Of a stretch of DNA of 64,000 nucleotides, positions 1 to 64,000 are shown in pieces (within the stretch, counting starts at the first letter, position 1; each line of letters begins with the position of its first letter). The position numbers and the translations under genes are program-made. The notes below the pieces were generated by a model. That model was not told the origin of the DNA and made no database searches. It saw only the letters and a program-made list of their open reading frames with translations. This DNA is from an uncultured archaeon (GTDB lineage: Archaea > Asgardarchaeota > Thorarchaeia > Thorarchaeales > Thorarchaeaceae), in the NCBI GenBank assembly GCA_964631415.1, contig CAZVZC010000001.1:80260-144259 (forward strand), written 5' to 3'.

Positions 1-93
1 TTGATTACCAATGCTCTTCCGTCGTACTTGCTGCTATGGGTGGTTCTGTGGACTCTGTTCTATGCATTTGTGGTTCCAGTCGGTCTTCTTTAG
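1..93 (+). CDS. 3' end of an ORF truncated by the window edge; hydrophobic TM-like C-terminus
   Basis: Frame +1 is open from base 1 to TAG at 91-93 and translates to LITNALPSYLLLWVVLWTLFYAFVVPVGLL*. No family is assignable. Confidence 0.3.
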   Translation: MITNALPSYLLLWVVLWTLFYAFVVPVGLL

Positions 94-312
94 GGCCTGT
101 GTCCTGTCAGTTCGCTGGCATGAGTGATTTGTTGTGAGAGTATCACCGCCCCAGCGGAAAAGCCTTGTATGATTGATGAAGAGTGGGCCACTCTTCAAGG
201 TCATTTCATTTCACTGGTGGTTGTCACAACAAGTTTCATCTTCATTGCGAGCCTCACAAGCAGGAGAACGGTTGGAACCTCATCAAATCGCAATAAGGGG
301 TGACCCCTAGCC

Positions 313-798
313 ATGGACCAGCTTGACCGGGAACTCATTCGGCTGTTGCAGAAGGACTCTCGTTTGTCCTTCACTAGCATAGCGAAGGAGCTGAAGAAGC
401 CAGACACCACGGTCCATTTCAGAATGCGCAAACTGATCAAAGAAGGAATCGTATCGAGGTTCAGCGCACTTGTGAAACCGGAGGCCTTTGGCTATGGCTG
501 TGCCGGTCTGTTCAGGATTGAGATTGGCGGACACATTCTCCCTGAGATAAGCAAGGAAAGGACCTCCACATTTGCCAGAGAGATAGCTGAAGATGAGTCA
601 TACCTTCTCATAGCGGTTGACGAGGGGCCGATGACGATACACGCTGTCGTCATGGGCGCCAACGATGAGGACATTGAGAAGCGGGCGAATGCGCTCAGGA
701 AATCACCAGATGTAGTCAAGGTCACAGTGACCCGCCTCGATAAGGTAGTGAAGGGCTGGGAGGTCACCGGAAGCCCGTTGGCGGAGAGTAGAACATGA
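313..798 (+). CDS. Lrp/AsnC-family transcriptional regulator
   Basis: N-terminal HTH 'LDRELIRLLQKDSRLSFTSIAKELKKPDTTVHFRMRKLIKEGIV' followed by a RAM-like C-terminal half. 161 aa. The stop overlaps the next start (ATGA at 795-798). Confidence 0.85.
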   Translation: MDQLDRELIRLLQKDSRLSFTSIAKELKKPDTTVHFRMRKLIKEGIVSRFSALVKPEAFGYGCAGLFRIEIGGHILPEISKERTSTFAREIAEDESYLLIAVDEGPMTIHAVVMGANDEDIEKRANALRKSPDVVKVTVTRLDKVVKGWEVTGSPLAESRT

Positions 799-1553
799 CG
801 AGGACAAAGACAGGCATCCCGGGGCTGGATGATCTCATAGGTGGCGGATTTGTCGAGGGGAGTACAATCCTTCTGTCCGGCTGCACGGGCACGGGCAAGA
901 CAATCTTTGGCCTTCAGTTCCTGTACTGCGGGGCGAAACGTTTTGGGGAGCCGGGTATCTTCGTTACACTTGAAACTCGCGCAAGGGAGCTGAGAACCGA
1001 GGCACTCCAGTTTGGCTGGGACCTTCAGGATCTTGAGGATCAGAAGAAGGTCGTCATAATCGATGCTGCATCAAGCAAGGCCGGGCTGCCAACCTCGGAG
1101 AAGTACACTTTGCGGCGCGGGTTCGACATGAGCAGCCTTGCAGAGGAGGTATACCGTGCTGTAGAAGAGATAAAGGCACGGCGGCTGGTGATTGACAGTC
1201 TGTCAGGACTTGGCATCCGGTTCAGCGAGCCTTCAGAGGTCAGGAATGAGCTGTTCAGGATTGGAGCGCTGTTTGGAGAACTCAATGTCACATCTCTGTT
1301 CATAGGGGAAGTGAATGACCCCTCCACCCTCAGCAGGGCGGGGGTTGAGCAATTCGTTTTCCAAGGTCTGATTGTCCTCAGTCTGTCTGAGGTGGAAGGG
1401 ATCCTGCAGAGAGATCTTCTGATATGGAAGATGCGGCAGACCATTCATAGCATGAAGAAGCACCCGTTAGTCATCACAGACAAGGGCATTGAAATAGATG
1501 TTAGCAGATCGGAGCGAAAGAACCCCAGAGCTCATAGGACTGCAAGCAACTGA
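795..1553 (+). CDS. KaiC-like / RecA-superfamily single-domain ATPase
   Basis: 'TGIPGLDDLIGGGF', Walker A 'GCTGTGKT' and Walker B-like 'RRLVIDSLS'. Translationally coupled to the Lrp gene. Confidence 0.8.
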   Translation: MTRTKTGIPGLDDLIGGGFVEGSTILLSGCTGTGKTIFGLQFLYCGAKRFGEPGIFVTLETRARELRTEALQFGWDLQDLEDQKKVVIIDAASSKAGLPTSEKYTLRRGFDMSSLAEEVYRAVEEIKARRLVIDSLSGLGIRFSEPSEVRNELFRIGALFGELNVTSLFIGEVNDPSTLSRAGVEQFVFQGLIVLSLSEVEGILQRDLLIWKMRQTIHSMKKHPLVITDKGIEIDVSRSERKNPRAHRTASN

Positions 1554-2035
1554 GCTGCCGAGTATCCCACAAGCAGGAACGGGATCAAAGGCGGTCTGCT
1601 GCCGGTGGCTTTTCCATTCTTTTCTTGGTTTTTGGAGCGCTGCGAGCAGAGATACCCTCCCAACAACATGACTGACATCTGAAAGCCTGCTGACAACACA
1701 GCCTCGTACAAGGGGCTCCCGATGACTGAGAGTTCTGTGCCCGGACTGATGAGCGCCACTGCGCACAGGAGCTTCACATCCGCTCCTCCCAGTGCCCCGA
1801 GTCTAAAGAGGACATACGATAGCGAGGCAGCAAAGAGTACAGCAGACAGGTGCAGTACGGGCTCAATTAGGAGTCGGCCTGCGAGCAGCGCCACTGCCAG
1901 ACCGGTTATGCAGCACATCACAACGATCCGGTTTGTGACTCTCCGGCTACGGATGTCCATTATACTGCAGAACACAAGAAGAAGCATCATCGTGAGGAAC
2001 ACGACCAGCGATCCAATTGACAGGTCGAGCACCAT
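1532..2035 (-). CDS. A24-family prepilin/prearchaellin signal peptidase (PibD/FlaK-like)
   Basis: Polytopic membrane protein with two catalytic-Asp contexts, 'SIMDIRSRRV' and 'GALGGADVKLL'. Its 3' end overlaps the KaiC-like gene by 22 nt. Confidence 0.7.
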   Translation of the reverse strand: MVLDLSIGSLVVFLTMMLLLVFCSIMDIRSRRVTNRIVVMCCITGLAVALLAGRLLIEPVLHLSAVLFAASLSYVLFRLGALGGADVKLLCAVALISPGTELSVIGSPLYEAVLSAGFQMSVMLLGGYLCSQRSKNQEKNGKATGSRPPLIPFLLVGYSAAQLLAVL

Positions 2036-2232
2036 GTTTTGCTGAGATCTCCTTGTTTGTCTTCACATACAGGTCTTGCCAATATAATCATCCCCTAACT
2101 ACAAGTCTTGCGCTTGTCAGTCTTGGAACGGCAGACAGCAACACAGATTAGGTGGGTATTGAACGCGACAGACCTCGTGTGGGGACATGGCACCCTGAGT
2201 CCTCGCAGACCGACAGAACGGATCTGATCATC

Positions 2233-3117
2233 ATGAAAGACCCATTCCAAGTGATCCATGACTGCGCTGTACGACTGCTCAAGATGGCAGTGACCAAGCT
2301 CCCAAAGGATGTTGAAGCGGCTCTGAGAACTGCTGAGAAAAATGAGGATGACCCGACGGCAAAGACTCAGCTCTCGGCAATCCTATCGAATCTGGAGATT
2401 GCTGGAACTGGCGTACCAATGTGTCAAGACACTGGTGTCATCATCTACTATGTCAAGGTTGGGGACAAGTTTCCCTACTCAGGAATGATTCAAGACGCGC
2501 TCGTGAGAGCCACAAGAAAGGCCACGGAAGAGATACCTTTGCGGCCAAATGCGGTCCATCCAATCACCGGCACCAATTCGGGCGACAATACAGGTGAGAA
2601 GATTCCTTGGATCAACTGGGAGGTTGTGCCCGGCGACTCTGTTGAGATTACTGTGTTTCCGAAGGGTGGTGGCAGTGAGAACGTGTCAATCGTGGGGATG
2701 CTCAAACCTGGAGTTGGCCTGTCTGGAGTGAAGAAGCTGATAGTGGACAATGCGATGAAGTACATGGGTGAGGCCTGCTCGCCAAACATAATCGGTGTAG
2801 GAATAGGTGGGGGTGCCGATATAGCTATCAAGATTGCCAAGCAGCAGCTCCTCAGGCCTTTAGATGACACTCATCCCGAGCCCGCAGTCGCTAAGCTTGA
2901 GAAGGATCTGATGGAAGCTCTCAATATGACGGGGATTGGGCCTATGGGCCTAGGAGGCAAGACAACTGTGCTCGGCGTGAAGATTGGATATGCAATGCGT
3001 CACCCCGCAAGCCTCCCTGTTGGAATTGCAGTTCAATGTTGGGCTGCGCGAAGGAGCACAGCGGTCATCTCAAAAGACTTGAAGATTGAGTATCTGACAC
3101 ACCCAGGAGGCAAGTGA
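2233..3117 (+). CDS. fumA: Class I (Fe-S) fumarate hydratase, alpha subunit
   Basis: 'PMCQDTGV' and 'PKGGGSEN' motifs. I place the start at ATG 2233 (MKDPFQ). The tracked ORF begins at GTG 2152 with an unlikely Arg/Pro-rich extension. Confidence 0.85.
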   Translation: MKDPFQVIHDCAVRLLKMAVTKLPKDVEAALRTAEKNEDDPTAKTQLSAILSNLEIAGTGVPMCQDTGVIIYYVKVGDKFPYSGMIQDALVRATRKATEEIPLRPNAVHPITGTNSGDNTGEKIPWINWEVVPGDSVEITVFPKGGGSENVSIVGMLKPGVGLSGVKKLIVDNAMKYMGEACSPNIIGVGIGGGADIAIKIAKQQLLRPLDDTHPEPAVAKLEKDLMEALNMTGIGPMGLGGKTTVLGVKIGYAMRHPASLPVGIAVQCWAARRSTAVISKDLKIEYLTHPGGK

Positions 3118-3118
3118 A

Positions 3119-3727
3119 ATGGCCGAGTATCATCTCACCACACCCATCTCAGAGGCGGACGCCAGAAAACTGAAGGTCGGCGACATCGTATACGTCTCAG
3201 GTGAGCACGTCTACACTGCCCGTGACGCGGCACACGAGCGCGCCTTGGAACTTCTGAAGAAAGGCGAGAAGCCGCCTGTTGACTTCAATGGAAGCGTTGT
3301 ATATCATGTAGGCCCGGTCGCATGGAAGAAGGCAGGCAAGTGGCAGATCGTGTCGGCAGGTCCAACGACAAGCACCCGGATGGAGCTGTTTGAGGACGAG
3401 TTCCTGCGCGGGTACAAGGCTAGGATAATAGTTGGCAAGGGTGGAATGGGTCCGAAGACGCTTGCGGCGCTGAAAGAGGTCGGCGCTGTATACTGCAGCT
3501 ACACAGGTGGTTGTGGGGCACTTGCAGCCAAGGGTCTAAAGGAGGTCAGAGCTTACGAGTGGCAGGACCTAGGGATGCCCGAGGCTCTCTGGGTGATAAC
3601 TGCTCAGGATTTCGGTCCGCTCCTTGTGACAATGGACTCACATGGCAACAGCCTGCACGATGTGGTTTCAAAGAAGGTCGAGGCGAGGAAGGCCGAGGTC
3701 TATGCGAAAATCGGCGTCAAGCCCTAG
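3119..3727 (+). CDS. fumB: Class I fumarate hydratase, beta subunit
   Basis: 'IIVGKGGMG' and 'YSYTGGCGAL' type motifs. AGGAGG lies 8 nt upstream of the ATG and the gene starts 1 nt after the alpha-subunit stop. Confidence 0.85.
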   Translation: MAEYHLTTPISEADARKLKVGDIVYVSGEHVYTARDAAHERALELLKKGEKPPVDFNGSVVYHVGPVAWKKAGKWQIVSAGPTTSTRMELFEDEFLRGYKARIIVGKGGMGPKTLAALKEVGAVYCSYTGGCGALAAKGLKEVRAYEWQDLGMPEALWVITAQDFGPLLVTMDSHGNSLHDVVSKKVEARKAEVYAKIGVKP

Positions 3728-4149
3728 GCTGACTCTGCCTACAGTTCACGGTAACTAACTGGGTCGCCCTCATTCCCTCTGCAAGACGCAGAAGCCCTCT
3801 CAAACCCCATCTCAGACTAGTGACTCAGGTCCGTAGCGCACCTATGATTGGCACGGTTATGCCATAAACCGTGACGATGATCAAGACGAGTAGCGCTATG
3901 ACCATGAGGACATCCTCGGTGTCCATGGTTGAGCACCCCAAATTCTGTTTTTGCTTTTCTTCGAAGCCATTTAGAGGTAAGGTGTCTGTAATTTTCTCAC
4001 GAGAGTTTGGCGCCAAACGGCTAAAACCACGATGTTCTCCGCAATGGTGGGAGGCAGAGGACACCAAGTCACTGAACAGCAAGGTATAAACGGAGCCCAA
4101 CGAGCGACCCGGCGCAAGGCGAGGAAACCTCTCTTCAGGAGGACTGTGC

Positions 4150-5838
4150 TTGGACTACAAGACAATTGTCTGCGATGTTCTGGTTGTTGGCGCCGGCGGG
4201 GCAGGTTGTCGTGCTGCAATAGAGGCAGCCAAGAACAACCTAGACGTTGTGATGCTAAGTAAGGAGCTTCTCGGTAAGGCTCACACCTCCATGGCTGAGG
4301 GTGGCTACAATGTTGCCATCGGGAATGTAGACCCGGCAGACAACATCGACACCCACTTCAAGGACACAATTGTAGGTGGCAACTACCTCAACAACCAGCG
4401 ACTTGTTGAGGTTCTGGTGAGAGACGCGCCCGAGAGGATCTACGACCTCGAAGAGTTCGGTGCTGTCTTTGATAGGACTCCTGAGGGAAAAATCGCTCAG
4501 AGAGCCTTCGGCAAGCAGACGTGGCGCAGGACGGCTTATGCCTCGGACAGGACTGGGTCAGAGATAATGGTCACTCTGACTGAGGCAATCAGGAAAACCT
4601 CTGTGAGAGTGTTCGACGAGATTTTCGCCACAAGACTGCTCCTGACTGATGGCAGAGTTGCTGGTGTGGCTGCCATTGACTTGAAGTATGGCGACTACCT
4701 CATATTTCGAGCGAATTCGGTAGTGCTGGCCACAGGTGGAGCAGGCCGCATCTACAAGGTCACGAGCAATGCTCAGCTCGATGTAGGTGACGGGTATGCG
4801 ATGGCATACGAGGCAGGCTGTGAGATGGTGGACATGGAACATGTACAGTTCCACCCGACAGGCCAAGTCAAACCTGAGTCTGCCCGTGGGCGGCTTGTCA
4901 CAGAGGCAGTACGTGGAGAGGGCGGAATCCTGCTCAACAACCGTGGCGAGCGCTTCATGCTCAAGTATTATCCTGAAGTGATTGAGCTCGCTGGTCGTGA
5001 TCAGGTCACACGCTCCATCATGACCGAGATAATGCAAGGGAGAGGGACTCCTGACGGGGGTGTCTATCTGAGTCTTGCTCACCTCCCGCGGTCTATCATT
5101 GACTTCCGACTTGAGAGCATGGTCGAGCAGTTTGCAGACGCTGGTGTCGACATTCATGAGGAACCCATGGTGGTTTCTCCGACGGCCCACCATTTCATGG
5201 GTGGCATCAAGATTAACGAGGAGGCAGCAACGAACATCCCTGGCTTGTATGCAGCAGGTGAGTGTACTGGAGGCGTGCATGGCGGCAACAGGCTCGGTGG
5301 AAATGCCCTGGCAGACACTCAGGTCTTCGGCGCGATTGCCGGAGCGAACGCAGCAAAGTTCGCCAAGAGCAAGAGTCTGCCCGGTTTCAATAGGGACGAG
5401 GCCATGAAGGAGTTCGATCGGCTTGAGGCAATGCTGCACAGGAAAGAGGGGACCTCGCCCGCAGATGCTAGAGCGAAGCTCACTGAGCTGATGTGGGAGA
5501 AGGTACAGATATTCAGGAATGAGAAAGACATGGCCTACGCAGTCCAAGAGCTCAGGCGCATGGAAAAGGAGATCGTGCCGAAGATCAAGGTGGATGTGCA
5601 GGTGAAGAGGTTCAATCCTGGCTGGCATCAGGCTATCGAGTTTGGGCACATGGTGACGACAGCTAGGATGGTCGCCGAGGCCGCTCTCCTAAGAAAGGGC
5701 AGCAGAGGGGCGCACTTCCGGACTGACGCTGACCCCAATGATAAGGGCTATTACAATATAGTCATTCGCAAGGGCGCTGACGGGCAGATGGAGTTGAGAA
5801 AGGACCCGCTTGTGATAACCAAGATCACGCCACCATGA
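4150..5838 (+). CDS. tfrA: Fumarate reductase/succinate dehydrogenase flavoprotein subunit (TfrA-like)
   Basis: FAD fold 'DVLVVGAGGAGCRAAIEAA', 'VQFHPTG', 'RGEGGIL' and 'GECTGGVHGGNRLGGNAL'. The start must be TTG 4150 because the GxGxxG motif precedes the first ATG. Confidence 0.9.
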   Translation: MDYKTIVCDVLVVGAGGAGCRAAIEAAKNNLDVVMLSKELLGKAHTSMAEGGYNVAIGNVDPADNIDTHFKDTIVGGNYLNNQRLVEVLVRDAPERIYDLEEFGAVFDRTPEGKIAQRAFGKQTWRRTAYASDRTGSEIMVTLTEAIRKTSVRVFDEIFATRLLLTDGRVAGVAAIDLKYGDYLIFRANSVVLATGGAGRIYKVTSNAQLDVGDGYAMAYEAGCEMVDMEHVQFHPTGQVKPESARGRLVTEAVRGEGGILLNNRGERFMLKYYPEVIELAGRDQVTRSIMTEIMQGRGTPDGGVYLSLAHLPRSIIDFRLESMVEQFADAGVDIHEEPMVVSPTAHHFMGGIKINEEAATNIPGLYAAGECTGGVHGGNRLGGNALADTQVFGAIAGANAAKFAKSKSLPGFNRDEAMKEFDRLEAMLHRKEGTSPADARAKLTELMWEKVQIFRNEKDMAYAVQELRRMEKEIVPKIKVDVQVKRFNPGWHQAIEFGHMVTTARMVAEAALLRKGSRGAHFRTDADPNDKGYYNIVIRKGADGQMELRKDPLVITKITPP

Positions 5839-7430
5839 AGGAGGACACAACAATGGCGACCAAGACTTTCAAGACAAGCGTCCAGAGATACAACCCAGAC
5901 ATTGACGATGCCCCACACTCCCAAGAGTTTGACGTGGAGTATGAACCGGGCATGACAGTCCTCGACGCGCTCCTATACATACAGGACAAGTATGACTCTA
6001 GCCTTGCTTTCCGCTGGGAATGCAGAGGTGGTCAGTGTGGCTCTTGTGCGGTAAAGGTCAACGGGACTGCAAGAATCGCCTGCAGGACGAAGGTCGACCC
6101 TGACCAAACACTGAGCCTTGGACCGATGGAGAAGATGCCCATCATCAAGGACCTTGTTGTTGATCTTGCACAGACATCAATCAGGATTCGGCGGATTCGA
6201 CCCTATGTCGCTCGAGACAAGCCTGCGCCGAGACCGGAGATAATCCATGCAGAGGATATTGAGAAGCTCCGGGAAATCCGCAAGTGCATAGAGTGTTCGG
6301 CATGTCTGTCAAATTGCCCGATCGTCCACGAAACTTGGGATTATCCGGGTCCGATGATTATACGACAGATTGCCCGTCTGGAACTCGACCCACGTGATGT
6401 GGAAGACCGTGTCGCCATGGCGATGAACGAGTCTGTCTACAGCTGTACGACCTGCAAGATGTGCGAGGACATCTGTCCAAAGAAAATCAGAATCCCAAGT
6501 CTTGCTGTCGAGCTCCTTCGTGCAAAGGCTGTGGCAGCTGGTTATCCTCTGGCTGAGGGCCAGCAGGCGTTCATCGACGCGATCAAGGCCACGGGTAGGT
6601 CGGTGCCTGAGAAGGAGGCACCTCTACTGAAGAGCATAGGCACAGAGGAATTCCTGGTCAAGAAGTCACGCGGCCGTGTCGCCTTCTTCACCGGCTGTCT
6701 GATTGACTACAGGATGCAAAACACTGGGAGGGCACTCATCGAGGTTCTGAACCGAAACAACGTCGATGTCATCGTTCCGAAGGAGCAGTGGTGCTGCGCA
6801 AGCCCCGCTTTCAGGACTGGGGACCTTTATACCGCCAAGGAGGCAGCCAAGAGGGTCACAGAGATCTTTGAGAAGGTCATGGAAAAGTACAAGCTGGACA
6901 CAGTCGTAGTCGCTTGTGCGGGGTGTGGCAAGACACTGCGCGAGGATCATCGCCCAATGGTCGAGGAGATGCGCGGTGAGCCACCGAAATTCAAGGTCTA
7001 TGATCTCGCAGAGTACATGCTTGATGTGATTGGCAAGGACAGCATAGTCCGACCTAAGGGCGAACTGAGGATTAAGGTGACCTATCACGAGCCATGCCAT
7101 TTGGGCCGCGGGCAGGGAGTCGTGTGGCAGCCCATCGAACTGCTCAAGATGATTCCCGGGCTTGAGTACATTGACGACCCGTACAAGAACCGTTGCTGTG
7201 GTGCAGGCGGTGGCGTACGTGCCGGGAAGCGCGAATTGTCAATGAAGATTGCGACTACAAAGAGAGAGTACATCGAAGCGACGGGGGCCCAGATGGTTGC
7301 GACAGAGTGCCCGTTCTGTACTATTCAGATTACGGACATTCTGAAAGGTACACCTATAGAAACCAGATACATCCCCGATCTGTTGGCGGAGTCGTACAGG
7401 AAGGGCGACTCAAAGAAAGTGAAGAAGTAG
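5835..7430 (+). CDS. tfrB: Fumarate reductase Fe-S subunit fused to an HdrD/GlpC-like double CCG domain (TfrB-like)
   Basis: 2Fe-2S motif 'CRGGQCGSCAV', 'CIECSACLSNCP' and 'CTTCKMCEDICP'. These are followed by two CCG-type Cys motifs, 'WCCASP' and 'NRCCGAGGG...ECPFC'. ATGA overlap with tfrA. Confidence 0.8.
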   Translation: MKEDTTMATKTFKTSVQRYNPDIDDAPHSQEFDVEYEPGMTVLDALLYIQDKYDSSLAFRWECRGGQCGSCAVKVNGTARIACRTKVDPDQTLSLGPMEKMPIIKDLVVDLAQTSIRIRRIRPYVARDKPAPRPEIIHAEDIEKLREIRKCIECSACLSNCPIVHETWDYPGPMIIRQIARLELDPRDVEDRVAMAMNESVYSCTTCKMCEDICPKKIRIPSLAVELLRAKAVAAGYPLAEGQQAFIDAIKATGRSVPEKEAPLLKSIGTEEFLVKKSRGRVAFFTGCLIDYRMQNTGRALIEVLNRNNVDVIVPKEQWCCASPAFRTGDLYTAKEAAKRVTEIFEKVMEKYKLDTVVVACAGCGKTLREDHRPMVEEMRGEPPKFKVYDLAEYMLDVIGKDSIVRPKGELRIKVTYHEPCHLGRGQGVVWQPIELLKMIPGLEYIDDPYKNRCCGAGGGVRAGKRELSMKIATTKREYIEATGAQMVATECPFCTIQITDILKGTPIETRYIPDLLAESYRKGDSKKVKK

Positions 7431-7695
7431 CATCGTTTCCTTCCTGATTTGCTGACGACATCAGTCTGTGGCTTCCTGTGAGTCGCCAATCCTAGCTGGA
7501 CAGTGTAGTACGGGTTTTCGGATATCCATTGTCAATTAGATGGACTCATGGTTTCTCGAACCATCTAATACACAATCGGACCAAACCACCAACATATCGG
7601 TTTGACGCTTCAAAGAATCCATAAAACTTCAAACGGCCAAGAGAGGCCATGTAAAGGCAATTCACCATCATCAGGTTCCATCACAATCAAGTTTC

Positions 7696-7703
7696 ATTAT
7701 ATA
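7696..7703 (+). promoter_or_regulatory. TATA-box candidate for the 7738 gene
   Basis: ATTATATA lies about 38 nt upstream of the TTG start, which implies a very short leader. Confidence 0.45.
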
Positions 7704-7737
7704 CTCGCATTCCGCGAGCGGCAGTCGGCGATCTTCC

Positions 7738-8925
7738 TTGAAGACACGAACAACATTACTATTCGGAGCGTTTCTCCTTTCTGTGCTTTTGGGACCACTA
7801 ACGATTGCAGCGAATGCCCAGAACCTTGACTCGGGTTACCAGCAGAATCAAGGTTCACAAATGGGGCCGGGTGGACCACCAGAGCAGCACAGAGGTAGCG
7901 ACGGAAGCGTCTGGATAAACACGGACATAATCACGATAATGGCCAATGATGAGTTCCCAATGCTCCACTTCTGGTACACGTCTGATGACAATGGTACTCG
8001 TGCCAAGTTCATGATCTCCTATACCACAATTGTTGAGTTTCAAGACCTCAATGGCGATGGAGCCTTCCAGTCCGATGAGCGTCTTTACTTTGCTCCCCTC
8101 GCTGCATATGATTGGACTGTGACGACTGGTGCAGTCGAAGACAACGGTACTACAACTGAGGTCTGGCTGAAGTACACGAAGGGTGGCATACGCAGTGGAA
8201 ACATGATACCAGGGGCACCCATGTATGGCATGCATGATAATGACTCAGTCCAGCGGTTCGAGGATGTCACGCTGCAGATTTGGGCGCACATATACCTCAC
8301 AGACTACACCGGTAATGTCACGGACGATCATGGTGTAAAGGCCAACTACACCGTGGCTGGCGGGTCGGAGCTGAAGATGGACATTAAGATTGGCAATTTC
8401 CCATTCAGCACTGAAACCTCTGGTGTAGCGATTCAGACAATGCTGAGGGAAAACGAGGCTCCCGGCAACCACGACATGTACCATCACCGGTTCCAGACCC
8501 ACGAGAGGCTTCGTAACGTCAACATGACCTCCGACATGAACTGGAACACCGGGGACGGGAACGAGTCCATGTTCGAGAGGATGAATGGCACTGATGTTCA
8601 GCGCATTCAGTTCATGGATGACATGTCGGACGTTGCGCAGGGTTTCTTCAGCTGGGTGGATCAGGCAGTGATAACTTGGCCCGGAGGAGCAACCGAGGCG
8701 GTCAACGTTACAGCCTCCTACATGCCCACGGGAATGGGTGTGGCTGTCTACTTGGCCTACCCCAACTTCGACAACGGCACACTGACCCACGATCCATCGA
8801 TAGGCCTGTATGAGAGCGGAGTTCCCACTAATACACTGTCCATCGACATGCCCGTTGTCCTTGGGATTGGGTTGCTGGCTGCAGTTGCCATTGCCGTAGT
8901 CGTTCTCCGGAGAAAACAGTGGTGA
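7738..8925 (+). CDS. Secreted, C-terminally membrane-anchored protein with many N-glycosylation sequons (surface glycoprotein candidate)
   Basis: Signal peptide 'MKTRTTLLFGAFLLSVLLGPLTIAANAQ' and C-terminal TM plus basic stop-transfer 'VVLGIGLLAAVAIAVVVLRRKQW'. At least 9 N-x-S/T sequons and a 'DLNGDGAF' Ca-loop-like motif. TTG start. Confidence 0.6.
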   Translation: MKTRTTLLFGAFLLSVLLGPLTIAANAQNLDSGYQQNQGSQMGPGGPPEQHRGSDGSVWINTDIITIMANDEFPMLHFWYTSDDNGTRAKFMISYTTIVEFQDLNGDGAFQSDERLYFAPLAAYDWTVTTGAVEDNGTTTEVWLKYTKGGIRSGNMIPGAPMYGMHDNDSVQRFEDVTLQIWAHIYLTDYTGNVTDDHGVKANYTVAGGSELKMDIKIGNFPFSTETSGVAIQTMLRENEAPGNHDMYHHRFQTHERLRNVNMTSDMNWNTGDGNESMFERMNGTDVQRIQFMDDMSDVAQGFFSWVDQAVITWPGGATEAVNVTASYMPTGMGVAVYLAYPNFDNGTLTHDPSIGLYESGVPTNTLSIDMPVVLGIGLLAAVAIAVVVLRRKQW

Positions 8926-8930
8926 GTAGC

Positions 8931-8964
8931 GTAGTGGACACAGTCCACTACCATTTTTCTTCTT
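8931..8964 (+). terminator. Hairpin plus T-tract terminator candidate
   Basis: Perfect 9-bp stem GTAGTGGAC-ACA-GTCCACTAC starts 6 nt after the stop codon and is followed by CATTTTTCTTCTT. Confidence 0.6.
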
Positions 8965-9036
8965 AACAGAACAATCTTATGGACATAGCAAAATGGAAGG
9001 TACACCTCAGAACCAATAGACATGAAACGATGGTGA

Positions 9037-10038
9037 TTGACGGTGAAAGGTCTGCTGCTAGCTCTGGTAATCATATCACTAGCAGTTCCGATTGCTCTGC
9101 CCTTTCAGGTTCAGGCCGCCGATACTGATACTGTTGTGCTCAATCCTGTAGAAATCCGAGCCATCATGCATGAGAATACGACCAGTACACTGATAGTCGA
9201 TGCACAGGTGAACAACGTAGGTTTGTCATCCATGTCCTCACTCAGTTTCGGTGTTGATTCACTTCAGGTGAATGTCATTACCGCTCAGATTGGCAATGAA
9301 ACAACCGGTGGAGCGACAATCCTGAGAGATGGTTACACCGAAGTCACAGTCACCCTTCCAGACGTTCTGGAAGCAAATTCATCTGTCTGGCTCCATCTAG
9401 CACTCTTAGCCAGCGATCTTCAATCACCCCTCACTGTCGCGCAGGATGCCAGTCTTCTTCGTGGTGACTTCATCTTCTATGTCAGGCCTCTCTCCGTCTT
9501 CGCCAACTTCACGTTCACTGCGGTTCTTCCACCCTTTGCATCTCTATCCCTCGATTCTGTAGTACCCCTCTTTCCTGACTCTGAATCCAACTTCACTGAT
9601 GGCCATTCACTCATATTTGTCTGGGAAGTCCCGCTGCTCCTCCCCGGCCAAGAGCGAGTATTCATAGTCAAGTATCAACTTCCCAACACCTCTACGGTTC
9701 AAACACAGTCTTCACTTCTTGGAAGTCTCCTGTATGGAACACTGGGTGTCATAGCTGGGCTTGCCCTAGCATTCGGTGGGCCGAAGGTGATTGAACGATT
9801 GAGGCACCTCGGAGCCGTAAGATATGTTGGAGTCACAGCTGAAGAAGAGGAGGTCCTCGCGACCATCCGGGAGAAAGGCGGCTCATGTACTCAGAAAGAG
9901 CTCTACAGCCAGTTTGACATGTCGCAGTCGAAGATGAGCCTGATCCTTACTAACCTTGAACAGCGGGGTTTGATTCGAAGACTAAAGGAAGGACGGGAGA
10001 ATGTGGTCCACCTGATGGAGCCCAAGCAACCTGACTAA
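9037..10038 (+). CDS. Membrane-tethered winged-helix (MarR/TrmB-like) protein with a large extracytoplasmic N-terminal domain
   Basis: Signal peptide 'LLLALVIISLAVPIALPFQVQAAD', an extracellular region of about 200 aa, TM 'LLGSLLYGTLGVIAGLALAFGG', then wHTH 'EEEVLATIREKGGSCTQKELYSQFDMSQSKMSLILTNLEQRGLIRRLKEGRENVV'. Start is TTG 9037 or GTG 9043. Confidence 0.6.
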   Translation: MTVKGLLLALVIISLAVPIALPFQVQAADTDTVVLNPVEIRAIMHENTTSTLIVDAQVNNVGLSSMSSLSFGVDSLQVNVITAQIGNETTGGATILRDGYTEVTVTLPDVLEANSSVWLHLALLASDLQSPLTVAQDASLLRGDFIFYVRPLSVFANFTFTAVLPPFASLSLDSVVPLFPDSESNFTDGHSLIFVWEVPLLLPGQERVFIVKYQLPNTSTVQTQSSLLGSLLYGTLGVIAGLALAFGGPKVIERLRHLGAVRYVGVTAEEEEVLATIREKGGSCTQKELYSQFDMSQSKMSLILTNLEQRGLIRRLKEGRENVVHLMEPKQPD

Positions 10039-10048
10039 GAGTCTGACT

Positions 10049-10750
10049 TCACTCCTCGCCTTCTGGACCAAGCCTCTTTCCCGGGGGCAAATCATCCATC
10101 AATAGTCTTTCAGACTCTGCCTTTCTTACAGCCGCTGTGGCCTTCTCACCGCCGATATTCTCCAGTGCGCCGGCTGCAGTCTGCCTGACGAACATTGATT
10201 CATCATGCAAGACACTTATCAGTGGCTCAACAGCAGCGGTGTTCCTCCTTTCACCGAGCTGGGCAGCAGCGAGAATGCGCACCATGTATCTAGGATCTCT
10301 CAGGCAGCTGATGAGTTGTGCTGTTGCACGTGGGTCGTCCATACCCCCAAGACGTTCAATGGCACCAAGCGAAACCTGTTCGTCATCGCTCCGCACCTCA
10401 GCCGCAAGGTCGTCGATGATGGAACTCTGATCTGCCAGACTTCGAGGGACTCTTTCAGATATTACTACTCTGTGTGCAATCTCCTCTGGGGCCTTCTGCT
10501 TCTTGGCACGAGTCGGAGCAGTTCGGGGAGTCTTGGTCTTCTCTGCTTTCACCACTTTTCTAGCGGGACCTTTCTTCTTGCTTGCCGCAGGAGCCCTGCT
10601 TTTTGTTTCTCCTCTCTTCTCACCCTTATTGACGCTTGATGCCTTTGGCAACTCTCTATCTCCGGGCCTTGATGAGGACGCAATGCCGGTCCGCAGCTGC
10701 TCTAATAAAGAGTCTGAGTCCACTTCGTCACAGCAAAAACGCCTTAACAC
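10049..10750 (-). CDS. HEAT-repeat (PBS-lyase type) protein with a lysine-rich disordered N-terminal tail
   Basis: Repeats 'DPRATAQLISCLRDPRYMVRILAAAQLGE / AAVEPLISVLHDESMFVRQTAAGALENIG'. The N-terminal part is 'KKKGPARKVVKAEKTKTPRTAPTRAKKQKAPEE'. Confidence 0.6.
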   Translation of the reverse strand: MLRRFCCDEVDSDSLLEQLRTGIASSSRPGDRELPKASSVNKGEKRGETKSRAPAASKKKGPARKVVKAEKTKTPRTAPTRAKKQKAPEEIAHRVVISERVPRSLADQSSIIDDLAAEVRSDDEQVSLGAIERLGGMDDPRATAQLISCLRDPRYMVRILAAAQLGERRNTAAVEPLISVLHDESMFVRQTAAGALENIGGEKATAAVRKAESERLLMDDLPPGKRLGPEGEE

Positions 10751-10781
10751 ACTTCAGGATTTCGCTTCTCTGGTGACCTCC

Positions 10782-11201
10782 TTGCATGAGTTCTCTGCTG
10801 CCTGCTCCATCGTGGAAACTGTCCTAGAGGCAGCAAAGAGTTATGGCGTGACAAGGGTCAAGGCTGTGAACATTGAGGTCGGAGAGTTCACTTTCCTTCT
10901 GCCTGAACAGCTGCGTTTCAATTTTGAGATTGCAAGTCAGAAGACAATCGTTGAGGGTGCGGAGCTGAACATCAGGATGGTGAAAGGAAGGTTGATCTGT
11001 CGTGACTGCGGGCACGAGGGCGAGGCACAGAGTCCTGATGAGGCTCTGGGTCCTGCCGCCATGTTTGCGCCAATGAAGTGTACCAAGTGCGGCAGTAGCG
11101 CTACGACAATCACTGGTGGCAAGGATTTTCTGATAGCAGATATCGAGGCAGAAGTTGCAGCCCCTGCCAAGAAACAGGGACCTAGATCAAAACCGCATTG
11201 A
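10782..11201 (+). CDS. hypA: Hydrogenase nickel-insertion protein HypA
   Basis: '(M)HEFSAACSIVETVLE' N-terminus and Zn site 'CRDCGH...CTKCGS'. The start is placed at TTG 10782. The tracked ORF from 10503 runs antisense through the HEAT gene. Confidence 0.8.
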   Translation: MHEFSAACSIVETVLEAAKSYGVTRVKAVNIEVGEFTFLLPEQLRFNFEIASQKTIVEGAELNIRMVKGRLICRDCGHEGEAQSPDEALGPAAMFAPMKCTKCGSSATTITGGKDFLIADIEAEVAAPAKKQGPRSKPH

Positions 11202-11562
11202 GGATGCCGTCCTGACCCGGACGACTGGTGACCTTCGCCCGACCCTTGGCTGTCTTGATGATTGTGCCCCGAGTTATCACCTTGCGACGCTGGTAGTCTG
11301 TATTTGATGGGTTCTTCTCAACATCTTGAATCTCAACCCGGATTGTCTGGTTCTTCTTCGGGTCGGTGATGTTTGCCTCTTTCACACGCAATACTGGTCT
11401 CTTCTTGTTGTGGACGCCTTTGCTGTCGATTGTGCGTCTCTTCGGTTCACCGAGCAGTGTTTCTGTGGGGGAACGACCCATCTCCCACTTCCTCTTGCTC
11501 CTGAATTGCTTGACCTTTGCGCCAGTCGGCCTTCGACCAGACTTGCGATGCCATACGCCCAT
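11182..11562 (-). CDS. rps8e: 30S ribosomal protein S8e
   Basis: 'MGVWHRKSGRRPTGAKVKQFRSKRKWEMGR...' is a typical S8e N-terminus. 126 aa. Confidence 0.9.
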   Translation of the reverse strand: MGVWHRKSGRRPTGAKVKQFRSKRKWEMGRSPTETLLGEPKRRTIDSKGVHNKKRPVLRVKEANITDPKKNQTIRVEIQDVEKNPSNTDYQRRKVITRGTIIKTAKGRAKVTSRPGQDGILNAVLI

Positions 11563-11709
11563 ACTGACTACCTCTTGGCTTAGTCACTGACGCTCACTGT
11601 GAAGCAGTTTTAAGTCTTGCTCAGTGGCGGCGTTCAGGTCGTACGGAACATCTCCTTCAAATACGATGAACAGACAGATGACCATTGCAGTCTGGATGGA
11701 GGCCGTCAC

Positions 11710-12723
11710 ATGGCAAAGATAGAATCCGCCCACGGTGCTGGTGGGAGAATGATGCAGAGTCTGCTGCAAGAAGTGATCATCCCCTCCTTTGGGCTTAGGA
11801 AGATTGGGACCATAGGTCTAGACGAGATGGATGATGGAGCGACACTACAAGCGAATGGTGCAGGCCTCATAGTGACCGCAGATGCGCACACCGTCCAACC
11901 GCTCTTCTTTCCAGGTGGCAACATCGGAACTCTTGCTGCTTGTGGCACAGTCAATGACCTAGCTGTCATGGGCGCTAGACCTGTCGCAATGACAAACACG
12001 ATAGTGGTAGAGGAGGGCTTCGAGATTGAAACACTTCATGAGATCCTGAAGTCATTGAACGCCATCATAGAACCGCTTGAGGTCGCGATGATTGCAGGAG
12101 ACACGAAGGTCATGCCGAGAGGGACTCTTGATGGCCTCGTGATGTCAACATCTGGCATCGGCACACTGTATCTGGACTCTCCTGTTCCAGACAGTGGCGT
12201 CAAGGCCAGCGATGACATAATTGTCACTGGGCCGATAGGGGATCATGGGACGGCATTGCTGGCTCACAGAGAGGGACTCAAGTTTGAAACTGATTTAACA
12301 AGTGACGTGGCTCCTCTCTGGGAGCCGATACGTGGCTGTCTCGACGTTGGGGGTGTACACGCAATGAAAGACCCGACTCGTGGTGGGACTGCAGTCGCCC
12401 TGAATGAGTTCGCATCGAAGTCGAGGGTCGAGATTGAGCTAGATGAGGCCCGCGTGCCTGTTCGTCCTGCCGTGCAGTCCCTGTGCGACATTCTGGGTCT
12501 GGAACCCCTCCACATAAGCTGCGAAGGTCGGGCAGTCATGGCAGTAGACCCCTCCATGACCAACGACATTCTACGAGCCCTATCAGAGCACAAGACAACC
12601 CGAGATGCATGTGTCATTGGCAAGGCGCACAAGGGCGTGGGACGGGTGCTACTGAAGACGGCGATAGGGGGCAGGAAAGTCCTGCAGGTGCCCTATGGAG
12701 AACCGGTGCCTAGGGTCTGCTAG
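11710..12723 (+). CDS. hypE: Hydrogenase maturation protein HypE
   Basis: 'SAHGAGGRMM' N-terminus, PurM-like fold motifs and the invariant C-terminal Cys in '...PVPRVC*'. Start is placed at ATG 11710. Confidence 0.85.
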   Translation: MAKIESAHGAGGRMMQSLLQEVIIPSFGLRKIGTIGLDEMDDGATLQANGAGLIVTADAHTVQPLFFPGGNIGTLAACGTVNDLAVMGARPVAMTNTIVVEEGFEIETLHEILKSLNAIIEPLEVAMIAGDTKVMPRGTLDGLVMSTSGIGTLYLDSPVPDSGVKASDDIIVTGPIGDHGTALLAHREGLKFETDLTSDVAPLWEPIRGCLDVGGVHAMKDPTRGGTAVALNEFASKSRVEIELDEARVPVRPAVQSLCDILGLEPLHISCEGRAVMAVDPSMTNDILRALSEHKTTRDACVIGKAHKGVGRVLLKTAIGGRKVLQVPYGEPVPRVC

Positions 12724-12838
12724 GTCGTGTCCGAATCAGCTTCGGGTGGTACACTCGCCGAGTACTCTGAGGATTGGCAACGGTGAACCAACACAAAGCG
12801 AGAGTCCGCCAGTTCCATCTAGAGCATCTCATCCGGTC

Positions 12839-13396
12839 CTAGAGTGCCTCGGGGGTTTCCTCTCCTTCTTGGTCCCCAGAAAGAATACGCTTCAGTTGGA
12901 ATTTCAGCTGTGCCTTGAGTCTGACCTTGTCTGAATCAAGGCCAAAGTAGTCAGAGAAGAGCTGAGTTGTCGTGAGCATCTTGCTCCGGCCCTCTGCCAC
13001 AGCATCTACGAACTTCTTCTCCTCGAGTTCCTTCACATGATCATAGACATGAGTGCCCCTCTGGGCAACAAGGTCCGACTGTAAGATAGGCTGTTTGAGG
13101 GCAATGTACACCAAGGTCTGAAGAGTGCCAAATGAGAGGAGTCCACCAGGTATCAGTCTTCCTACCCGAGTGGTCAGTTCGGGTTTGAGCTGCAACACAT
13201 ACCTGTCCCTCGGCAAGTCCACAACCTCCAATGCCCCACCGCGCTGGTGATACTCGAAGTTCAGGTCATCCAGAAGCTTCTTTGCGGTAGACTCTGCCTT
13301 TCCAATAATGTCTGCCAGCTCCTGCAGTGTCATTGGTCTGCCCGCTACATAGAGCGCCGCCTCGAGTGTCACTAGGTCGTCATTCAAGCATATCAC
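12839..13396 (-). CDS. scpB: Segregation and condensation protein B (ScpB)
   Basis: 'LEAALYVAGRPMTLQELADII' wHTH repeats. ATGA-type overlap with scpA. Confidence 0.8.
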   Translation of the reverse strand: MICLNDDLVTLEAALYVAGRPMTLQELADIIGKAESTAKKLLDDLNFEYHQRGGALEVVDLPRDRYVLQLKPELTTRVGRLIPGGLLSFGTLQTLVYIALKQPILQSDLVAQRGTHVYDHVKELEEKKFVDAVAEGRSKMLTTTQLFSDYFGLDSDKVRLKAQLKFQLKRILSGDQEGEETPEAL

Positions 13397-14112
13397 CTAG
13401 CCCTCACATGCGGCTTGACCCCTTCTGAGGGCTTCTCCGTTTCTTCGGGCGGAGGCACTAGCTTGACCCATATCACGCTCTTCTTGTCCATCCAGAGGTC
13501 AATGAATGCTCTAGCATAGAGATGCAGCAATGAGAAGAAGATGCGAACTATCTCTCTTCGCGTGTTATTGACCAGTAGGTCAGTGAACCTGACGACTTCG
13601 CCCACTTTGACAATCTTCCAGATGTCCGCATACACCTCAGCGATGGTTTCCTCGATGTTCACCCGGGACGTATCCATGCTGAAAGATAGGGGTTCTGCCT
13701 CTGACCTTCTGTATCGCGACTGAGGAATTGGCCGCTCTCTTATGCCCTTGCTCAGGACTCGGTCCATTGCCATGAGTAGTTCCTGCAGGGTCACTCTTCT
13801 GTTTGTAAGTCTGAAAGGCGGTAGTATCTGGGGGATTGCAAGTTCCTCTTCCTCCTCGTCTACTTCGGGAGGAATCAGGCCGAGTTCCACGAGGTCTCTG
13901 GTCTTCTTCATGAAGATGACTGATGCAGAGTAGAGAGCATTTCCTGAAACTCGGAAGTCAATGTCCCCCATTCTTCTCATTTCTTGCAGAAAGCTTGCAA
14001 CGAGCTTCCCGACATCCACGTTCCAAGGTTCGATGTTGTCCAGCTGAAGGACATCGGTCAGGAGGATGTAGGGTGGCGAGGCCCAGAAAGGCGTATCATC
14101 ACTCGTGCTCAC
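13393..14112 (-). CDS. scpA: Segregation and condensation protein A (kleisin ScpA)
   Basis: 'PWNVDVGKLVASFLQEMRRM...FRVSGNALYSASVIFMKKTRDL'. Sits in an operon with smc and scpB. Confidence 0.8.
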   Translation of the reverse strand: MSTSDDTPFWASPPYILLTDVLQLDNIEPWNVDVGKLVASFLQEMRRMGDIDFRVSGNALYSASVIFMKKTRDLVELGLIPPEVDEEEEELAIPQILPPFRLTNRRVTLQELLMAMDRVLSKGIRERPIPQSRYRRSEAEPLSFSMDTSRVNIEETIAEVYADIWKIVKVGEVVRFTDLLVNNTRREIVRIFFSLLHLYARAFIDLWMDKKSVIWVKLVPPPEETEKPSEGVKPHVRAR

Positions 14113-17100
14113 GCTGACTCAGCCACCTCCTGAAGGTCCACTGAAACTATTCTGGATATGCCATCTTGGTTTGACACACCAATGAGCATGTCAGCTTTTC
14201 GTACTGTGGTATCCCTGAGCGACACAACTATGAACTGAGAGTTCTTGGACATCTCTGATATCAACAATGCAACGTTGTGCGCATTGACGTCGTCCAAGGC
14301 TGCATCTATCTCATCAAAGACATAGAAGCTTGCGGGGTTGTGCATCTGGATGGCGAAGATCAGTGCCAAGCCGGTGAGTGTCTTTTCCCCGCCGCTCATC
14401 GCATCAAGAGAAACCAGCTCTTTGCCTGCAGGCTTGGACCTGACAGTGATGCCTCCCATCAATGGATGTTCGGCGTTCTCTAGCATCAGGTTGGCCTCGC
14501 CGCCAGGTGATAGCTTGGTAAAAACCTTCGAGAAGTTGTCCGCTATGCTGTTGTATACCTGAAGGAACTTCTGAGTCTTCTCCTTCTCTAGCTCCTCCAT
14601 GAAGGACAGTATCTCTTTGTGTTCCTTCTCAAGCTGTGTCTTCTTCTCGACAATTTCGTCGTATCTTCCCTTTTCAGTGTCATAGTCTGTGAGCGACTTC
14701 AAGTTGACTGGACCCATTGCCTCGAGTTCTCTCTCAATCTCTTTGATATTCTCTTCGAGGTCCTCAATTGCTTTGGCAGTCAGCTCACGTTGTCCTGCTC
14801 TCTTCTCAAGCTCTGTTTCCACGTCGGTCACTGCACCAAGCTGAGCAGTTAGTCCGACCAGATCGGTTTCCAGACGTGAGCGTTCTACTTGGAGCCTGTA
14901 GACCGCTTTCTCATTTCCGGTCTGCGACTCCTTGATCTCTTCCTGCTTCAGCCTAAGGTTTCTGATGGTTTCCTTCAGTTTCAGCTGCCGTACTCGCTTA
15001 TCCTTGACTGCCGTGTCAATCTGTTCCCTCTCCGACTTCAGTTTGAGAAAATCGCTTTCTTTTGCCCTGAGGTCGGCCTCAATAGATGTAGCATCCTCTT
15101 CCAGACTCGGCAATACTGCCTCCAGTGACGCGATTCGGTGTTCCAGTTCTACTGACTTGGGCAAGTATCTCTCTTGAATCGAAACTCTCAGTGCGGAGGT
15201 CTCGGTCCGAATCCTCTCGTGGTTTCGCTTGTGCTGTTCCAGGACCTCCTTCAGATCTCTCAGGTCCTGATTCAGCTTGGCCGTACCTGACTTTGCCAGT
15301 ATTTCGTTGCACTGGTCTCTCTGTTCTCTGACTCTCTCTCTCTGAGCAGTGAGCTCCTCATCTCGAGTCCTGAGCTCAGATATCTGTCGCTCCAGTTCCT
15401 CAATCGTGACTCTTGCCTTGTCTATCTTCTCTTTCAGTTTCTGTGCTTTTTGCTCCCTGTCCCTGAGTTTCTCCTCCAAGCCCTTCAGTTCCAGCCCGTC
15501 CCTGTAATTCCGCTTAGAAATTTCTTCAATCTCACGGTCAAGTGCCTTTTTCCTGCCCAAGAACTCCTCCTGCTGTTCTTGCAGCTCAGACAGGATGTCC
15601 TCAAGGCCCTTGAGGCGTGAAATCACGTCTGGGCTCGTGTCCTCCTCTTGAAGTGAGAGACCCGTTGAATCTCTATGGAAGTGTCCTCCAGTGATCAGCC
15701 CCGAGCGTTCTACCAAGTCACCCTCCAACGAAACCGCTCTACAGTTGTCGAAACCCATGGCCTTTGCGGTATCGAAGTCCTTAGTCACAAGTGTGTCCGA
15801 GAATACGAATTCAAAGGCAGGACGCATCTTTGGGTCAAAGGTCACAAGGTCCAGTGCATAGCCTATCACACCCTCTTTCTGTGGCTTCCGACTCGGTCTT
15901 CGTGTCTTTATCCTGTTGAGTGGGATGAACGAGGCCCGTCCTACTCGCTCTTTCTTAAGCACATCAATACATCGAGTGGCCACATCCTCATTCTTTACGA
16001 CTATGTGGGACAGCCTGTTACCCGCCGCCACTTGCATGGCTGTAGCATAGTCGGGGTCTATTACTCCCAGTTCTGCTACTGTACCGTAGACCCCGTCAAT
16101 CTCTCCCTTGTCACGTAGTTCAAGCACTCTGGCCAAGGCTCTCCGGCGTTTCAAGAACGCCTCTTCGGCCTCTCTCAATGCATCCTGACGAGCCTGCAGC
16201 TTAATGAGTTCTTCCTTTGTCGAGGTAACGAGCTTGCTGCTCTCACTCACCTGCGCGTCCACTGTGGTAAGTTGCCTCTCAGTGTCCTCAAGTTCCTGCC
16301 GCCTTGCCACTTCGGACTCCTGTAGTCTTTGAAGGGCTGTAGTCTTTGCCGGAACGATGGAGCCGAGTTCTGACAGTTCCTCGTCTGTCTTCTTCAGGGA
16401 ATCCTCAGCATCGCGTAACTCCTCATATGTGAGCCCCAGTTCCTTACTATCTGATTTGATGGTAGACCTGATTTCAGTCACACCCTCATCGAGGTGCGCC
16501 ATCTGTGTGTTGAGGTCCTGAAGCCTTAGAGTGGCTTCATAGTATGCAGACTGCTCTCTTTCAAGAAGACCATCGAGTCGTGCGATGTCAGTTGAACATC
16601 CTAGGATCTCCTTGTCAAGACTCTCAAGACCGAGCTCCTTCTCCTTGATTGCATACTCCGCAGCGGTCATCTGGTCTTTCGTGGAACCTAGTTGCTTCTC
16701 AAGTGTGTCCCGTTCTTGTCTGGTTCTGTCATAATCACTCTTCGCACGATCCAGTTTGCTCCGGAAGTGTTCAACTTCTGCAGTCATGGTACCATACTGC
16801 TCAGAAACCCTTGAGGCGTTTCCACCGGTTATCAGGTCAATCTCCTGTTCTATCTCTTCAATCTCAGACTCGGTCTTGGCCATGTCTGCTTCGACCTTGG
16901 TCAGCTGCTTGGCAAACCTCTCAGCGTCTGCGGCTCGATCCGCAAGTGTTTCGTCTATCGTACTCGTCCGGTTCTTGGACTTGATGACTGTCCAAGTCAC
17001 GCTCTCGATCTTGGTCTGCTGTATCTGATCACGTAGACCCGTGTAGCGGAGGGCGTCCTTCCTTTCTGCTTCCAGCCGCTCCAGCTGGTGACGACGTTCT

Positions 17101-17699
17101 TGGAGCTGCGTTTCGACCTTGCCTAGGTTGGTTTCACTCTCTGCGAGCTTCTTGAGCGCCTTCTCTTTCTGCTCGTCATAGGCTGATATGCCTGCAATCT
17201 CCTCAATGAGCTTCCGTCGTTCGATCGGGCTGACTTTGACCATCTGGGCAATCTCGCCTTGGAGTACAAGATTGTAGCCATTTGGGTCAACGCCTATGCC
17301 GCCGAGGATATCTATCACGGCCGCACGGGTGACCATCTTGCCGTTTATCCTGCAGACTGACTTACCAGACTCGTCCAGCTCTCTCTCAACAACGACTCTG
17401 TCGGCATCGATTTGCAGTTTTCTGTCCCTGTTGTTGAAGCAAAGCTCTACAACGGCCGACTTGGCCTTTGGAGGCATGTCTGGCTTGGGAGGACTATAGA
17501 GCAGCTCCGAGAAGACATTCGCACGCAATGTCTTGGCACTCAGCTGCCCAAGCACAAAGAGAATCGCATCAATGACATTAGACTTGCCTGACCCGTTCGG
17601 CCCGACGATACAGGTGAAGCCAGGACTGAGGTTAATCGTGACGGTGTCCCGGCCAAATGACTTGAAGCCTTTGCATACTAGCTTCTCGATGTGGACCAA
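14109..17699 (-). CDS. smc: Chromosome segregation ATPase SMC
   Basis: 1196 aa with Walker A 'GPNGSGKSN', long coiled coils, a hinge, signature 'LSGGEKTL' and Walker B 'FYVFDEIDAALD'. Confidence 0.95.
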   Translation of the reverse strand: MVHIEKLVCKGFKSFGRDTVTINLSPGFTCIVGPNGSGKSNVIDAILFVLGQLSAKTLRANVFSELLYSPPKPDMPPKAKSAVVELCFNNRDRKLQIDADRVVVERELDESGKSVCRINGKMVTRAAVIDILGGIGVDPNGYNLVLQGEIAQMVKVSPIERRKLIEEIAGISAYDEQKEKALKKLAESETNLGKVETQLQERRHQLERLEAERKDALRYTGLRDQIQQTKIESVTWTVIKSKNRTSTIDETLADRAADAERFAKQLTKVEADMAKTESEIEEIEQEIDLITGGNASRVSEQYGTMTAEVEHFRSKLDRAKSDYDRTRQERDTLEKQLGSTKDQMTAAEYAIKEKELGLESLDKEILGCSTDIARLDGLLEREQSAYYEATLRLQDLNTQMAHLDEGVTEIRSTIKSDSKELGLTYEELRDAEDSLKKTDEELSELGSIVPAKTTALQRLQESEVARRQELEDTERQLTTVDAQVSESSKLVTSTKEELIKLQARQDALREAEEAFLKRRRALARVLELRDKGEIDGVYGTVAELGVIDPDYATAMQVAAGNRLSHIVVKNEDVATRCIDVLKKERVGRASFIPLNRIKTRRPSRKPQKEGVIGYALDLVTFDPKMRPAFEFVFSDTLVTKDFDTAKAMGFDNCRAVSLEGDLVERSGLITGGHFHRDSTGLSLQEEDTSPDVISRLKGLEDILSELQEQQEEFLGRKKALDREIEEISKRNYRDGLELKGLEEKLRDREQKAQKLKEKIDKARVTIEELERQISELRTRDEELTAQRERVREQRDQCNEILAKSGTAKLNQDLRDLKEVLEQHKRNHERIRTETSALRVSIQERYLPKSVELEHRIASLEAVLPSLEEDATSIEADLRAKESDFLKLKSEREQIDTAVKDKRVRQLKLKETIRNLRLKQEEIKESQTGNEKAVYRLQVERSRLETDLVGLTAQLGAVTDVETELEKRAGQRELTAKAIEDLEENIKEIERELEAMGPVNLKSLTDYDTEKGRYDEIVEKKTQLEKEHKEILSFMEELEKEKTQKFLQVYNSIADNFSKVFTKLSPGGEANLMLENAEHPLMGGITVRSKPAGKELVSLDAMSGGEKTLTGLALIFAIQMHNPASFYVFDEIDAALDDVNAHNVALLISEMSKNSQFIVVSLRDTTVRKADMLIGVSNQDGISRIVSVDLQEVAESA

Positions 17700-17893
17700 G
17701 GCACCATCCCTTCCGGCTCCCTAGATGGCCAGTTCTCGACAGAGGCGTGTCTGACTATTATCTGGGGAATACAGGACCCTAAATACGGTTGGTATGACGG
17801 TGGTAATACCATGAGTAATACCCAGGTATTCCCATCTGGGCGAACGCGCTTGCATAAAGCTACAAAAAGATAGCTCTGAAACCTACCTTCGCA

Positions 17894-18301
17894 CTATGAC
17901 TTGACCATCAACATGAGCGCGCGCTTGAGCGCGATTCTGAGAAGGCCCATTGACTCTTTCGCGCCTTCTCCGGCGATTGCAGCAAGGACGAGTTGGACAT
18001 CACCCAAGACTATGACATATCCCTTGTCCGACGCTATACTAATCTCCTTTAGAATGCCCTTGTCAACCGCCGTGACTAGTTGCGACGAGTTCGCAGATAT
18101 CTTGGCGATTAATGCTGCAACGTCTGTGTGTTTGATTCCAGCCGTAACGGTGTGACCGAACAACACCTTGCCCTTATCATCACAAACCACAATGCCCTGT
18201 ATGTCAGCATTTGCCGCCATGGTCTGTGCCACGACTGACTCTATCTTGGCCTTGTCCACCATCGTGACAGTCCTCCGAAGATTTTCACCCGCTGTCATCA
18301 T
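17894..18301 (-). CDS. Roadblock/LC7 (MglB-like) domain protein, paralogue 1
   Basis: 'IQGIVVCDDKGKVLFGHT...DVAALIAKISANSSQL...GYVIVLGDVQLVLAAIAGEGA' fits the Roadblock pattern. Start is placed at ATG 18301/18298 because the ATATAAA TATA box lies about 22 nt upstream, suggesting a leaderless transcript. Confidence 0.75.
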   Translation of the reverse strand: MMTAGENLRRTVTMVDKAKIESVVAQTMAANADIQGIVVCDDKGKVLFGHTVTAGIKHTDVAALIAKISANSSQLVTAVDKGILKEISIASDKGYVIVLGDVQLVLAAIAGEGAKESMGLLRIALKRALMLMVKS

Positions 18302-18319
18302 GTAGAGGTCTCTGAGATG

Positions 18320-18326
18320 TTTATAT
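18320..18326 (-). promoter_or_regulatory. TATA-box candidate for Roadblock paralogue 1
   Basis: The minus strand reads ATATAAA centred about 22-25 nt upstream of the tandem ATGs at 18301/18298. Confidence 0.45.
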
Positions 18327-18579
18327 CTTCTGTGCTGACATCTCGCTATGACAGAGTTATCCTCACACTCCACTTATGACGATGCTACGACCGTTCAGTG
18401 TGAGTTGGATGAAGTCGGACACAGGAGTTTTTCCATCCAGAGCCGGCACTTCGGCTGTACATCCTACTTGCCTGTTAAGTCCGTGGTTCCTCAGTGTACA
18501 GAAGCGGAAACATCAGCAATTGACTTAAAGCACAATGGGCCGCATCTGATTAGTGATAGTCTTCTGAGGGATAGTATCG

Positions 18580-20205
18580 ATGCCCATGCTTAGAACCAGT
18601 TCAGAGGCCTTTCCAGCCTCGAAAGACATGATCAGTGAAATTCCATATGTCCTGCGTGTTGAGTTTAGAGACCTCGCACGCGACGTAACAAGAATCACAG
18701 GAATGCCAATCGCATGCCACAAATGTAACGGCTTTCTGATGAGCGTCGACCAGATTGTTGAGGACAGGAAGATCGGGAAGCACTTTGTCTGCCCCTTCTG
18801 TGGCACCTTGAATGTGATTGCAGGTGAAGTGGTCTTTGCCGGCTCAGACACGGATTTCGTCATCAAGCCAGCTCCCGACAAGACCGAAACCACTACAGTC
18901 GCGTCTGCTGGCGGTAGGTCATTCTTGGCCGTGATTGATGTATCCGGCTCAATGGCTGGGGCCAATCTGGCAGCAGTGAAGAGGAGTCTGACCACCTCTG
19001 TTGAGAGCCTAGTCGCGAACACTCCCGATACGCTCTTCGGGTTGATCGAGTTTGAGAGTTCTGTTCTGTTTCGCAATATGGAAACGGGCGAAGCCGTGCA
19101 GCTTCCAAGAGAGTCCTTTGCGAGCTTCGAGGCTATCACTGAAGCCGCACGAAAACTCATGGACAGAATCAAGCTTGTCAAGGTGGGTGGAAATGCTGGC
19201 ACTCTAAAGCGTCACATCAATGCCCTGAGAGAGCAGGGTGGGACCGCTCTTGGCCCTGCGGTAGCCATGGCGTGTATGATTGCCAAGCACCGAGGTGTAG
19301 GCAGGGTGATTCTTCTTACTGACGGACTTGCGAACGAAGGCATTGGCGCTCTTGAGGGCTACCAAGTCACTCCTGGAAACAAGTACTATGAAGACCTAGG
19401 ACGTCTGTTCAAAGACAATGGCACAGCGATCGATGTAGTTGGAATCGCCACTGGTGCAGGAATGGAGCTGAGAACACTGGGCCTGATGCCAGAGGCCACC
19501 GGTGGCCAGATGTACTATGTCACGCCAAATGAACTCGACAAGAGCCTGTCAGAGCTAGCGGGAGCATCGCTGCTCGGTCGCGATGTTCAAGTCCGACTTC
19601 TTACTCCGGTAGGCGTGAAGGTCAAGGACGCTTCAGGAATATCAAGGGCCGTTGTGGAAGAACTCAGGACGAAGAGCGAGAGCAAGATAGGGGTCGTGGG
19701 TGAGAATCACGAGCTCTATTTTGAGGTGGAGCCCGAGAGCAAGCTCAAAGCCAAGGAAGTCCCCATCCAAGTGCAGGTGGAGTACACTGACCAAGATGGG
19801 TCCAGACGGATGCGTACTTTCACCAAGAAGCTGCGGGTCACTTCAGATGAGAAGGAGCTCGTGAAGACAATGGACCCGACCATCGGCGCCACTTTCGTTG
19901 TTCAGAAGGCTGGAGAGGAGGCCCTAGGCGGCGGTCGTGCCGCCGGCATGACTCGGATTGCCAGTTTCAGGGCTGCAATGAAGGAGAAGGCCAAGGCCGC
20001 ACCGGCGCCAGTACAGGCGAAGCTGCAGAGGGCCGATGATGCGCTTGCCTCCGAAGAGGAGAACATGGAACGCCAGGAAGCAGCAGTGGGCGGTGCGCGA
20101 CCGGGGGCACCATCAGCCGCAGCCGATCAAGCAGTCACCGAGAACTTGGCCCAAATGAGAAAAGCGTCCAAGGCGCTCTTTCACGACGAAGAGGATGAGA
20201 AGTAG
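18580..20205 (+). CDS. Sec23/24-like protein: Zn-finger, vWA 'trunk', beta-barrel, then a disordered acidic tail; no gelsolin domain
   Basis: Zn-finger 'CHKCNGFL-x17-CPFCGTLN'. Trunk/MIDAS 'SFLAVIDVSGSMAG...LFGLIEFESSV...GGTALGPAV...RVILLTDG...YYEDLGRLFKDNGTAIDVVGIA...ATGGQMYYV'. Barrel 'ELYFEVEPES...IQVQVEYTDQDGSRRMRTFT'. These are colinear with the human SEC23A motifs as I remember them. Confidence 0.65.
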   Translation: MPMLRTSSEAFPASKDMISEIPYVLRVEFRDLARDVTRITGMPIACHKCNGFLMSVDQIVEDRKIGKHFVCPFCGTLNVIAGEVVFAGSDTDFVIKPAPDKTETTTVASAGGRSFLAVIDVSGSMAGANLAAVKRSLTTSVESLVANTPDTLFGLIEFESSVLFRNMETGEAVQLPRESFASFEAITEAARKLMDRIKLVKVGGNAGTLKRHINALREQGGTALGPAVAMACMIAKHRGVGRVILLTDGLANEGIGALEGYQVTPGNKYYEDLGRLFKDNGTAIDVVGIATGAGMELRTLGLMPEATGGQMYYVTPNELDKSLSELAGASLLGRDVQVRLLTPVGVKVKDASGISRAVVEELRTKSESKIGVVGENHELYFEVEPESKLKAKEVPIQVQVEYTDQDGSRRMRTFTKKLRVTSDEKELVKTMDPTIGATFVVQKAGEEALGGGRAAGMTRIASFRAAMKEKAKAAPAPVQAKLQRADDALASEEENMERQEAAVGGARPGAPSAAADQAVTENLAQMRKASKALFHDEEDEK

Positions 20206-20393
20206 ATTCCGAATGAGTCCTCTCTTTCAGAGAACCGCGCACTTCATCGCGAGATGGGTTTGTCCGGATCCGTGAGGTGTGCGGCCCCTCTTGCCAGCCA
20301 GAACATTGGCGCGGTCCGTTATCAGAATGCGCAATTGGTCCGTTGAGAAGACCCTGTTGCCACAAGTCTCAAATACCCAAGCGTGGGGTAGGA

Positions 20394-20732
20394 ATGCTAA
20401 ATGCACAATTGACAGCAGCGGGGATTCTACAGTTGGTTAGCCAAGACAAGCTCCGGTCGATTCTCTCTAAGATCAAGGCGCAAGGAGGAGTCCGAGGAGT
20501 TGTGGTCACAAATATGGAGGGCTTGCCACTTAGCAGCGATCTAGACCCCGAAACGACTGAAGCTGTCGCCGCCATCATAACCTCCCTCGTGGGCAAGGCA
20601 CTTGATGCAGTGAGAGAACTCCGAGAGGGGTCTCTGTCATTCCTGACCCTCGACACATCTAAGGGTCAGATTAACATAGCACCCGATGTGAAAGAGGGGT
20701 TAATACTAGTAGTCCTGAAGAAACCGAGCTGA
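20394..20732 (+). CDS. Roadblock/LC7 domain protein, paralogue 2
   Basis: 'VRGVVVTNMEGLPLSSDLDPETTEAVAAIITSLVGKA...LSFLTLDTSKGQINIAP...LILVVL'. Start is placed at ATG 20394. The upstream part of the tracked ORF is Cys/Pro-rich and implausible. Confidence 0.75.
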   Translation: MLNAQLTAAGILQLVSQDKLRSILSKIKAQGGVRGVVVTNMEGLPLSSDLDPETTEAVAAIITSLVGKALDAVRELREGSLSFLTLDTSKGQINIAPDVKEGLILVVLKKPS

Positions 20733-20747
20733 AAGGAGAACGATGAC

Positions 20748-21215
20748 ATGAGCGATCCAAAGGTCTTCGACAAGATCCTCACTGAGATCATCCGCCAAGA
20801 CAAGGGCATAAAGAAGGTAATCCTTGTAGACAAGACTGGGCTGACAATCGCAAATGTCAGCAAGCTCAGCTACTTCCCGATTGACACAGATTCGATAGGC
20901 GCGATTGCGAGCGCGGTGTTTTGCGCCAGCGAGGAACAGGGGAAGAACCTACAGATCGGAGAGCTTGAGATTGTTACCTCTGAGTTCTCAGAAGGTAAGA
21001 TATTCGCCTCTGCATGCGGCAAGGGTGTCCTGTGTGTTGTTTCCGAGTCCGAGGTGAACATTGGCCTCATCCGGCTCATCATGAAGAAGCAGGGTGTTCA
21101 GCTCGCAGAAGAGTTGGAGAAGTTCTTGGCAGTCGAACCCACAGCACCGTCAAAGGGCAAGGAGCTGGACGAAGAGGATCTGAAGTCTGCTCTGGCAGAG
21201 CTCGAAAAGGTATGA
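20748..21215 (+). CDS. Roadblock/LC7 domain protein, paralogue 3, with an acidic C-terminal helix
   Basis: 'IKKVILVDKTGLTIANVS...IGAIASAVFCASEEQGKNL...GKIFASACGKGVLCVVSESEVNIGLI'. It starts 15 nt after paralogue 2. Confidence 0.75.
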   Translation: MSDPKVFDKILTEIIRQDKGIKKVILVDKTGLTIANVSKLSYFPIDTDSIGAIASAVFCASEEQGKNLQIGELEIVTSEFSEGKIFASACGKGVLCVVSESEVNIGLIRLIMKKQGVQLAEELEKFLAVEPTAPSKGKELDEEDLKSALAELEKV

Positions 21216-21462
21216 GCCCGCGCTGGTCGCCGGAACTGACCTGTCAACTCAGCTCTTGTCTACTTAACGGACAAAGGCTTTTATGAGAGTACAATGTTAC
21301 CACAGCCAGTTACCCGATTTGGGATGCCCGGCTCGGGGACTGATACTTGGCTCTCAGAGCATGAGAATTGCCCGGTGGTACGTACTCTCACACTGGTGGT
21401 GTTTCTGCGCCACCATGGCAGGGACAGTCCACAAGAACAACATAGCACCGAGGTGTTGAAAC

Positions 21463-22026
21463 GTGCGCAAGGATGACAAGGGCAGGATTCATCTCAAGCT
21501 GGTTTTCTATGGCCCGAGCCTAGGCGGCAAGACGACTGCGCTACGTTGGCTGTACGGAAAGGTTGAGGGTCTCCAGAAGGGAGAGTTTACAGCAATCGAA
21601 GATGAAACAAACCGAACCCTGTTCTTTGACTACGTACCTATGAGCGCGGGAGGTCGTGTCCTCTTTGACGTGTTCACCGTCGCAGGACAGAAGCGACACA
21701 GGCATCAGAGGAAGGTTGTGCTCCAAGGGACTGACGGGATACTGTTCGTTGCGGACTCATCTCCCGACCAGCGAGAGGAGAATGTTGAGAGCTTCGAGGA
21801 ATTGAAGCTGTTCTTAGGTGATGTATTGGGCCGTGATATTCCCATTGTAGTCATGCTGAACAAGCGTGACCTGCCCAACAGGATGTCTCGTGATGAGATG
21901 CTTGATCTACTGGGACTCGGTGGCAACGTACCGATCTACGAAACCATCGCCGTTCAGGGCGTAGGAGTTAAGAGAGCCTTCCAGGCCATAGCACGGGAAG
22001 TCATCCTTAAGAGAATGTACAAGTGA
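21463..22026 (+). CDS. MglA-type small Ras-superfamily GTPase
   Basis: G1 'GPSLGGKTT', switch-I Thr in 'NRTLFFDY', G3 'FTVAGQ' (Thr in place of the Ras Asp, as in MglA), G4 'NKRD' and G5-like 'ETIAVQG'. GTG start. Confidence 0.8.
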   Translation: MRKDDKGRIHLKLVFYGPSLGGKTTALRWLYGKVEGLQKGEFTAIEDETNRTLFFDYVPMSAGGRVLFDVFTVAGQKRHRHQRKVVLQGTDGILFVADSSPDQREENVESFEELKLFLGDVLGRDIPIVVMLNKRDLPNRMSRDEMLDLLGLGGNVPIYETIAVQGVGVKRAFQAIAREVILKRMYK

Positions 22027-22036
22027 ATGCACCTAG

Positions 22037-22417
22037 GTGAGTCTGATGAGCGAGTCGCGGGGCGATACACTCGAGGGAGTCCTGAACGAGCTGCAAGGCA
22101 GTATTCCTGAGATTGAGGCCTGTGCCATAGTGAGTGTTGAGGGGCTTCCGATAGTTTCAGCCCTGCCAACCGACGTTGATGAGGCGAAGCTCGCAGCGAT
22201 AACAGCAGCGATGTTGACACTGGGTGAAAAAGCAGCGGTCGAACTGGGAAAGGGCAATCTTGAACAGGTCAATGTGAAGGGTGTCAATGGTTGGATACTT
22301 GTGATTCAGGCGGGGATGAACGCATGCCTCACAGTGTCAACCACAGCCAATGCGAAGCTTGGTCTTGTATTCCTTGACATGAAACGAGCTGCAGAGAAGG
22401 TAGCCCAACTCATCTGA
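22037..22417 (+). CDS. Roadblock/LC7 (MglB-like) domain protein, paralogue 4
   Basis: 'IEACAIVSVEGLPIVSALPTDVDEAKLAAITAAMLTLGEKA...GWILVIQAGMNACLTVSTTANAKLGLVFLDM'. It starts 10 nt after the GTPase stop. Confidence 0.8.
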   Translation: MSLMSESRGDTLEGVLNELQGSIPEIEACAIVSVEGLPIVSALPTDVDEAKLAAITAAMLTLGEKAAVELGKGNLEQVNVKGVNGWILVIQAGMNACLTVSTTANAKLGLVFLDMKRAAEKVAQLI

Positions 22418-22506
22418 TTCCTTGGACACCTCAGCATCAAGCCTATTAGGCCATCCAATCTCTCACCTCACAGACAGGTCGTCCCATAAACAGGTCGTGG
22501 TGTTCG

Positions 22507-23274
22507 TTGAACTTCGCCGGGCCGGTGTACAGGCTCTATGAATACTGGCTGTACAAGCAGCTGAGTAAAGAGAAGGCGCCTCGACATGTAGGCATAATAC
22601 TCGACGGTAATCGTCGCTATGCTCGTGAGCATGGTTTCGACGTGCCATGGATGGGGCATCACAAGGGCGCACAGAAAGTCATGGAGGTCCTGCGGATTCT
22701 CTGGGAGGCCGGTGTTAAGGTGTGCACGCTCTATGCCTTCTCAGTTGAAAACTTCCAGAGGAGCAATGAAGAGGTCAAAGAGATAATGACAATCGCCCGG
22801 AAGAAGTTCGCTGATGTCATTGGCAACCCAGATGTTCACAAGCACAAGGTCCGTATCAAGGCCATTGGTCGGGTTGACCTCTTGCCCCCAGAGGTAGCGG
22901 AGGCAATCCACAAGGCCGAGGCCGAAACTGAGAAGTACACTGATCATATCCTGAATGTCGCCATTGGATACTCGGGGAGAGCTGAGCTGGTAGATGCAGT
23001 CAGGGCCATCGGCCAGATGATCAAGGCCGGAGAGATATCTCCCTCTGATGTGGACGAGCAAGTGATTGAGAGTCACCTGTACACTAATGGAGTCCCGGAC
23101 CCGGACCTCATAATCCGAACATCCGGCGAAGAAAGGCTCTCGGGCTTCCTTCTTTGGCAGTCTGCTTATTCAGAGCTGTACTTTGCACAGGTATACTGGC
23201 CTGCAGTGAGGCGCATTGACATCTGGCGGGCCTTGCGGTCATACGAACTACGTTCTCGCAGATTCGGCAAGTGA
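22507..23274 (+). CDS. uppS: cis-prenyltransferase (undecaprenyl/di-trans,poly-cis-polyprenyl diphosphate synthase)
   Basis: 'PRHVGIILDGNRRYAREHG' and 'IRTSGEERLSGFLLWQSAYSELYF'. TTG start; there is no ATG before the catalytic motif. Confidence 0.9.
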   Translation: MNFAGPVYRLYEYWLYKQLSKEKAPRHVGIILDGNRRYAREHGFDVPWMGHHKGAQKVMEVLRILWEAGVKVCTLYAFSVENFQRSNEEVKEIMTIARKKFADVIGNPDVHKHKVRIKAIGRVDLLPPEVAEAIHKAEAETEKYTDHILNVAIGYSGRAELVDAVRAIGQMIKAGEISPSDVDEQVIESHLYTNGVPDPDLIIRTSGEERLSGFLLWQSAYSELYFAQVYWPAVRRIDIWRALRSYELRSRRFGK

Positions 23275-23412
23275 GGCATGTATCGCGCTGTAGAACCATT
23301 GTTCTGACTGCAGGAGCAATCGAATGACACAGTGTTTTATATGTCCCGAGTTACCCGGTGGCCAGATGAGACAACGCTCAGTGAGAGCTGACACGACTAA
23401 CGAAGAGAGTGC

Positions 23413-24663
23413 ATGGCTTTGGTCAGGACTCCAATCGAAGTCTACAGAGGGCTGGTCCGGACGCATCTTGGTGACGAGTTGCCAACACACCTTAGGGCTG
23501 TCACTGATCGATTCTCAGAGGGAACATTCGCTGGTCAGAGCACATCAGGCCACTTGACGAGACTCCTGACATTGTTCTGTCGGTTCATGGCATACCTTGA
23601 CTCTAGAGAAGTCGCCAACTTATCCGATCTCACTCGCGCAGTAGACTTGCTTGATTACTTCGCATCGACCTCTAAGTGGTGGTCAATAACAAGAAAGGCG
23701 CCTGGGCTAGTGCTTAGGCCGCCATCACATGACCCGCATGAATTCATGGAATCTCTTGCCGCTGTCCAGCTTGGCAACGAAACGCTTAGTCGTATCGCTG
23801 GCTCTACCGAGAAAATGTCACAGTACCTAGAAGAGCATGGCATAGCTGAGTCACGCACTAAATCCGATTTGTGTGAGAGTTTCGCCTCAGTCTGGGCGGT
23901 CATGAGCGCAATCGTTTCGAAGAGTCAGGGACGCACTGTAACCTCAGAGAACGACTTCGAAGTGGGATATGATGTGATTCGGGTGCTGTTGTTCTACAGC
24001 TCAGTCGATGACTTCAAGGCGTTGACTGCCATCCGAACTGTGGGCACGAACCCCAAGATGCATCGAGCTGCGGGCGTGTCCTTGGCACCCGGTTTCGAAC
24101 GAAAGCTGGACTCTTCGGCGATAGCTCGACTCGAACGGCTACACGGCGAGAGTCTGTCGAAGCTCGCAGGATTGACGTCGGGAGCCGGCCGTTCCATTCT
24201 CACAAACTCCCTCCGGTTTCTTGCTCAGCAGCTGGCAGTAGAGCGGGCTTTCATGAAAGTTGAGGAGCAAAGCTATGAATCTACGATAGCAGCAGCATTA
24301 GTTGCGCTCAGGAATGTCGGCATTCCATCTGGGCTCTTTCAGGAGGAGTCTGCAGTAGTCAGCCTCTTCAAGAGCCTCAAACCCTCAGATGATATCGGGG
24401 AGCGAATCGGTTTCCTGATGAGACGTTTCGAAGGCCTGATTGCTGACTCCGCAGGCAGTCGTGAGTTTCTGCTGCAGCATTCTCGGCTGGTACCTCAGCT
24501 GGTTTCATTGCTGCTACTTCTCGCTTCTGGGACTAAGCCGAAGCTTGAGGGCGGGCTCCAAGATCCCGACCTAAAGAGAGGCCTGATTCTGCTTGAGCAA
24601 CTGCTCAACGACTTGGGCTCTGTGTCTTCTTTGTCTCCTCAATCAGAATTCTCGCATCGATGA
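23413..24663 (+). CDS. Hypothetical protein, predicted all-alpha, no recognisable motif
   Basis: 416-aa ORF with coding-like composition and helix-favouring Leu/Ala/Glu/Arg-rich sequence. No catalytic, TM or metal motifs. Its 3' end overlaps acdB by 59 nt. Confidence 0.5.
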   Translation: MALVRTPIEVYRGLVRTHLGDELPTHLRAVTDRFSEGTFAGQSTSGHLTRLLTLFCRFMAYLDSREVANLSDLTRAVDLLDYFASTSKWWSITRKAPGLVLRPPSHDPHEFMESLAAVQLGNETLSRIAGSTEKMSQYLEEHGIAESRTKSDLCESFASVWAVMSAIVSKSQGRTVTSENDFEVGYDVIRVLLFYSSVDDFKALTAIRTVGTNPKMHRAAGVSLAPGFERKLDSSAIARLERLHGESLSKLAGLTSGAGRSILTNSLRFLAQQLAVERAFMKVEEQSYESTIAAALVALRNVGIPSGLFQEESAVVSLFKSLKPSDDIGERIGFLMRRFEGLIADSAGSREFLLQHSRLVPQLVSLLLLLASGTKPKLEGGLQDPDLKRGLILLEQLLNDLGSVSSLSPQSEFSHR

Positions 24664-25378
24664 CAAGTGCACCTTTGCCTTTCTCATAGACGAAAGTGGG
24701 GTTGCAGTCGAGTTCAACTATCTCTGGGTTCTCCTTCACCATCTTCGAAACTGCCAAGATCACATTGACCAGTGCGTCCACGTCTCGAGGAGGTTGACCG
24801 CGGACTCCCTCAAGGATCTTCGCCGCTTTAATCTCACTGACCATTTCACGTGCATCGGACTCTGACATCGGTATGAGTCTGAAGGTGACATCCTTCAGCA
24901 CCTCCACGAATATGCCTCCGAGCCCAAACATCAGTGCATGACCAAACTGTGGGTCTCGCGTCACTCCAATGATGACTTCAGTGCCCATATCTGCGAAGTC
25001 AGAAATTAGCACACCACGGCTGAGATCCACTTTGACTCCTTTCTCCTTGCCATACTTCATTGCATTATCCACGATTTCCTGAAACGCCGTCTTGACTTCG
25101 CCCTCGTCTTTGAGGTTGATCTTAACACCCCCAGCATCCGACTTATGGAGGATGTCCTTGGACAGCACCTTGAGGACGACAGGAAATCCAATCTTCTTGG
25201 CCTTGGAGGCCGCATCATCCGCTGTCGTTGCAGTGTCATAAGCAGGAATCGGAATACCATAGGCCCTCATGATATCCTTCGCTTCATTCTCTAAGATGTA
25301 CGTCCGACCCTCCGCCAGGGCGGCTTCAAACACCTTCTTGGCAGTTTTCATTTGCATATCAGACCTCGTCAGTTCCAA
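24605..25378 (-). CDS. acdB: ADP-forming acetyl-CoA synthetase, beta (ATP-grasp) subunit
   Basis: 'ILENEAKDIMRAYGIPIP...GFPVVLKVLSKDILHKSDAGGVKINL' is an ATP-grasp domain. It lies downstream of the alpha subunit. Confidence 0.85.
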   Translation of the reverse strand: MELTRSDMQMKTAKKVFEAALAEGRTYILENEAKDIMRAYGIPIPAYDTATTADDAASKAKKIGFPVVLKVLSKDILHKSDAGGVKINLKDEGEVKTAFQEIVDNAMKYGKEKGVKVDLSRGVLISDFADMGTEVIIGVTRDPQFGHALMFGLGGIFVEVLKDVTFRLIPMSESDAREMVSEIKAAKILEGVRGQPPRDVDALVNVILAVSKMVKENPEIVELDCNPTFVYEKGKGALVIDARILIEETKKTQSPSR

Positions 25379-25509
25379 TCGGTGGCTCGTTTCCCGTTTT
25401 ATTCTTTCTCAGTCCTGAAACGTTGGCTTTACACAGCGTAGTTTCAAGGAGTAGGGCCTCAGTGCTGTTCTTGGGATAACAAGGGCTCCATTTCTCAACT
25501 TTGTACAAC

Positions 25510-26946
25510 TCATTCTGAACGGCTGAATTTCCCGCCATATCTGATTCTCCCATACTCCGCAAGTGCGCTTGCTGCGACCGCCGCCTTCTCACCTGTTGCA
25601 TAAGTAGGCGTACCCATAAGTTCCATTATTTCTCCTGCCTTCGTAGTGAATGCACCCCCCATTGAAACAACCACGAAGGGCTTTCCAGATTGGCGCTGGT
25701 AGTTCGATATCACATTCGTCACATCCATGCCCAATGAAGGCGTCTGCAACAGCATGCCAACCACGAAAATGTCGTACTCTCCACTCTTGATTGCCTCATC
25801 GAACACCGCATCATAGCGGCCAGCGTCAGTATCGCCGACGACATCGATTGGGTTGTGCCATGAGCAATAGGACGGTAGCCGCGATTTCATTTTTTCCTCC
25901 AATTCCGGGGACGGACTTGGCACCGCCAAGCCCAAGGCCTCGAGGGCGTCTGTGGTCATAACCCCCAGCCCTCCCCCATTAGTGACCATGAGAACCCTGT
26001 TTCCTCTTGCAGGCGGTTGCATAGCAAGGGCCTTAGCCATGTCAAACATGTGCTCGAAGTTGTCTGCTCTAATCACTCCTGACTGCTTGTAAGCTGCATC
26101 AGCAATCTGGTCTAGACCTGCGAGGGCCCCTGTGTGAGAGCTGGCGGCAGCGCGTGCCCGTTTTCCCCTGCCTGACTTCACGACCAGCACTGGTTTCCGT
26201 AGTACGGTGGTTTTTGCAGTTTCGAAGAAGGTACGTCCTTTGTCTGTGTCATAGCCTTCTATGTAGAAGCAGATAACCTGTGTCGACGGATCTTCCCCTA
26301 GATAGCAGAGCAGATCATCGTCGTCCACATCACATTTGTTTCCCAGACTGATGATTTTGCTAATCCCTATCCCGAGTTCAGATGTCCAGTCAGATATGGC
26401 CGCAGCAAATGCTCCTGACTGGGATACTAGAGAAATGTTTGCTACGTTGCTGGGTTTCGGTCGTCCGCACCTGTACTCTGGCAAGAAGAACGTGTCCACA
26501 CGAGTCTGGCTGTCTATCACGCCAACGCAATTGGGACCGATTATGCGTATACCGTGTGTTTTCGCTATCGCCACAATCTCGTCCTCAATCTCTGCTCCTG
26601 CAGGACCTGTTTCCGAGAACCCGCCAGAAATCACAATTGCCGCCTTCGTGCCCTTGGCCCCAATATCCTCGAACACTCTGGGCGTGATTCTTGCCGGGAC
26701 TGCGACAACTACTAGGTCCACCGGGTCCGGAATCTCCTGCAGAGTCGGAAAGCAAGGCACGCCGAGGACGCTGGAGTACTTTGGGTTGACTGCGTAGATC
26801 TTGCCTGTGTACTGTGGCTTTATGAAGTTCTGAATGATGGCCTGACCTACACTGTTAGGAGTTGCTGAGGCCCCGTAGACAGCAACACTTCTCGCATTGA
26901 AGAAGTGGTCAATGCCGGTCGTATCTACCCCCGACAATGTCATCAC
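25510..26946 (-). CDS. acdA: ADP-forming acetyl-CoA synthetase, alpha subunit
   Basis: CoA-binding 'SVAVYGAS', 'IIGPNCVG' and the phosphohistidine loop 'SSHTGALAG'. Confidence 0.85.
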   Translation of the reverse strand: MMTLSGVDTTGIDHFFNARSVAVYGASATPNSVGQAIIQNFIKPQYTGKIYAVNPKYSSVLGVPCFPTLQEIPDPVDLVVVAVPARITPRVFEDIGAKGTKAAIVISGGFSETGPAGAEIEDEIVAIAKTHGIRIIGPNCVGVIDSQTRVDTFFLPEYRCGRPKPSNVANISLVSQSGAFAAAISDWTSELGIGISKIISLGNKCDVDDDDLLCYLGEDPSTQVICFYIEGYDTDKGRTFFETAKTTVLRKPVLVVKSGRGKRARAAASSHTGALAGLDQIADAAYKQSGVIRADNFEHMFDMAKALAMQPPARGNRVLMVTNGGGLGVMTTDALEALGLAVPSPSPELEEKMKSRLPSYCSWHNPIDVVGDTDAGRYDAVFDEAIKSGEYDIFVVGMLLQTPSLGMDVTNVISNYQRQSGKPFVVVSMGGAFTTKAGEIMELMGTPTYATGEKAAVAASALAEYGRIRYGGKFSRSE

Positions 26947-27256
26947 CCAGACAGATGTTACGTTCTCTGCGGCTGCGACAAATGTGCCTGTCAGTTATAC
27001 TTGTGGGTGCGGAAAAGCCGCCGGGGGTAGAACCATCTTGTGGTCTCTCAAACACGGCCTCAGACGGCTCTTGACCCATTCATTCTCCGAGGTGGGTCGA
27101 ACGCGCATTGTCCTCAAGGAGCTCGGCTTAGTTCCCTTTCTGGTAGGGCAGCTACTCTTGTGTCCAACTTCACTCAAGCGATAATATACTGTCAGCATTC
27201 CAAGACGCATCACAAGCCTAATAGCACATGAGAGATTTCCGACCCCGGAAAGCTCC

Positions 27257-28279
27257 ATGACCTTCTCAATTCTCAGGGACGGCCCTGACATACTGAATGC
27301 ACCCGTAGAAGAGGCGGACCAGGCCGCGACAGAGGGGTTTGAGAGGAGAGTACAACACTTCGGTAGCAGTCTGCTGTGCTACAGTCCCACATCATATCCA
27401 TACAGAATCAGAGATCACAGGCAGACAACCCCTACGAATTTCATATCGCTGAGCGTCACAGGCAGAGCCTGTTCCCTGAACTGCGCTCACTGTAACGGAC
27501 GTCTTCTTAGAGGAATGGAACCAGTGCTCACCCCAGAGGCCCTCGTCAAAAGATGCAAGGAAATCAAAGCGCAAGGTGCTGAGGGCGTGCTCATCAGTGG
27601 TGGGTCTGACACTGAGGGTCATGTTCCACTCGCTCGTTTTGCTGAAGAGATCTCAACCATCAAGAAGGAGATTGGACTGAAGGTCGTCGTTCATACAGGT
27701 CTTGTGGATGACGACACTGCTAGGATTCTGGCCAAGGCGCAGGTAGATGCAGCGATGCTCGATGTGGTAGGTGACGAGCGTATAGCCAGAGAGGTATACC
27801 ACATTGAGAGCGGTCCCGCCAAGATGGACAAGTCACTTGAAGCCCTAGCAAGGAACGGTGTTCCTACCGTGCCACACGTCCTTGTCGGCCTCAACTACGG
27901 ACAACTCGGCGGCGAGCTTGAAGCGTTGCACTTGATCTCCAGGAGGGCCCCTGCTGCTGTGGTCATCATCATTCTCAGCCCTATCAAGAAAACAGCCATG
28001 GAGGGCGTCAAGCCGCCGGCACCTGCCATTGTCGGCCGTTTCATGACCATAGCTCGGCTCGGGCTGGAGAGAACTCCTCTCTTGCTGGGCTGTGCCCGAC
28101 CTATTGGAAAACACAAGATTGAGTCCGACAGGTTCGCTGTCAAGAGTGGCATGAACGGAATCGCGTACATCAGCCAAGAAGGAGTCGACCTTGCCAGAAG
28201 CATGGGCCTGAAGCCCGTGTTCAGGGATGTCTGCTGCTCACTTGTACCTCATGATCTGATACAGGCATCCTCCTCATGA
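27257..28279 (+). CDS. Radical SAM protein (BioB/LipA-like family, function unassigned)
   Basis: 'GRACSLNCAHCNG' (CxxxCxxC), 'GVLISGGS' and C-terminal 'LLLGCARP'. Confidence 0.7.
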   Translation: MTFSILRDGPDILNAPVEEADQAATEGFERRVQHFGSSLLCYSPTSYPYRIRDHRQTTPTNFISLSVTGRACSLNCAHCNGRLLRGMEPVLTPEALVKRCKEIKAQGAEGVLISGGSDTEGHVPLARFAEEISTIKKEIGLKVVVHTGLVDDDTARILAKAQVDAAMLDVVGDERIAREVYHIESGPAKMDKSLEALARNGVPTVPHVLVGLNYGQLGGELEALHLISRRAPAAVVIIILSPIKKTAMEGVKPPAPAIVGRFMTIARLGLERTPLLLGCARPIGKHKIESDRFAVKSGMNGIAYISQEGVDLARSMGLKPVFRDVCCSLVPHDLIQASSS

Positions 28280-28799
28280 TTCCGCCTGCCACTTCGTAGC
28301 CAAAGTCTAGAGCCCACATACCCAATGCAGTGGGAAAGAACGAGGGCCAAACCAAGGCGGAAAGCAGTACAGCACATTTCAGGGTGAAGCGGTACCTGAA
28401 GAAGAAATGTGCTCGGGAGTTCTGTTTCATGTCAGTCCAATCGTGACCCCGTTCATCGAATGCTGCTGCGAGCAGCAATGCCATGACCAAGACTAACCAG
28501 TTGACCCAGTTGATGACATTGGGAACTCCCCTGATAGCCAGCACGGCTCCAATGAGAAGAAAACCAATCACGAACTGTGGCTTGTTGACCTTGCCTGTGA
28601 GAAGCACGCCAATGACTATCGCGGTGAGCAAGGCCAAGTCCCATTCTGAGAGGCTCATGATCACGCCAAACAGCACGCCAGATAGGGCTAAGGGAAACCA
28701 AGCGAAACCGGGCCTGTCCAGCTCATCAAGCAGATCATCGCCCATCTTCAGAGTGAGGCCTGCCAACCAGTACATGACAAAGTAGACAATCCACCACAC
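28221..28799 (-). CDS. Polytopic membrane protein, unknown function
   Basis: About 6 hydrophobic segments. Its 3' end overlaps the radical SAM gene by 59 nt. Confidence 0.5.
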   Translation of the reverse strand: MWWIVYFVMYWLAGLTLKMGDDLLDELDRPGFAWFPLALSGVLFGVIMSLSEWDLALLTAIVIGVLLTGKVNKPQFVIGFLLIGAVLAIRGVPNVINWVNWLVLVMALLLAAAFDERGHDWTDMKQNSRAHFFFRYRFTLKCAVLLSALVWPSFFPTALGMWALDFGYEVAGGIMRRMPVSDHEVQVSSRHP

Positions 28800-28968
28800 C
28801 CTCTATCATCTCACAAGTGCCGAGATTGGAGTGGCTCCTCAGACTCACCTCAGCTTAACTATGACTCATCATTGGACTTACGTCCTAGGATAGCCTTTGG
28901 TCATCATTGGATAGTCCAAGGGACTCCTCCAAAGGAACTGAATATCCCGATAAAAGATGTTGTTGGAC

Positions 28969-29253
28969 TCAGAGAAGGGCCACGGGCGTACCCAATGCCT
29001 GTCCGGGTAGGTTAGTTCGGAACTTCGCACGGACCGCCCCACTGTTTCCATGCACGCCGAGCACCTTTCCAAGGAACTCGCTTCCTGATGCAGAAACCCA
29101 CTTGATGTCCCGACCAACAAGGACTGCGGCTCCACTCTTTGATTCGACACCATCAAACTGCAGAATGACTTGGCCATGGTGCTGGAGGTGCTTTCCTCTA
29201 CGATAGCTAATAACGACGCCCTTGCGGCCTTTCATCACATTGCTTGTAGACAT
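28969..29253 (-). CDS. rpl35ae: 50S ribosomal protein L35Ae
   Basis: 'GVVISYRRGKHLQHHGQVILQFDGVESKSGAAVLVGRDIKW...GKVLGVHGNSGAVRAKF'. Start is placed at ATG 29253. Confidence 0.85.
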   Translation of the reverse strand: MSTSNVMKGRKGVVISYRRGKHLQHHGQVILQFDGVESKSGAAVLVGRDIKWVSASGSEFLGKVLGVHGNSGAVRAKFRTNLPGQALGTPVALL

Positions 29254-29355
29254 GGCATCTCCTCGTATTGTGGGTTCCCGATGCTGCTCGCCAGACCACA
29301 TTTAAGACTTACTGAATGATAGCAGATGGCCTCTTGGCTCCACCCCTCTGCTTGA

Positions 29356-30006
29356 CTATTCGATGTCAGCACCCGCCTTCGACTTCTGACCGGTTCCCGG
29401 AGTCTTTCCACGAGCCCGTGCTTGTTCTGCGAGATGATCCAGCTCCTCACCCTTCTCCATGAGCACGTCACGTACTGACCAGCCTACGCTGTCCTCTTTC
29501 AGCGCGACTCTGAAGACTGCAAACCACTGTCGTCCATCCCGCATCGGTCCCTGCCTCAGAAGCTCATCGGTCAGTGTTCTCGCCCGGCCTATCTTGTCGA
29601 CCGATGCACTGATGTCATCGTAGATGGCTCTCTCAATCTTCGCAACGCCTGCAACACGTGAAGCTGTCTGGACTGTACTCAGGAAAGAGAGTACGACGAC
29701 AAACAGTAGGTAGGGCAGGTCTTGCACCAAGTAGTCGATAGTAGCCAAGACAATTGCTACTGCAAGGGCCAGCAGAACTAGAATGGTTTCGAGAATCAGC
29801 CCATCAAGAACGGCATTTCGTGTGGCTGACATTTGCCACCCGGAGTATTTCGAGAGTGGTGAAGATGGTTTGTGGTAGTGAGTAATGTCGTTGATGTAAC
29901 GATCGCGACCTTTCTTGGCCAACATGACCCATATTGTCTGAGCGATAAGACCCAACATGATAATGATAATGCCGAGATCCGAAACTGTCACCAGCGGCAT
30001 CTGCAT
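29356..30006 (-). CDS. Membrane protein (3 TM) with a cytoplasmic C-terminal helical domain, unknown function
   Basis: TM segments 'LGIIIIMLGLIAQTIWVML', 'LILETILVLLALAVAIVLATI' and 'LPYLLFVVVLSFLSTV'. Confidence 0.5.
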   Translation of the reverse strand: MQMPLVTVSDLGIIIIMLGLIAQTIWVMLAKKGRDRYINDITHYHKPSSPLSKYSGWQMSATRNAVLDGLILETILVLLALAVAIVLATIDYLVQDLPYLLFVVVLSFLSTVQTASRVAGVAKIERAIYDDISASVDKIGRARTLTDELLRQGPMRDGRQWFAVFRVALKEDSVGWSVRDVLMEKGEELDHLAEQARARGKTPGTGQKSKAGADIE

Positions 30007-30281
30007 GGGCTATCCGCCTCCATATCTCACGTTTAAGCGTATTGAAACACTTCAGTGGAAGATTACTTTCTGTGTTCCCTCTAGGCACCACACGTCCTCT
30101 CAGTTCCACATTGTACTCCCAGAAGGCTGAATCATGCTTAGTACACACGTTAAGACACTAGTTCTCTAGTGCGCAGGCCCGGGTTCAGCCCTCCCGGGAA
30201 GATACCCGGACCTGCGTATGCACCTGAGCCTCCACAGAATGCTTTATCACTGGTGACCGTGGCCAGACCTGATTGATCATC

Positions 30282-31217
30282 ATGGAGCGGGTACAGCACA
30301 TCGACCCCGAGAAAGACACATCCGTTGCAGGGCTTGTACGTGCCATGGAGCGGGTCGGGGTTCTTGGAGCAGGTCGACTTGGCAGGGCTGCAGCAATCAC
30401 TTCAAGAATGTTCAACGACCCCGACTGTTTCACATTCCTCTCCCTGTCTGGTCCCATGGTCCCCGGTGGGCTACGAAAGGTTGTGATGCACCTTGTCCGA
30501 AGTGGATACGTAGATGCGATTGTCACTAGCGGAGCAAACATAGTGCATGACATTGTAGAGGCATATGGCGGCGCACACTATAGAGCACAGAGTTCCACTG
30601 ATGACAAAGCTCTCCGGAGCAAGGGTCTTGGCAGGATAGGCGACATCTTGGTCCGTGAGAAGGACTTTGCGATATTCGAGAAGGGGATCTACGGCTTTCT
30701 AGACCAGCTGGACCCTCAGAAGACCGCCAGTATGGCTCCGAGCGAGTTCCTGAGAGATCTCGGGCTGACACTCTCTGATGATGAATCCATAGTGCGTCAA
30801 GCGGCCCTCAGGAGCGTGCCTATCTTCTCCCCAGGCATCATGGACTCGATGCTGGGCTTCCACATATACGCCTACAGCACAACCAAGAAGTTCACTCTGG
30901 ACTTTGTCAAAGATCTTAGAATACTCGGAGAGATAGTGCGGAAGGCGAAGAAGACTGGAGCCATTATACTGGGTGGTGGTCTCAGCAAGCACTTCACTAT
31001 GGGCTGCACAATCCTTAGGGGTGGTCTGGATCTCGCAGTTCAGATAACGCTTGACCGCCCTGAAGGAGGTAGCCTCAGTGGGGCTCCTCTTGTCGAGGGC
31101 ATTTCTTGGCAGAAGGTTCAGACAGATGCAAAGTGCGAAACGGTCATTGGTGATGCCACGATTGTCTTTCCTCTACTCGTTATAGCAGCGCTCGCCGGGC
31201 CGGAAAAGAGCACGTGA
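30282..31217 (+). CDS. dys: Deoxyhypusine synthase
   Basis: 'GAGRLGRAAAI...FLSLSGPMVPGGLRKVV...GYVDAIVTSGANIVHD...ILGGGLSKHF'. ATG at 30282; the tracked ORF starts at TTG 30273. Confidence 0.9.
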   Translation: MERVQHIDPEKDTSVAGLVRAMERVGVLGAGRLGRAAAITSRMFNDPDCFTFLSLSGPMVPGGLRKVVMHLVRSGYVDAIVTSGANIVHDIVEAYGGAHYRAQSSTDDKALRSKGLGRIGDILVREKDFAIFEKGIYGFLDQLDPQKTASMAPSEFLRDLGLTLSDDESIVRQAALRSVPIFSPGIMDSMLGFHIYAYSTTKKFTLDFVKDLRILGEIVRKAKKTGAIILGGGLSKHFTMGCTILRGGLDLAVQITLDRPEGGSLSGAPLVEGISWQKVQTDAKCETVIGDATIVFPLLVIAALAGPEKST

Positions 31218-31600
31218 AGGGTGCTACCCCTGACCACTTGGCCGCATAAAGGACAATCTCAGAGTGAGTTGAATCTGCAGGATAGCGGCCCGAGTCACTT
31301 GAAGAATCTTTGCGTTCTATTTCAATGATAAGAGGGCACCGACGGCCTCAATGTGATTTCGTACGAGTACCAAGAATACTCACAGTGTCGGGACGTCAGA
31401 CAGTCGCACTAACTGGGAGTCCTGTGTTCATATCCACATTGGAACTGACTGCCTACTCAAAGTCGGCGGACACTCATCTTCCCAGAGGCCGCCATCAAGA
31501 CGCCATCCACTCGTTCGTGCCACAACCCTTTTATTGAGTGCCAAGAGGCTCTCCCTGAGTCTGAGCAGAGAGGCCTATAGAACAGCCTCAGGTGAACGAT

Positions 31601-32143
31601 ATGGGTAAGCGTCCAGGCCGCTGTTATAGGGAATGCGATCGGCCCGCGTTTATGCGGACCCGGTATATCCACAGGCAACCAGCGTCAAAGATAGCCAGCT
31701 TTGACATGGGTGCTCCCGAGCTTGATTTTGAAGTGGAGATGTCGCTTGTCGGTATGGAGCGGTGTCAGATTAGAAACCAAGCGCTGGAGGCTGCGCGTGT
31801 AGCTGCTAACCGGTACATCACCAAGATGCTCCCTAGGGATAAGTTCCACTTGAGGGTACGTGTCAAGCCTTACCAGTGGCTTCGCGAGAACAAAATGGTC
31901 ACAGGTGCTGGGGCAGACAGAGTCCAAGACGGGATGCGAAAGGCATGGGGCAAGGTGATCGGTAGCGCGGCACGTATTCGACCCGGACAGGCCGTGATTA
32001 CGATACGAGTCGACAGAGGCCAAATCGACGTGGCTCGACTAGCACTTGAGAAGGCTGCACCAAAAATACCTACACCATGCAGGATAGTGTTTGACAAGAT
32101 CGATCCTGAGTTGAAACGCAAGCTCGGCTATGGTGCGGAGTAG
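31601..32143 (+). CDS. rpl10e: 50S ribosomal protein L10e (uL16)
   Basis: 'MGKRPGRCYRE...' N-terminus. ATG at 31601. Confidence 0.9.
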   Translation: MGKRPGRCYRECDRPAFMRTRYIHRQPASKIASFDMGAPELDFEVEMSLVGMERCQIRNQALEAARVAANRYITKMLPRDKFHLRVRVKPYQWLRENKMVTGAGADRVQDGMRKAWGKVIGSAARIRPGQAVITIRVDRGQIDVARLALEKAAPKIPTPCRIVFDKIDPELKRKLGYGAE

Positions 32144-32874
32144 TCCTCCTTCTGTTTCTCACACACGATATCCCTTAGCAGACGGGCGAAACCGGTCAGT
32201 GTGAATGCCTCCCTTCCTGTCAGATATGCCCGACCTAGCAGATTCCTGAAGACGCGCTTGGCTCTGGGTCTTCTGTGCTCCGGCATCGGCAGCCGGTCAC
32301 TCACTTCATCCATGAACTTGCAGATTTGTTCGCGCTCTTCTCTTGTCGCTGGTCGTGCCTCGCTCCGCGTTCTTTCTTTCTTGGGTGCATGTCTCATGAA
32401 GAGATCATACAGGGTGATAGCAACAGCGTGGCTCAGGTTGATACTCGGATACCTCGCAGAGGTGGGTATCGAAAAGGCCAGATCACATGCATCGACCTCC
32501 TTATTGTAGAGCCCGCAACTCTCTCTCCCAAAGACCAATGCTACACGCCCACCCAGTGATGTGGGGTCAGGCAGTTCCATCAGCGGCACGACCGCACGGG
32601 AAACGCTTAGGTTTCCGCCAGACCTTGCAGTTGCTGCCCATGCGACTTCTGAACCGGCGAGGGCCGAAGGTAAATCAGGGAAGATTTCAGCAGACTCAAG
32701 TATGTCCAAAGCGTGGACAGAGAACATCCGTGCCTGTTCATCTTGCCGGGGATCCGCACCGACTATCCGTAGGGTTGAAACCCCGTAGTTTGCCATGGCT
32801 CTCGCCACAAACCCAACGTTGCCGGGTGATTCCGGTTCGACAAGTACTATGAAGAGGCTTGGTAACTCTGTCAA
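32128..32874 (-). CDS. SpoU/TrmH-family RNA 2'-O-methyltransferase (TrmJ-like)
   Basis: 'LFIVLVEPESPGNVGFVARAMANYG' and 'FGRESCGL...IPT...PSINLSHAVAI'. Confidence 0.8.
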   Translation of the reverse strand: MTELPSLFIVLVEPESPGNVGFVARAMANYGVSTLRIVGADPRQDEQARMFSVHALDILESAEIFPDLPSALAGSEVAWAATARSGGNLSVSRAVVPLMELPDPTSLGGRVALVFGRESCGLYNKEVDACDLAFSIPTSARYPSINLSHAVAITLYDLFMRHAPKKERTRSEARPATREEREQICKFMDEVSDRLPMPEHRRPRAKRVFRNLLGRAYLTGREAFTLTGFARLLRDIVCEKQKEDYSAP

Positions 32875-32910
32875 GGCCTAGTGCCACCACAATCCAGTCT
32901 TCAAGAGGAG

Positions 32911-34086
32911 CTACCTGTGCAGAAGCTGCAGTACATCACCATCTTGAAGCGGGTAGTTCAGACCTACTTGTCTCCGCTTTATCTTGTCGTTCTCTCTCAG
33001 GATGATTGCAGAACGGAACCTCTCCACGAATAGCTGCTTGTGTATTTTCCTAGCGGCGTCTTCCACGATTGCACCCTCCGGAAGAACAATGGGCTTGGTT
33101 TCAGGCTTCTTGCCTGGAACTTTCGTGTAGATCCTTAGGATGTCAAGATGGTTGTACAGGGCCCACTTCATCGCCTCGAGGTTCTCTCCGCGGACTGCCG
33201 AAACGGGCACGATTTCAAACCTGCTGCCATACTTCGCCTTGAGCTCCTTGTATCGTGTGCTCGAATCCGTCATATCTCCCTTGGTTGCAACTATTAGTGC
33301 CCTGACATAGGCAACACTTGTATCCAAGGCGTCTATGAACTGCTGGAACGTCGCTGGTTTCTGGAATCGGACTATGACATTGACCACTTTGCGGGCCCTC
33401 AGGTACTCATACACCTCCAGTATGTCCCCTTGGTAGTTCTGAGCACCATAGACCATTTGGCCGCCCATCCCGACTCGCTCCACTCGTACTGCGGACTTCT
33501 CACGATTGAGACGAATTCTGGCCCGTTCAATCTCACCAAGAACCACATGCATTTGGGGCTCTACATCTTGAGATAGATTCACCAAGATGACAATGCAGTC
33601 CGCCCCTCGCGCCAGAGCTAATGATTGCCTGCCAATGCTTGTGTCATAGCTGCCCTCAAAGACGCCTGGCAGTTCAACCATCTGGATGTTGATGTTCTCA
33701 AACGTCATCATCGCAGGGGTCGGGACCGTTGTCACAAAGGGGTAGTCGCCGACTGCCAGACTCGCATTCGTGACTGCGTTGATTAGGGTGGACTTCCCGC
33801 TCTTGGTCATTCCAACAAGACAGACTTGTCCTGCCCCCTCTTTTCTGATGACTCCTTCCTCGCCGCCCGAGCTTCTTCGGACACGTTCAATCTCCTTCTT
33901 CTTCTCGAATTCGGCCTTGTGCCGCGCAAGCTTCTTCCTGTAGTCGGATACCATCTTCACTGCTCCCTTGTGGTGGGGAGCAAGAGCCAGAAGCTTCTCC
34001 AGTTCTATGATCCTCTGTTCTAGCGACTCTGCATCTTCATACCGTCGTCGTTGGGCCTCGAACTGGGGGGTCACATTGGTGGGCAC
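32911..34086 (-). CDS. DRG/Obg-family GTPase with a C-terminal TGS domain
   Basis: G1 'GMTKSGKSTL', 'DYPFVTT', 'ELPG' and 'ATKGD'. The C-terminal part 'VGLNYPLQDGDVLQLL' is TGS-like. Confidence 0.8.
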   Translation of the reverse strand: MPTNVTPQFEAQRRRYEDAESLEQRIIELEKLLALAPHHKGAVKMVSDYRKKLARHKAEFEKKKEIERVRRSSGGEEGVIRKEGAGQVCLVGMTKSGKSTLINAVTNASLAVGDYPFVTTVPTPAMMTFENINIQMVELPGVFEGSYDTSIGRQSLALARGADCIVILVNLSQDVEPQMHVVLGEIERARIRLNREKSAVRVERVGMGGQMVYGAQNYQGDILEVYEYLRARKVVNVIVRFQKPATFQQFIDALDTSVAYVRALIVATKGDMTDSSTRYKELKAKYGSRFEIVPVSAVRGENLEAMKWALYNHLDILRIYTKVPGKKPETKPIVLPEGAIVEDAARKIHKQLFVERFRSAIILRENDKIKRRQVGLNYPLQDGDVLQLLHR

Positions 34087-34115
34087 TCGAGGTCACACAC
34101 TCCCAAGCACGGCGT

Positions 34116-34736
34116 CTACGGATACCTCTCGCGGGGTGGTGTTATAGATGTTTCTTCTGGACTTTGCCCGACACTATCGCAATACAGGTTCACATCCAGA
34201 ATGAAGCGCTCCGGGTGAGGTGGGCGGGGAAGCAATACCATGTGGCGCTTCTCAAAGTACCGACTCAGCGTTCCTGAAACAACGTATACGAAGGTGCCGG
34301 TCTGAGAGATGCCGCTGCAGCCAGATGGCCTGTCCGACTGCGTTGCCGCGACTTGTATAGCACCTGATGGTCCCTGTTCGAGCATGTGTTCCAGATCGGT
34401 CCTCGAAACAGTAATCCCATTGTCTAGGACACGCGTGGTACCAGAGGTGACTCCTCTCAGGGCTTCTGCACCCTTCATGATGAAGAAGGAGATAGACCTC
34501 TCATCAGGTGAAACCCTCTTCATTCTGTCCCCCGGAAACGAGATAACACGAAGGTCCGTTGTATCACCCGCCAAGAGACTCATCTGGACATCTCTGCGTA
34601 TGCCATCAGATATGAAAAGTGCCACGTTCACGCATCTGCAGGCTGTCACCATCTCAGGGCAGTTAGATCCGGAAATCACCTGTGTTTGATCAACTTGCAG
34701 ATCCCCGAATCCAACAACAAAGTGGCGCTTGATCAT
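34116..34736 (-). CDS. trmY: tRNA (pseudouridine54-N1)-methyltransferase TrmY (DUF358/SPOUT)
   Basis: 'MVTACRCVNVALFISDGIRRD' matches the TrmY core as I remember it. About 200 aa. Confidence 0.65.
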   Translation of the reverse strand: MIKRHFVVGFGDLQVDQTQVISGSNCPEMVTACRCVNVALFISDGIRRDVQMSLLAGDTTDLRVISFPGDRMKRVSPDERSISFFIMKGAEALRGVTSGTTRVLDNGITVSRTDLEHMLEQGPSGAIQVAATQSDRPSGCSGISQTGTFVYVVSGTLSRYFEKRHMVLLPRPPHPERFILDVNLYCDSVGQSPEETSITPPRERYP

Positions 34737-34799
34737 CCAACCCCCTCCTTGATAGAGGGCCTGCGGCAGCTGCTCTTAGACTGGGCATCTGCATACACA

Positions 34800-36143
34800 T
34801 CAAACACCGGACAGACCCGGTATGCTTGGCAGGCCTCCTCTCCTGCCCCGCCGTGACTTCCCGAAAGCTTTCAGCATCCTCTTCATCTGTTCGTACTGCT
34901 TCAGCAGCTCTTTCACGTCACTCGCCCTTGTCCCGGATCCCATAGCAACCCGTCTGACGCGCGAGGACTTGATTAACTTCGGGTCATCGAGCTCATCTTT
35001 GGTCATCGAGTTCATGATGACTTCGAAACGTTTGAGATTCTCCTCCTGCAGCTCCGCGACATCTTCAGGCAGCTTGTACTTCAGTCCGAGCATCTCCATC
35101 ACCTTCCCTAGCGGCCCCATCTTTTTCAGCTGTTTGAGCTGTGCCATCATGTCGTTTAGGGAGAACTGCCCTTTCATGAGCCGCATCGCTGCGTCCTCAT
35201 CAACCTCTACTTGGGCCTCTTTGACCTTCTCGATTAGCCCCTTGATATCAGACATACCGAGGAGGCGACCGGCGAACTTAGTGGGGTTGAAGGGCTCAAT
35301 AGCATCTATGCCCTCTCCGACTCCTATGAATTTGATCGGAGCTTGTGTGGCTGCCACAGCTGAGAGTGCGCCACCGCCTTTCGCACTGCCGTCGAGCTTG
35401 GTGACAATGATTGAACCAATGTCAGTAGCCTTCTTGAAGGCCGAAGCTTGTACACCTGCTTGCTGCCCGAGCGTACCATCAACAACGAGGATGATCTCCT
35501 GTGGGTTGATAGCTTTCGCGATATCCTGCATCTCCTTGATCAGGCTGGTTTCCTCTCTATGTCGACCTGAAGTGTCTACGAGTATGAGTTCGACACCTCT
35601 CTTCACCATCTCCTCATAGCCGCGCTTCGCAAGCTTCACGGCATTCTTCTCGGTTTCATCGCCATAGAATGGCACGTTCGACTTCTCGGCCAGTTGCTTC
35701 AGCTGACTGAAGGCACCGAGTCGAAAGTTGTCTGCACATACCACGCCTGTCTTGATTCCCCTCTTCTGGTAGTAGCGGGCCAGCTTGCCTATAGTCGTTG
35801 TCTTCCCCGAACCTTGGATACCAACCATCATCACTAGGTTTGGCTTGCCTGGATTGATGGTCAACGGGACTGCCTTCTCTCCCAAGAAGTACGCAAGACT
35901 GTCCCAGACCACCCGAATGATGTGTTCCCTACGAGAAACGCCCCTTGGAAGCGACTCGTCCAGCGCCTGCTTCTGGACTCTTTCAGTTATCTGCATCACA
36001 AGCGCAACGTCCACATCTGCCTGCAAGAGAGCACGCTGGATGTCCTTCACCAGCTCCTTCACGAGTTCCTCGTCAATGACGCCCGCTCCAAACAGCTTCT
36101 TCAATGCCGAGTTCAGAGCCTTGCCTAGGCCGTCCAGGACCAT
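34800..36143 (-). CDS. srp54: Signal recognition particle protein SRP54
   Basis: 'GIQGSGKTTT', 'DTSGR', 'TKLDGSAKGG' and a Met-rich M domain. Confidence 0.95.
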   Translation of the reverse strand: MVLDGLGKALNSALKKLFGAGVIDEELVKELVKDIQRALLQADVDVALVMQITERVQKQALDESLPRGVSRREHIIRVVWDSLAYFLGEKAVPLTINPGKPNLVMMVGIQGSGKTTTIGKLARYYQKRGIKTGVVCADNFRLGAFSQLKQLAEKSNVPFYGDETEKNAVKLAKRGYEEMVKRGVELILVDTSGRHREETSLIKEMQDIAKAINPQEIILVVDGTLGQQAGVQASAFKKATDIGSIIVTKLDGSAKGGGALSAVAATQAPIKFIGVGEGIDAIEPFNPTKFAGRLLGMSDIKGLIEKVKEAQVEVDEDAAMRLMKGQFSLNDMMAQLKQLKKMGPLGKVMEMLGLKYKLPEDVAELQEENLKRFEVIMNSMTKDELDDPKLIKSSRVRRVAMGSGTRASDVKELLKQYEQMKRMLKAFGKSRRGRRGGLPSIPGLSGV

Positions 36144-36267
36144 CTGCTGTTCACCATTTCAGTTTCGACCACTCTGTGGGTTCAACATATCAAGCTTCGC
36201 CTCCATGTTTCGGGGCAATGCCTAAAACCCAGTGATGCTTGTCTTCGGACAGGGACAGGGTGAACAA

Positions 36268-36759
36268 ATGGCCGGAACCGAAACTGATGAGAAGCTAAGG
36301 ATTGACAAAATCAGGGATGGTACCGTGATAGATCACATCAGAGCGGGACACGCCCTTGAAGTGCTTCAAATCCTGGGTATCACGGGGAAGGAAGGAGCTA
36401 CCATAAGCCTCGCGATGAATGTCGGTAGCTCTAAGATTGGCCGCAAGGACATTCTGAAGATTGAAGCCAGAGTCCTCGGTGACGAAGAGGTTGCCAAGAT
36501 TGCACTCGTTGCTCCTGAAGCGACCATTAACATAATCCGAGAAACAAAGGTCGTGAAGAAGACCCGTGTAGAGCTTCCGGACATCATCACCAACGTTGTC
36601 AGATGCCCGAACACTCGGTGTATCACTAATCAAGAGCGCGAGCCTATCCATCCCAGATACAAAGTGGTTTCTCACTCACCGATTGAGCTGAAGTGCCTCT
36701 ACTGTTGGAGTCTTGTCAGCGGGGAAGAAATCATATCACAATTCACAGAGAAAAAATGA
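36268..36759 (+). CDS. pyrI: Aspartate carbamoyltransferase regulatory subunit PyrI
   Basis: 'LRIDKIRDGTVIDHI' and Zn domain 'CPNTRCITNQE...KCLYC'. No adjacent pyrB. Confidence 0.85.
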   Translation: MAGTETDEKLRIDKIRDGTVIDHIRAGHALEVLQILGITGKEGATISLAMNVGSSKIGRKDILKIEARVLGDEEVAKIALVAPEATINIIRETKVVKKTRVELPDIITNVVRCPNTRCITNQEREPIHPRYKVVSHSPIELKCLYCWSLVSGEEIISQFTEKK

Positions 36760-36917
36760 CCCCTTAGTATGGATGCAGACGTAGCCATCCTTGGGGACAT
36801 CCCAAGGTCCGAGGCACTGATGTGCTTCTTGGATGCATTACATCACGCGGGTGTCCCGAACCTTTTTAATGGACTGTCTGTGCAGACATGGCGTTTCCAA
36901 TGACAGAGTGAGTCCCC

Positions 36918-37241
36918 ATGGTCAGCGACAGAATCGCAATCATAGGCGACAGGGACACGGTCATCGGGTTCCGTATGGTCGGAGTCGGCGAGAGTTCGAT
37001 TCCTAGCTCTCCAGAGGAAACCAGAACAAAGCTGCTTGAGTACTTCAGAAACCCCCGTATGGGACTAATCCTCATAACGGAGCGTCTTGCCTCCGAAGTC
37101 GAAGACACAATCATCGAGCTCTCTCAGGCTCCAGTTCCTGTCATCCTGCTAATCCCGGATAGGCTGGGCCCCACGGGGACGCATGAGGTGGTTCTGAAGG
37201 AGCTGATACGTAGGGCCGTTGGTGTTGAGATCAACATGTAG
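36918..37241 (+). CDS. atpF: A/V-type ATP synthase subunit F
   Basis: 'RIAIIGDRDTVIGFRMVGV' N-terminus. 107 aa. Directly upstream of atpA. Confidence 0.8.
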   Translation: MVSDRIAIIGDRDTVIGFRMVGVGESSIPSSPEETRTKLLEYFRNPRMGLILITERLASEVEDTIIELSQAPVPVILLIPDRLGPTGTHEVVLKELIRRAVGVEINM

Positions 37242-37268
37242 TTGCGTGCCATGATAGGGTGAACGACT

Positions 37269-39074
37269 ATGAGCCAACAGACTGGGAGAATCGAGAACAT
37301 AGCTGGGCCGGTTGTGAAGTGCAGCGGAATCCGTGCTGTGCGTATGTATGAGGTGGTGCGGGTAGGCAAGGAGAAGCTGATCGGTGAGGTCATCGAGGTG
37401 GGAGAGAATGAGTTCACGGCGCAAGTATACGAGGAAACCTCCGGTCTCTGTCCAGGCGAGCCTGTGATTTCTACTGGGAATGCTCTCTCAGTGGAACTCG
37501 GACCTGGCTTGCTCGGCTCCATCTACGATGGAATCCAGCGACCGCTACCACAGCTACAGTTTCTTTCGGGTGACTTCATAACCCGCGGCTTAACAGTTGA
37601 GGGACTGAACAAGGAGAAGAAATGGACATTCACTCCTTTGATGAAGGTCGGTGATCATACCAAACCCGGAGATATCATCGGTGAGGTTCCTGAAAGCGGC
37701 ATAATAGTATCGAAGATAATGACCCCGCTTAGTGTTGAGGGTGACATAGTCAGCATTGTGCCCGCGGGCCAATACACAGTTCTTGAACCCGTCTGCAGAG
37801 TGAAAGATGGCCGAGGGGATGTACACGACATTATCATGATGCAGAAGACGCCTGTACGCGTAGGCCGTCCCTTCAAGGAACGTGTCGGAATGGACACGCC
37901 GCTGATTACTGGACAGAGAGTGATTGACACTTTCATGCCACTAGCGAAGGGTGGTACAGGTGCCATTCCTGGTGGGTTTGGCACAGGAAAGACAGTCACA
38001 CTCCACCAGTTTGCGAAGTGGGCCGATGCCCAAGTGATAGTATACGTTGGGTGCGGCGAACGTGGGAATGAGATGACTGAGGCTCTTGAAGAATGGCCGA
38101 AACTCAAGGATCCGAAGTCGGGCAGGCCGCTGATGGAGCGAACGGTACTAATTGCCAACACGTCAAACATGCCCGTGGCAGCACGAGAAGCCTCGATATA
38201 TGTAGCAGCCACAATAGCGGAATACTTCAGGGACCAAGGTTACGATGTCGCTCTCATGGCTGACTCGACCTCTCGCTGGGCCGAAGCCCTGCGTGAAATC
38301 TCAGGTCGACTAGGCCAGCTGCCTTCTGAGGAAGGCTATCCAGCCTACCTAGGTTCGCGCCTAGCACAGTTCTATGAGAGAGGTGGTCGAGTCAAGACTC
38401 TATGTTCTGGTGAGAGGTTCGGGTCGGTGACAATGTGTGGGGCGGTTTCACCGCCAGGTGGTGACTTCTCAGAGCCTGTGACACAGGCCACATTGCGCAT
38501 AGTGAAGGTCTTCTGGGCACTGGACAAGGACCTCGCGGCAAGGAGGTTCTTCCCGGCCATCAACACATTGACTAGCTACTCACTGTATCACGCGAATCTT
38601 GAGAAGTGGCATAGAGCGAACTTGGGACCTGACTGGCCTCAGCTCGTGACTGAAGCAATGGCGCTCTTGCAGAAGGATCAGGAACTGAGAGAGATAGTGC
38701 AGCTTGTCGGTCCGGATGCACTCCCCGAGTCCGAGCGCGCGGTTCTTGAGGCCGCAAGGATGATCAAGGAGGACTTTCTCACACAGAGTGCCGTGCACGA
38801 GATTGACACATACAGCCCGATTAGCAAGACCTATCGCATGTTGCGAATCATCATCATCTTCTCGCGAAAGATGGCCGAGGCAGTCAAAATGGGTGCGCAC
38901 GTTCGAAGGGTACTTGAGTTCAGCGTACTCGACAACATCGCCCGGATGAAGATTGCGCCTTGGGACACATACAGCAAGACCATGGATGCCATTGAGAGCA
39001 AGATGGAGCGAGAGTTTGATGCACTCTTCAAGGAGCTGACGGCATCCAGTGTGCCTTTGCCAACAGCACCTTGA
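37269..39074 (+). CDS. atpA: A/V-type ATP synthase catalytic subunit A
   Basis: Walker A 'PGGFGTGKTV', 'VYVGCGERGNEM', '[15 protein letters not shown]'. 601 aa. Confidence 0.95.
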   Translation: MSQQTGRIENIAGPVVKCSGIRAVRMYEVVRVGKEKLIGEVIEVGENEFTAQVYEETSGLCPGEPVISTGNALSVELGPGLLGSIYDGIQRPLPQLQFLSGDFITRGLTVEGLNKEKKWTFTPLMKVGDHTKPGDIIGEVPESGIIVSKIMTPLSVEGDIVSIVPAGQYTVLEPVCRVKDGRGDVHDIIMMQKTPVRVGRPFKERVGMDTPLITGQRVIDTFMPLAKGGTGAIPGGFGTGKTVTLHQFAKWADAQVIVYVGCGERGNEMTEALEEWPKLKDPKSGRPLMERTVLIANTSNMPVAAREASIYVAATIAEYFRDQGYDVALMADSTSRWAEALREISGRLGQLPSEEGYPAYLGSRLAQFYERGGRVKTLCSGERFGSVTMCGAVSPPGGDFSEPVTQATLRIVKVFWALDKDLAARRFFPAINTLTSYSLYHANLEKWHRANLGPDWPQLVTEAMALLQKDQELREIVQLVGPDALPESERAVLEAARMIKEDFLTQSAVHEIDTYSPISKTYRMLRIIIIFSRKMAEAVKMGAHVRRVLEFSVLDNIARMKIAPWDTYSKTMDAIESKMEREFDALFKELTASSVPLPTAP

Positions 39075-39153
39075 CAAGTCTTGCGGTCGGATGGAACCAT
39101 ACTCTGGTCTGAGTGGCCCTTATCAGACGATATGGATGGCAGACAGATGAGAT

Positions 39154-39744
39154 ATGACGCACCTAGATGAGATACTGGATCTGCATCGAGAGATAGAACG
39201 ATGCAGGCGATGCCCGCTTTGGAAGACTCGAAGGAATGCGGTCCCGGGCGAGGGTTCAGCAACAGCCAAAGTGATGTTCGTCGGCGAGGCTCCAGGTGCT
39301 AGAGAAGACGAGTCTGGTAGGCCGTTTGTAGGACGGTCTGGGGACCTTCTCACAGAGTTGCTCGCAGAGATAGGTCTCTCAAGGAGTGATGTCTTCATCA
39401 CATCCATCCTGAAATCGCGTCCACCGAGGAACCGTCTCCCGACCAAGTCAGAGATTGATGCCTGTTACCCCTATCTCCAGAAACAGTTCGAATTAATCGC
39501 GCCTTCAGTGATAGTCCTTCTTGGCGGCGTGGCTGTGTCAGCGGTCATAGGTCCGTGGAAGATGTCTGACTGTCATGGCAGATTCTACGAGGGGGCCGGC
39601 AGGGTCTTTTTCATGACCTATCATCCTGCTGCAGCACTCAGATTTCCTAGGGCCAGGGAAGTGATGAGGGCAGACTTCGCGGCCTTGAAGACGCACCTAG
39701 ACCAAGTGGCAGTTATATCCACAAGCAAAGACTCTCAATCGTGA
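39154..39744 (+). CDS. udg: Family-4 uracil-DNA glycosylase (Fe-S type)
   Basis: 'CRRCPLWKTRRNAVPGEG', 'VMFVGEAPGAREDESGRPFVGRSG' and 'YHPAAALR'. Confidence 0.85.
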   Translation: MTHLDEILDLHREIERCRRCPLWKTRRNAVPGEGSATAKVMFVGEAPGAREDESGRPFVGRSGDLLTELLAEIGLSRSDVFITSILKSRPPRNRLPTKSEIDACYPYLQKQFELIAPSVIVLLGGVAVSAVIGPWKMSDCHGRFYEGAGRVFFMTYHPAAALRFPRAREVMRADFAALKTHLDQVAVISTSKDSQS

Positions 39745-40265
39745 AACCCCTGGAAGTATTCCTAACGTCCGTTTCCATGATTCAAATCCCGCTTCAGTTT
39801 CAGCCCTTCCCATCATGGTGGTCTTCTGTGCTGGAAACGGTTCTGAATGCGGCATATGCTATTACCATCAGGGGATACCTGCTGATTGTCTTGATCGGGC
39901 TCATGCTCTATATGACCGGTCTGTGCGATGAACTTGGCAAGATACTCGTAGTCGGGGGTGTCGGTATCTACCTTGTCGGGCCTTATCTTGTTAGCCTCTT
40001 TGCGACTGTAGCTGGCATCGAACCCATCACGCTTGAGAGTGCCACTAGTGCGTGGCTGAGAGTCTTCGCAATGAGTGACAGTGAGCTAATCGCATTGATT
40101 GTGACCTTGGCTGAGGTTCTTGCAGCCATCTGTTGTCTGGCTGGAGCAATAATGTATTTCGTTCCGTCTTCAAACGAACTGAGGTCTAGGGGGCAGTCGT
40201 TGATCGTCAGGGCACTGATTCTTGCCCCGGTGTTAGTCTTCTTTCAAGTATCCCCTTGGATATAG
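39741..40265 (+). CDS. Polytopic membrane protein, unknown function
   Basis: Four or five hydrophobic segments. GTGA overlap with the udg stop. Confidence 0.5.
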   Translation: MKPLEVFLTSVSMIQIPLQFQPFPSWWSSVLETVLNAAYAITIRGYLLIVLIGLMLYMTGLCDELGKILVVGGVGIYLVGPYLVSLFATVAGIEPITLESATSAWLRVFAMSDSELIALIVTLAEVLAAICCLAGAIMYFVPSSNELRSRGQSLIVRALILAPVLVFFQVSPWI

Positions 40266-40350
40266 TACATTCACCTCGACATAACTCTTAAATGAATGCC
40301 ACCGCTCCGGCGGGACGTGGATTGACCGTGCACCTTGGGTGAGCACACCG

Positions 40351-41751
40351 ATGGCAGACAGGTCCTCTATCGAGTATCGAACGGTTTCTGACGTGAGTGG
40401 TCCCCTGCTCATTGTGCAGAACACACACAATGTAGGCTATAACGAAGTCGCGAGGATTCGATCCCCCTCAGGGGAGTTGCTGACAGGGACTGTGCTTGAA
40501 ACAGGTCACGGCAAGGCTATCATACAAGTCTTCGAGGGCACCAGCGGGTTGGACACCGACCTGACGTCCGTACGTTTCGTAGGAGAAACACTGAAACTGC
40601 CAGTGTCCACTGAGATTCTTGGACGCGTGTTGGATGGGTCGGGAAACCCACTGGACAAGGGTCCTCCCCTGACGGCAGAGGATCACTGGGACATAAACGG
40701 CTCGCCAATCAACCCCTACGCCCGTCAATACCCACGACAGCCGATCCAGACAGGTCTTTCAGTAATCGATGGGCTCAATACACTTGTCCGTGGTCAGAAG
40801 CTGCCGATCTTCTCAGGCTCTGGACTGCCTCACAACCGGATTGCTGCACAGATAGTCAGGCAAGCAAAGATCCCCGGTGAGGAGGGCCAGTTTGCTATAG
40901 TGTTTGCAGCGATGGGGATTACTGCAACTGAGGCCCAGTACTTCATGAACTCCTTTGAGGAAACAGGCGCACTCGAACACACAACTCTGTTCTTGAACCT
41001 AGCTAATGACCCTGCAATCGAACGCATCATCACACCTAGGGCTGCATTGACAGCGGCCGAGTACTTGGCATATCAAGCGGACATGCACATTCTGGTGATA
41101 CTGACTGACATGACGAATTACGCAGAGGCTCTACGTGAGATAAGCGCTGCAAGGTCTGAGGTTCCGGGCCGCCGCGGATACCCGGGGTACTTATACACGG
41201 ACCTCAGCCTGATCTATGAGCGCGCGGGTCGTATCCACGGCAGAAAGGGAACTATTACACAAATGCCTATACTGTCAATGCCACAGGACGACATGACACA
41301 TCCTATTCCTGACCTGTCCGGATACATCACCGAAGGTCAGCTTCCACTGAGTAGAGGACTGCACAGGCGAGGAATCTACCCGCCGATAGACCCCGGCCCG
41401 TCACTGAGTCGTCTGATGAAGGAGGGTATCGGCGAGGGGATGACTCGTTTCGACCACAAAGAGATACAGGCACAGCTCTACTACTGTTACTCTGAAGGCA
41501 GGGACTTGAGAGATCTCGTTGCCGTCGTCGGGTCAGAAGCCCTGACAGATCGTGACCAGAAGTACCTGAAGTTCGCTGACAGGTTCGAGCAGGAATTCAT
41601 AAACCAAGGAGAGTCTGAAGATAGGTCGTTCGAGCAGACCTTGGACCTAGGGTGGACCCTGCTCTGCGAGTTTCCTGAGAGAGAACTGAAGAGATGCGAC
41701 CCGCAAACCATCTCTTGGGCCAAGGAGAAAGGCGTCTACAAGCCTGCATGA
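40351..41751 (+). CDS. atpB: A/V-type ATP synthase subunit B
   Basis: '[16 protein letters not shown]', '[10 protein letters not shown]' and '[34 protein letters not shown]'. ATG at 40351; the tracked ORF starts at GTG 40339. Confidence 0.95.
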
Positions 41752-41797
41752 TCCTGTCAGATGAACATGACATGTCACACGACTAGGTTGCGACGGT

Positions 41798-42136
41798 TCA
41801 CTCAAGGCCAAAGCGCAAGTAGTGATCCTTTTCCTTCTTCGCCCCGAAGCTTCTGAGACCTTCTGCCCTCAGCTTCTTCTTGATCTCTGATGCTTCCGAC
41901 TCACTGATCTCTCTTCTCTTGACCATGAAGTCGATAATCTCAACTGCTTGGGACTCTGTGTCGCATCTCCGTATGTAGTCCACCACATCAGGCATGAATG
42001 TTGGTTCAGCACCTGATTCACCGGACTTGTCAGAAACGGTACGGGCTTCTTCCACTTTGTAGACCTTGGTCTTTCCTTCTTCCAGTTCCTCGCTGAGTGC
42101 AGGGAAGTCTTCGCCAAGTTCTTTCTTTCTAGCCAT
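41798..42136 (-). CDS. Small acidic/basic conserved-looking protein (possibly DUF2095-like), unknown function
   Basis: 112 aa with coding-like composition. The family call rests on memory only. Confidence 0.4.
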   Translation of the reverse strand: MARKKELGEDFPALSEELEEGKTKVYKVEEARTVSDKSGESGAEPTFMPDVVDYIRRCDTESQAVEIIDFMVKRREISESEASEIKKKLRAEGLRSFGAKKEKDHYLRFGLE

Positions 42137-42241
42137 GGTCCACCACCAGACCCTACGAGATGCTACTGATCCTGGCGTGTCTGAGAGAACAGTCTGTGAA
42201 ACGCCTTATGAACATTCGGCTGACGGCTCTCTGCGATTGTT

Positions 42242-43834
42242 TCACTGGTTCTTTATGAAGTTCCAAGGAAGATCCCCATCCAAGTGCTGTGCGTCACTGG
42301 CCATAGATAGGACCGGGACTCCAGTTTCGCTCTGTGCTCTCCTCCATCCGCCGTACCCTCCGTACCTTGCCGCCACTAGTATTGCTTTTCCCAGTGATCT
42401 GTTGCCGATGGACAGGGCCGCCTGAATGCGTGCGCTTCTGGGATCGAGTGTTTCAAACTCGACACGCTTGGCGCCGCGTAGCCCCCTCTCAACTATTCTG
42501 ATTTTGGCACGTATGCTTTCAATTGACGGCTGTGCTTCACGCTCCCAATCTGTGTGTGCCTTCGGTATGAATGGGTTCAAGCTAACCGTGACTCTCATAC
42601 CGCTCATCTTGACTAGGCGTTCTACCATCGTCGGGATGGTTCTCACGTCATCGTCAGTTTCACCGGGCAGTCCTATCATGAAGTAGAGTTTCAGGGCTCC
42701 AAAGCCGGCTTTGGCTGCCAGCTGCACCGTGTTCTCAATATCTTCGTCAGACAGCGTCTTCCCTGCTGATTTCCTCAGCTGCTGCGACCCTGTTTCAGGA
42801 GCGATTGTGAATGTCTTCTGTCCTCCTCTCACCAAGATGGATAGCAGTTCTCCACTGACTGAGTCTGCTCTTAGGGAGGGCACCGACAGCCCAAGGCCAC
42901 GGTCCACTATCCATGAGGCCAAGTCCCCCAAGCCGTCGATATCTCCCAGCGAGGAAGCAATGAGTGCAACCTTGTGCACTGGCGTTTCCTCGATTCCCTT
43001 TGTAATGATTTCCTTCAGACGCCCAAGTGATCTTGCTCTCTTGGGTCGGCAGATGTGACCAACTAGACAGAACTTGCAGGAATATCCGCATCCTCTTGTT
43101 GTTTCGACAAGCAAAGACCTGCCGAACACGGGCTCTAGACTAGAACCTTCCGGAACATCTGGGAGGATTTGAGCGGTTGGGTGAGGCAGAGAATCCAATT
43201 GGCTGAATCTGAGCCTGCGCACTTCGGACTGTCCGGCCGCAGGCACGTACACTCCCTCGATTCCGGCCAGTTCTTTGACAATCTCAGAACGCGACGCCAG
43301 CGAGGCCGCCGCATCCACAATCTGGCTGATGACAAGATCCCCCTCACCAATCACGAACGCATCCACAAAGTCTGCATAAGGTTCTGGATTGGCACTAGGT
43401 ACGGGTCCTCCCACGAGCACAATGGGGTCCGTTTCTGAACGTTGCGCTGCCATAACTGGTATGTTTCCACGGTCAAGCATCTGAAGGAGATTGAGAATGT
43501 CCTCTTCATAGGTAAGTGAGAAGCCCACGATATGATTCTCCTTCAATGGCCTTCCGCTTTCGACGGAGTGGCAGGGAGATGCGACATCGTACCTGAAGTA
43601 TCTCTCACACGAAGTGTCTTCTCTGTCGTTCAATATGGAGTAGAAAAGATGTGTTGCGAGACCTGTCATTCCTGCTCGATAGGTGGACGGATAGGCATAC
43701 CCAAAGAGCACGTCTACATTTCTCGTGTCCTTGAGAATCGAGTTGAACTCTTTTACACCAGTGGTGGGCAAGGCACAGTCCTCAGTCGTCTGTTTCGAGG
43801 CTAACAACTTTCTTCGGCTCATCGGACAGGACAA
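42242..43834 (-). CDS. B12-binding-domain radical SAM protein
   Basis: N-terminal 'LFGYAYPSTYRAGMTGLATHLFYSILN' (B12-like domain) and 'TTRGCGYSCKFCLVG' (CxxxCxxC). The start is uncertain because the ORF overlaps the upstream gene by about 50 nt. Confidence 0.75.
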   Translation of the reverse strand: MSCPMSRRKLLASKQTTEDCALPTTGVKEFNSILKDTRNVDVLFGYAYPSTYRAGMTGLATHLFYSILNDREDTSCERYFRYDVASPCHSVESGRPLKENHIVGFSLTYEEDILNLLQMLDRGNIPVMAAQRSETDPIVLVGGPVPSANPEPYADFVDAFVIGEGDLVISQIVDAAASLASRSEIVKELAGIEGVYVPAAGQSEVRRLRFSQLDSLPHPTAQILPDVPEGSSLEPVFGRSLLVETTRGCGYSCKFCLVGHICRPKRARSLGRLKEIITKGIEETPVHKVALIASSLGDIDGLGDLASWIVDRGLGLSVPSLRADSVSGELLSILVRGGQKTFTIAPETGSQQLRKSAGKTLSDEDIENTVQLAAKAGFGALKLYFMIGLPGETDDDVRTIPTMVERLVKMSGMRVTVSLNPFIPKAHTDWEREAQPSIESIRAKIRIVERGLRGAKRVEFETLDPRSARIQAALSIGNRSLGKAILVAARYGGYGGWRRAQSETGVPVLSMASDAQHLDGDLPWNFIKNQ

Positions 43835-45110
43835 GCCTCCCTGCCGGGATATCCCTGTCTACAATGACGCCAATACCTGTACGTGCACCTTGGTGAACCA
43901 CTACCCCCGGACTGAGTAGAGTGCCAATGCCAGTCTTCACGTTGTCCCCAATGATGGCCCCCATTTTGCGGCGGCCTGAGTTCACTCTTTCACCCTTGAC
44001 AGTCACGTGCACTGGCTGATCATCATGACGTAGATTCGCAGTGATAGTCCCTGCGCCGAAGTTCGACTTACGCCCTATGACTGAGTCGCCGACATAGGAT
44101 AGGTGTCCAATATGTGTGTCCTCCATTATGATGCTGTTCTTTATCTCGACCGCATTTCCAACTTTTACACCTCGACTGAGTGAAGTGCTCGGGCGAATGT
44201 AGCAGTTGGGTCCTACAACACAGTCCTCTCCTATACAGGCTGGTCCCTCGATGTATGCACCACTCTTGATGACAGCCCCTCTCTCCACGATGACATTTCC
44301 CTTGACGGTCGCACCATCCTCGACCTCGCCGTCAATCCTTCGTACGGCATCCGCTAAGACGAGTTCATTTGCTCTCAGGAGATCCCAAGGCTTTCCTATG
44401 TCGAGCCACCAGGAAGGCAGCAAATAGACTCCGACCATTCTCTGTTTTATCAGCATCATGATCGAGTCGGTTATCTCATATTCGCCGCGCGAAGACAGTC
44501 CAGTCTTGTCAATTGCGTGCCACATCTCAGGGCCAGTCGCATAGACTCCAGCATTGACGAGCTTGCTTGTTAGCTGGTCAGCTTTTGGCTTCTCTATCAA
44601 CCCCACGGCCCTGTCATCTTGAGCCATGACTATTCCATAAGGAGTGGGGTCTTCGACTGGGGTGACGGAAAGAATCGTCTTGAATCTGGCATTTTCATAG
44701 AGGCTGATTAGACCTGGAATGGTGTTTGGCCCTACCATCACGTCACCATACATCAGGATTAGTGGGTCCTGTTTGGCGAACTCGCGGGCGTGCGCTGCCG
44801 CGTGGGCAGTACCCTTTCTTTCCTTTTGGAGCACGTAAGAAACCTTCATCGGGTCCCAGTTCTGTGAGTCTATGGCCTCGCGAAGTTCTTCGCCATGGTA
44901 GCCGTAGACGACCAGTGTGTCTTGTATTCCTGCGTCCTTCAGGGCTCTAAGAGTATGGAAAATCAACGGCTGCCCCGCTACGGGCAAGAGGTGTTTGGGC
45001 AAGTTCGCAGACAGCGGCTGCATTCTTGTGGAGTCGCCTGCTGCCAGTAGGGCTGCCTTCGCTATCATATGTCGCTGCTGAAGTGCGAGGGGTGATAAAG
45101 AGTTCGCCAT
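43782..45110 (-). CDS. Bifunctional sugar-1-phosphate nucleotidylyltransferase/acetyltransferase (archaeal GlmU-like)
   Basis: 'AALLAAGDSTRMQPLSANLPKHLLPVAG' NTP-transferase domain plus C-terminal left-handed beta-helix hexapeptide repeats. Confidence 0.75.
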   Translation of the reverse strand: MANSLSPLALQQRHMIAKAALLAAGDSTRMQPLSANLPKHLLPVAGQPLIFHTLRALKDAGIQDTLVVYGYHGEELREAIDSQNWDPMKVSYVLQKERKGTAHAAAHAREFAKQDPLILMYGDVMVGPNTIPGLISLYENARFKTILSVTPVEDPTPYGIVMAQDDRAVGLIEKPKADQLTSKLVNAGVYATGPEMWHAIDKTGLSSRGEYEITDSIMMLIKQRMVGVYLLPSWWLDIGKPWDLLRANELVLADAVRRIDGEVEDGATVKGNVIVERGAVIKSGAYIEGPACIGEDCVVGPNCYIRPSTSLSRGVKVGNAVEIKNSIIMEDTHIGHLSYVGDSVIGRKSNFGAGTITANLRHDDQPVHVTVKGERVNSGRRKMGAIIGDNVKTGIGTLLSPGVVVHQGARTGIGVIVDRDIPAGRLVLSDEPKKVVSLETDD

Positions 45111-45245
45111 TTGGGACTACAGCGGGCCCAACGTCAAGGGATATGGTTTTAACTGGGTCACTGGGACTTATTTCACAGTATACGCGCTGGCAATGGGAGA
45201 ATATCGCGGGCTGCGACCGCGACATTAGTCCTCAGACGGCGATAA

Positions 45246-45271
45246 GTTAATAAACATTAACGTTAGTTAAG
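45246..45271. promoter_or_regulatory. AT-rich palindromic element in the promoter of the wHTH gene (operator/TATA candidate)
   Basis: GTTAAT-AAAC-ATTAAC overlaps the palindrome TAACGTTA and is followed by GTTAAG, 35-60 nt upstream of ATG 45305. Confidence 0.35.
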
Positions 45272-45304
45272 TACTCAATGTGGAACTGAATCTAGAGCAC
45301 AATA

Positions 45305-45586
45305 ATGGGTTCCGGATTCACAGCGAGGAGAATGATTGCAATGATGACTGATTCGGAACTGGCCGAAGAACTCAAGGAAATGAAGCTGACAAAGAGTCAA
45401 ATGATAGTGTTAGGCATCCTCAGAAAGAGCGGTCGGGATGGAGTTACGCCCAAGCAGCTCTTGGACAAGGTTTCATTTGCTCCAAGGACTGTGAGGTACG
45501 CACTCAGGAAACTACTGAAAAAGAACCTGATCAGACGAGTGCCTTGTCTGCAAGACATGCGTCAGTACATTTACACGCCAGCATAG
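45305..45586 (+). CDS. Small winged-helix (MarR-like) DNA-binding protein
   Basis: 'LTKSQMIVLGILRKSGRDGVTPKQLLDKVSFAPRTVRYALRKLLKKNLIRRV'. Confidence 0.65.
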   Translation: MGSGFTARRMIAMMTDSELAEELKEMKLTKSQMIVLGILRKSGRDGVTPKQLLDKVSFAPRTVRYALRKLLKKNLIRRVPCLQDMRQYIYTPA

Positions 45587-45756
45587 TGTTACCAACAGAC
45601 CCGTGTTTGTCCAGAGTGACTATCACCTGAGTTGGCGGGACTGAGAATGATGCGATCCAAAACATCTTGTTGTCAAACCATGCTTTGGCTTCAGGGCTGT
45701 TATGGACGCTGCAACTAGTCTTAGCAGAACGGCAAGCTGAGTGGAGCGAGAACAAG

Positions 45757-46410
45757 ATGAAGAGCCTAAAGGTCGTGACCGGCGAGAAAGCGGCTGCAGC
45801 AATACATGCGCTGAATGATGAATGCCGAAGGCGTATTCTCGATGCACTCAGGTCGAGAGAGATGCCCACACCAGAGATAGCTGAGCTACTCTCTGATCAG
45901 GGGCATGATCAAGTGAAGCCCCAGACGGTCCGATATCACTTGAAAGAGCTGGAACGCGCCGGACTGATAGAGCAGACAAGATGTATGCCTGCTGGTGACG
46001 ACGACACACACATAATGAAGAAGGTCTGGAGAGCAACAGCCGAGAGCATATTCATAGCCGCCGGGAAAGGAGCTGGGCCCCAGCAAGAAGGCACGAAAGA
46101 CCTTGACATACCCGCCGTGATGCGCAAACTGGGATTCGAGCCTCCTAGCGAAGACTTTGTGAAGGAAACCACGACGAGGTACCTAGAATGGGACTCACTC
46201 TGGCGAAGGGGAAAGGAACTCGCAGAGCAGAGTCTCAGTACAATCCCTGAACTCAGTCCGGCTGAGTACTTGGTGCTCAGGAGACTTCTGAGCGTTGTAC
46301 AGCTTCACAACGTGGATTATGCTCGCTACTGGGAAGTCAGCAAGGAAGTGGCTGACATGTTCAGGAAGGCTTACCTAGAGGGAATCGGGAAGAACCCGGA
46401 TGTCTACTAG
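45757..46410 (+). CDS. ArsR-family HTH regulator with a C-terminal helical extension
   Basis: 'LNDECRRRILDALRSREMPTPEIAELL...VKPQTVRYHLKELERAGLIEQ'. ATG at 45757. Confidence 0.7.
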   Translation: MKSLKVVTGEKAAAAIHALNDECRRRILDALRSREMPTPEIAELLSDQGHDQVKPQTVRYHLKELERAGLIEQTRCMPAGDDDTHIMKKVWRATAESIFIAAGKGAGPQQEGTKDLDIPAVMRKLGFEPPSEDFVKETTTRYLEWDSLWRRGKELAEQSLSTIPELSPAEYLVLRRLLSVVQLHNVDYARYWEVSKEVADMFRKAYLEGIGKNPDVY

Positions 46411-46415
46411 AGCCT

Positions 46416-48737
46416 CTAATCGGTCGTCTTCTCTTCTCGGTATGCTGGATACTCTAGCTCCAGCAGATGCCTTATTCTGCCGGCCGTCTTTGGTCCCACT
46501 CCCTTGACTCTCATCAGCTCGGTTTCATCTGCTGAGAACACCCTCTCCAAGGTGCCGAATTCTGCCAGAATTGCCCTTGATATCACAGTGTCAATGCCTG
46601 GAAACCCCGAGAGAATGTACTCAAGGGTTTCAGCATCAGTCCCCTTGGTTTCTGGCGATCGAGTACGCAAAATCCTCTTGGACTCCACCTGTTCAAGGTA
46701 TGCAATTCGGTAAAGCAGGTTTGCTGTTTCCTCTGCATTTCTGGTCCAGAGGGTTGGAATCCTAAGCCGTGTCGCTATGGATGCAAGAGCACCATATATC
46801 GACGCAGGATTCACTGCCCTTAGACCTGTCAGCTGCTCCCCCTCAATAATCAGCACAGGCCTGCGGTAGGTCGAACGCAACGCACTCAACTGTACGAACA
46901 GTCTGCCATCGATTAACGATTGGATGAAGTCGCCAGACTCTTTTCGTTCGATTGCAACCTCCTCAGAGGCAATGTAGTCGCCGACCTCAAGGCTCTCGCC
47001 TGATATCGCGACATCGAGTCTTGCCAGTTCGCGGGCGACGGCAGTGGGGAGTTCCCTTGAGTCAACAATCAGTCGTATGCCACCCCTTGGTACAGCGGTT
47101 TCTCTTCCTGCATCCCCTGCTGTTTTCAATGTGTGTCCTAGTTCTCCACCGAAGTCCTCTAGGCGCATCTGTTTCTTCTCTGGCTCCTTTTCTGCTTCTT
47201 TGAGGGCTGATGGCATCTTCTTCAATTTGCTGATCACACTCCAATGGTAGTACTCGTCATGTGTGGCTCTGGCCACAAATATGACGACGCGGCCAGGTGA
47301 TCTTCTGCCTGTTCGGCCGCGGCGCTGAATGTATGGGACCACAGATGGAACACAATCGTAGAAAATCACAAGGTTGCACTCAGGGATATCAAGCCCTTCT
47401 TCCCCGACCTGTGTAGCAACCAGTACGTTGAACTCATTGTTACGGAAACCATCCAAGACTTCGATCTGCTTTTTCTGACTGAAACCCCTGTCAGTCCCTT
47501 TCGACGCCTGCCCAACAAAGCGACTGACTCTGACGCCATCGAGTTGCTCAAGTACTTCAACGACTTCAGCAGCCGTATCGCGAAAACGCGTGAACACCAA
47601 TACACGCGAGTCGAGGTTCGTCGAAAGCTGTTCGCTTATGATCTCGAGCAATGCGTCAGCCTTTGGATGTCGGTAGCCCTTCGCAATAAGTGCTTGCAGC
47701 AGGTTCTCGAACTGAATGAACTCCGATCTAGAGATCAGGTCCTTGACACCTTTGGAACTCTTCTTGTTACGAGCCTCTTCGTACATACCTTGAATGTATC
47801 TCAGAGTGGGTGCCAGACCCTGTGTACCGACAAACTCAATCAGGTGAACCACTCTTAGGGCCGCTGTCAGATCGCGCACCAGCAGGTATAGATGGGGCGG
47901 CGGCTTGGTGAACGACCCTATCTCCTTCCTGACCTCACTCTGGACGCGAAGTATCTCCTTCCGGCTCAGTCGTCTACTATCTGGCAGAGAGTACCCATAG
48001 TTGAGCACACGGGAGGTGTAGTCATTCAATAACGCCTGCAGTATGTCTCTAAGTGCTTGGATTTCTGAAGGCAGACTGACATAGCGAATGTCTGTCGATA
48101 TAGCAACCACGTAGTCACGCACGTCAGGACTGCTCTCAGTCCTTACTTCGACTCGTTTGAGTCTCAGGTTTTCACACACTCTTCTAATGTGCTCAGAGTC
48201 GTGGCCTGGAGAAGCAGTGAGACCCATAGACAGCTGTCTCAATCCCTGCTTCTCATACAGCTCTGCAACGAAGGTGTATGCGTAGTTACCCACGCCACGA
48301 TGTGCCTCATCATATACCACCAATGAAACATCATTGAGACCATAGCTCCGCTGAACCAAGTCGTTCTGGAGTGCCTGTGGTGTCATGACGATTACGCGGG
48401 CCGCTGACCAGACAAGCCGTCTATGTTCTGGGGGATCGTTACCTGTCAGGCAAATCACCTGACTCTCGTCAATATCGAGTGCCTGTTTCAGAAAGCGTGC
48501 CTGTTGATCTGCAAGAGGACGTGATGGCGCAAGGAAGAGTATCTTCGAGTCGGGGTAATCAACCAACCGTCTGGCGGCTGTGAGGGCGGCAATCACAGTC
48601 TTTCCCAGACCTGTACTCAGCACAATCATAGTGCTCTCTTTGGCAGCGGCCTCTGAGAGATTCGCCTGATATTGCCTGTATTCTATTGTGTCCTTCCTGA
48701 TAAGCGGCATCTCAACGAAGGAAGGTGCTGCTGCCAT
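46416..48737 (-). CDS. hef: Hef: SF2 helicase fused to an ERCC4/XPF nuclease and (HhH)2
   Basis: 'LSTGLGKT', 'VYDEAH', 'RRGRTGR', nuclease 'VGDYI...VAIERKESGDF...D' and HhH 'VKGVGPKTAGRI'. Start is placed at ATG 48737. Confidence 0.9.
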   Translation of the reverse strand: MAAAPSFVEMPLIRKDTIEYRQYQANLSEAAAKESTMIVLSTGLGKTVIAALTAARRLVDYPDSKILFLAPSRPLADQQARFLKQALDIDESQVICLTGNDPPEHRRLVWSAARVIVMTPQALQNDLVQRSYGLNDVSLVVYDEAHRGVGNYAYTFVAELYEKQGLRQLSMGLTASPGHDSEHIRRVCENLRLKRVEVRTESSPDVRDYVVAISTDIRYVSLPSEIQALRDILQALLNDYTSRVLNYGYSLPDSRRLSRKEILRVQSEVRKEIGSFTKPPPHLYLLVRDLTAALRVVHLIEFVGTQGLAPTLRYIQGMYEEARNKKSSKGVKDLISRSEFIQFENLLQALIAKGYRHPKADALLEIISEQLSTNLDSRVLVFTRFRDTAAEVVEVLEQLDGVRVSRFVGQASKGTDRGFSQKKQIEVLDGFRNNEFNVLVATQVGEEGLDIPECNLVIFYDCVPSVVPYIQRRGRTGRRSPGRVVIFVARATHDEYYHWSVISKLKKMPSALKEAEKEPEKKQMRLEDFGGELGHTLKTAGDAGRETAVPRGGIRLIVDSRELPTAVARELARLDVAISGESLEVGDYIASEEVAIERKESGDFIQSLIDGRLFVQLSALRSTYRRPVLIIEGEQLTGLRAVNPASIYGALASIATRLRIPTLWTRNAEETANLLYRIAYLEQVESKRILRTRSPETKGTDAETLEYILSGFPGIDTVISRAILAEFGTLERVFSADETELMRVKGVGPKTAGRIRHLLELEYPAYREEKTTD

Positions 48738-48836
48738 TCCTCTTCTCGTCCGTTTTGACGTCTTGTCAACACACTTTGATAATACACACTGTAAAAAGCC
48801 TCCTACTTGGAATGAAGCGTAAGGAGTCAGAACCGG

Positions 48837-49172
48837 ATGACTGCGAAAGAGCCGTTGACGAGTGTCGAGGCAGAACTGTATGAACTCAGCATGCCTGGCC
48901 GCCTTCTGGGGAAAGAGGTGCTCGACAACCGAGCGAGGCGAATTGGCATAGTGCGTAGCATAAGAATCGGGCTCAACCCCACCCGTTCCGAGCTGATAAT
49001 CAAAGGTGCAGAGGTGGAGTTTCCGGTTGATTTCTCCAAGGTTGAAACTGTTGGCACTGTGGTGCAACTGAACTCCATGGTCAAGGATGCCGAAGAGATC
49101 GAAGTTCATGATGTGATCAGGCTTCAGAAGGAAGTACTAGACGACATACGCAGTTACTTGGGTGGACACTAG
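48837..49172 (+). CDS. PRC-barrel domain protein
   Basis: 'LLGKEVLDNRARRIGIVRSIRI...ELIIKG'. AAGGAG lies 12 nt upstream of the ATG. Confidence 0.6.
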   Translation: MTAKEPLTSVEAELYELSMPGRLLGKEVLDNRARRIGIVRSIRIGLNPTRSELIIKGAEVEFPVDFSKVETVGTVVQLNSMVKDAEEIEVHDVIRLQKEVLDDIRSYLGGH

Positions 49173-49225
49173 ACACTGTCGATAGGTCCCTTCGAAGACG
49201 TTAAGAGCATCAGTCGACGGACCCT

Positions 49226-50065
49226 ATGTCCGGAGCTGTTTTCATGGACCTCACAGTTGAGAAACTGGCCAAGATGATTGACCATACAGAGCTCAAGCCG
49301 GAGGCGAAACGAGAGAAGATCAAGCAACTCTGTGAGGAGGCGCTTGCTTATCATTTCGCAACAGTATGTATCAATCCAGTTCACGTTCAGTATGCCGCTG
49401 AGCTGCTCAAGGACTCAGATGTGAAAGTATGCTGCGTGATTGGATTTCCGTTCGGTGCCAGCATGTCGACCGTCAAGGCATTCGAAGCCCGAGAGGTTGT
49501 AAAACTGGGAGCTCAGGAGGTGGACATGGTAATGAACATCGGCGCTCTTCGTGACAAGAACAACGATCTTGTAAGGTCTGATATTGAAACTGTGGTCGGA
49601 GCGTCTGGGAGCGCCCACGTCAAGGTCATCTTGGAAACGGGCTTTCTCACTGATGATGAGAAGAAACAGGCCTGTATACTCGCCAAGGCGGCGGGAGCTC
49701 ACTTTGTCAAGACCTCCACAGGTTTCGGCCCTATGGGCGCGACTCCTTATGATGTGAAACTCATGCGTGAAACAGTGGGATCTTCTATGGGTGTCAAGGC
49801 GGCAGGCGGCATCCGAAGCTTCAAGGATGCTCTTCAGATGATTGAGGCCGGAGCTGATCGTCTGGGTTCAAGTTCGGGTGTTGCATTGATTGAGGACTTG
49901 CGATGGGCTCAATACAGTGATGCATGGACGCAGCCTGACAAACCCTGCTGGACCTGTCCCAGCCGGCAGGCCAATCTGGCGAAGCAGCCAAAGGAAGTAT
50001 ATCTCTACTACAAACAGCGCTGCCTGACATGCCCAGACCGGGACCAGAACATCTTCAATGACTAG
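49226..50065 (+). CDS. deoC: Deoxyribose-phosphate aldolase (DERA) with a C-terminal Cys4 extension
   Basis: 'IDHTELKPEA', 'TVCINP' and Schiff-base Lys context 'FVKTSTGF'. There is an extra tail of about 50 aa, '...CWTCPSRQ...CLTCPDRD...'. Confidence 0.85.
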   Translation: MSGAVFMDLTVEKLAKMIDHTELKPEAKREKIKQLCEEALAYHFATVCINPVHVQYAAELLKDSDVKVCCVIGFPFGASMSTVKAFEAREVVKLGAQEVDMVMNIGALRDKNNDLVRSDIETVVGASGSAHVKVILETGFLTDDEKKQACILAKAAGAHFVKTSTGFGPMGATPYDVKLMRETVGSSMGVKAAGGIRSFKDALQMIEAGADRLGSSSGVALIEDLRWAQYSDAWTQPDKPCWTCPSRQANLAKQPKEVYLYYKQRCLTCPDRDQNIFND

Positions 50066-50076
50066 AGGGAAACATC

Positions 50077-51873
50077 TTGTCGAAGTCATCGTCTGATCAG
50101 TACTCTGATGCTGGGATTCTGCATGTATCTCTGAGCGACAGAAGCATCCGGAGAGAACCCTTGCCCCCCAGTCTGTTCACTAACTTTCTTGGTGGTCGCG
50201 GCCTTGGTGTGAAGCTCCTGTATGACCGTCTTGCAGCTCGTGTCGATCCGCTGTCCCCGGACAACCTCTTGGTCTTCGCAGTGGGTCCTGTGACTGCAAC
50301 AGCTGTGCCCACTTCAGGGCGTTTTGCAGTCGTCACAAAGTCACCCCTGACGGGCACCATATTCGATTCTAATGCTGGAGGCTCGTTTGGGGCACACCTG
50401 AGGCGCGCAGGATATGCCGCGATCATGTTTGAGGGTCGCTCAACGTCTCCTGTATATCTCTGGCTCAATAACGATCATGCTGAGATACGCGATGCTTCAA
50501 ATGTGTGGGGAACTGATACCCGCATCGCGACCCGGCAGCTGCTTGAGGAAACTGACTCCCAAGCGCAGGTAGCCTGTATTGGTCCTGCGGGAGAAAACCG
50601 TGTGAAACTGGCTGCTATCATCACTGATGAACATCGCGCTGCGGGGAGGGGCGGAGTCGGTGCAGTCATGGGATCAAAGAACCTGAAGGCTGTAGTAGTG
50701 CACGGTACGGGCAATGCTGCAGTCAGCAACGAGCAGGCGTTGAACAAAGCAGTTGAACGCGCGCGTCGACTCATAAAGAAGAATGCAGTCACAGACAAGT
50801 CACTCCCTGTCTACGGCACAGCCGTGTTGGTGAGTGTCATCAACGAACACGGAATGCTGCCCACGCACAATTTTCAGGAGGGCACCTTCAATGATGCTGA
50901 AGGTGTGTCAGGAGAGAAACTGCTTGAGCGCCTGTTTGTCCGTCAGTATCATTGTCATGGTTGTCCAATTGGCTGTGGGCGCATCAGTCGTGTCCATAAC
51001 GAAGAAGTGGGCGGACCCGAATATGAAACCATATGGGCTCTCGGTCCTCAGTGTGGCATAAACGACTTGGAATGGATTGCCGCCGCAAATCATCGGTGTA
51101 ATCTGATGGGTATTGATACCATATCCATGGGGAGCACTATTGGCTGTGCAATGGAGCTGGTCCAGAAAGGTAAACTGAATGCGCCATTGAGATTCGGTCG
51201 GACCGATGGGATCCTCGAGCTTATAGATGATGTAGCACTGAATAGGGGCTTGGGAGCGGAACTAGGAGAGGGTTCTCGAGCAACTGCATCGCGTCATGGC
51301 GCACCAGAGCTGGCGATGCAGGTCAAGGGTCTTGAGATACCAGCCTATGATCCACGCGGTGTACAGGGCCATGCGCTTGGGTATGCGACCTCCAACCGTG
51401 GCGGCTGCCATTTGAGATCCTATCTCATCGGGCCAGAGATAATGGGTGTCCCCGTCATCGTGGACCGGGATCGGACAGATGGTAAGCCCGGTCTAGTGAT
51501 TCTCTACCAGAACCTGTCGGCCTCGATGGACTCTATGGTTCTTTGCCGATTCACCAATTTCGCTTGGGCAGTGGACGACTATGCTGACCTACTAGCTGGT
51601 TGTACCGGGCACCAGATTGACGGCCCTGGTCTACTCACACTTGGAGAACGTATCTGGAACTTGGAGCGCTTGTTCAACCTGCGTGAAGGCCTGTCATCTC
51701 GAGATGACAAGCTCCCACCACGCTTTTCGACACCACTACCTGAGGGCGGCTCACGCAATCGCGTTGTCAATCTCGAAGAGATGCTTCCGAAGTACTACGC
51801 TCTTCGGGGTTGGGACAAAGAAGGTCGACCCACGAAAGAGCGGCTCAAGCGCTTGGGTCTTGCTAAAGTCTAG
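50077..51873 (+). CDS. aor: Tungsten-type aldehyde:ferredoxin oxidoreductase
   Basis: 'GILHVSLSDRSI...GGRGLGVKLLYD', 'GPEYETIWALG', 'CHGCPIGC' and 'DSMVLCRF'. TTG start preceded by GAGGGA, 11 nt after deoC. Confidence 0.9.
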   Translation: MSKSSSDQYSDAGILHVSLSDRSIRREPLPPSLFTNFLGGRGLGVKLLYDRLAARVDPLSPDNLLVFAVGPVTATAVPTSGRFAVVTKSPLTGTIFDSNAGGSFGAHLRRAGYAAIMFEGRSTSPVYLWLNNDHAEIRDASNVWGTDTRIATRQLLEETDSQAQVACIGPAGENRVKLAAIITDEHRAAGRGGVGAVMGSKNLKAVVVHGTGNAAVSNEQALNKAVERARRLIKKNAVTDKSLPVYGTAVLVSVINEHGMLPTHNFQEGTFNDAEGVSGEKLLERLFVRQYHCHGCPIGCGRISRVHNEEVGGPEYETIWALGPQCGINDLEWIAAANHRCNLMGIDTISMGSTIGCAMELVQKGKLNAPLRFGRTDGILELIDDVALNRGLGAELGEGSRATASRHGAPELAMQVKGLEIPAYDPRGVQGHALGYATSNRGGCHLRSYLIGPEIMGVPVIVDRDRTDGKPGLVILYQNLSASMDSMVLCRFTNFAWAVDDYADLLAGCTGHQIDGPGLLTLGERIWNLERLFNLREGLSSRDDKLPPRFSTPLPEGGSRNRVVNLEEMLPKYYALRGWDKEGRPTKERLKRLGLAKV

Positions 51874-51927
51874 GCTGGAAAGGACTGCTCTCGCAAAACG
51901 GACAACAATGGAACTTCAGAACGAGGA

Positions 51928-53889
51928 TTGATTCAGCTGACAACAAGACCGGGTCGAGGAAGGAAGTTTCGGAGAGGGCACGCACCGTTCCTGACGAGAA
52001 TTAGGTTCTACTGGTGTGACAGGTGCAATGTGCCTCGAATCGCGAACAGCAAGTGTTCGGTATGCACAACCCTGCCAAGACCCGTTGGGTTGTCTCCTCC
52101 TGGCGATCCGTTCCCGGCAATGGACGGCCATCTCGATCAAGCCATAAGGGCTGTCAATCGGCAATTCGGAGAAGGTGTAGGTCAGGTACTACTACCTCGC
52201 AATAAGACGATAGTCATGAACAAGGTATCGTCTCTAGATGCCATGTATGAGGTGGTTGTGGATGGATGTGTGATAGGACGACTAAGATTTGACATTCCCA
52301 AGCTTGACTACACTTTTGTCCTGTCTCTGGAGGGCGGTAGGAGGATTGCCAGCGTCTGCAAGCAGAAGTGGGTTTCTTGTCATGAGGGGATTCTAGAGTA
52401 TCTCAAGAAGGGGTCGAACTTGCTGGTCCCGGGAATTGCAGACTGCGACATCGGCATTGATGTCGGTGATGATGTTTGGGTGATAGACTCCGAGAAGCAT
52501 GTGATTGCAGTTGGAGTGGCCCGCATGACAGGACCGGAAATGACCAAGTCAGAGAAAGGGTATGCAATCAAGATACGCGAGGTTGACGATCCACTGGAGG
52601 CGTCTGTGAACGACCAAGAGTCTTCTTGGAACAAAGCCGTGGAGGCGAACTCCAAGGACCTGCAGGCAATCGAAGCAGAGGCCATCGGATTCATCAGACA
52701 TACCATTGAAACCCACAGCGCTCAAGTGGTCGTGGGCTTCAGTGGCGGAAAGGACTCCCTTGTCACATATCTCCTGACTGAGAAGGCTCTGAACAGGAGT
52801 CCTCCCATCTTCTTCACAGACACGGGCTTGGAGCTCCCTGAAACAATCTCGTATGTGAGGGAGTTTGCACAGAGCCGTAATGTCGGGATAATCGGAAGAA
52901 GCGCTGGTGATCGGTTCTGGGAGTCAGTTGATGTCTTCGGCCCACCTGCTCGTGACTTCCGCTGGTGCTGCAAAGTATTGAAACTTGGCCCGGCTGCGAA
53001 GTCCATATCTGATGACTTGGGTGGAGATGCGCTGGTCCTCATGGGACAGAGGAGGCTGGAATCGTTTCAGCGTTCTCTTGAACCCAGGGTGACCTCCAAC
53101 CCGTGGGTCCCGGGGCAAGTTTCTGCGAGTCCGATTCAAAACTGGAATGCTCTTGAGGTGTGGCTCTACATATTCAGAGAGAGAGTTCAGTTCAACCCGA
53201 TGTACAACAGGGGGTATCACCGGATGGGCTGCTACCTCTGTCCCGCCACTCCACTCGCCGAGCTGGAAAGCCTGAAGGACACGCACCCAGTCCTCTATGA
53301 GCGATGGTATTCAAAACTGCTTGAGTGGACAGGAAGGTATGCCTATCCTGAGGAGTGGGCCAAGCTTGGATTCTGGCGGTGGAAAAAGCTGCCAAGTGGT
53401 CAGATGAGTCTGATTGAGGAGTTGGGTCTGAAGATCAAGACTGATCGAGAAGCGCCATCCGAAGCACTTGAGCTGAATGTTGTGAAGGGTGTATCGCCAT
53501 GCACATCTTCCGGATTCAGCATGGAAGGTCAGTTCTCCATGGGTTTGGACCTGAACAGGATTGCCAGGATCATGACAGTCTTTGGCAAGACACAAATGTC
53601 TGATGAACTGGGCGCATTGAGAACGCAAGCCGGTGGTATCAGTATTACCCTGTTCAGCTCAGGATCATTGGTGGTACGAGGAGAGAGCGAAGCCGCTGTC
53701 GACCGAGTCGTGAACCAGCTGCAGCGAGCAATCAGGCGGGTCGTCTTCTGTCAAGCATGTGGTTCTTGTGTCCCTCAATGTGAACAGGGGGCACTGGACT
53801 TGGAAGACGGCAGGATATCGGTTGATGAGAACAGATGCACTCACTGTCTTAAGTGTGATAACTGGCCCTGTCCCACATATCTTGAATGA
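51928..53889 (+). CDS. Zn-ribbon, PUA, PP-loop (PAPS-reductase-like) and 4Fe-4S ferredoxin fusion protein
   Basis: 'CDRCNVP...CSVC'. PUA-like 'LLVPGIADCDIGIDVGDDVWVIDSEKHVIAVGVARM...KGYAIKIREV'. PP-loop 'VVGFSGGKDSLV'. C-terminal 'CQACGSCVPQC...CTHCLKCDNWPC'. TTG start. Confidence 0.7.
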   Translation: MIQLTTRPGRGRKFRRGHAPFLTRIRFYWCDRCNVPRIANSKCSVCTTLPRPVGLSPPGDPFPAMDGHLDQAIRAVNRQFGEGVGQVLLPRNKTIVMNKVSSLDAMYEVVVDGCVIGRLRFDIPKLDYTFVLSLEGGRRIASVCKQKWVSCHEGILEYLKKGSNLLVPGIADCDIGIDVGDDVWVIDSEKHVIAVGVARMTGPEMTKSEKGYAIKIREVDDPLEASVNDQESSWNKAVEANSKDLQAIEAEAIGFIRHTIETHSAQVVVGFSGGKDSLVTYLLTEKALNRSPPIFFTDTGLELPETISYVREFAQSRNVGIIGRSAGDRFWESVDVFGPPARDFRWCCKVLKLGPAAKSISDDLGGDALVLMGQRRLESFQRSLEPRVTSNPWVPGQVSASPIQNWNALEVWLYIFRERVQFNPMYNRGYHRMGCYLCPATPLAELESLKDTHPVLYERWYSKLLEWTGRYAYPEEWAKLGFWRWKKLPSGQMSLIEELGLKIKTDREAPSEALELNVVKGVSPCTSSGFSMEGQFSMGLDLNRIARIMTVFGKTQMSDELGALRTQAGGISITLFSSGSLVVRGESEAAVDRVVNQLQRAIRRVVFCQACGSCVPQCEQGALDLEDGRISVDENRCTHCLKCDNWPCPTYLE

Positions 53890-54091
53890 TCGTGTGTCAT
53901 GCCTTCTCGATGAAGGAGAGGTTTGACTTCCCCCTCCTGCTACTACGCTTCGACCGCTTCTGTAACAACAGGATTTGACAAAAGGTTAATTACAGCGTCG
54001 GTTGTGGAAACGGACTCAGTGCTTTCTAGACAGCGGCGAAACATGGCGGTCTTTAGGAATGCTCACTGCTATCTCATACAAGATATACGAG

Positions 54092-55405
54092 ATGCGCAAG
54101 TATCTAGTCCTTAGTCTGCTTATCTCTATAATCGCCATACCTATCGCCGACTCCTTTGTCATTGAACGAGACCGCAATCGAAATGAGATGTATGGGGAGG
54201 CATTCTGGATCTACGGTTTCGGCATCTACAACATGACAGACTCTCAACTGGCCAATGCACTTCCTCCGGAGTGGGGGTTTAATGATGGTCTGCACACTCT
54301 ACCTGACTACTTGGGCAATATCACGTACGAATACCCTGTCTTCGGTCTCATATTCTTCGCAATCGCTGTATGGCTATACCCGGGCGTAGGTGGACTGCAA
54401 CACTGGTGGTTGAACTTCCTTCTTATTCTGGTGTTCAACCTCAATCTGATTCTAGTAGCCATCCTGTTGCGGGACAAGATCTACAAGGTGCCTTGGGCAC
54501 GTTTCCTGTTCGGTGGCTACTTTGTATATGGCCTCATAATGTCTGCTGGTGGGGGCAAGAACGAGCCTATCGCTGACTGCCTCATGCTGATGGCGCTCGT
54601 TCTCAGGAAGGAAGGTCAGATGAGAAAAGCCATGTTCACTCTCGGCTTGGCTGTGCAGGCCAAAATATACCCTGCAGTGATCTTTCCGATACTGTTTTTG
54701 GAGGCCCCTATTTCGGCTGTCTGGTTCTTAGTTTCCACACTCTTGACAGTGATACCATTTGCTTTTCTTGGGGCCAATTTCGGTTCACTGATCTCGCACT
54801 TCCTCAACGCTGCGAGCTATTCGCTCTACATAGTCAACCCAATGTACTACGAGCTCTTTTTCGCGACTCCAAACCTAGGTACCAACCCGCTCACGTACTA
54901 CATGTGGCCTCCTGCATTGGTTCCTCTTATTATCTACGTTACATTCATGGCCTATACAATACCACTGTACCTTCCATCGAGGCAGCAGTTCCAAGGTAGA
55001 ACAATAGTCCAGAAGCTGCTGGTCCTCAAGCCCTTGTATGTTTATCTTCTCCCTGCCATACTCTTCCTGTACCGCTGGGTCATGCCGTGGTACCTGTTTT
55101 GGCTCGGAATCACGATTTTCCTATTCGACGATGACAAACAGGCCATAGGGTATCTAAAGCAGCTTACCTTAGTCGGTGTGGTCTACACATATGGTTTGTT
55201 GTGCAATGCGCCCTATTTCCTGAACGGCCCACTTCCTGATTTCATGGGGAATTTCACGTCTGGCTGGTACACTCTACTAGGGCTGTCTCTCATGGTCGGA
55301 CTTACCGCTTTGTCGTACTTCGCGTGGAAGTGGACCTTTGAGCGTAGGGAACAAAAAGCGCGTTTCATCCGGGAGGCTGAGGCGCGCGGTGAGCTTGTGA
55401 TCTGA
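54092..55405 (+). CDS. Polytopic membrane protein, GT-C-type glycosyltransferase-like
   Basis: At least 10 hydrophobic segments with aromatic-rich loops. The family call is architectural only. ATG at 54092. Confidence 0.45.
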   Translation: MRKYLVLSLLISIIAIPIADSFVIERDRNRNEMYGEAFWIYGFGIYNMTDSQLANALPPEWGFNDGLHTLPDYLGNITYEYPVFGLIFFAIAVWLYPGVGGLQHWWLNFLLILVFNLNLILVAILLRDKIYKVPWARFLFGGYFVYGLIMSAGGGKNEPIADCLMLMALVLRKEGQMRKAMFTLGLAVQAKIYPAVIFPILFLEAPISAVWFLVSTLLTVIPFAFLGANFGSLISHFLNAASYSLYIVNPMYYELFFATPNLGTNPLTYYMWPPALVPLIIYVTFMAYTIPLYLPSRQQFQGRTIVQKLLVLKPLYVYLLPAILFLYRWVMPWYLFWLGITIFLFDDDKQAIGYLKQLTLVGVVYTYGLLCNAPYFLNGPLPDFMGNFTSGWYTLLGLSLMVGLTALSYFAWKWTFERREQKARFIREAEARGELVI

Positions 55406-55868
55406 CCTGACGTTCGCTGCCGTTGTTCCCATAGAAATCAATAATCCGCTTCCTTATCATTGTCGAGGAGTACAACCCCCCAACGTTCCCTTTTGCGAGC
55501 CTTACTATCTTCGTGCTCAAGCCATGTTCCCTGAGGCGTTTCTCAAGCCCCTCAATGTCGGTTTCTTGATCATAGCCCAGCGCTACTACATCAGGTCTAT
55601 TGTCAATCACAATCGATGTATGATCATCAGTGTCATAGCCCAAGATTGCTTTGTCGACGACTTTCAAGGACTCAATCAACCGCCGTCTCTGTTCCTCGGG
55701 GAAGACAGGAGGCGCTCCTCTCTCCCTCTCAATCGTCTTGTCAAGTGCGATTACGGCAATCAGTTCGCCATCTGGTCCGGCCAATGCCCTTGCCTGCTCC
55801 AGATATGCAATATGACCAAGGTGGAGAATGTCAAACTTGCCAGCCACTAGCACTCTCTTGCCGGTCAT
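55365..55868 (-). CDS. ribL: Archaeal FAD synthetase RibL (cytidylyltransferase fold)
   Basis: 'RVLVAGKFDILHLGHIAYLEQA' (HxGH) and 'YSSTMIRKRI' (ISSTxIR-like). Its 3' end overlaps the membrane gene by 41 nt. Confidence 0.8.
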   Translation of the reverse strand: MTGKRVLVAGKFDILHLGHIAYLEQARALAGPDGELIAVIALDKTIERERGAPPVFPEEQRRRLIESLKVVDKAILGYDTDDHTSIVIDNRPDVVALGYDQETDIEGLEKRLREHGLSTKIVRLAKGNVGGLYSSTMIRKRIIDFYGNNGSERQVRSQAHRAPQPPG

Positions 55869-55896
55869 CTGCCGCTTGCCTCCGCGTAGAACACAA

Positions 55897-56175
55897 CTAG
55901 TCCTCGTCCACTGCTAGGAATTCGCTACCCTCAGCGATCATCTCGATACGTCGCCTAGTCTTCGTTATCTGACTGACATGAATGATGCCATTGATCTCAA
56001 GCTGCATCAGGGCCGAGTTCAGTTCAGCCTCGCTCGGTTCACCACCAAGTTCCTTCTTCAGAGCGCGCAGCAGTTCGTCATCCAATGCCACACCGTGGCG
56101 CTTCTTCAGAATGTTGACTACAAGGTTCCTGAGCGGTACAGCACTCCAAGTTGACATCTCTTCAGCACTCTCCAC
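55897..56175 (-). CDS. Small protein (92 aa), winged-helix-like, acidic C-terminus; unknown
   Basis: It begins 3 nt after the cdc48 stop. 'LRNLVVNILKKRHGVALDDELLRALKKEL...LMQLEINGIIHVSQ'. Confidence 0.5.
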   Translation of the reverse strand: MESAEEMSTWSAVPLRNLVVNILKKRHGVALDDELLRALKKELGGEPSEAELNSALMQLEINGIIHVSQITKTRRRIEMIAEGSEFLAVDED

Positions 56176-56178
56176 TCT

Positions 56179-58371
56179 TCATATGTATCCAGGAGGTCCG
56201 ACCGAAACAACCGTGGTCCTGCGCATATCTTGGTTCAGCTTCTGGAAGCGTTCAAGGTCTTCGGCTCTGACCGATGGATGAATCGACTTCAATGCGTCCT
56301 CAAAATGCCTCCAAGACACCTTCTCGGCCTGCATGTTTTCTCTGAGTGCACGCATCCCAGCCTCCCTGCAGAGGGCTTCGATGTCACCTCCGACGAAGTA
56401 CGGAGTAGCTTGGACAAGCTTTTGGACGTCGACATCTGAATCAAGGGGCATGTTGGCCATGTAGATTCGGAAGATCTCCTCACGACTCTTTTCGTCGGGT
56501 GCACCGATGTAGACGAACCTGTCGAATCGGCCCGTGCGGAGCAGAGCAGGGTCAATCAGGTCTGGCCTGTTGGTTGCGGCCAATACGAGTATGTCCTTAG
56601 TGGTTTCAAGACCGTCCATTTCAGTCAGTAGCTGGCTGATGACTCTCTCAGTCACGTGACTGTCGCCAGCGGCCATGCCTCTGGTCGGAGCAAGAGCGTC
56701 AATCTCGTCGAAGAATATAATGGCAGGAGCCGCAGTCCTAGCCTTCCGGAAGACCTCGCGGATAGCTTTCTCGCTTTCGCCAACCCACTTCGACAAGAGT
56801 TCTGGTCCCTTCACGCTGATGAAGTTCGCTTCGCTCTCGGTGGCGACAGCCCTAGCAAGAAGAGTCTTTCCACAACCTGGGGGCCCAAAGATCAGGACTC
56901 CCTTGGGTGGAGTTATACCTATCCGACGGAACGCCTCGGGTTTCTTGAGCGGCCACTCGACAACCTCAATCAGTTCCTGTTTCTCATTTGCCAGCCCGCC
57001 AATCTCTTCCCATCTGACATTCGGTATCTCCACAAAGACCTCTCTGATTGCGGATGGCTGTACCTCCCTGAGTGCCCCAAGAAAGTCCTCCGCATTCACT
57101 TCCAGTTTGTCTAGAACCTCTTGAGGGATTTCTTCCTCCTCGAGGTTGATCTGGGGCAGATACCTTCTCAGTGCCTTCATTGCAGCCTCTCTGCACAATG
57201 CTTGGAGGTCTGCACCAACGAAGCCATGAGTGACTTTGGCAAGATACTGCAGGTCGACTATGTTATCTCCCTCGGTTGTCAGCGGCATGCCTCTGGAGTG
57301 GATATGAAGAACCTCCAATCTGCCTGCTTCGTTGGGGACACCAATCTCAATCTCGCGATCAAACCGTCCGGGTCGTCTCAGAGCAGGATCGAGTGCGTTC
57401 AGCCTGTTGGTGGCTCCAATCACGACGACCTGCCCTCTTGACTTGAGGCCGTCCATCGTAGCAAGAAGCTGGGCAACCACGCGTCGCTCGACCTCTCCTT
57501 GGACATCTTCACGCTTTGGTGCTATCGCATCTAGCTCGTCAATGAATATGATACTGGGGGCATTCTCTTCAGCATCCTCGAATATCTTCCGAAGCTTCTG
57601 CTCGGACTCGCCGTAGAACTTCGACATGATCTCTGGGCCGTTGATGTGAGTGAAGTTAGCCTCCGACTCGCTTGCCACCGCCTTGGCCAAGAGAGTCTTC
57701 CCTGTGCCAGGTGGTCCATGGAGTATCAGTCCCCGCGGGGGGTCAATCCCGAGCCGCTTGAAAATCTCGGGATGACGCATCGGCAGTTCTACCATCTCAC
57801 GAATCCTCTGAATTGGCTCTGCCAGCCCTCCAATCTCCTCGTATGTGACCTGAGAGGCACCGATGGTTTCGCCAGTGGGCTTCTCTGCTATCACCAGTAT
57901 GGTCGAGTGTTGGACCACTACCGTGCCCACAGGCTTGATTGCGGTGACCTTGAATGGTATCGCTCGTCCGAGGATGGGGATGAAGACAGTGTCTTGGACT
58001 GTGACCGGGCAGTTCAGAAGCTTCCTCTTCACGAATTCCTCGAACCTCGGTTCCGGACGGATTGGTACTGAGGTCGGGGCCAGTGTGACATTCCTAGCTG
58101 GCTCTTCATTCGCCTTCGTAACAGTGACCTTCTCACTGAGGCTGACGCCAGCATTTCTTCTTATCCTGCCATCCATCCGAATGATTTCGTGGCCCTTGTC
58201 CCCTTGATAAGCAGGCCATGCTATGGCTGCAGTGGCTCTCTTTCCCTTAATTTCTATGATGTCGCCGGTCCTGACACCAAGCTTCTCCATAGACACGGTG
58301 TCGATTCTTACGATGAACCTGCCTATGTCTCTGTGTTCGGCTTCGGCCACTTTGAGTATTATTTCGACCAC
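56179..58371 (-). CDS. cdc48: Cdc48/VCP/p97 AAA+ ATPase
   Basis: N-domain '[23 protein letters not shown]'. Two AAA modules with 'GPPGTGKT'/'IIFIDELD' and 'GPPGCGKT'/'IIFFDEID'. Penultimate Tyr in '...PPGYI*'. GTG start with GGAGGA upstream. Confidence 0.95.
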
Positions 58372-58584
58372 TGCCTAAACCCATCCTCCAGACTGGAAGT
58401 CCCATGGTTCAGAAACCGTAACGCCCCGCTTCTACGTCGTCAGACGCCCTGTTCCATGTTCTTTCGGTTTCCGCTCTTGAGCATTTCTCTACCTACAAAT
58501 GCTCACCTACATGCATGTGGCGTTCTCACTCGCCCCGACAGCAATCAGAATATAAACTCTCACTTGGAGAGCTGCTTGTTTCCA

Positions 58585-58851
58585 TCACACTCTGGAAACC
58601 ATCTCGACCTCGACCTGTGCAACCCCTTTCAGAGAGCTTATCGCCGTTTCTATGTCATCAGTTCCTCCGAGTGACTCATCTCTTACGACATTCATCCTGA
58701 GCGCCTTCAGGCCGAATGCCACTGGGATGATCTCTGTGGCTCTGATGTCAGTCCCCTTTGGAATAGCCTTCTTGATTCGCTTGAGAAGGCTGTCAAGGTT
58801 GACGTCGACATCCTCTGGCATGACTTTCAGTGTGACTATGACTCTAGCCAT
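58585..58851 (-). CDS. ef1b: Elongation factor aEF-1 beta
   Basis: 'MARVIVTLKVMPEDVDVNLDSLLKRIKKAIP...IPVAFGLKAL'. 88 aa. Confidence 0.9.
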   Translation of the reverse strand: MARVIVTLKVMPEDVDVNLDSLLKRIKKAIPKGTDIRATEIIPVAFGLKALRMNVVRDESLGGTDDIETAISSLKGVAQVEVEMVSRV

Positions 58852-58869
58852 TCTGTATAGCCCCCAAAT

Positions 58870-59037
58870 CTATGGTCCGTCAAACCCACAACTAGGGCAC
58901 TTGTACCTGTTTGAGAAACGCCTGCATGATTCGCAGCGCCAGATTGTGAATCCGCCGCAGGATGGACACTGGAACTTGACGCAGTTCTCTCTTGGCGAGA
59001 TAGAGCTGTGACACGAAGTACATCTGATTGCTTTCAT
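58870..59037 (-). CDS. Four-CxxC zinc-ribbon protein (COG2888-like partner of aEF-1beta)
   Basis: 'CTSCHS...CPSCG...CESCRR...CPSCG'. It occupies the conserved position upstream of ef1b. ATG at 59037. Confidence 0.7.
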
Positions 59038-59178
59038 GACGGCCAAGACTATCACCAAAGAATCTTAGAAGGTGCTGGTCTTGGGGGCCCATCGGGGGAC
59101 TTTTTATAAATCTACCGAACTGGAGCTGTCGTCTATTGTCCTACGACGCTGGATGTATAGTCCTGCATTGGCCAAGCC

Positions 59179-59185
59179 ATATATA
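59179..59185 (+). promoter_or_regulatory. TATA-box candidate for fen1
   Basis: ATATATA lies about 50 nt upstream of TTG 59231. Confidence 0.4.
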
Positions 59186-59230
59186 GACAGCCTGATGTAG
59201 ACATCTCAGAGCGATGCTGGGGATGGTCTG

Positions 59231-60265
59231 TTGGGAACAAAGCTCGGCGATATAGTGAAGGCAGAAACAATCTCGCTGGGTCAGCTGAAAGGGCGGGCGA
59301 TTGCCATAGATGCCTACAACACTCTCTATGCTTTCCTGTCGACCATACGCCAGCCTGACGGGACTCCATTGATGGACAAGAAAGGCCGTGTGACGAGTCA
59401 TCTCAGTGGGCTGTTCTACAGAAACCTAAACTTGCTTGAGGCCGGCGTGCGTCCTGTCTACGTCTTTGATGGCGCCCCTCCAGTGCTCAAGGCCGATGAG
59501 ATTCAGCGCCGACGAAGTCAGCGGGATGCCGCATTCAAAGCTTGGGAGATAGCCAGAGAAGAAGGCAGGATTGAAGATGCCCGACGAGCGGCTCAGGCAA
59601 GCTCACGACTCACATCAGAGATGGTTGAGGAGGGCAAGAAGGTGATTTCGGCGTTGGGGATTCCCATCGTCCAAGCGCCATCAGAGGGCGAGGCTGCTGC
59701 CGCGAAGATGGCGAGGGAAGGGCTTGTGTGGGCCAGCGCAAGTCAAGACAACGACTCGCTCCTCTATAACTGCCCTCGAATGATACGCAACCTTACGATT
59801 AGCGGCAGGCGTCGTGTGGCGCGTTCGAAGTCGTACAAGACCATTGAGCCGGAGCTGATAGATTTAGACCTGAACCTGAAGCACTTGGGTGTGACAAGGG
59901 AGCAGCTGATCGACATAGCCATCTTGGTGGGAACTGACTACAATCCCGGAGTAAAGGGTGTAGGTCAAAAGACTGCTCTGAAACTGGTTCTGAAGCACGG
60001 TTCACTGGAGGGCATAATTGCTCAGACAGATACAACCCTTGACTTCCCATTCCTAGAGATTCGCAGCATCTTCCTGAACCCACCTGCTGTAGACCTGAAG
60101 CCCTTGAAGTGGACTGTCTTGGATCCGGATCAGCTGACTCGGGTTCTGTGCGACGAGCATGACTTCAGTACGGAGAGAGTGCAGAGTTCAATCAAGAAGC
60201 TTCAGGAAAACCTAGAAGAAACTCTCGGTTCGACAGAGCAGAGTGCGTTGAGTGACTTCCTATGA
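59231..60265 (+). CDS. fen: Flap endonuclease FEN1
   Basis: '(M)GTKLGDIV', 'IAIDAYNTLYAFL', 'VYVFDG', 'APSEGEAAAA' and 'GTDYNPGVKGVGQKTALKL'. TTG start is forced by N-terminal conservation. Confidence 0.95.
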   Translation: MGTKLGDIVKAETISLGQLKGRAIAIDAYNTLYAFLSTIRQPDGTPLMDKKGRVTSHLSGLFYRNLNLLEAGVRPVYVFDGAPPVLKADEIQRRRSQRDAAFKAWEIAREEGRIEDARRAAQASSRLTSEMVEEGKKVISALGIPIVQAPSEGEAAAAKMAREGLVWASASQDNDSLLYNCPRMIRNLTISGRRRVARSKSYKTIEPELIDLDLNLKHLGVTREQLIDIAILVGTDYNPGVKGVGQKTALKLVLKHGSLEGIIAQTDTTLDFPFLEIRSIFLNPPAVDLKPLKWTVLDPDQLTRVLCDEHDFSTERVQSSIKKLQENLEETLGSTEQSALSDFL

Positions 60266-60364
60266 TTGTCTGGCCTGAAACCGAGTAGGTGTTTGCCTGA
60301 TAGTAGATTCCGAGAATGATAAATACCGACCTGTGCATCAAAAGATGCGGAAAGGGACCCACGA

Positions 60365-61054
60365 ATGCGTGACAGAATGACTGCAGTCCGTGCGTCTGTC
60401 GCTGACATAGTGAACGGTGAATACACCGAGGATGAGGGGGCTAAGGTGGTGTCTCCCTTCGGTGTTGAACTGAGGCGCGTGGTGCTGGTCGGCCTAGTGG
60501 TCAACAGGTACTCTGGACAGGGCTTTTCCAGTATCACCATAGATGATGGATCTCAGACGATTCGGGTAAAGGCCTGGCGAGAAGATGCTAGTTCCCTCGA
60601 GAAGATCAGTTCCGGTTCGCTTGTTCTTGTTGTCGGGAAGATACGGAAGTACAACGAAGAGATACACATTGCACCTGAGATCGTTCGTGAGCTGAACGAC
60701 CCAAACTCCATGACTCTTCACACACTCGAGCGTCTTAGGGGTGTCATGACTCTAAGCGGAGTGTCAACTCCAGAAAGCTCTGGTCTTGAGGACGAGGAGA
60801 TGGGCGCGGTCATCTCGGTGCAGAAGGAGTCAGGCCCTGTGGAAGATTCATCATCGGGGCTAAAGTTGAAACACATTCTGCAGTACATCCAGCAGAATGC
60901 ACGGCCTGATGGCGTGCCAATCGAAGACATTGTCACGTTCTTTGGGACAAGAGGTCATGCAAAGACTGACATTCAGCTCAAGGTCATTGACCTTCAGGGG
61001 GAAGAGAAGATCAGAGAGGTCAAGGCCGGGCGCTACGTTCTAACCGAGCCGTGA
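60365..61054 (+). CDS. RPA32/Stn1-like OB-fold protein with a C-terminal winged helix
   Basis: 'VVLVGLVVNRY...SSITIDDGSQTIRVKAW...GSLVLVVGKIRKYNEEIHIAPEIVRELNDPNSMTLHTLE' follows the RPA32 OB pattern. The C-terminal part 'LKHILQYIQQNARPDGVPIEDIV' is wH-like. Confidence 0.6.
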   Translation: MRDRMTAVRASVADIVNGEYTEDEGAKVVSPFGVELRRVVLVGLVVNRYSGQGFSSITIDDGSQTIRVKAWREDASSLEKISSGSLVLVVGKIRKYNEEIHIAPEIVRELNDPNSMTLHTLERLRGVMTLSGVSTPESSGLEDEEMGAVISVQKESGPVEDSSSGLKLKHILQYIQQNARPDGVPIEDIVTFFGTRGHAKTDIQLKVIDLQGEEKIREVKAGRYVLTEP

Positions 61055-61139
61055 CCAATGCCATAATTCCGAGTCCTTTGCCCGACAGATACACTGCCCG
61101 AGCAGAAGCTTCAATAGTGCAAGCAACTTGCCCTCAAGC

Positions 61140-61553
61140 ATGGACAACTACGAGGAGATGCTCCAGAGGGCAAGGTCTCAAGTCCCTGTTGATGCGTTCA
61201 AGAGATCCGGCGAGCGGTTTCAAGTGCCCAAGGCTCAGCTTATGGTTCAGGGCAACAGAAGCCTCTGGCAGAACTTCCACGAGATTGTCGGCGTTGTGAA
61301 TCGACCGGGAAAGGAGGTCCTCAAGTACATCTCCGGACAGCTTGCAACGGCAGGGACTTTCGAGGGCAGCAATGCCGTCTTCCAAGGCAAATTCACTTCC
61401 GATGCAGTCGATGATGTGCTGGCGCACTACATAGACTACTATGTCACGTGTCCTGTCTGCGGACGTCCTGACACAGCCGAAATCAAGGACGAGAATGCAT
61501 ACTGGCTCCAGTGTTCGGCATGTGGTGCACGGACTTCCATAAGACCCGTCTAG
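61140..61553 (+). CDS. eif2b: Translation initiation factor aIF2 beta
   Basis: 'MDNYEEMLQRA...RFQVPK' and Zn-ribbon 'CPVCGRPDT...CSACG'. Confidence 0.9.
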   Translation: MDNYEEMLQRARSQVPVDAFKRSGERFQVPKAQLMVQGNRSLWQNFHEIVGVVNRPGKEVLKYISGQLATAGTFEGSNAVFQGKFTSDAVDDVLAHYIDYYVTCPVCGRPDTAEIKDENAYWLQCSACGARTSIRPV

Positions 61554-61824
61554 ATCCCGTGTGGCACGGGCTGCTTGTTGCTCTGCAGACTCAGATGGTT
61601 TCTCGAAGCTGCGATGCAACGTGCGTCGTTGCTGAGTACGTCATTGCCGGTGCAATCCTTATGGCCACATAATCCTTTATAGCCCACAAGGGTACTGAGG
61701 GCTACTGGTGCTCTCAGAATCACAGTCATCAAAGAAACTCGAGGTCCACTTGCGAATTCCACAGCGGCAGTGTGAGTCGTTTCAGAGGTCTAAGCCTGGA
61801 GGTAATTGGTTGGTCGCCGTATAC

Positions 61825-62109
61825 ATGCGGGTGCGGAAAACACTCGAACACTACCTCGTGGCCATATGTGATGAGGCTCTGCTTGGTCAGACTCTAGTCC
61901 AAGGCAAGATTCGATTCAAGGTGAGCAAGGAGTTCTATGGGGGCGAACTCGTCGACATGGAGAAGTGTCTTGAACACCTAAAGAGAGCGACGATAGTGAA
62001 CATGATCGGAAACAACACAGTGAAGGCCGCAATCGAAGCCGGAATTGTCCACAAGGGGGCCGTGCTGTACATCGACGGCCATCCTCATGCACAGTGGGTC
62101 AGACTCTGA
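61825..62109 (+). CDS. DUF424-family protein
   Basis: 'YLVAICDEALLGQTL...FKVSKEFYGGELVD...IVNMIGNNTV'. The start is uncertain; the tracked ORF begins at 61708. Confidence 0.6.
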   Translation: MRVRKTLEHYLVAICDEALLGQTLVQGKIRFKVSKEFYGGELVDMEKCLEHLKRATIVNMIGNNTVKAAIEAGIVHKGAVLYIDGHPHAQWVRL

Positions 62110-62243
62110 TAGGCTGGTTCTTCTAGGCTGAGCCGGTCCGTGCGAACGACGGATGCCTTTCTCTCTGCTGACTCGAACTCGGACGGGCCGCATAATACGT
62201 CCACGTTTTAAGCAGAGTACATGATGGAGCACTGGCGATCGCC

Positions 62244-63350
62244 TTGAAGGCACCATGTTATCTCTGTGGCAAGGATGCCGTGTTAGATGGTCTGTGCGCC
62301 GAATGCTACGACAAAGAGCATCCTCTGATACGAGTTACTTCCCCATTGGAGATAGTTGCCTGTAAGCGATGCGGTTCCGTCAAGATACCCGGTGGCTGGA
62401 GGACAGTACCACTCTCGTCCTCGGAGTCAGACGAGCTAGTACGCAGACAGATAGATATTCTACTCTCGCGAGAGATTGAACGTTTCACGAATGACGTCGA
62501 AATCACTTATGATATCGAGAACCGGCTCGACAGGGTCGTGTACATCAGGGTCAAAGCCGCCGGTAGGTCTCATGCATCCCTAGAACCTCATACTGAAGAG
62601 TATCCTGTCGAGGTACGTCAGAGCTACCTGACATGTGACACCTGCGGCTTGATGAGTGGCGGCTATCACGAGGCCATTCTTCAGATCAGGGCGGACGGCC
62701 GCGATGTGACCGACATAGAGGAAGAGGAGATTCTTTCCATCGTCACCCAGATTGCTGAGAAGGAGTATGGAAAGGACGCCAAGGCCTTCGCAGCTGAAAC
62801 CAAGAGGACGAGGCTTGGTTTTGACTTCAAGATGGGCTCTGATCATATGTGCCGGCTCGTAGCAGACGAATTGCAGTCTAGATACCTTGCTGATAGGAAA
62901 GAGAACTACAAGCTGATCGGGCAAGAACATGGAGGGAAAGGAAAGTATCGCGTGACAATACTGCTAAGACTGCCGCGATGGGTCGTAGGTGATTTCGTGA
63001 GGGTTGCAGGCAGACCTTGCCAAGTGACATCAATCAACCGGAACGGTGCGACCTGTCAAGACCTGGCTGATGGTCAGAGATCCACAATAAACCCCAAGAG
63101 TTCGAAGTGGCGCACACTGGAATTCTTGGCACCCCAGTCTGTTAAACGCGAGTACATGGTTCTATCTCGAGCGTACGGGCAGTCTGTTCAGCTTATGGAT
63201 GCAAAGACATTCGCAATGGTAGAAGTTGAGGAAACCCCGCTGAGTTCGGAGTGGCGCTCAGGAATCAAGGTGTTTCTGGCTGAGATAGATGGTGCCCTCT
63301 ACCCCCTGCCCGAGTCGGCTGCCCTTGAATCCGACACCGGGGAGGAATGA
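62244..63350 (+). CDS. NMD3-family (60S export/maturation adaptor homologue) protein
   Basis: Cys clusters 'CYLCGK...CAECY' and 'CKRCGSVKIPGGW'. Also 'CDTCG'. TTG start. Confidence 0.85.
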   Translation: MKAPCYLCGKDAVLDGLCAECYDKEHPLIRVTSPLEIVACKRCGSVKIPGGWRTVPLSSSESDELVRRQIDILLSREIERFTNDVEITYDIENRLDRVVYIRVKAAGRSHASLEPHTEEYPVEVRQSYLTCDTCGLMSGGYHEAILQIRADGRDVTDIEEEEILSIVTQIAEKEYGKDAKAFAAETKRTRLGFDFKMGSDHMCRLVADELQSRYLADRKENYKLIGQEHGGKGKYRVTILLRLPRWVVGDFVRVAGRPCQVTSINRNGATCQDLADGQRSTINPKSSKWRTLEFLAPQSVKREYMVLSRAYGQSVQLMDAKTFAMVEVEETPLSSEWRSGIKVFLAEIDGALYPLPESAALESDTGEE

Positions 63351-63517
63351 TGGCTGTTCCCGTCGTACGAAATGTCTTAGCACGGATGTGACAGAAACCA
63401 CTCGACCAATCTCTGTGCGAGGCCTGAGCTGCCAAAGATGAATTGAATGGATTTGTGTCGCTACGCTTAAATGCCAACGGACCCACCCGATGAGAAAGGC
63501 CCCCGATACCCCACCGT

Positions 63518-63874
63518 ATGGCCGCTCAATGGATGATCACATTGTCTGACGACAAAGGCGTAGCTCATGACTCTGACTCCTCGTCTGAGGAACTGATAAG
63601 GGTGAGAGTACCCAAGCGGAACGAGGGAGAGATGTTTGGAGTAATAGTGCAGATGCTTGGCTTCGACAGGGTCAGAGTCAGGTGTGAAGACGGAGAAGTT
63701 CGCGTTGGCCGGATTCCGGGTCGTATGAAGAAGCGTGTCTGGATGCGAGTTGGGGACACGGTGTTGGTCGTGCCGTGGGACTTCCAGTCAGATCAGAAGT
63801 GTGACGTGATCTGGCGATACCGTGATAATGAGCTTGACTGGCTGAAGAAGAAAGGCATTCTCAAGATGTTCTGA
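63518..63874 (+). CDS. eif1a: Translation initiation factor aIF-1A
   Basis: 'IRVRVPKRNEGEMFGVIVQMLGFDRVRVRCEDGEVRVGRIPGRMKKRVWMRVGDTVLVVPWDFQ' is an S1-like OB domain. Confidence 0.9.
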   Translation: MAAQWMITLSDDKGVAHDSDSSSEELIRVRVPKRNEGEMFGVIVQMLGFDRVRVRCEDGEVRVGRIPGRMKKRVWMRVGDTVLVVPWDFQSDQKCDVIWRYRDNELDWLKKKGILKMF

Positions 63875-64000
63875 AGTCGTAACTTCTCATTCATCCGAAC
63901 CTTACGTGACATTGTGCAGGGCCCGGATTGCGAGGACTGAGCCGCGAGTTGAAACGTGTCGATACCAAATACAGGGAGATAGAGTCAGACATTGAGCGCC

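What the first reader, a model, noticed from the sequence alone, without database searches (positions are those of the whole stretch)
51928..53889. Uncharacterised Zn-ribbon, PUA, PP-loop ATPase (PAPS-reductase fold) and 2x[4Fe-4S] ferredoxin fusion
Seen in sequence: N-terminal 'CDRCNVP..CSVC', a PUA-like segment, the PP-loop 'GFSGGKDSLV', the PAPS-reductase-family 'WCCKVLKLGP' region, an unassigned middle domain of about 150 aa, and the C-terminal 'CQACGSCVPQC...CTHCLKCDNWPC'. Established knowledge: PUA domains bind RNA, and PP-loop enzymes adenylate substrates (tRNA thiolation, lysidine, agmatidine, queuosine/archaeosine steps). Inference: this is a candidate redox-dependent RNA-modification enzyme, such as a thiolase or amidotransferase type, rather than an assimilatory PAPS reductase. 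As far as I know its function is undescribed.
Basis: partly seen in the sequence, partly recalled or inferred. Interest (0 to 1): 0.6.

Follow-up and report, generated by a model that had tools for sequence, protein, structure and literature searches.

The report
PUA-fused archaeal sulfur-insertion enzyme
This Asgard-archaeon gene, labelled "PAPS reductase", belongs to a widespread uncharacterised archaeal family that joins an RNA-binding-type module to the catalytic cassette bacteria use to put sulfur into DNA backbones, so it most likely puts sulfur into RNA and does not reduce sulfate.

Summary
Window 51928-53889 (+) encodes a 653-aa protein with these domains in order:
- a Cys4 zinc ribbon
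- a pre-PUA (TGT_C2-like) plus PUA module
- a PAPS-reductase-fold core with an intact SGGKDS PP-loop and an APS-reductase-type CC...CxxC iron-sulfur site
- a helical extension
- a ~90-aa alpha+beta domain, newly assigned here as TBP-like
- an 8-Cys di-cluster ferredoxin

It passes NCBIfam PRK13795.1-3, which is named only "hypothetical protein".

New evidence:
- Residues 208-645 align colinearly (29% identity, E 8e-47) with an SspD-like protein in an Ssp-type DNA-phosphorothioation cluster, and with BrxP of an annotated BREX-4 locus. Those proteins lack the PUA module and use DUF4007 DNA-binding domains instead.
- In a sister paralogue clade, the TBP-like+ferredoxin end is replaced by a full-length SufS-like cysteine desulfurase.
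- Sulfate-assimilation genes are missing from most genomes of this lineage that carry the gene.
- ThiI co-occurs with the gene, so it is not a ThiI substitute.

Best reading (about 0.5): a housekeeping, ATP-dependent, iron-sulfur enzyme that inserts sulfur into RNA. The target atom (backbone phosphate or base) is unknown. I found no experimental characterisation of this architecture. Weak in vitro APS/PAPS-reductase activity is reported for Methanocaldococcus jannaschii relatives, which I could not retrieve.

This scan has already noted the same family on other genomes, with the same BrxP/SspD lead.

The parts
51928..53889 (+). Whole gene: 653-aa Zn-ribbon / pre-PUA / PUA / PP-loop PAPS-reductase core / TBP-like / di-cluster ferredoxin protein (NCBIfam PRK13795.1-3)
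   Evidence: ORF. NF010368 scores 591.8 bits against cut-off 588. TTG start argued and from conservation of the N-terminus in L001.
52009..52068 (+). Cys4 zinc ribbon (C30, C33, C43, C46)
   Evidence: Each Cys is kept in 90-95% of 99 diverse full-length relatives. Two short strands are modelled with pLDDT above 90.
52099..52362 (+). Pre-PUA domain (TGT_C2-like), residues ~58-145
   Evidence: Pfam TGT_C2 is weak here (8.6e-4) and over cut-off in relative P0018. Foldseek matches 3d79 and ArcTGT 1j2b/1iq8 over 156-165 columns.
52372..52584 (+). PUA domain, residues 149-219
   Evidence: Pfam PUA 4.1e-16. PDB phmmer hits PH0734, Cbf5 and ArcTGT. Foldseek.
52723..53247 (+). PAPS-reductase-fold PP-loop core, residues 266-440. 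Includes SGGKDS (52741-52758), CC347/348 (52966-52971) and C435xxC438 (53230-53241)
   Evidence: Pfam PAPS_reduct 1e-40. The CC and CxxC align with the cluster Cys of M. tuberculosis APS reductase 7lhr. All are invariant in the family. PADLOC BrxP scores 185.8 bits.
53254..53466 (+). Helical extension of the core, residues 443-513, with the conserved GFWRWK motif
   Evidence: Helices in the models. G481, W483, R484 and W485 are invariant in alignment A1. The region aligns colinearly with the SspD-like protein.
53473..53745 (+). TBP-like (Mog1p/PsbP-like) alpha+beta domain, residues ~516-606
   Evidence: Model of residues 441-653 has pLDDT 89.5. The top Foldseek PDB hits are all TATA-binding proteins (1ais_A rmsd 3.0 A over 79 columns, prob 1.00, E 7e-3), and RNase HIII N-domains also appear. 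BrxP is described with an equivalent alpha+beta domain (PMC12839542).
53749..53871 (+). 2x[4Fe-4S]-type ferredoxin domain (C608, 611, 614, 618; C637, 640, 643, 648)
   Evidence: All eight Cys are invariant in 99 relatives. Pfam Fer4_7/Fer4_9 are weak. The domain aligns with the ferredoxin-like region of BrxP and the SspD-like protein.
48837..49172 (+). 111-aa PRC-barrel-like small protein. It neighbours the PUA/PP-loop gene in many Asgard lineages; here deoC-aor separates the two. A functional link is not established.
   Evidence: Adjacent to the orthologue in Asgard families f2, f6, f7, f11, f14 and f18, and in f1 with deoC-aor inserted. Only a weak match to the PRC-barrel protein MTH1895, 1pm3, E 0.05.

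Best explanation
The gene encodes a housekeeping, oxygen-sensitive enzyme of anaerobic archaea that inserts sulfur into a nucleic acid, most likely RNA (tRNA or rRNA).

Proposed mechanism, all steps inferred unless marked:
1. The Zn-ribbon/pre-PUA/PUA module docks the RNA, as the C2/C3 domains of archaeosine TGT dock the tRNA acceptor stem.
2. The intact PP-loop uses ATP to adenylate an oxygen of the target. This could be a backbone phosphate oxygen, as proposed for DNA phosphorothioation enzymes of the DndC/SspD/BrxP/Tdp kind, or a base carbonyl, as in tRNA thiolases.
3. The adenylyl-anhydride sits in a pocket that keeps the APS-binding motifs and the CC...CxxC [4Fe-4S] site of APS reductases.
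4. A sulfur nucleophile displaces AMP.
5. The C-terminal TBP-like + di-cluster ferredoxin module is the sulfur/electron-supply side. In a sister clade a cysteine desulfurase takes its place.

Shown here: the domain folds, the conserved motifs, colinear homology with the SspD/BrxP cassette, the desulfurase fusion in the sister clade, and decoupling from sulfate assimilation. Inferred: that the substrate is RNA, that adenylation occurs, and which atom is thiolated.
For: - Architecture and conservation.
- Best profile match in defence libraries is BrxP: 185.8 bits, E 3e-55. This compares with 65.7 bits for the CysH model PRK02090 and 39-42 bits for DndC.
- The C-terminal 213 residues alone hit BrxP profile positions 406-499 (E 1e-11), and relative P0326 aligns as one stretch, 208-620 to 101-510.
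- A single BLASTP alignment (query 208-645 to 88-523, 29% identity, E 8e-47) links it to a Treponema saccharophilum SspD-like protein. That gene is followed by DUF4007, a 1201-aa hypothetical protein and a class-V aminotransferase. SGGKDS, RWCC, GCxxCP and both ferredoxin motifs are kept.
- BrxP from an annotated BREX-4 locus aligns over the core and the ferredoxin.
- BrxP+BrxC are genetically required for DNA phosphorothioate (PMC12914056). BrxP is described as PAPS reductase + alpha+beta + ferredoxin-like + DUF4007 (PMC12839542).
- The N-terminal 235 residues have no BrxP counterpart. They fold like RNA-binding PUA modules.
- At least 12 of 151 Halobacteriota genomes have a ~880-aa protein that fuses Zn-ribbon-PUA-PP-loop core to a SufS-like cysteine desulfurase: Aminotran_5 1e-123; TIGR01979 417 bits, below its 475-bit cut-off. 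It falls in clade A of the family.
- The gene sits among ordinary cellular genes and is single-copy. It was full-length in roughly two thirds of the 101 Asgard genomes searched and present in 53 of 151 Halobacteriota genomes, most with two paralogues.
Against: - No experiment on any member with this architecture was found.
- The RNA substrate is inferred only from the PUA module, and PUA domains also occur in non-RNA enzymes such as glutamate 5-kinase (established knowledge).
- The cysteine-desulfurase fusion is in the paralogous clade A, not in the window's clade B.
- The partners that DNA phosphorothioation needs (BrxC/SspC/DndD ATPase, DUF4007) are absent from the neighbourhood, so the chemistry may differ from theirs.
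- The [4Fe-4S] site has four Cys ligands like APS reductase, unlike the three-Cys sulfide-carrying clusters of TtuA/NcsA-type thiolases.
- Natural RNA phosphorothioate is not an established modification (my knowledge).
- M. jannaschii relatives are reported to reduce APS/PAPS in vitro (PMC3448663; PMC10322725).
- No conserved neighbour points to a particular RNA.
Confidence: 0.5

Rival explanations
1. It is a non-canonical sulfate-pathway enzyme: an APS or PAPS reductase that takes electrons through its own ferredoxin domain, possibly also making APS with its CysD-like PP-loop, and so produces sulfite.
For: - The fold and most APS-binding motifs of APS reductases are kept, including CC...CxxC, which aligns with the cluster Cys of 7lhr/2goy.
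- The profile NF006327 (PRK08557) matches residues 91-501 at 6e-61. It is over its cut-off in one control genome, with M. jannaschii and M. acetivorans the only controls that ring.
- M. jannaschii PAPS-reductase-family proteins MJ0973 and MJ0066 are reported to reduce APS/PAPS in vitro, the former with low Vmax and kcat (PMC3448663; PMC10322725).
Against: - No Cys equivalent to the catalytic ECGLH Cys follows the CxxC.
- The PP-loop is the intact ATP-pyrophosphatase type.
- Three nucleic-acid-type domains (ribbon, pre-PUA+PUA, TBP-like) would have no role.
- The window's genome (85% complete) has no ATP sulfurylase and no NIR_SIR sulfite reductase, and this is its only PAPS_reduct protein.
- Among 21 genomes of the same family, ATP sulfurylase is in 6 and sulfite reductase in 1, while all 14 family genomes searched carry this gene.
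- Methanocaldococcus infernus, which has homologues of both M. jannaschii enzymes, cannot use sulfate (PMC10322725).
- I could not fetch MJ0973/MJ0066 to confirm that they share the PUA architecture.
Confidence: 0.08
2. It is an RNA-modifying PP-loop enzyme whose chemistry is not sulfur insertion. It would adenylate a base or a terminal phosphate, which is then attacked by an amine, water or hydride. This would be lysidine/agmatidine-like amidation or a reductive step, with the ferredoxin domain supplying electrons.
For: - PP-loop enzymes catalyse many adenylate-and-displace reactions (established knowledge).
- The PUA module is present and the ferredoxin domain is invariant.
- A pyruvoyl arginine decarboxylase (the agmatine-forming enzyme) lies within 0-3 genes of the clade A paralogue in 6 loci, including Methanomassiliicoccus and Methanocella.
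Against: - The closest characterised homologues over about 440 colinear residues are sulfur-insertion enzymes.
- The sister-clade fusion is to a cysteine desulfurase, not to an amidotransferase or reductase.
- The arginine-decarboxylase proximity concerns the other paralogue and may be inherited gene order.
Confidence: 0.17
3. The target is DNA or an RNA/DNA hybrid. The protein would be a chromosomal, stand-alone phosphorothioation or repair-linked enzyme, with the TBP-like domain binding duplex nucleic acid.
For: - All characterised homologues of the cassette act on DNA (PMC12914056).
- The middle domain has the fold of TBP and of the RNase HIII hybrid-binding domain.
- The clade B gene neighbours Hef (through the PRC-like gene) in seven Asgard families, and a Cas4-like nuclease in 10 of the 14 clade B loci fetched from Halobacteriota.
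Against: - The DNA-binding DUF4007 module and the BrxC/SspC/DndD ATPase that DNA systems need are absent.
- A classical PUA module with pre-PUA is characteristic of RNA-binding proteins.
- The same TBP-like domain is present in BrxP, which already has its own DNA-binding module, and it is replaced by SufS in the fusion proteins. Both suggest it belongs to the sulfur-supply side.
- The neighbours differ between lineages, and 9 of the 16 Asgard families examined for it lack the Hef linkage.
Confidence: 0.1

Closest known systems
SspD (the subset with alpha+beta and ferredoxin-like regions) and BrxP of BREX type 4, the PP-loop components of DNA phosphorothioation
   Same: - They share the PAPS-reductase-fold core with SGGKDS, the helical extension, an alpha+beta domain and a Cys-rich ferredoxin-type region, colinear over about 440 residues (29% identity, E 8e-47 to the Treponema SspD-like protein; BrxP profile 185.8 bits).
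- The SspD-like protein also keeps RWCC and GCxxCP.
- Cysteine desulfurase is a partner there (a neighbouring gene) and is a fusion partner in the archaeal sister clade.
   Different: - The archaeal protein has a Zn-ribbon/pre-PUA/PUA module that they lack.
- It lacks DUF4007 (fused or adjacent) and the BrxC/SspC ATPase, PglZ and BrxL neighbours.
- It sits in a housekeeping context and is widely and largely vertically distributed.
- In the tree the defence proteins form a separate long-branched group outside the archaeal family (100/100).
- The Methanosphaera BrxP has RWCT instead of RWCC.
Assimilatory APS reductase (CysH with [4Fe-4S]; PDB 2goy, 7lhr/7lhs)
   Same: Same fold (TMt about 0.66-0.69). 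The CC...CxxC cluster ligands, the DTG adenine motif, the Arg-loop (GxRxxES..R) and the NP...W...NP..GY...GC..C block are shared.
   Different: - The PP-loop is canonical rather than degenerate.
- There is no C-terminal catalytic Cys (ECGLH).
- Four extra domains are present.
[quoted passage not shown]
Archaeosine tRNA-guanine transglycosylase and ArcS (C2 + C3/PUA tRNA-docking module); PH0734-type stand-alone PUA proteins
   Same: The N-terminal residues ~58-219 superpose on the C2+PUA pair (1j2b, 1iq8: 156-157 columns, rmsd 3.0-3.4 A; 3d79: TMt 0.77). The NCBIfam ArcS model matches residues 79-219.
   Different: The catalytic domain is completely different. tRNA binding was not tested for this protein.
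M. jannaschii MJ0973 / MJ0066 (reported thioredoxin-dependent APS and PAPS reductases)
   Same: They are PAPS-reductase-family proteins of a methanogen. A 415-position NCBIfam model (PRK08557) aligns with residues 91-501 of this protein, so it includes pre-PUA and PUA. It rings only in the M. jannaschii and M. acetivorans controls and is over its cut-off in one of them.
   Different: Their sequences could not be fetched, so identity with PRK08557 is my inference. The model lacks the ribbon, the TBP-like domain and the ferredoxin. The reported activity is low (PMC3448663) and its physiological role is questioned (PMC10322725).
[4Fe-4S]-dependent tRNA thiolases (TtuA, NcsA/Ncs6, TtcA, archaeal ThiI)
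   Same: They are PP-loop ATP pyrophosphatases that adenylate RNA and use an iron-sulfur cluster in sulfur transfer. TtuA 5b4f appears as a distant Foldseek hit.
   Different: - They belong to a different PP-loop subfamily (only a faint ATP_bind_3 hit in a relative).
- They have a three-Cys cluster with a free iron, versus four Cys here.
- They use THUMP or zinc-finger RNA modules rather than PUA.
- ThiI co-occurs with this gene in 89 of 101 Asgard genomes, including this one, so the gene does not replace ThiI.

Membership tests
NCBIfam PRK13795 (NF010368, 'hypothetical protein', equivalog) | Whole-protein score over the curated cut-off, with end-to-end coverage | tested here: met
   591.8 bits against cut-off 588; residues 21-645 match profile positions 6-625 of 635. 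The margin is narrow because the Thor lineage sits on a long branch.
NCBIfam PRK13795 (NF010368, 'hypothetical protein', equivalog) | Shared architecture: Zn ribbon, PUA, PP-loop core with CC...CxxC, 8-Cys ferredoxin | tested here: met
   All motifs are conserved in 99 full-length representatives and in alignment A1.
Assimilatory APS/PAPS reductase (CysH) | PAPS_reduct fold with adenine/Arg-loop motifs | tested here: met
   Pfam 1e-40. Foldseek 2goy/7lhs/1sur, TMt 0.65-0.71.
Assimilatory APS/PAPS reductase (CysH) | C-terminal catalytic cysteine (ECGLH-type) that forms the thiosulfonate intermediate | tested here: not met
   Alignments to CysH/APR end at residues 441-443. No conserved Cys lies between C438 and C608 across the family; C525 is present in only part of it.
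Assimilatory APS/PAPS reductase (CysH) | Curated family score (PRK02090, TIGR02055, TIGR00434, TIGR02057) | tested here: not met
   Scores are 65.7, 53.5, 45.9 and 37.7 bits against cut-offs of 154-254.
Assimilatory APS/PAPS reductase (CysH) | Co-occurrence with sulfate activation and sulfite reduction | tested here: not met
   In the window's own genome, none apart from one marginal APS_kinase hit (28.7 bits). In 21 genomes of the same family, ATP sulfurylase is in 6 and NIR_SIR in 1.
BrxP / SspD / DndC DNA-phosphorothioation PP-loop enzymes | PAPS-reductase core with SGGKDS plus (BrxP, SspD subset) an alpha+beta domain and a ferredoxin-like Cys-rich region | tested here: met
   PADLOC BrxP 3.1e-55. 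The C-terminal fragment alone scores 1.3e-11. Colinear BLASTP.
BrxP / SspD / DndC DNA-phosphorothioation PP-loop enzymes | DUF4007 / SspB DNA-binding module, fused or adjacent | tested here: not met
   The protein has no such domain and no such neighbour. DUF4007 is present next to the Treponema homologue.
BrxP / SspD / DndC DNA-phosphorothioation PP-loop enzymes | Operon with BrxC/SspC/DndD ATPase (and PglZ, BrxL for BREX-4) | tested here: not met
   The neighbours are deoC, aor, a membrane protein, a RibL-like cytidylyltransferase and Cdc48. Compare the BREX-4 locus.
BrxP / SspD / DndC DNA-phosphorothioation PP-loop enzymes | Produces phosphorothioate linkages | not testable with these tools
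   Needs LC-MS of nuclease digests.
PUA-module RNA-modifying enzymes (ArcTGT/ArcS-like docking) | Pre-PUA (C2) + PUA fold | tested here: met
   Pfam PUA 4.1e-16. Foldseek 1j2b/1iq8/3d79/1q7h.
PUA-module RNA-modifying enzymes (ArcTGT/ArcS-like docking) | Binds tRNA or another RNA | not testable with these tools
PP-loop tRNA thiolases (ThiI/TtuA/NcsA) | Membership of the ThiI or ATP_bind_3 PP-loop families, and phyletic substitution for them | tested here: not met
   No significant Pfam ThiI/ATP_bind_3 hit. ThiI is present alongside the gene in this genome and in 89 of 101 Asgard genomes.

The most novel reading that the evidence does not exclude
The family is a housekeeping RNA backbone phosphorothioate synthase of anaerobic archaea (methanogens, Thermoplasmatota, Asgard). 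It would use the same adenylate-and-thiolate chemistry as DndC/SspD/BrxP, aimed at tRNA or rRNA by a PUA module. The bacterial DNA-phosphorothioation defence enzymes and this RNA enzyme would then share one catalytic cassette with swapped targeting domains.
Probability: 0.2. Interest if true: 0.9.

Novelty: new variant of a known kind. Interest (0 to 1): 0.6.

Why it matters
Databases annotate the family as 'phosphoadenosine phosphosulfate reductase' or 'hypothetical protein'. It was full-length in roughly two thirds of the 101 Asgard genomes searched. It is also in 53 of 151 Halobacteriota genomes searched (most with two ancient paralogues), in Methanomassiliicoccales/Thermoplasmata, and in the M. 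jannaschii control. Even so, I found no functional study of this architecture.

The present evidence turns a vague 'PUA + PP-loop' guess into a specific, testable claim. The protein carries the complete SspD/BrxP sulfur-insertion cassette with an RNA-type targeting module in place of the DNA-type one, and a relative is fused to a cysteine desulfurase.

If the product is an RNA phosphorothioate, that would establish a new class of natural RNA modification and suggest an evolutionary link to DNA phosphorothioation defence systems. If the product is a thionucleoside, it would add a new family of archaeal RNA thiolases. Either way, it would correct a widespread mis-annotation that inflates the predicted sulfate-assimilation capacity of methanogens and Asgard archaea.

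Tried and rejected
1. Literature. Nine full-text searches found no paper characterising a PUA-PAPS-reductase-ferredoxin protein. Hits on 'PUA' in PMC2584109, PMC12124282 and PMC1779556 were irrelevant. PMC10853773 does not mention the archaeal family.

2. ThiI-replacement idea. Rejected because ThiI co-occurs with the gene.

3. deoC-aor-gene 'operon' as a functional unit. The linkage is confined to the Thor lineage (L001-L005). In other Asgard families the two genes are absent from the locus.

4. Cys525 ('GVSPC') as a universal catalytic or persulfide Cys. It is invariant in alignment A1, but only about a third to a half of the diverse representatives keep a Cys there.

5. Conserved partner genes. 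None is shared across phyla. The neighbours are lineage-specific: PRC-like/Hef in Asgard; Cas4-like nuclease or NfnAB-like pair/ThrRS in Methanosarcinales-type genomes; arginine decarboxylase near clade A.

6. Fetching M. jannaschii MJ0973/MJ0066 to test whether they carry the PUA module. This was not possible.

7. The listing of cluster members on ten representatives gave almost no taxonomy.

9. Model coordinates are not exposed, so distances between the clusters, the PP-loop and the PUA surface could not be measured.


Full report
**Observation**

Window 51928..53889 (+) is an open frame of 653 codons.
- Pfam finds PAPS_reduct (266-440, 1e-40) and PUA (149-219, 4e-16). It finds weak TGT_C2 (79-145) and weak 4Fe-4S dicluster matches (608-644).
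- NCBIfam places the whole protein in PRK13795.1-3 (NF010368), an equivalog named only 'hypothetical protein', at 591.8 bits against a cut-off of 588.
- No full-length relative has a solved structure.
- The closest public relatives are Thorarchaeota MAG proteins, annotated 'phosphoadenosine phosphosulfate reductase family protein'.
- TTG at 51928 is the only canonical start upstream of the conserved zinc ribbon, and the N-terminus is conserved in a 74%-identical relative. A public gene call of 619 aa that starts at V35 would cut the ribbon.

**Conservation**

An exhaustive HMMER search of 1.84 billion cluster representatives found 398 clusters at E <= 1e-30, many of them full-length at 30-40% identity. 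In 99 full-length representatives:
- the four ribbon Cys are kept in 90-95%;
- SGGKDS, C347, C348, C435, C438 and all eight ferredoxin Cys are kept in about 100%.

C347/C348 and C435xxC438 align with the [4Fe-4S] ligands of M. tuberculosis APS reductase. The DTG, Arg-loop and NP...W...GY..GC..C blocks of APS reductases are also kept. No Cys equivalent to the catalytic ECGLH Cys follows. C525 is invariant in my 77-sequence alignment but not across the family.

**Structure**

AlphaFold2 with a 77-sequence alignment gave pLDDT 89.3 and pTM 0.88. Foldseek against the PDB shows two things:
- Residues ~58-219 are a pre-PUA+PUA pair. Matches are PH0734.1 (3d79, TMt 0.77), Ta PUA protein 1q7h, and the C2+C3 domains of archaeosine TGT, including the tRNA complex 1j2b.
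- The centre is an APS/PAPS-reductase fold. Matches are 2goy, 7lhs and 1sur at TMt 0.65-0.71, plus the human FAD synthase PAPS domain and CysD.

A separate model of residues 441-653 (pLDDT 89.5) resolves the 'unassigned middle domain':
- a helical extension (443-513);
- a hairpin-alpha-beta4-alpha domain (about 516-606).

The best PDB matches for the second are all TATA-binding proteins (1ais_A, rmsd 3.0 A over 79 columns, prob 1.00, E 7e-3), with RNase HIII N-domains lower down. The E-values are modest, so I call it TBP-like with moderate confidence.

**What the cassette resembles**

Earlier notes of this scan pointed to BrxP/SspD, and I tested that lead.
- In PADLOC the protein hits BrxP at 185.8 bits (E 3e-55), far above SspD (45.8) and DndC (42.4). 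That is also well above the 65.7 bits it gives to the CysH model.
- The C-terminal 213 residues alone hit BrxP profile positions 406-499 (E 1.3e-11). The N-terminal 235 residues hit nothing. A clade A relative aligns as one stretch, 208-620 to 101-510 of the 779-position profile.
- tblastn of residues 235-653 against plasmids found four records covering at least 95% of the query.
- One is an unannotated 543-aa ORF in Treponema saccharophilum pTS1. It is followed directly by a DUF4007 protein, a 1201-aa hypothetical protein and a class-V aminotransferase, which is an Ssp-type arrangement.
- Another is the 785-aa 'PAPS reductase family protein' at the head of a Methanosphaera locus annotated with BREX-4 PglZ and BrxL.
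- BLASTP gives one colinear alignment of query 208-645 with the Treponema protein 88-523 (29% identity, E 8e-47). It keeps SGGKDS, RWCC, GCxxCP and both ferredoxin motifs.
- The Methanosphaera BrxP aligns over the core (31% identity) and over the ferredoxin, and has RWCT in place of RWCC.

The literature agrees with this picture. BrxP is described as PAPS reductase + an alpha+beta domain (called Mog1p/PsbP-like) + a ferredoxin-like Cys-rich region + DUF4007, an arrangement also found in a subset of SspD (PMC12839542). BrxP+BrxC are genetically required for DNA phosphorothioate (PMC12914056).

So the archaeal protein is the SspD/BrxP catalytic cassette with the DNA-binding DUF4007 module absent and a Zn-ribbon/pre-PUA/PUA module added at the N-terminus. 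In a tree, the three defence-type proteins form a long-branched group outside a monophyletic archaeal PUA family (100/100).

**A Rosetta-stone fusion**

Searching 151 Halobacteriota genomes with NF010366 found the family in 53, most with two full-length copies. Twelve genomes instead carry ORFs of ~876-960 aa that match only profile positions ~35-510.

One such ORF (L084, 879 aa) has this layout:
- Zn ribbon, PUA and PAPS_reduct (225-387);
- then a full-length class-V aminotransferase domain (505-870, 1e-123). Its best NCBIfam match is SufS-family cysteine desulfurase (TIGR01979, 417 bits, below the 475-bit cut-off), and it has an HCC-QP active-site motif.

Here the desulfurase takes the place of the TBP-like+ferredoxin module. 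This ties the family to persulfide/sulfide chemistry and suggests that the C-terminal module is the sulfur/electron-supply side. The caveat is that the fusion lies in clade A.

**Family structure and distribution**

Two old clades exist:
- Clade A holds one Halobacteriota paralogue, Methanomassiliicoccus, Methanocella and the SufS fusions.
- Clade B holds the other Halobacteriota paralogue and the Asgard proteins. The window's protein is in clade B, on a long Thor-specific branch.

In 101 Asgard genomes a full-length copy is present in most families. It was not found full-length in the searched genomes of several families, among them f8, f13 and f16, some of which are 99-100% complete.

Among 14 named control genomes, strict searches ring only in M. 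jannaschii and M. acetivorans, not in Haloferax volcanii or Sulfolobus acidocaldarius. The pattern fits an oxygen-sensitive, dispensable function of anaerobes.

**Against a sulfate-assimilation role**
- The window's genome (85% complete) has no ATP sulfurylase and no NIR_SIR sulfite reductase. It has only a marginal APS-kinase-like hit (28.7 bits). This gene is its only PAPS_reduct protein, so there is no CysD either.
- In 21 genomes of the same family, 15 of them at least 90% complete, ATP sulfurylase occurs in 6 and NIR_SIR in 1. All 14 family genomes searched (a partly overlapping sample) carry the gene.
- The literature reports weak thioredoxin-dependent APS and PAPS reduction for M. jannaschii MJ0973 and MJ0066 (PMC3448663; PMC10322725).
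- The same paper shows that M. infernus, which encodes homologues of both, cannot grow on sulfate, and it questions their physiological role.
- The NCBIfam model PRK08557 (415 positions) aligns with residues 91-501 here, so it includes pre-PUA and PUA. It is over its cut-off in one control genome, presumably M. jannaschii.
- I infer, but could not verify, that at least one of the 'characterised' M. jannaschii reductases is a short member of this superfamily. Its APS activity could be a side reaction of the conserved APS-type pocket.

**Other tests**
- ThiI is present in 89 of 101 Asgard genomes, including this one, with or without the gene. The protein is therefore not a ThiI substitute.
- Gene neighbourhoods give no cross-phylum partner.
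- In the Thor lineage the order is Hef(-), a 111-aa PRC-barrel-like gene(+), deoC, aor, this gene, a 467-aa membrane protein, a RibL-like gene(-), a 92-aa gene and Cdc48.
- In six other Asgard families the gene lies directly beside the PRC-like gene, in either orientation and without deoC-aor. In nine families it does not.
- In Methanosarcinales-type genomes, clade B follows a Cas4-like nuclease gene. Clade A follows an NfnB/NfnA-like pair and precedes ThrRS.

**Mechanism**

The best-supported model has these steps:
1. PUA-guided docking of an RNA.
2. PP-loop adenylation of a target oxygen.
3. Binding of the adenylyl-anhydride in an APS-reductase-like pocket next to the 4-Cys cluster.
4. Displacement of AMP by a sulfur nucleophile supplied through the ferredoxin module, or by a fused cysteine desulfurase in the sister clade.

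An adenylated backbone phosphate is a structural analogue of APS: AMP-O-P in place of AMP-O-S. That may explain why phosphorothioation enzymes descend from the PAPS-reductase fold (inference). An adenylated intermediate is reported for the Tdp DNA system; I know this only from the title cited in PMC12914056 and have not read the paper. Whether the archaeal enzyme thiolates a backbone phosphate or a base cannot be decided here.

**Verdict**

The protein is a member of a recognised but uncharacterised family, and it is best seen as a new, RNA-type-targeted variant of the SspD/BrxP sulfur-insertion enzymes. The scan has noted the same family before on other genomes.

Noticed in passing
L084:2347-4986 (Halobacteriota genome G235); similar ORFs in G114, G229, G173, G136, G197, G247, G103, G125, G147, G165, G157: An ~880-aa natural fusion joins Zn-ribbon/PUA/PP-loop PAPS-reductase core to a full-length SufS-like cysteine desulfurase, which replaces the TBP-like+ferredoxin end. 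These genomes also carry a second, short (~470-550 aa) paralogue.
   Followed up: partly
window 48837-49172 (+) and 46416-49109 (-): A 111-aa PRC-barrel-like gene (weak match to MTH1895, 1pm3) is paired divergently with Hef. It lies next to the PUA/PP-loop gene in seven Asgard families, in varying orientation. The long Hef ORF overlaps it, so the real Hef start is probably the internal Met near 48730.
   Followed up: partly
window 49226-51873 (+): deoC (with a C-terminal CxxC...CxxC tail) and an aldehyde:ferredoxin oxidoreductase are inserted between the PRC-like gene and the PUA/PP-loop gene. This occurs only in the Thor lineage (L001-L005), with gaps of 11 and 54 nt. The other Asgard families examined lack this insertion.
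   Followed up: partly
window 52030 (V35): A public gene call for the identical protein (P0001, 619 aa) starts at the internal GTG and removes the first CxxC of the conserved zinc ribbon. TTG at 51928 is the better start; a GAGGA lies immediately upstream, with no spacer.
   Followed up: yes
L049, L051-L054, L059, L060 (clade A loci of Halobacteriota): The clade A paralogue is co-directional with an NfnA/PyrK-like and an NfnB/GltD-like gene (a possible NADPH:ferredoxin electron source). A membrane protein and ThrRS follow it. This was seen only in related genomes, so it may be one inherited arrangement.
   Followed up: partly
L033-L037, L039, L040, L043, L044, L046 (clade B loci of Halobacteriota): A Cas4-like PD-(D/E)xK nuclease gene (Pfam Cas_Cas4 1.5e-8) lies immediately upstream of the clade B paralogue, co-directional with it, beside the HMG-CoA synthase/thiolase/DUF35 block.
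   Followed up: partly
L016:10227-10697, L020:8419-8919, and L050, L055, L056, L057: A pyruvoyl-dependent arginine decarboxylase (agmatine synthesis) lies within 0-3 genes of the clade A paralogue in Methanomassiliicoccus, Methanocella and four other genomes. In five of them it comes with a 173-aa Cys-rich protein.
   Followed up: no
L076:4989-7262 and L086:995-3640 (Asgard family f23): The orthologues are 757-881 aa because of long, low-complexity Ser/Pro-rich insertions within the PUA region and in the catalytic core. An HD-domain phosphohydrolase gene is adjacent.
   Followed up: no
L087:1765-3852 (Halobacteriota genome G189): A 695-aa PUA-less protein has the PP-loop core, a ferredoxin-like Cys-rich region and a long C-terminal extension. 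It groups with Methanosphaera BrxP in the tree and is probably a BREX-4/Ssp-type defence gene in an archaeal chromosome.
   Followed up: partly
window 55365-55868 (-): A cytidylyltransferase-like protein resembles the archaeal FAD synthase RibL (Pfam CTP_transf_like 4.8e-17, weak FAD_syn). It lies two genes downstream. A 467-aa multi-pass membrane protein with no family match lies between them.
   Followed up: no
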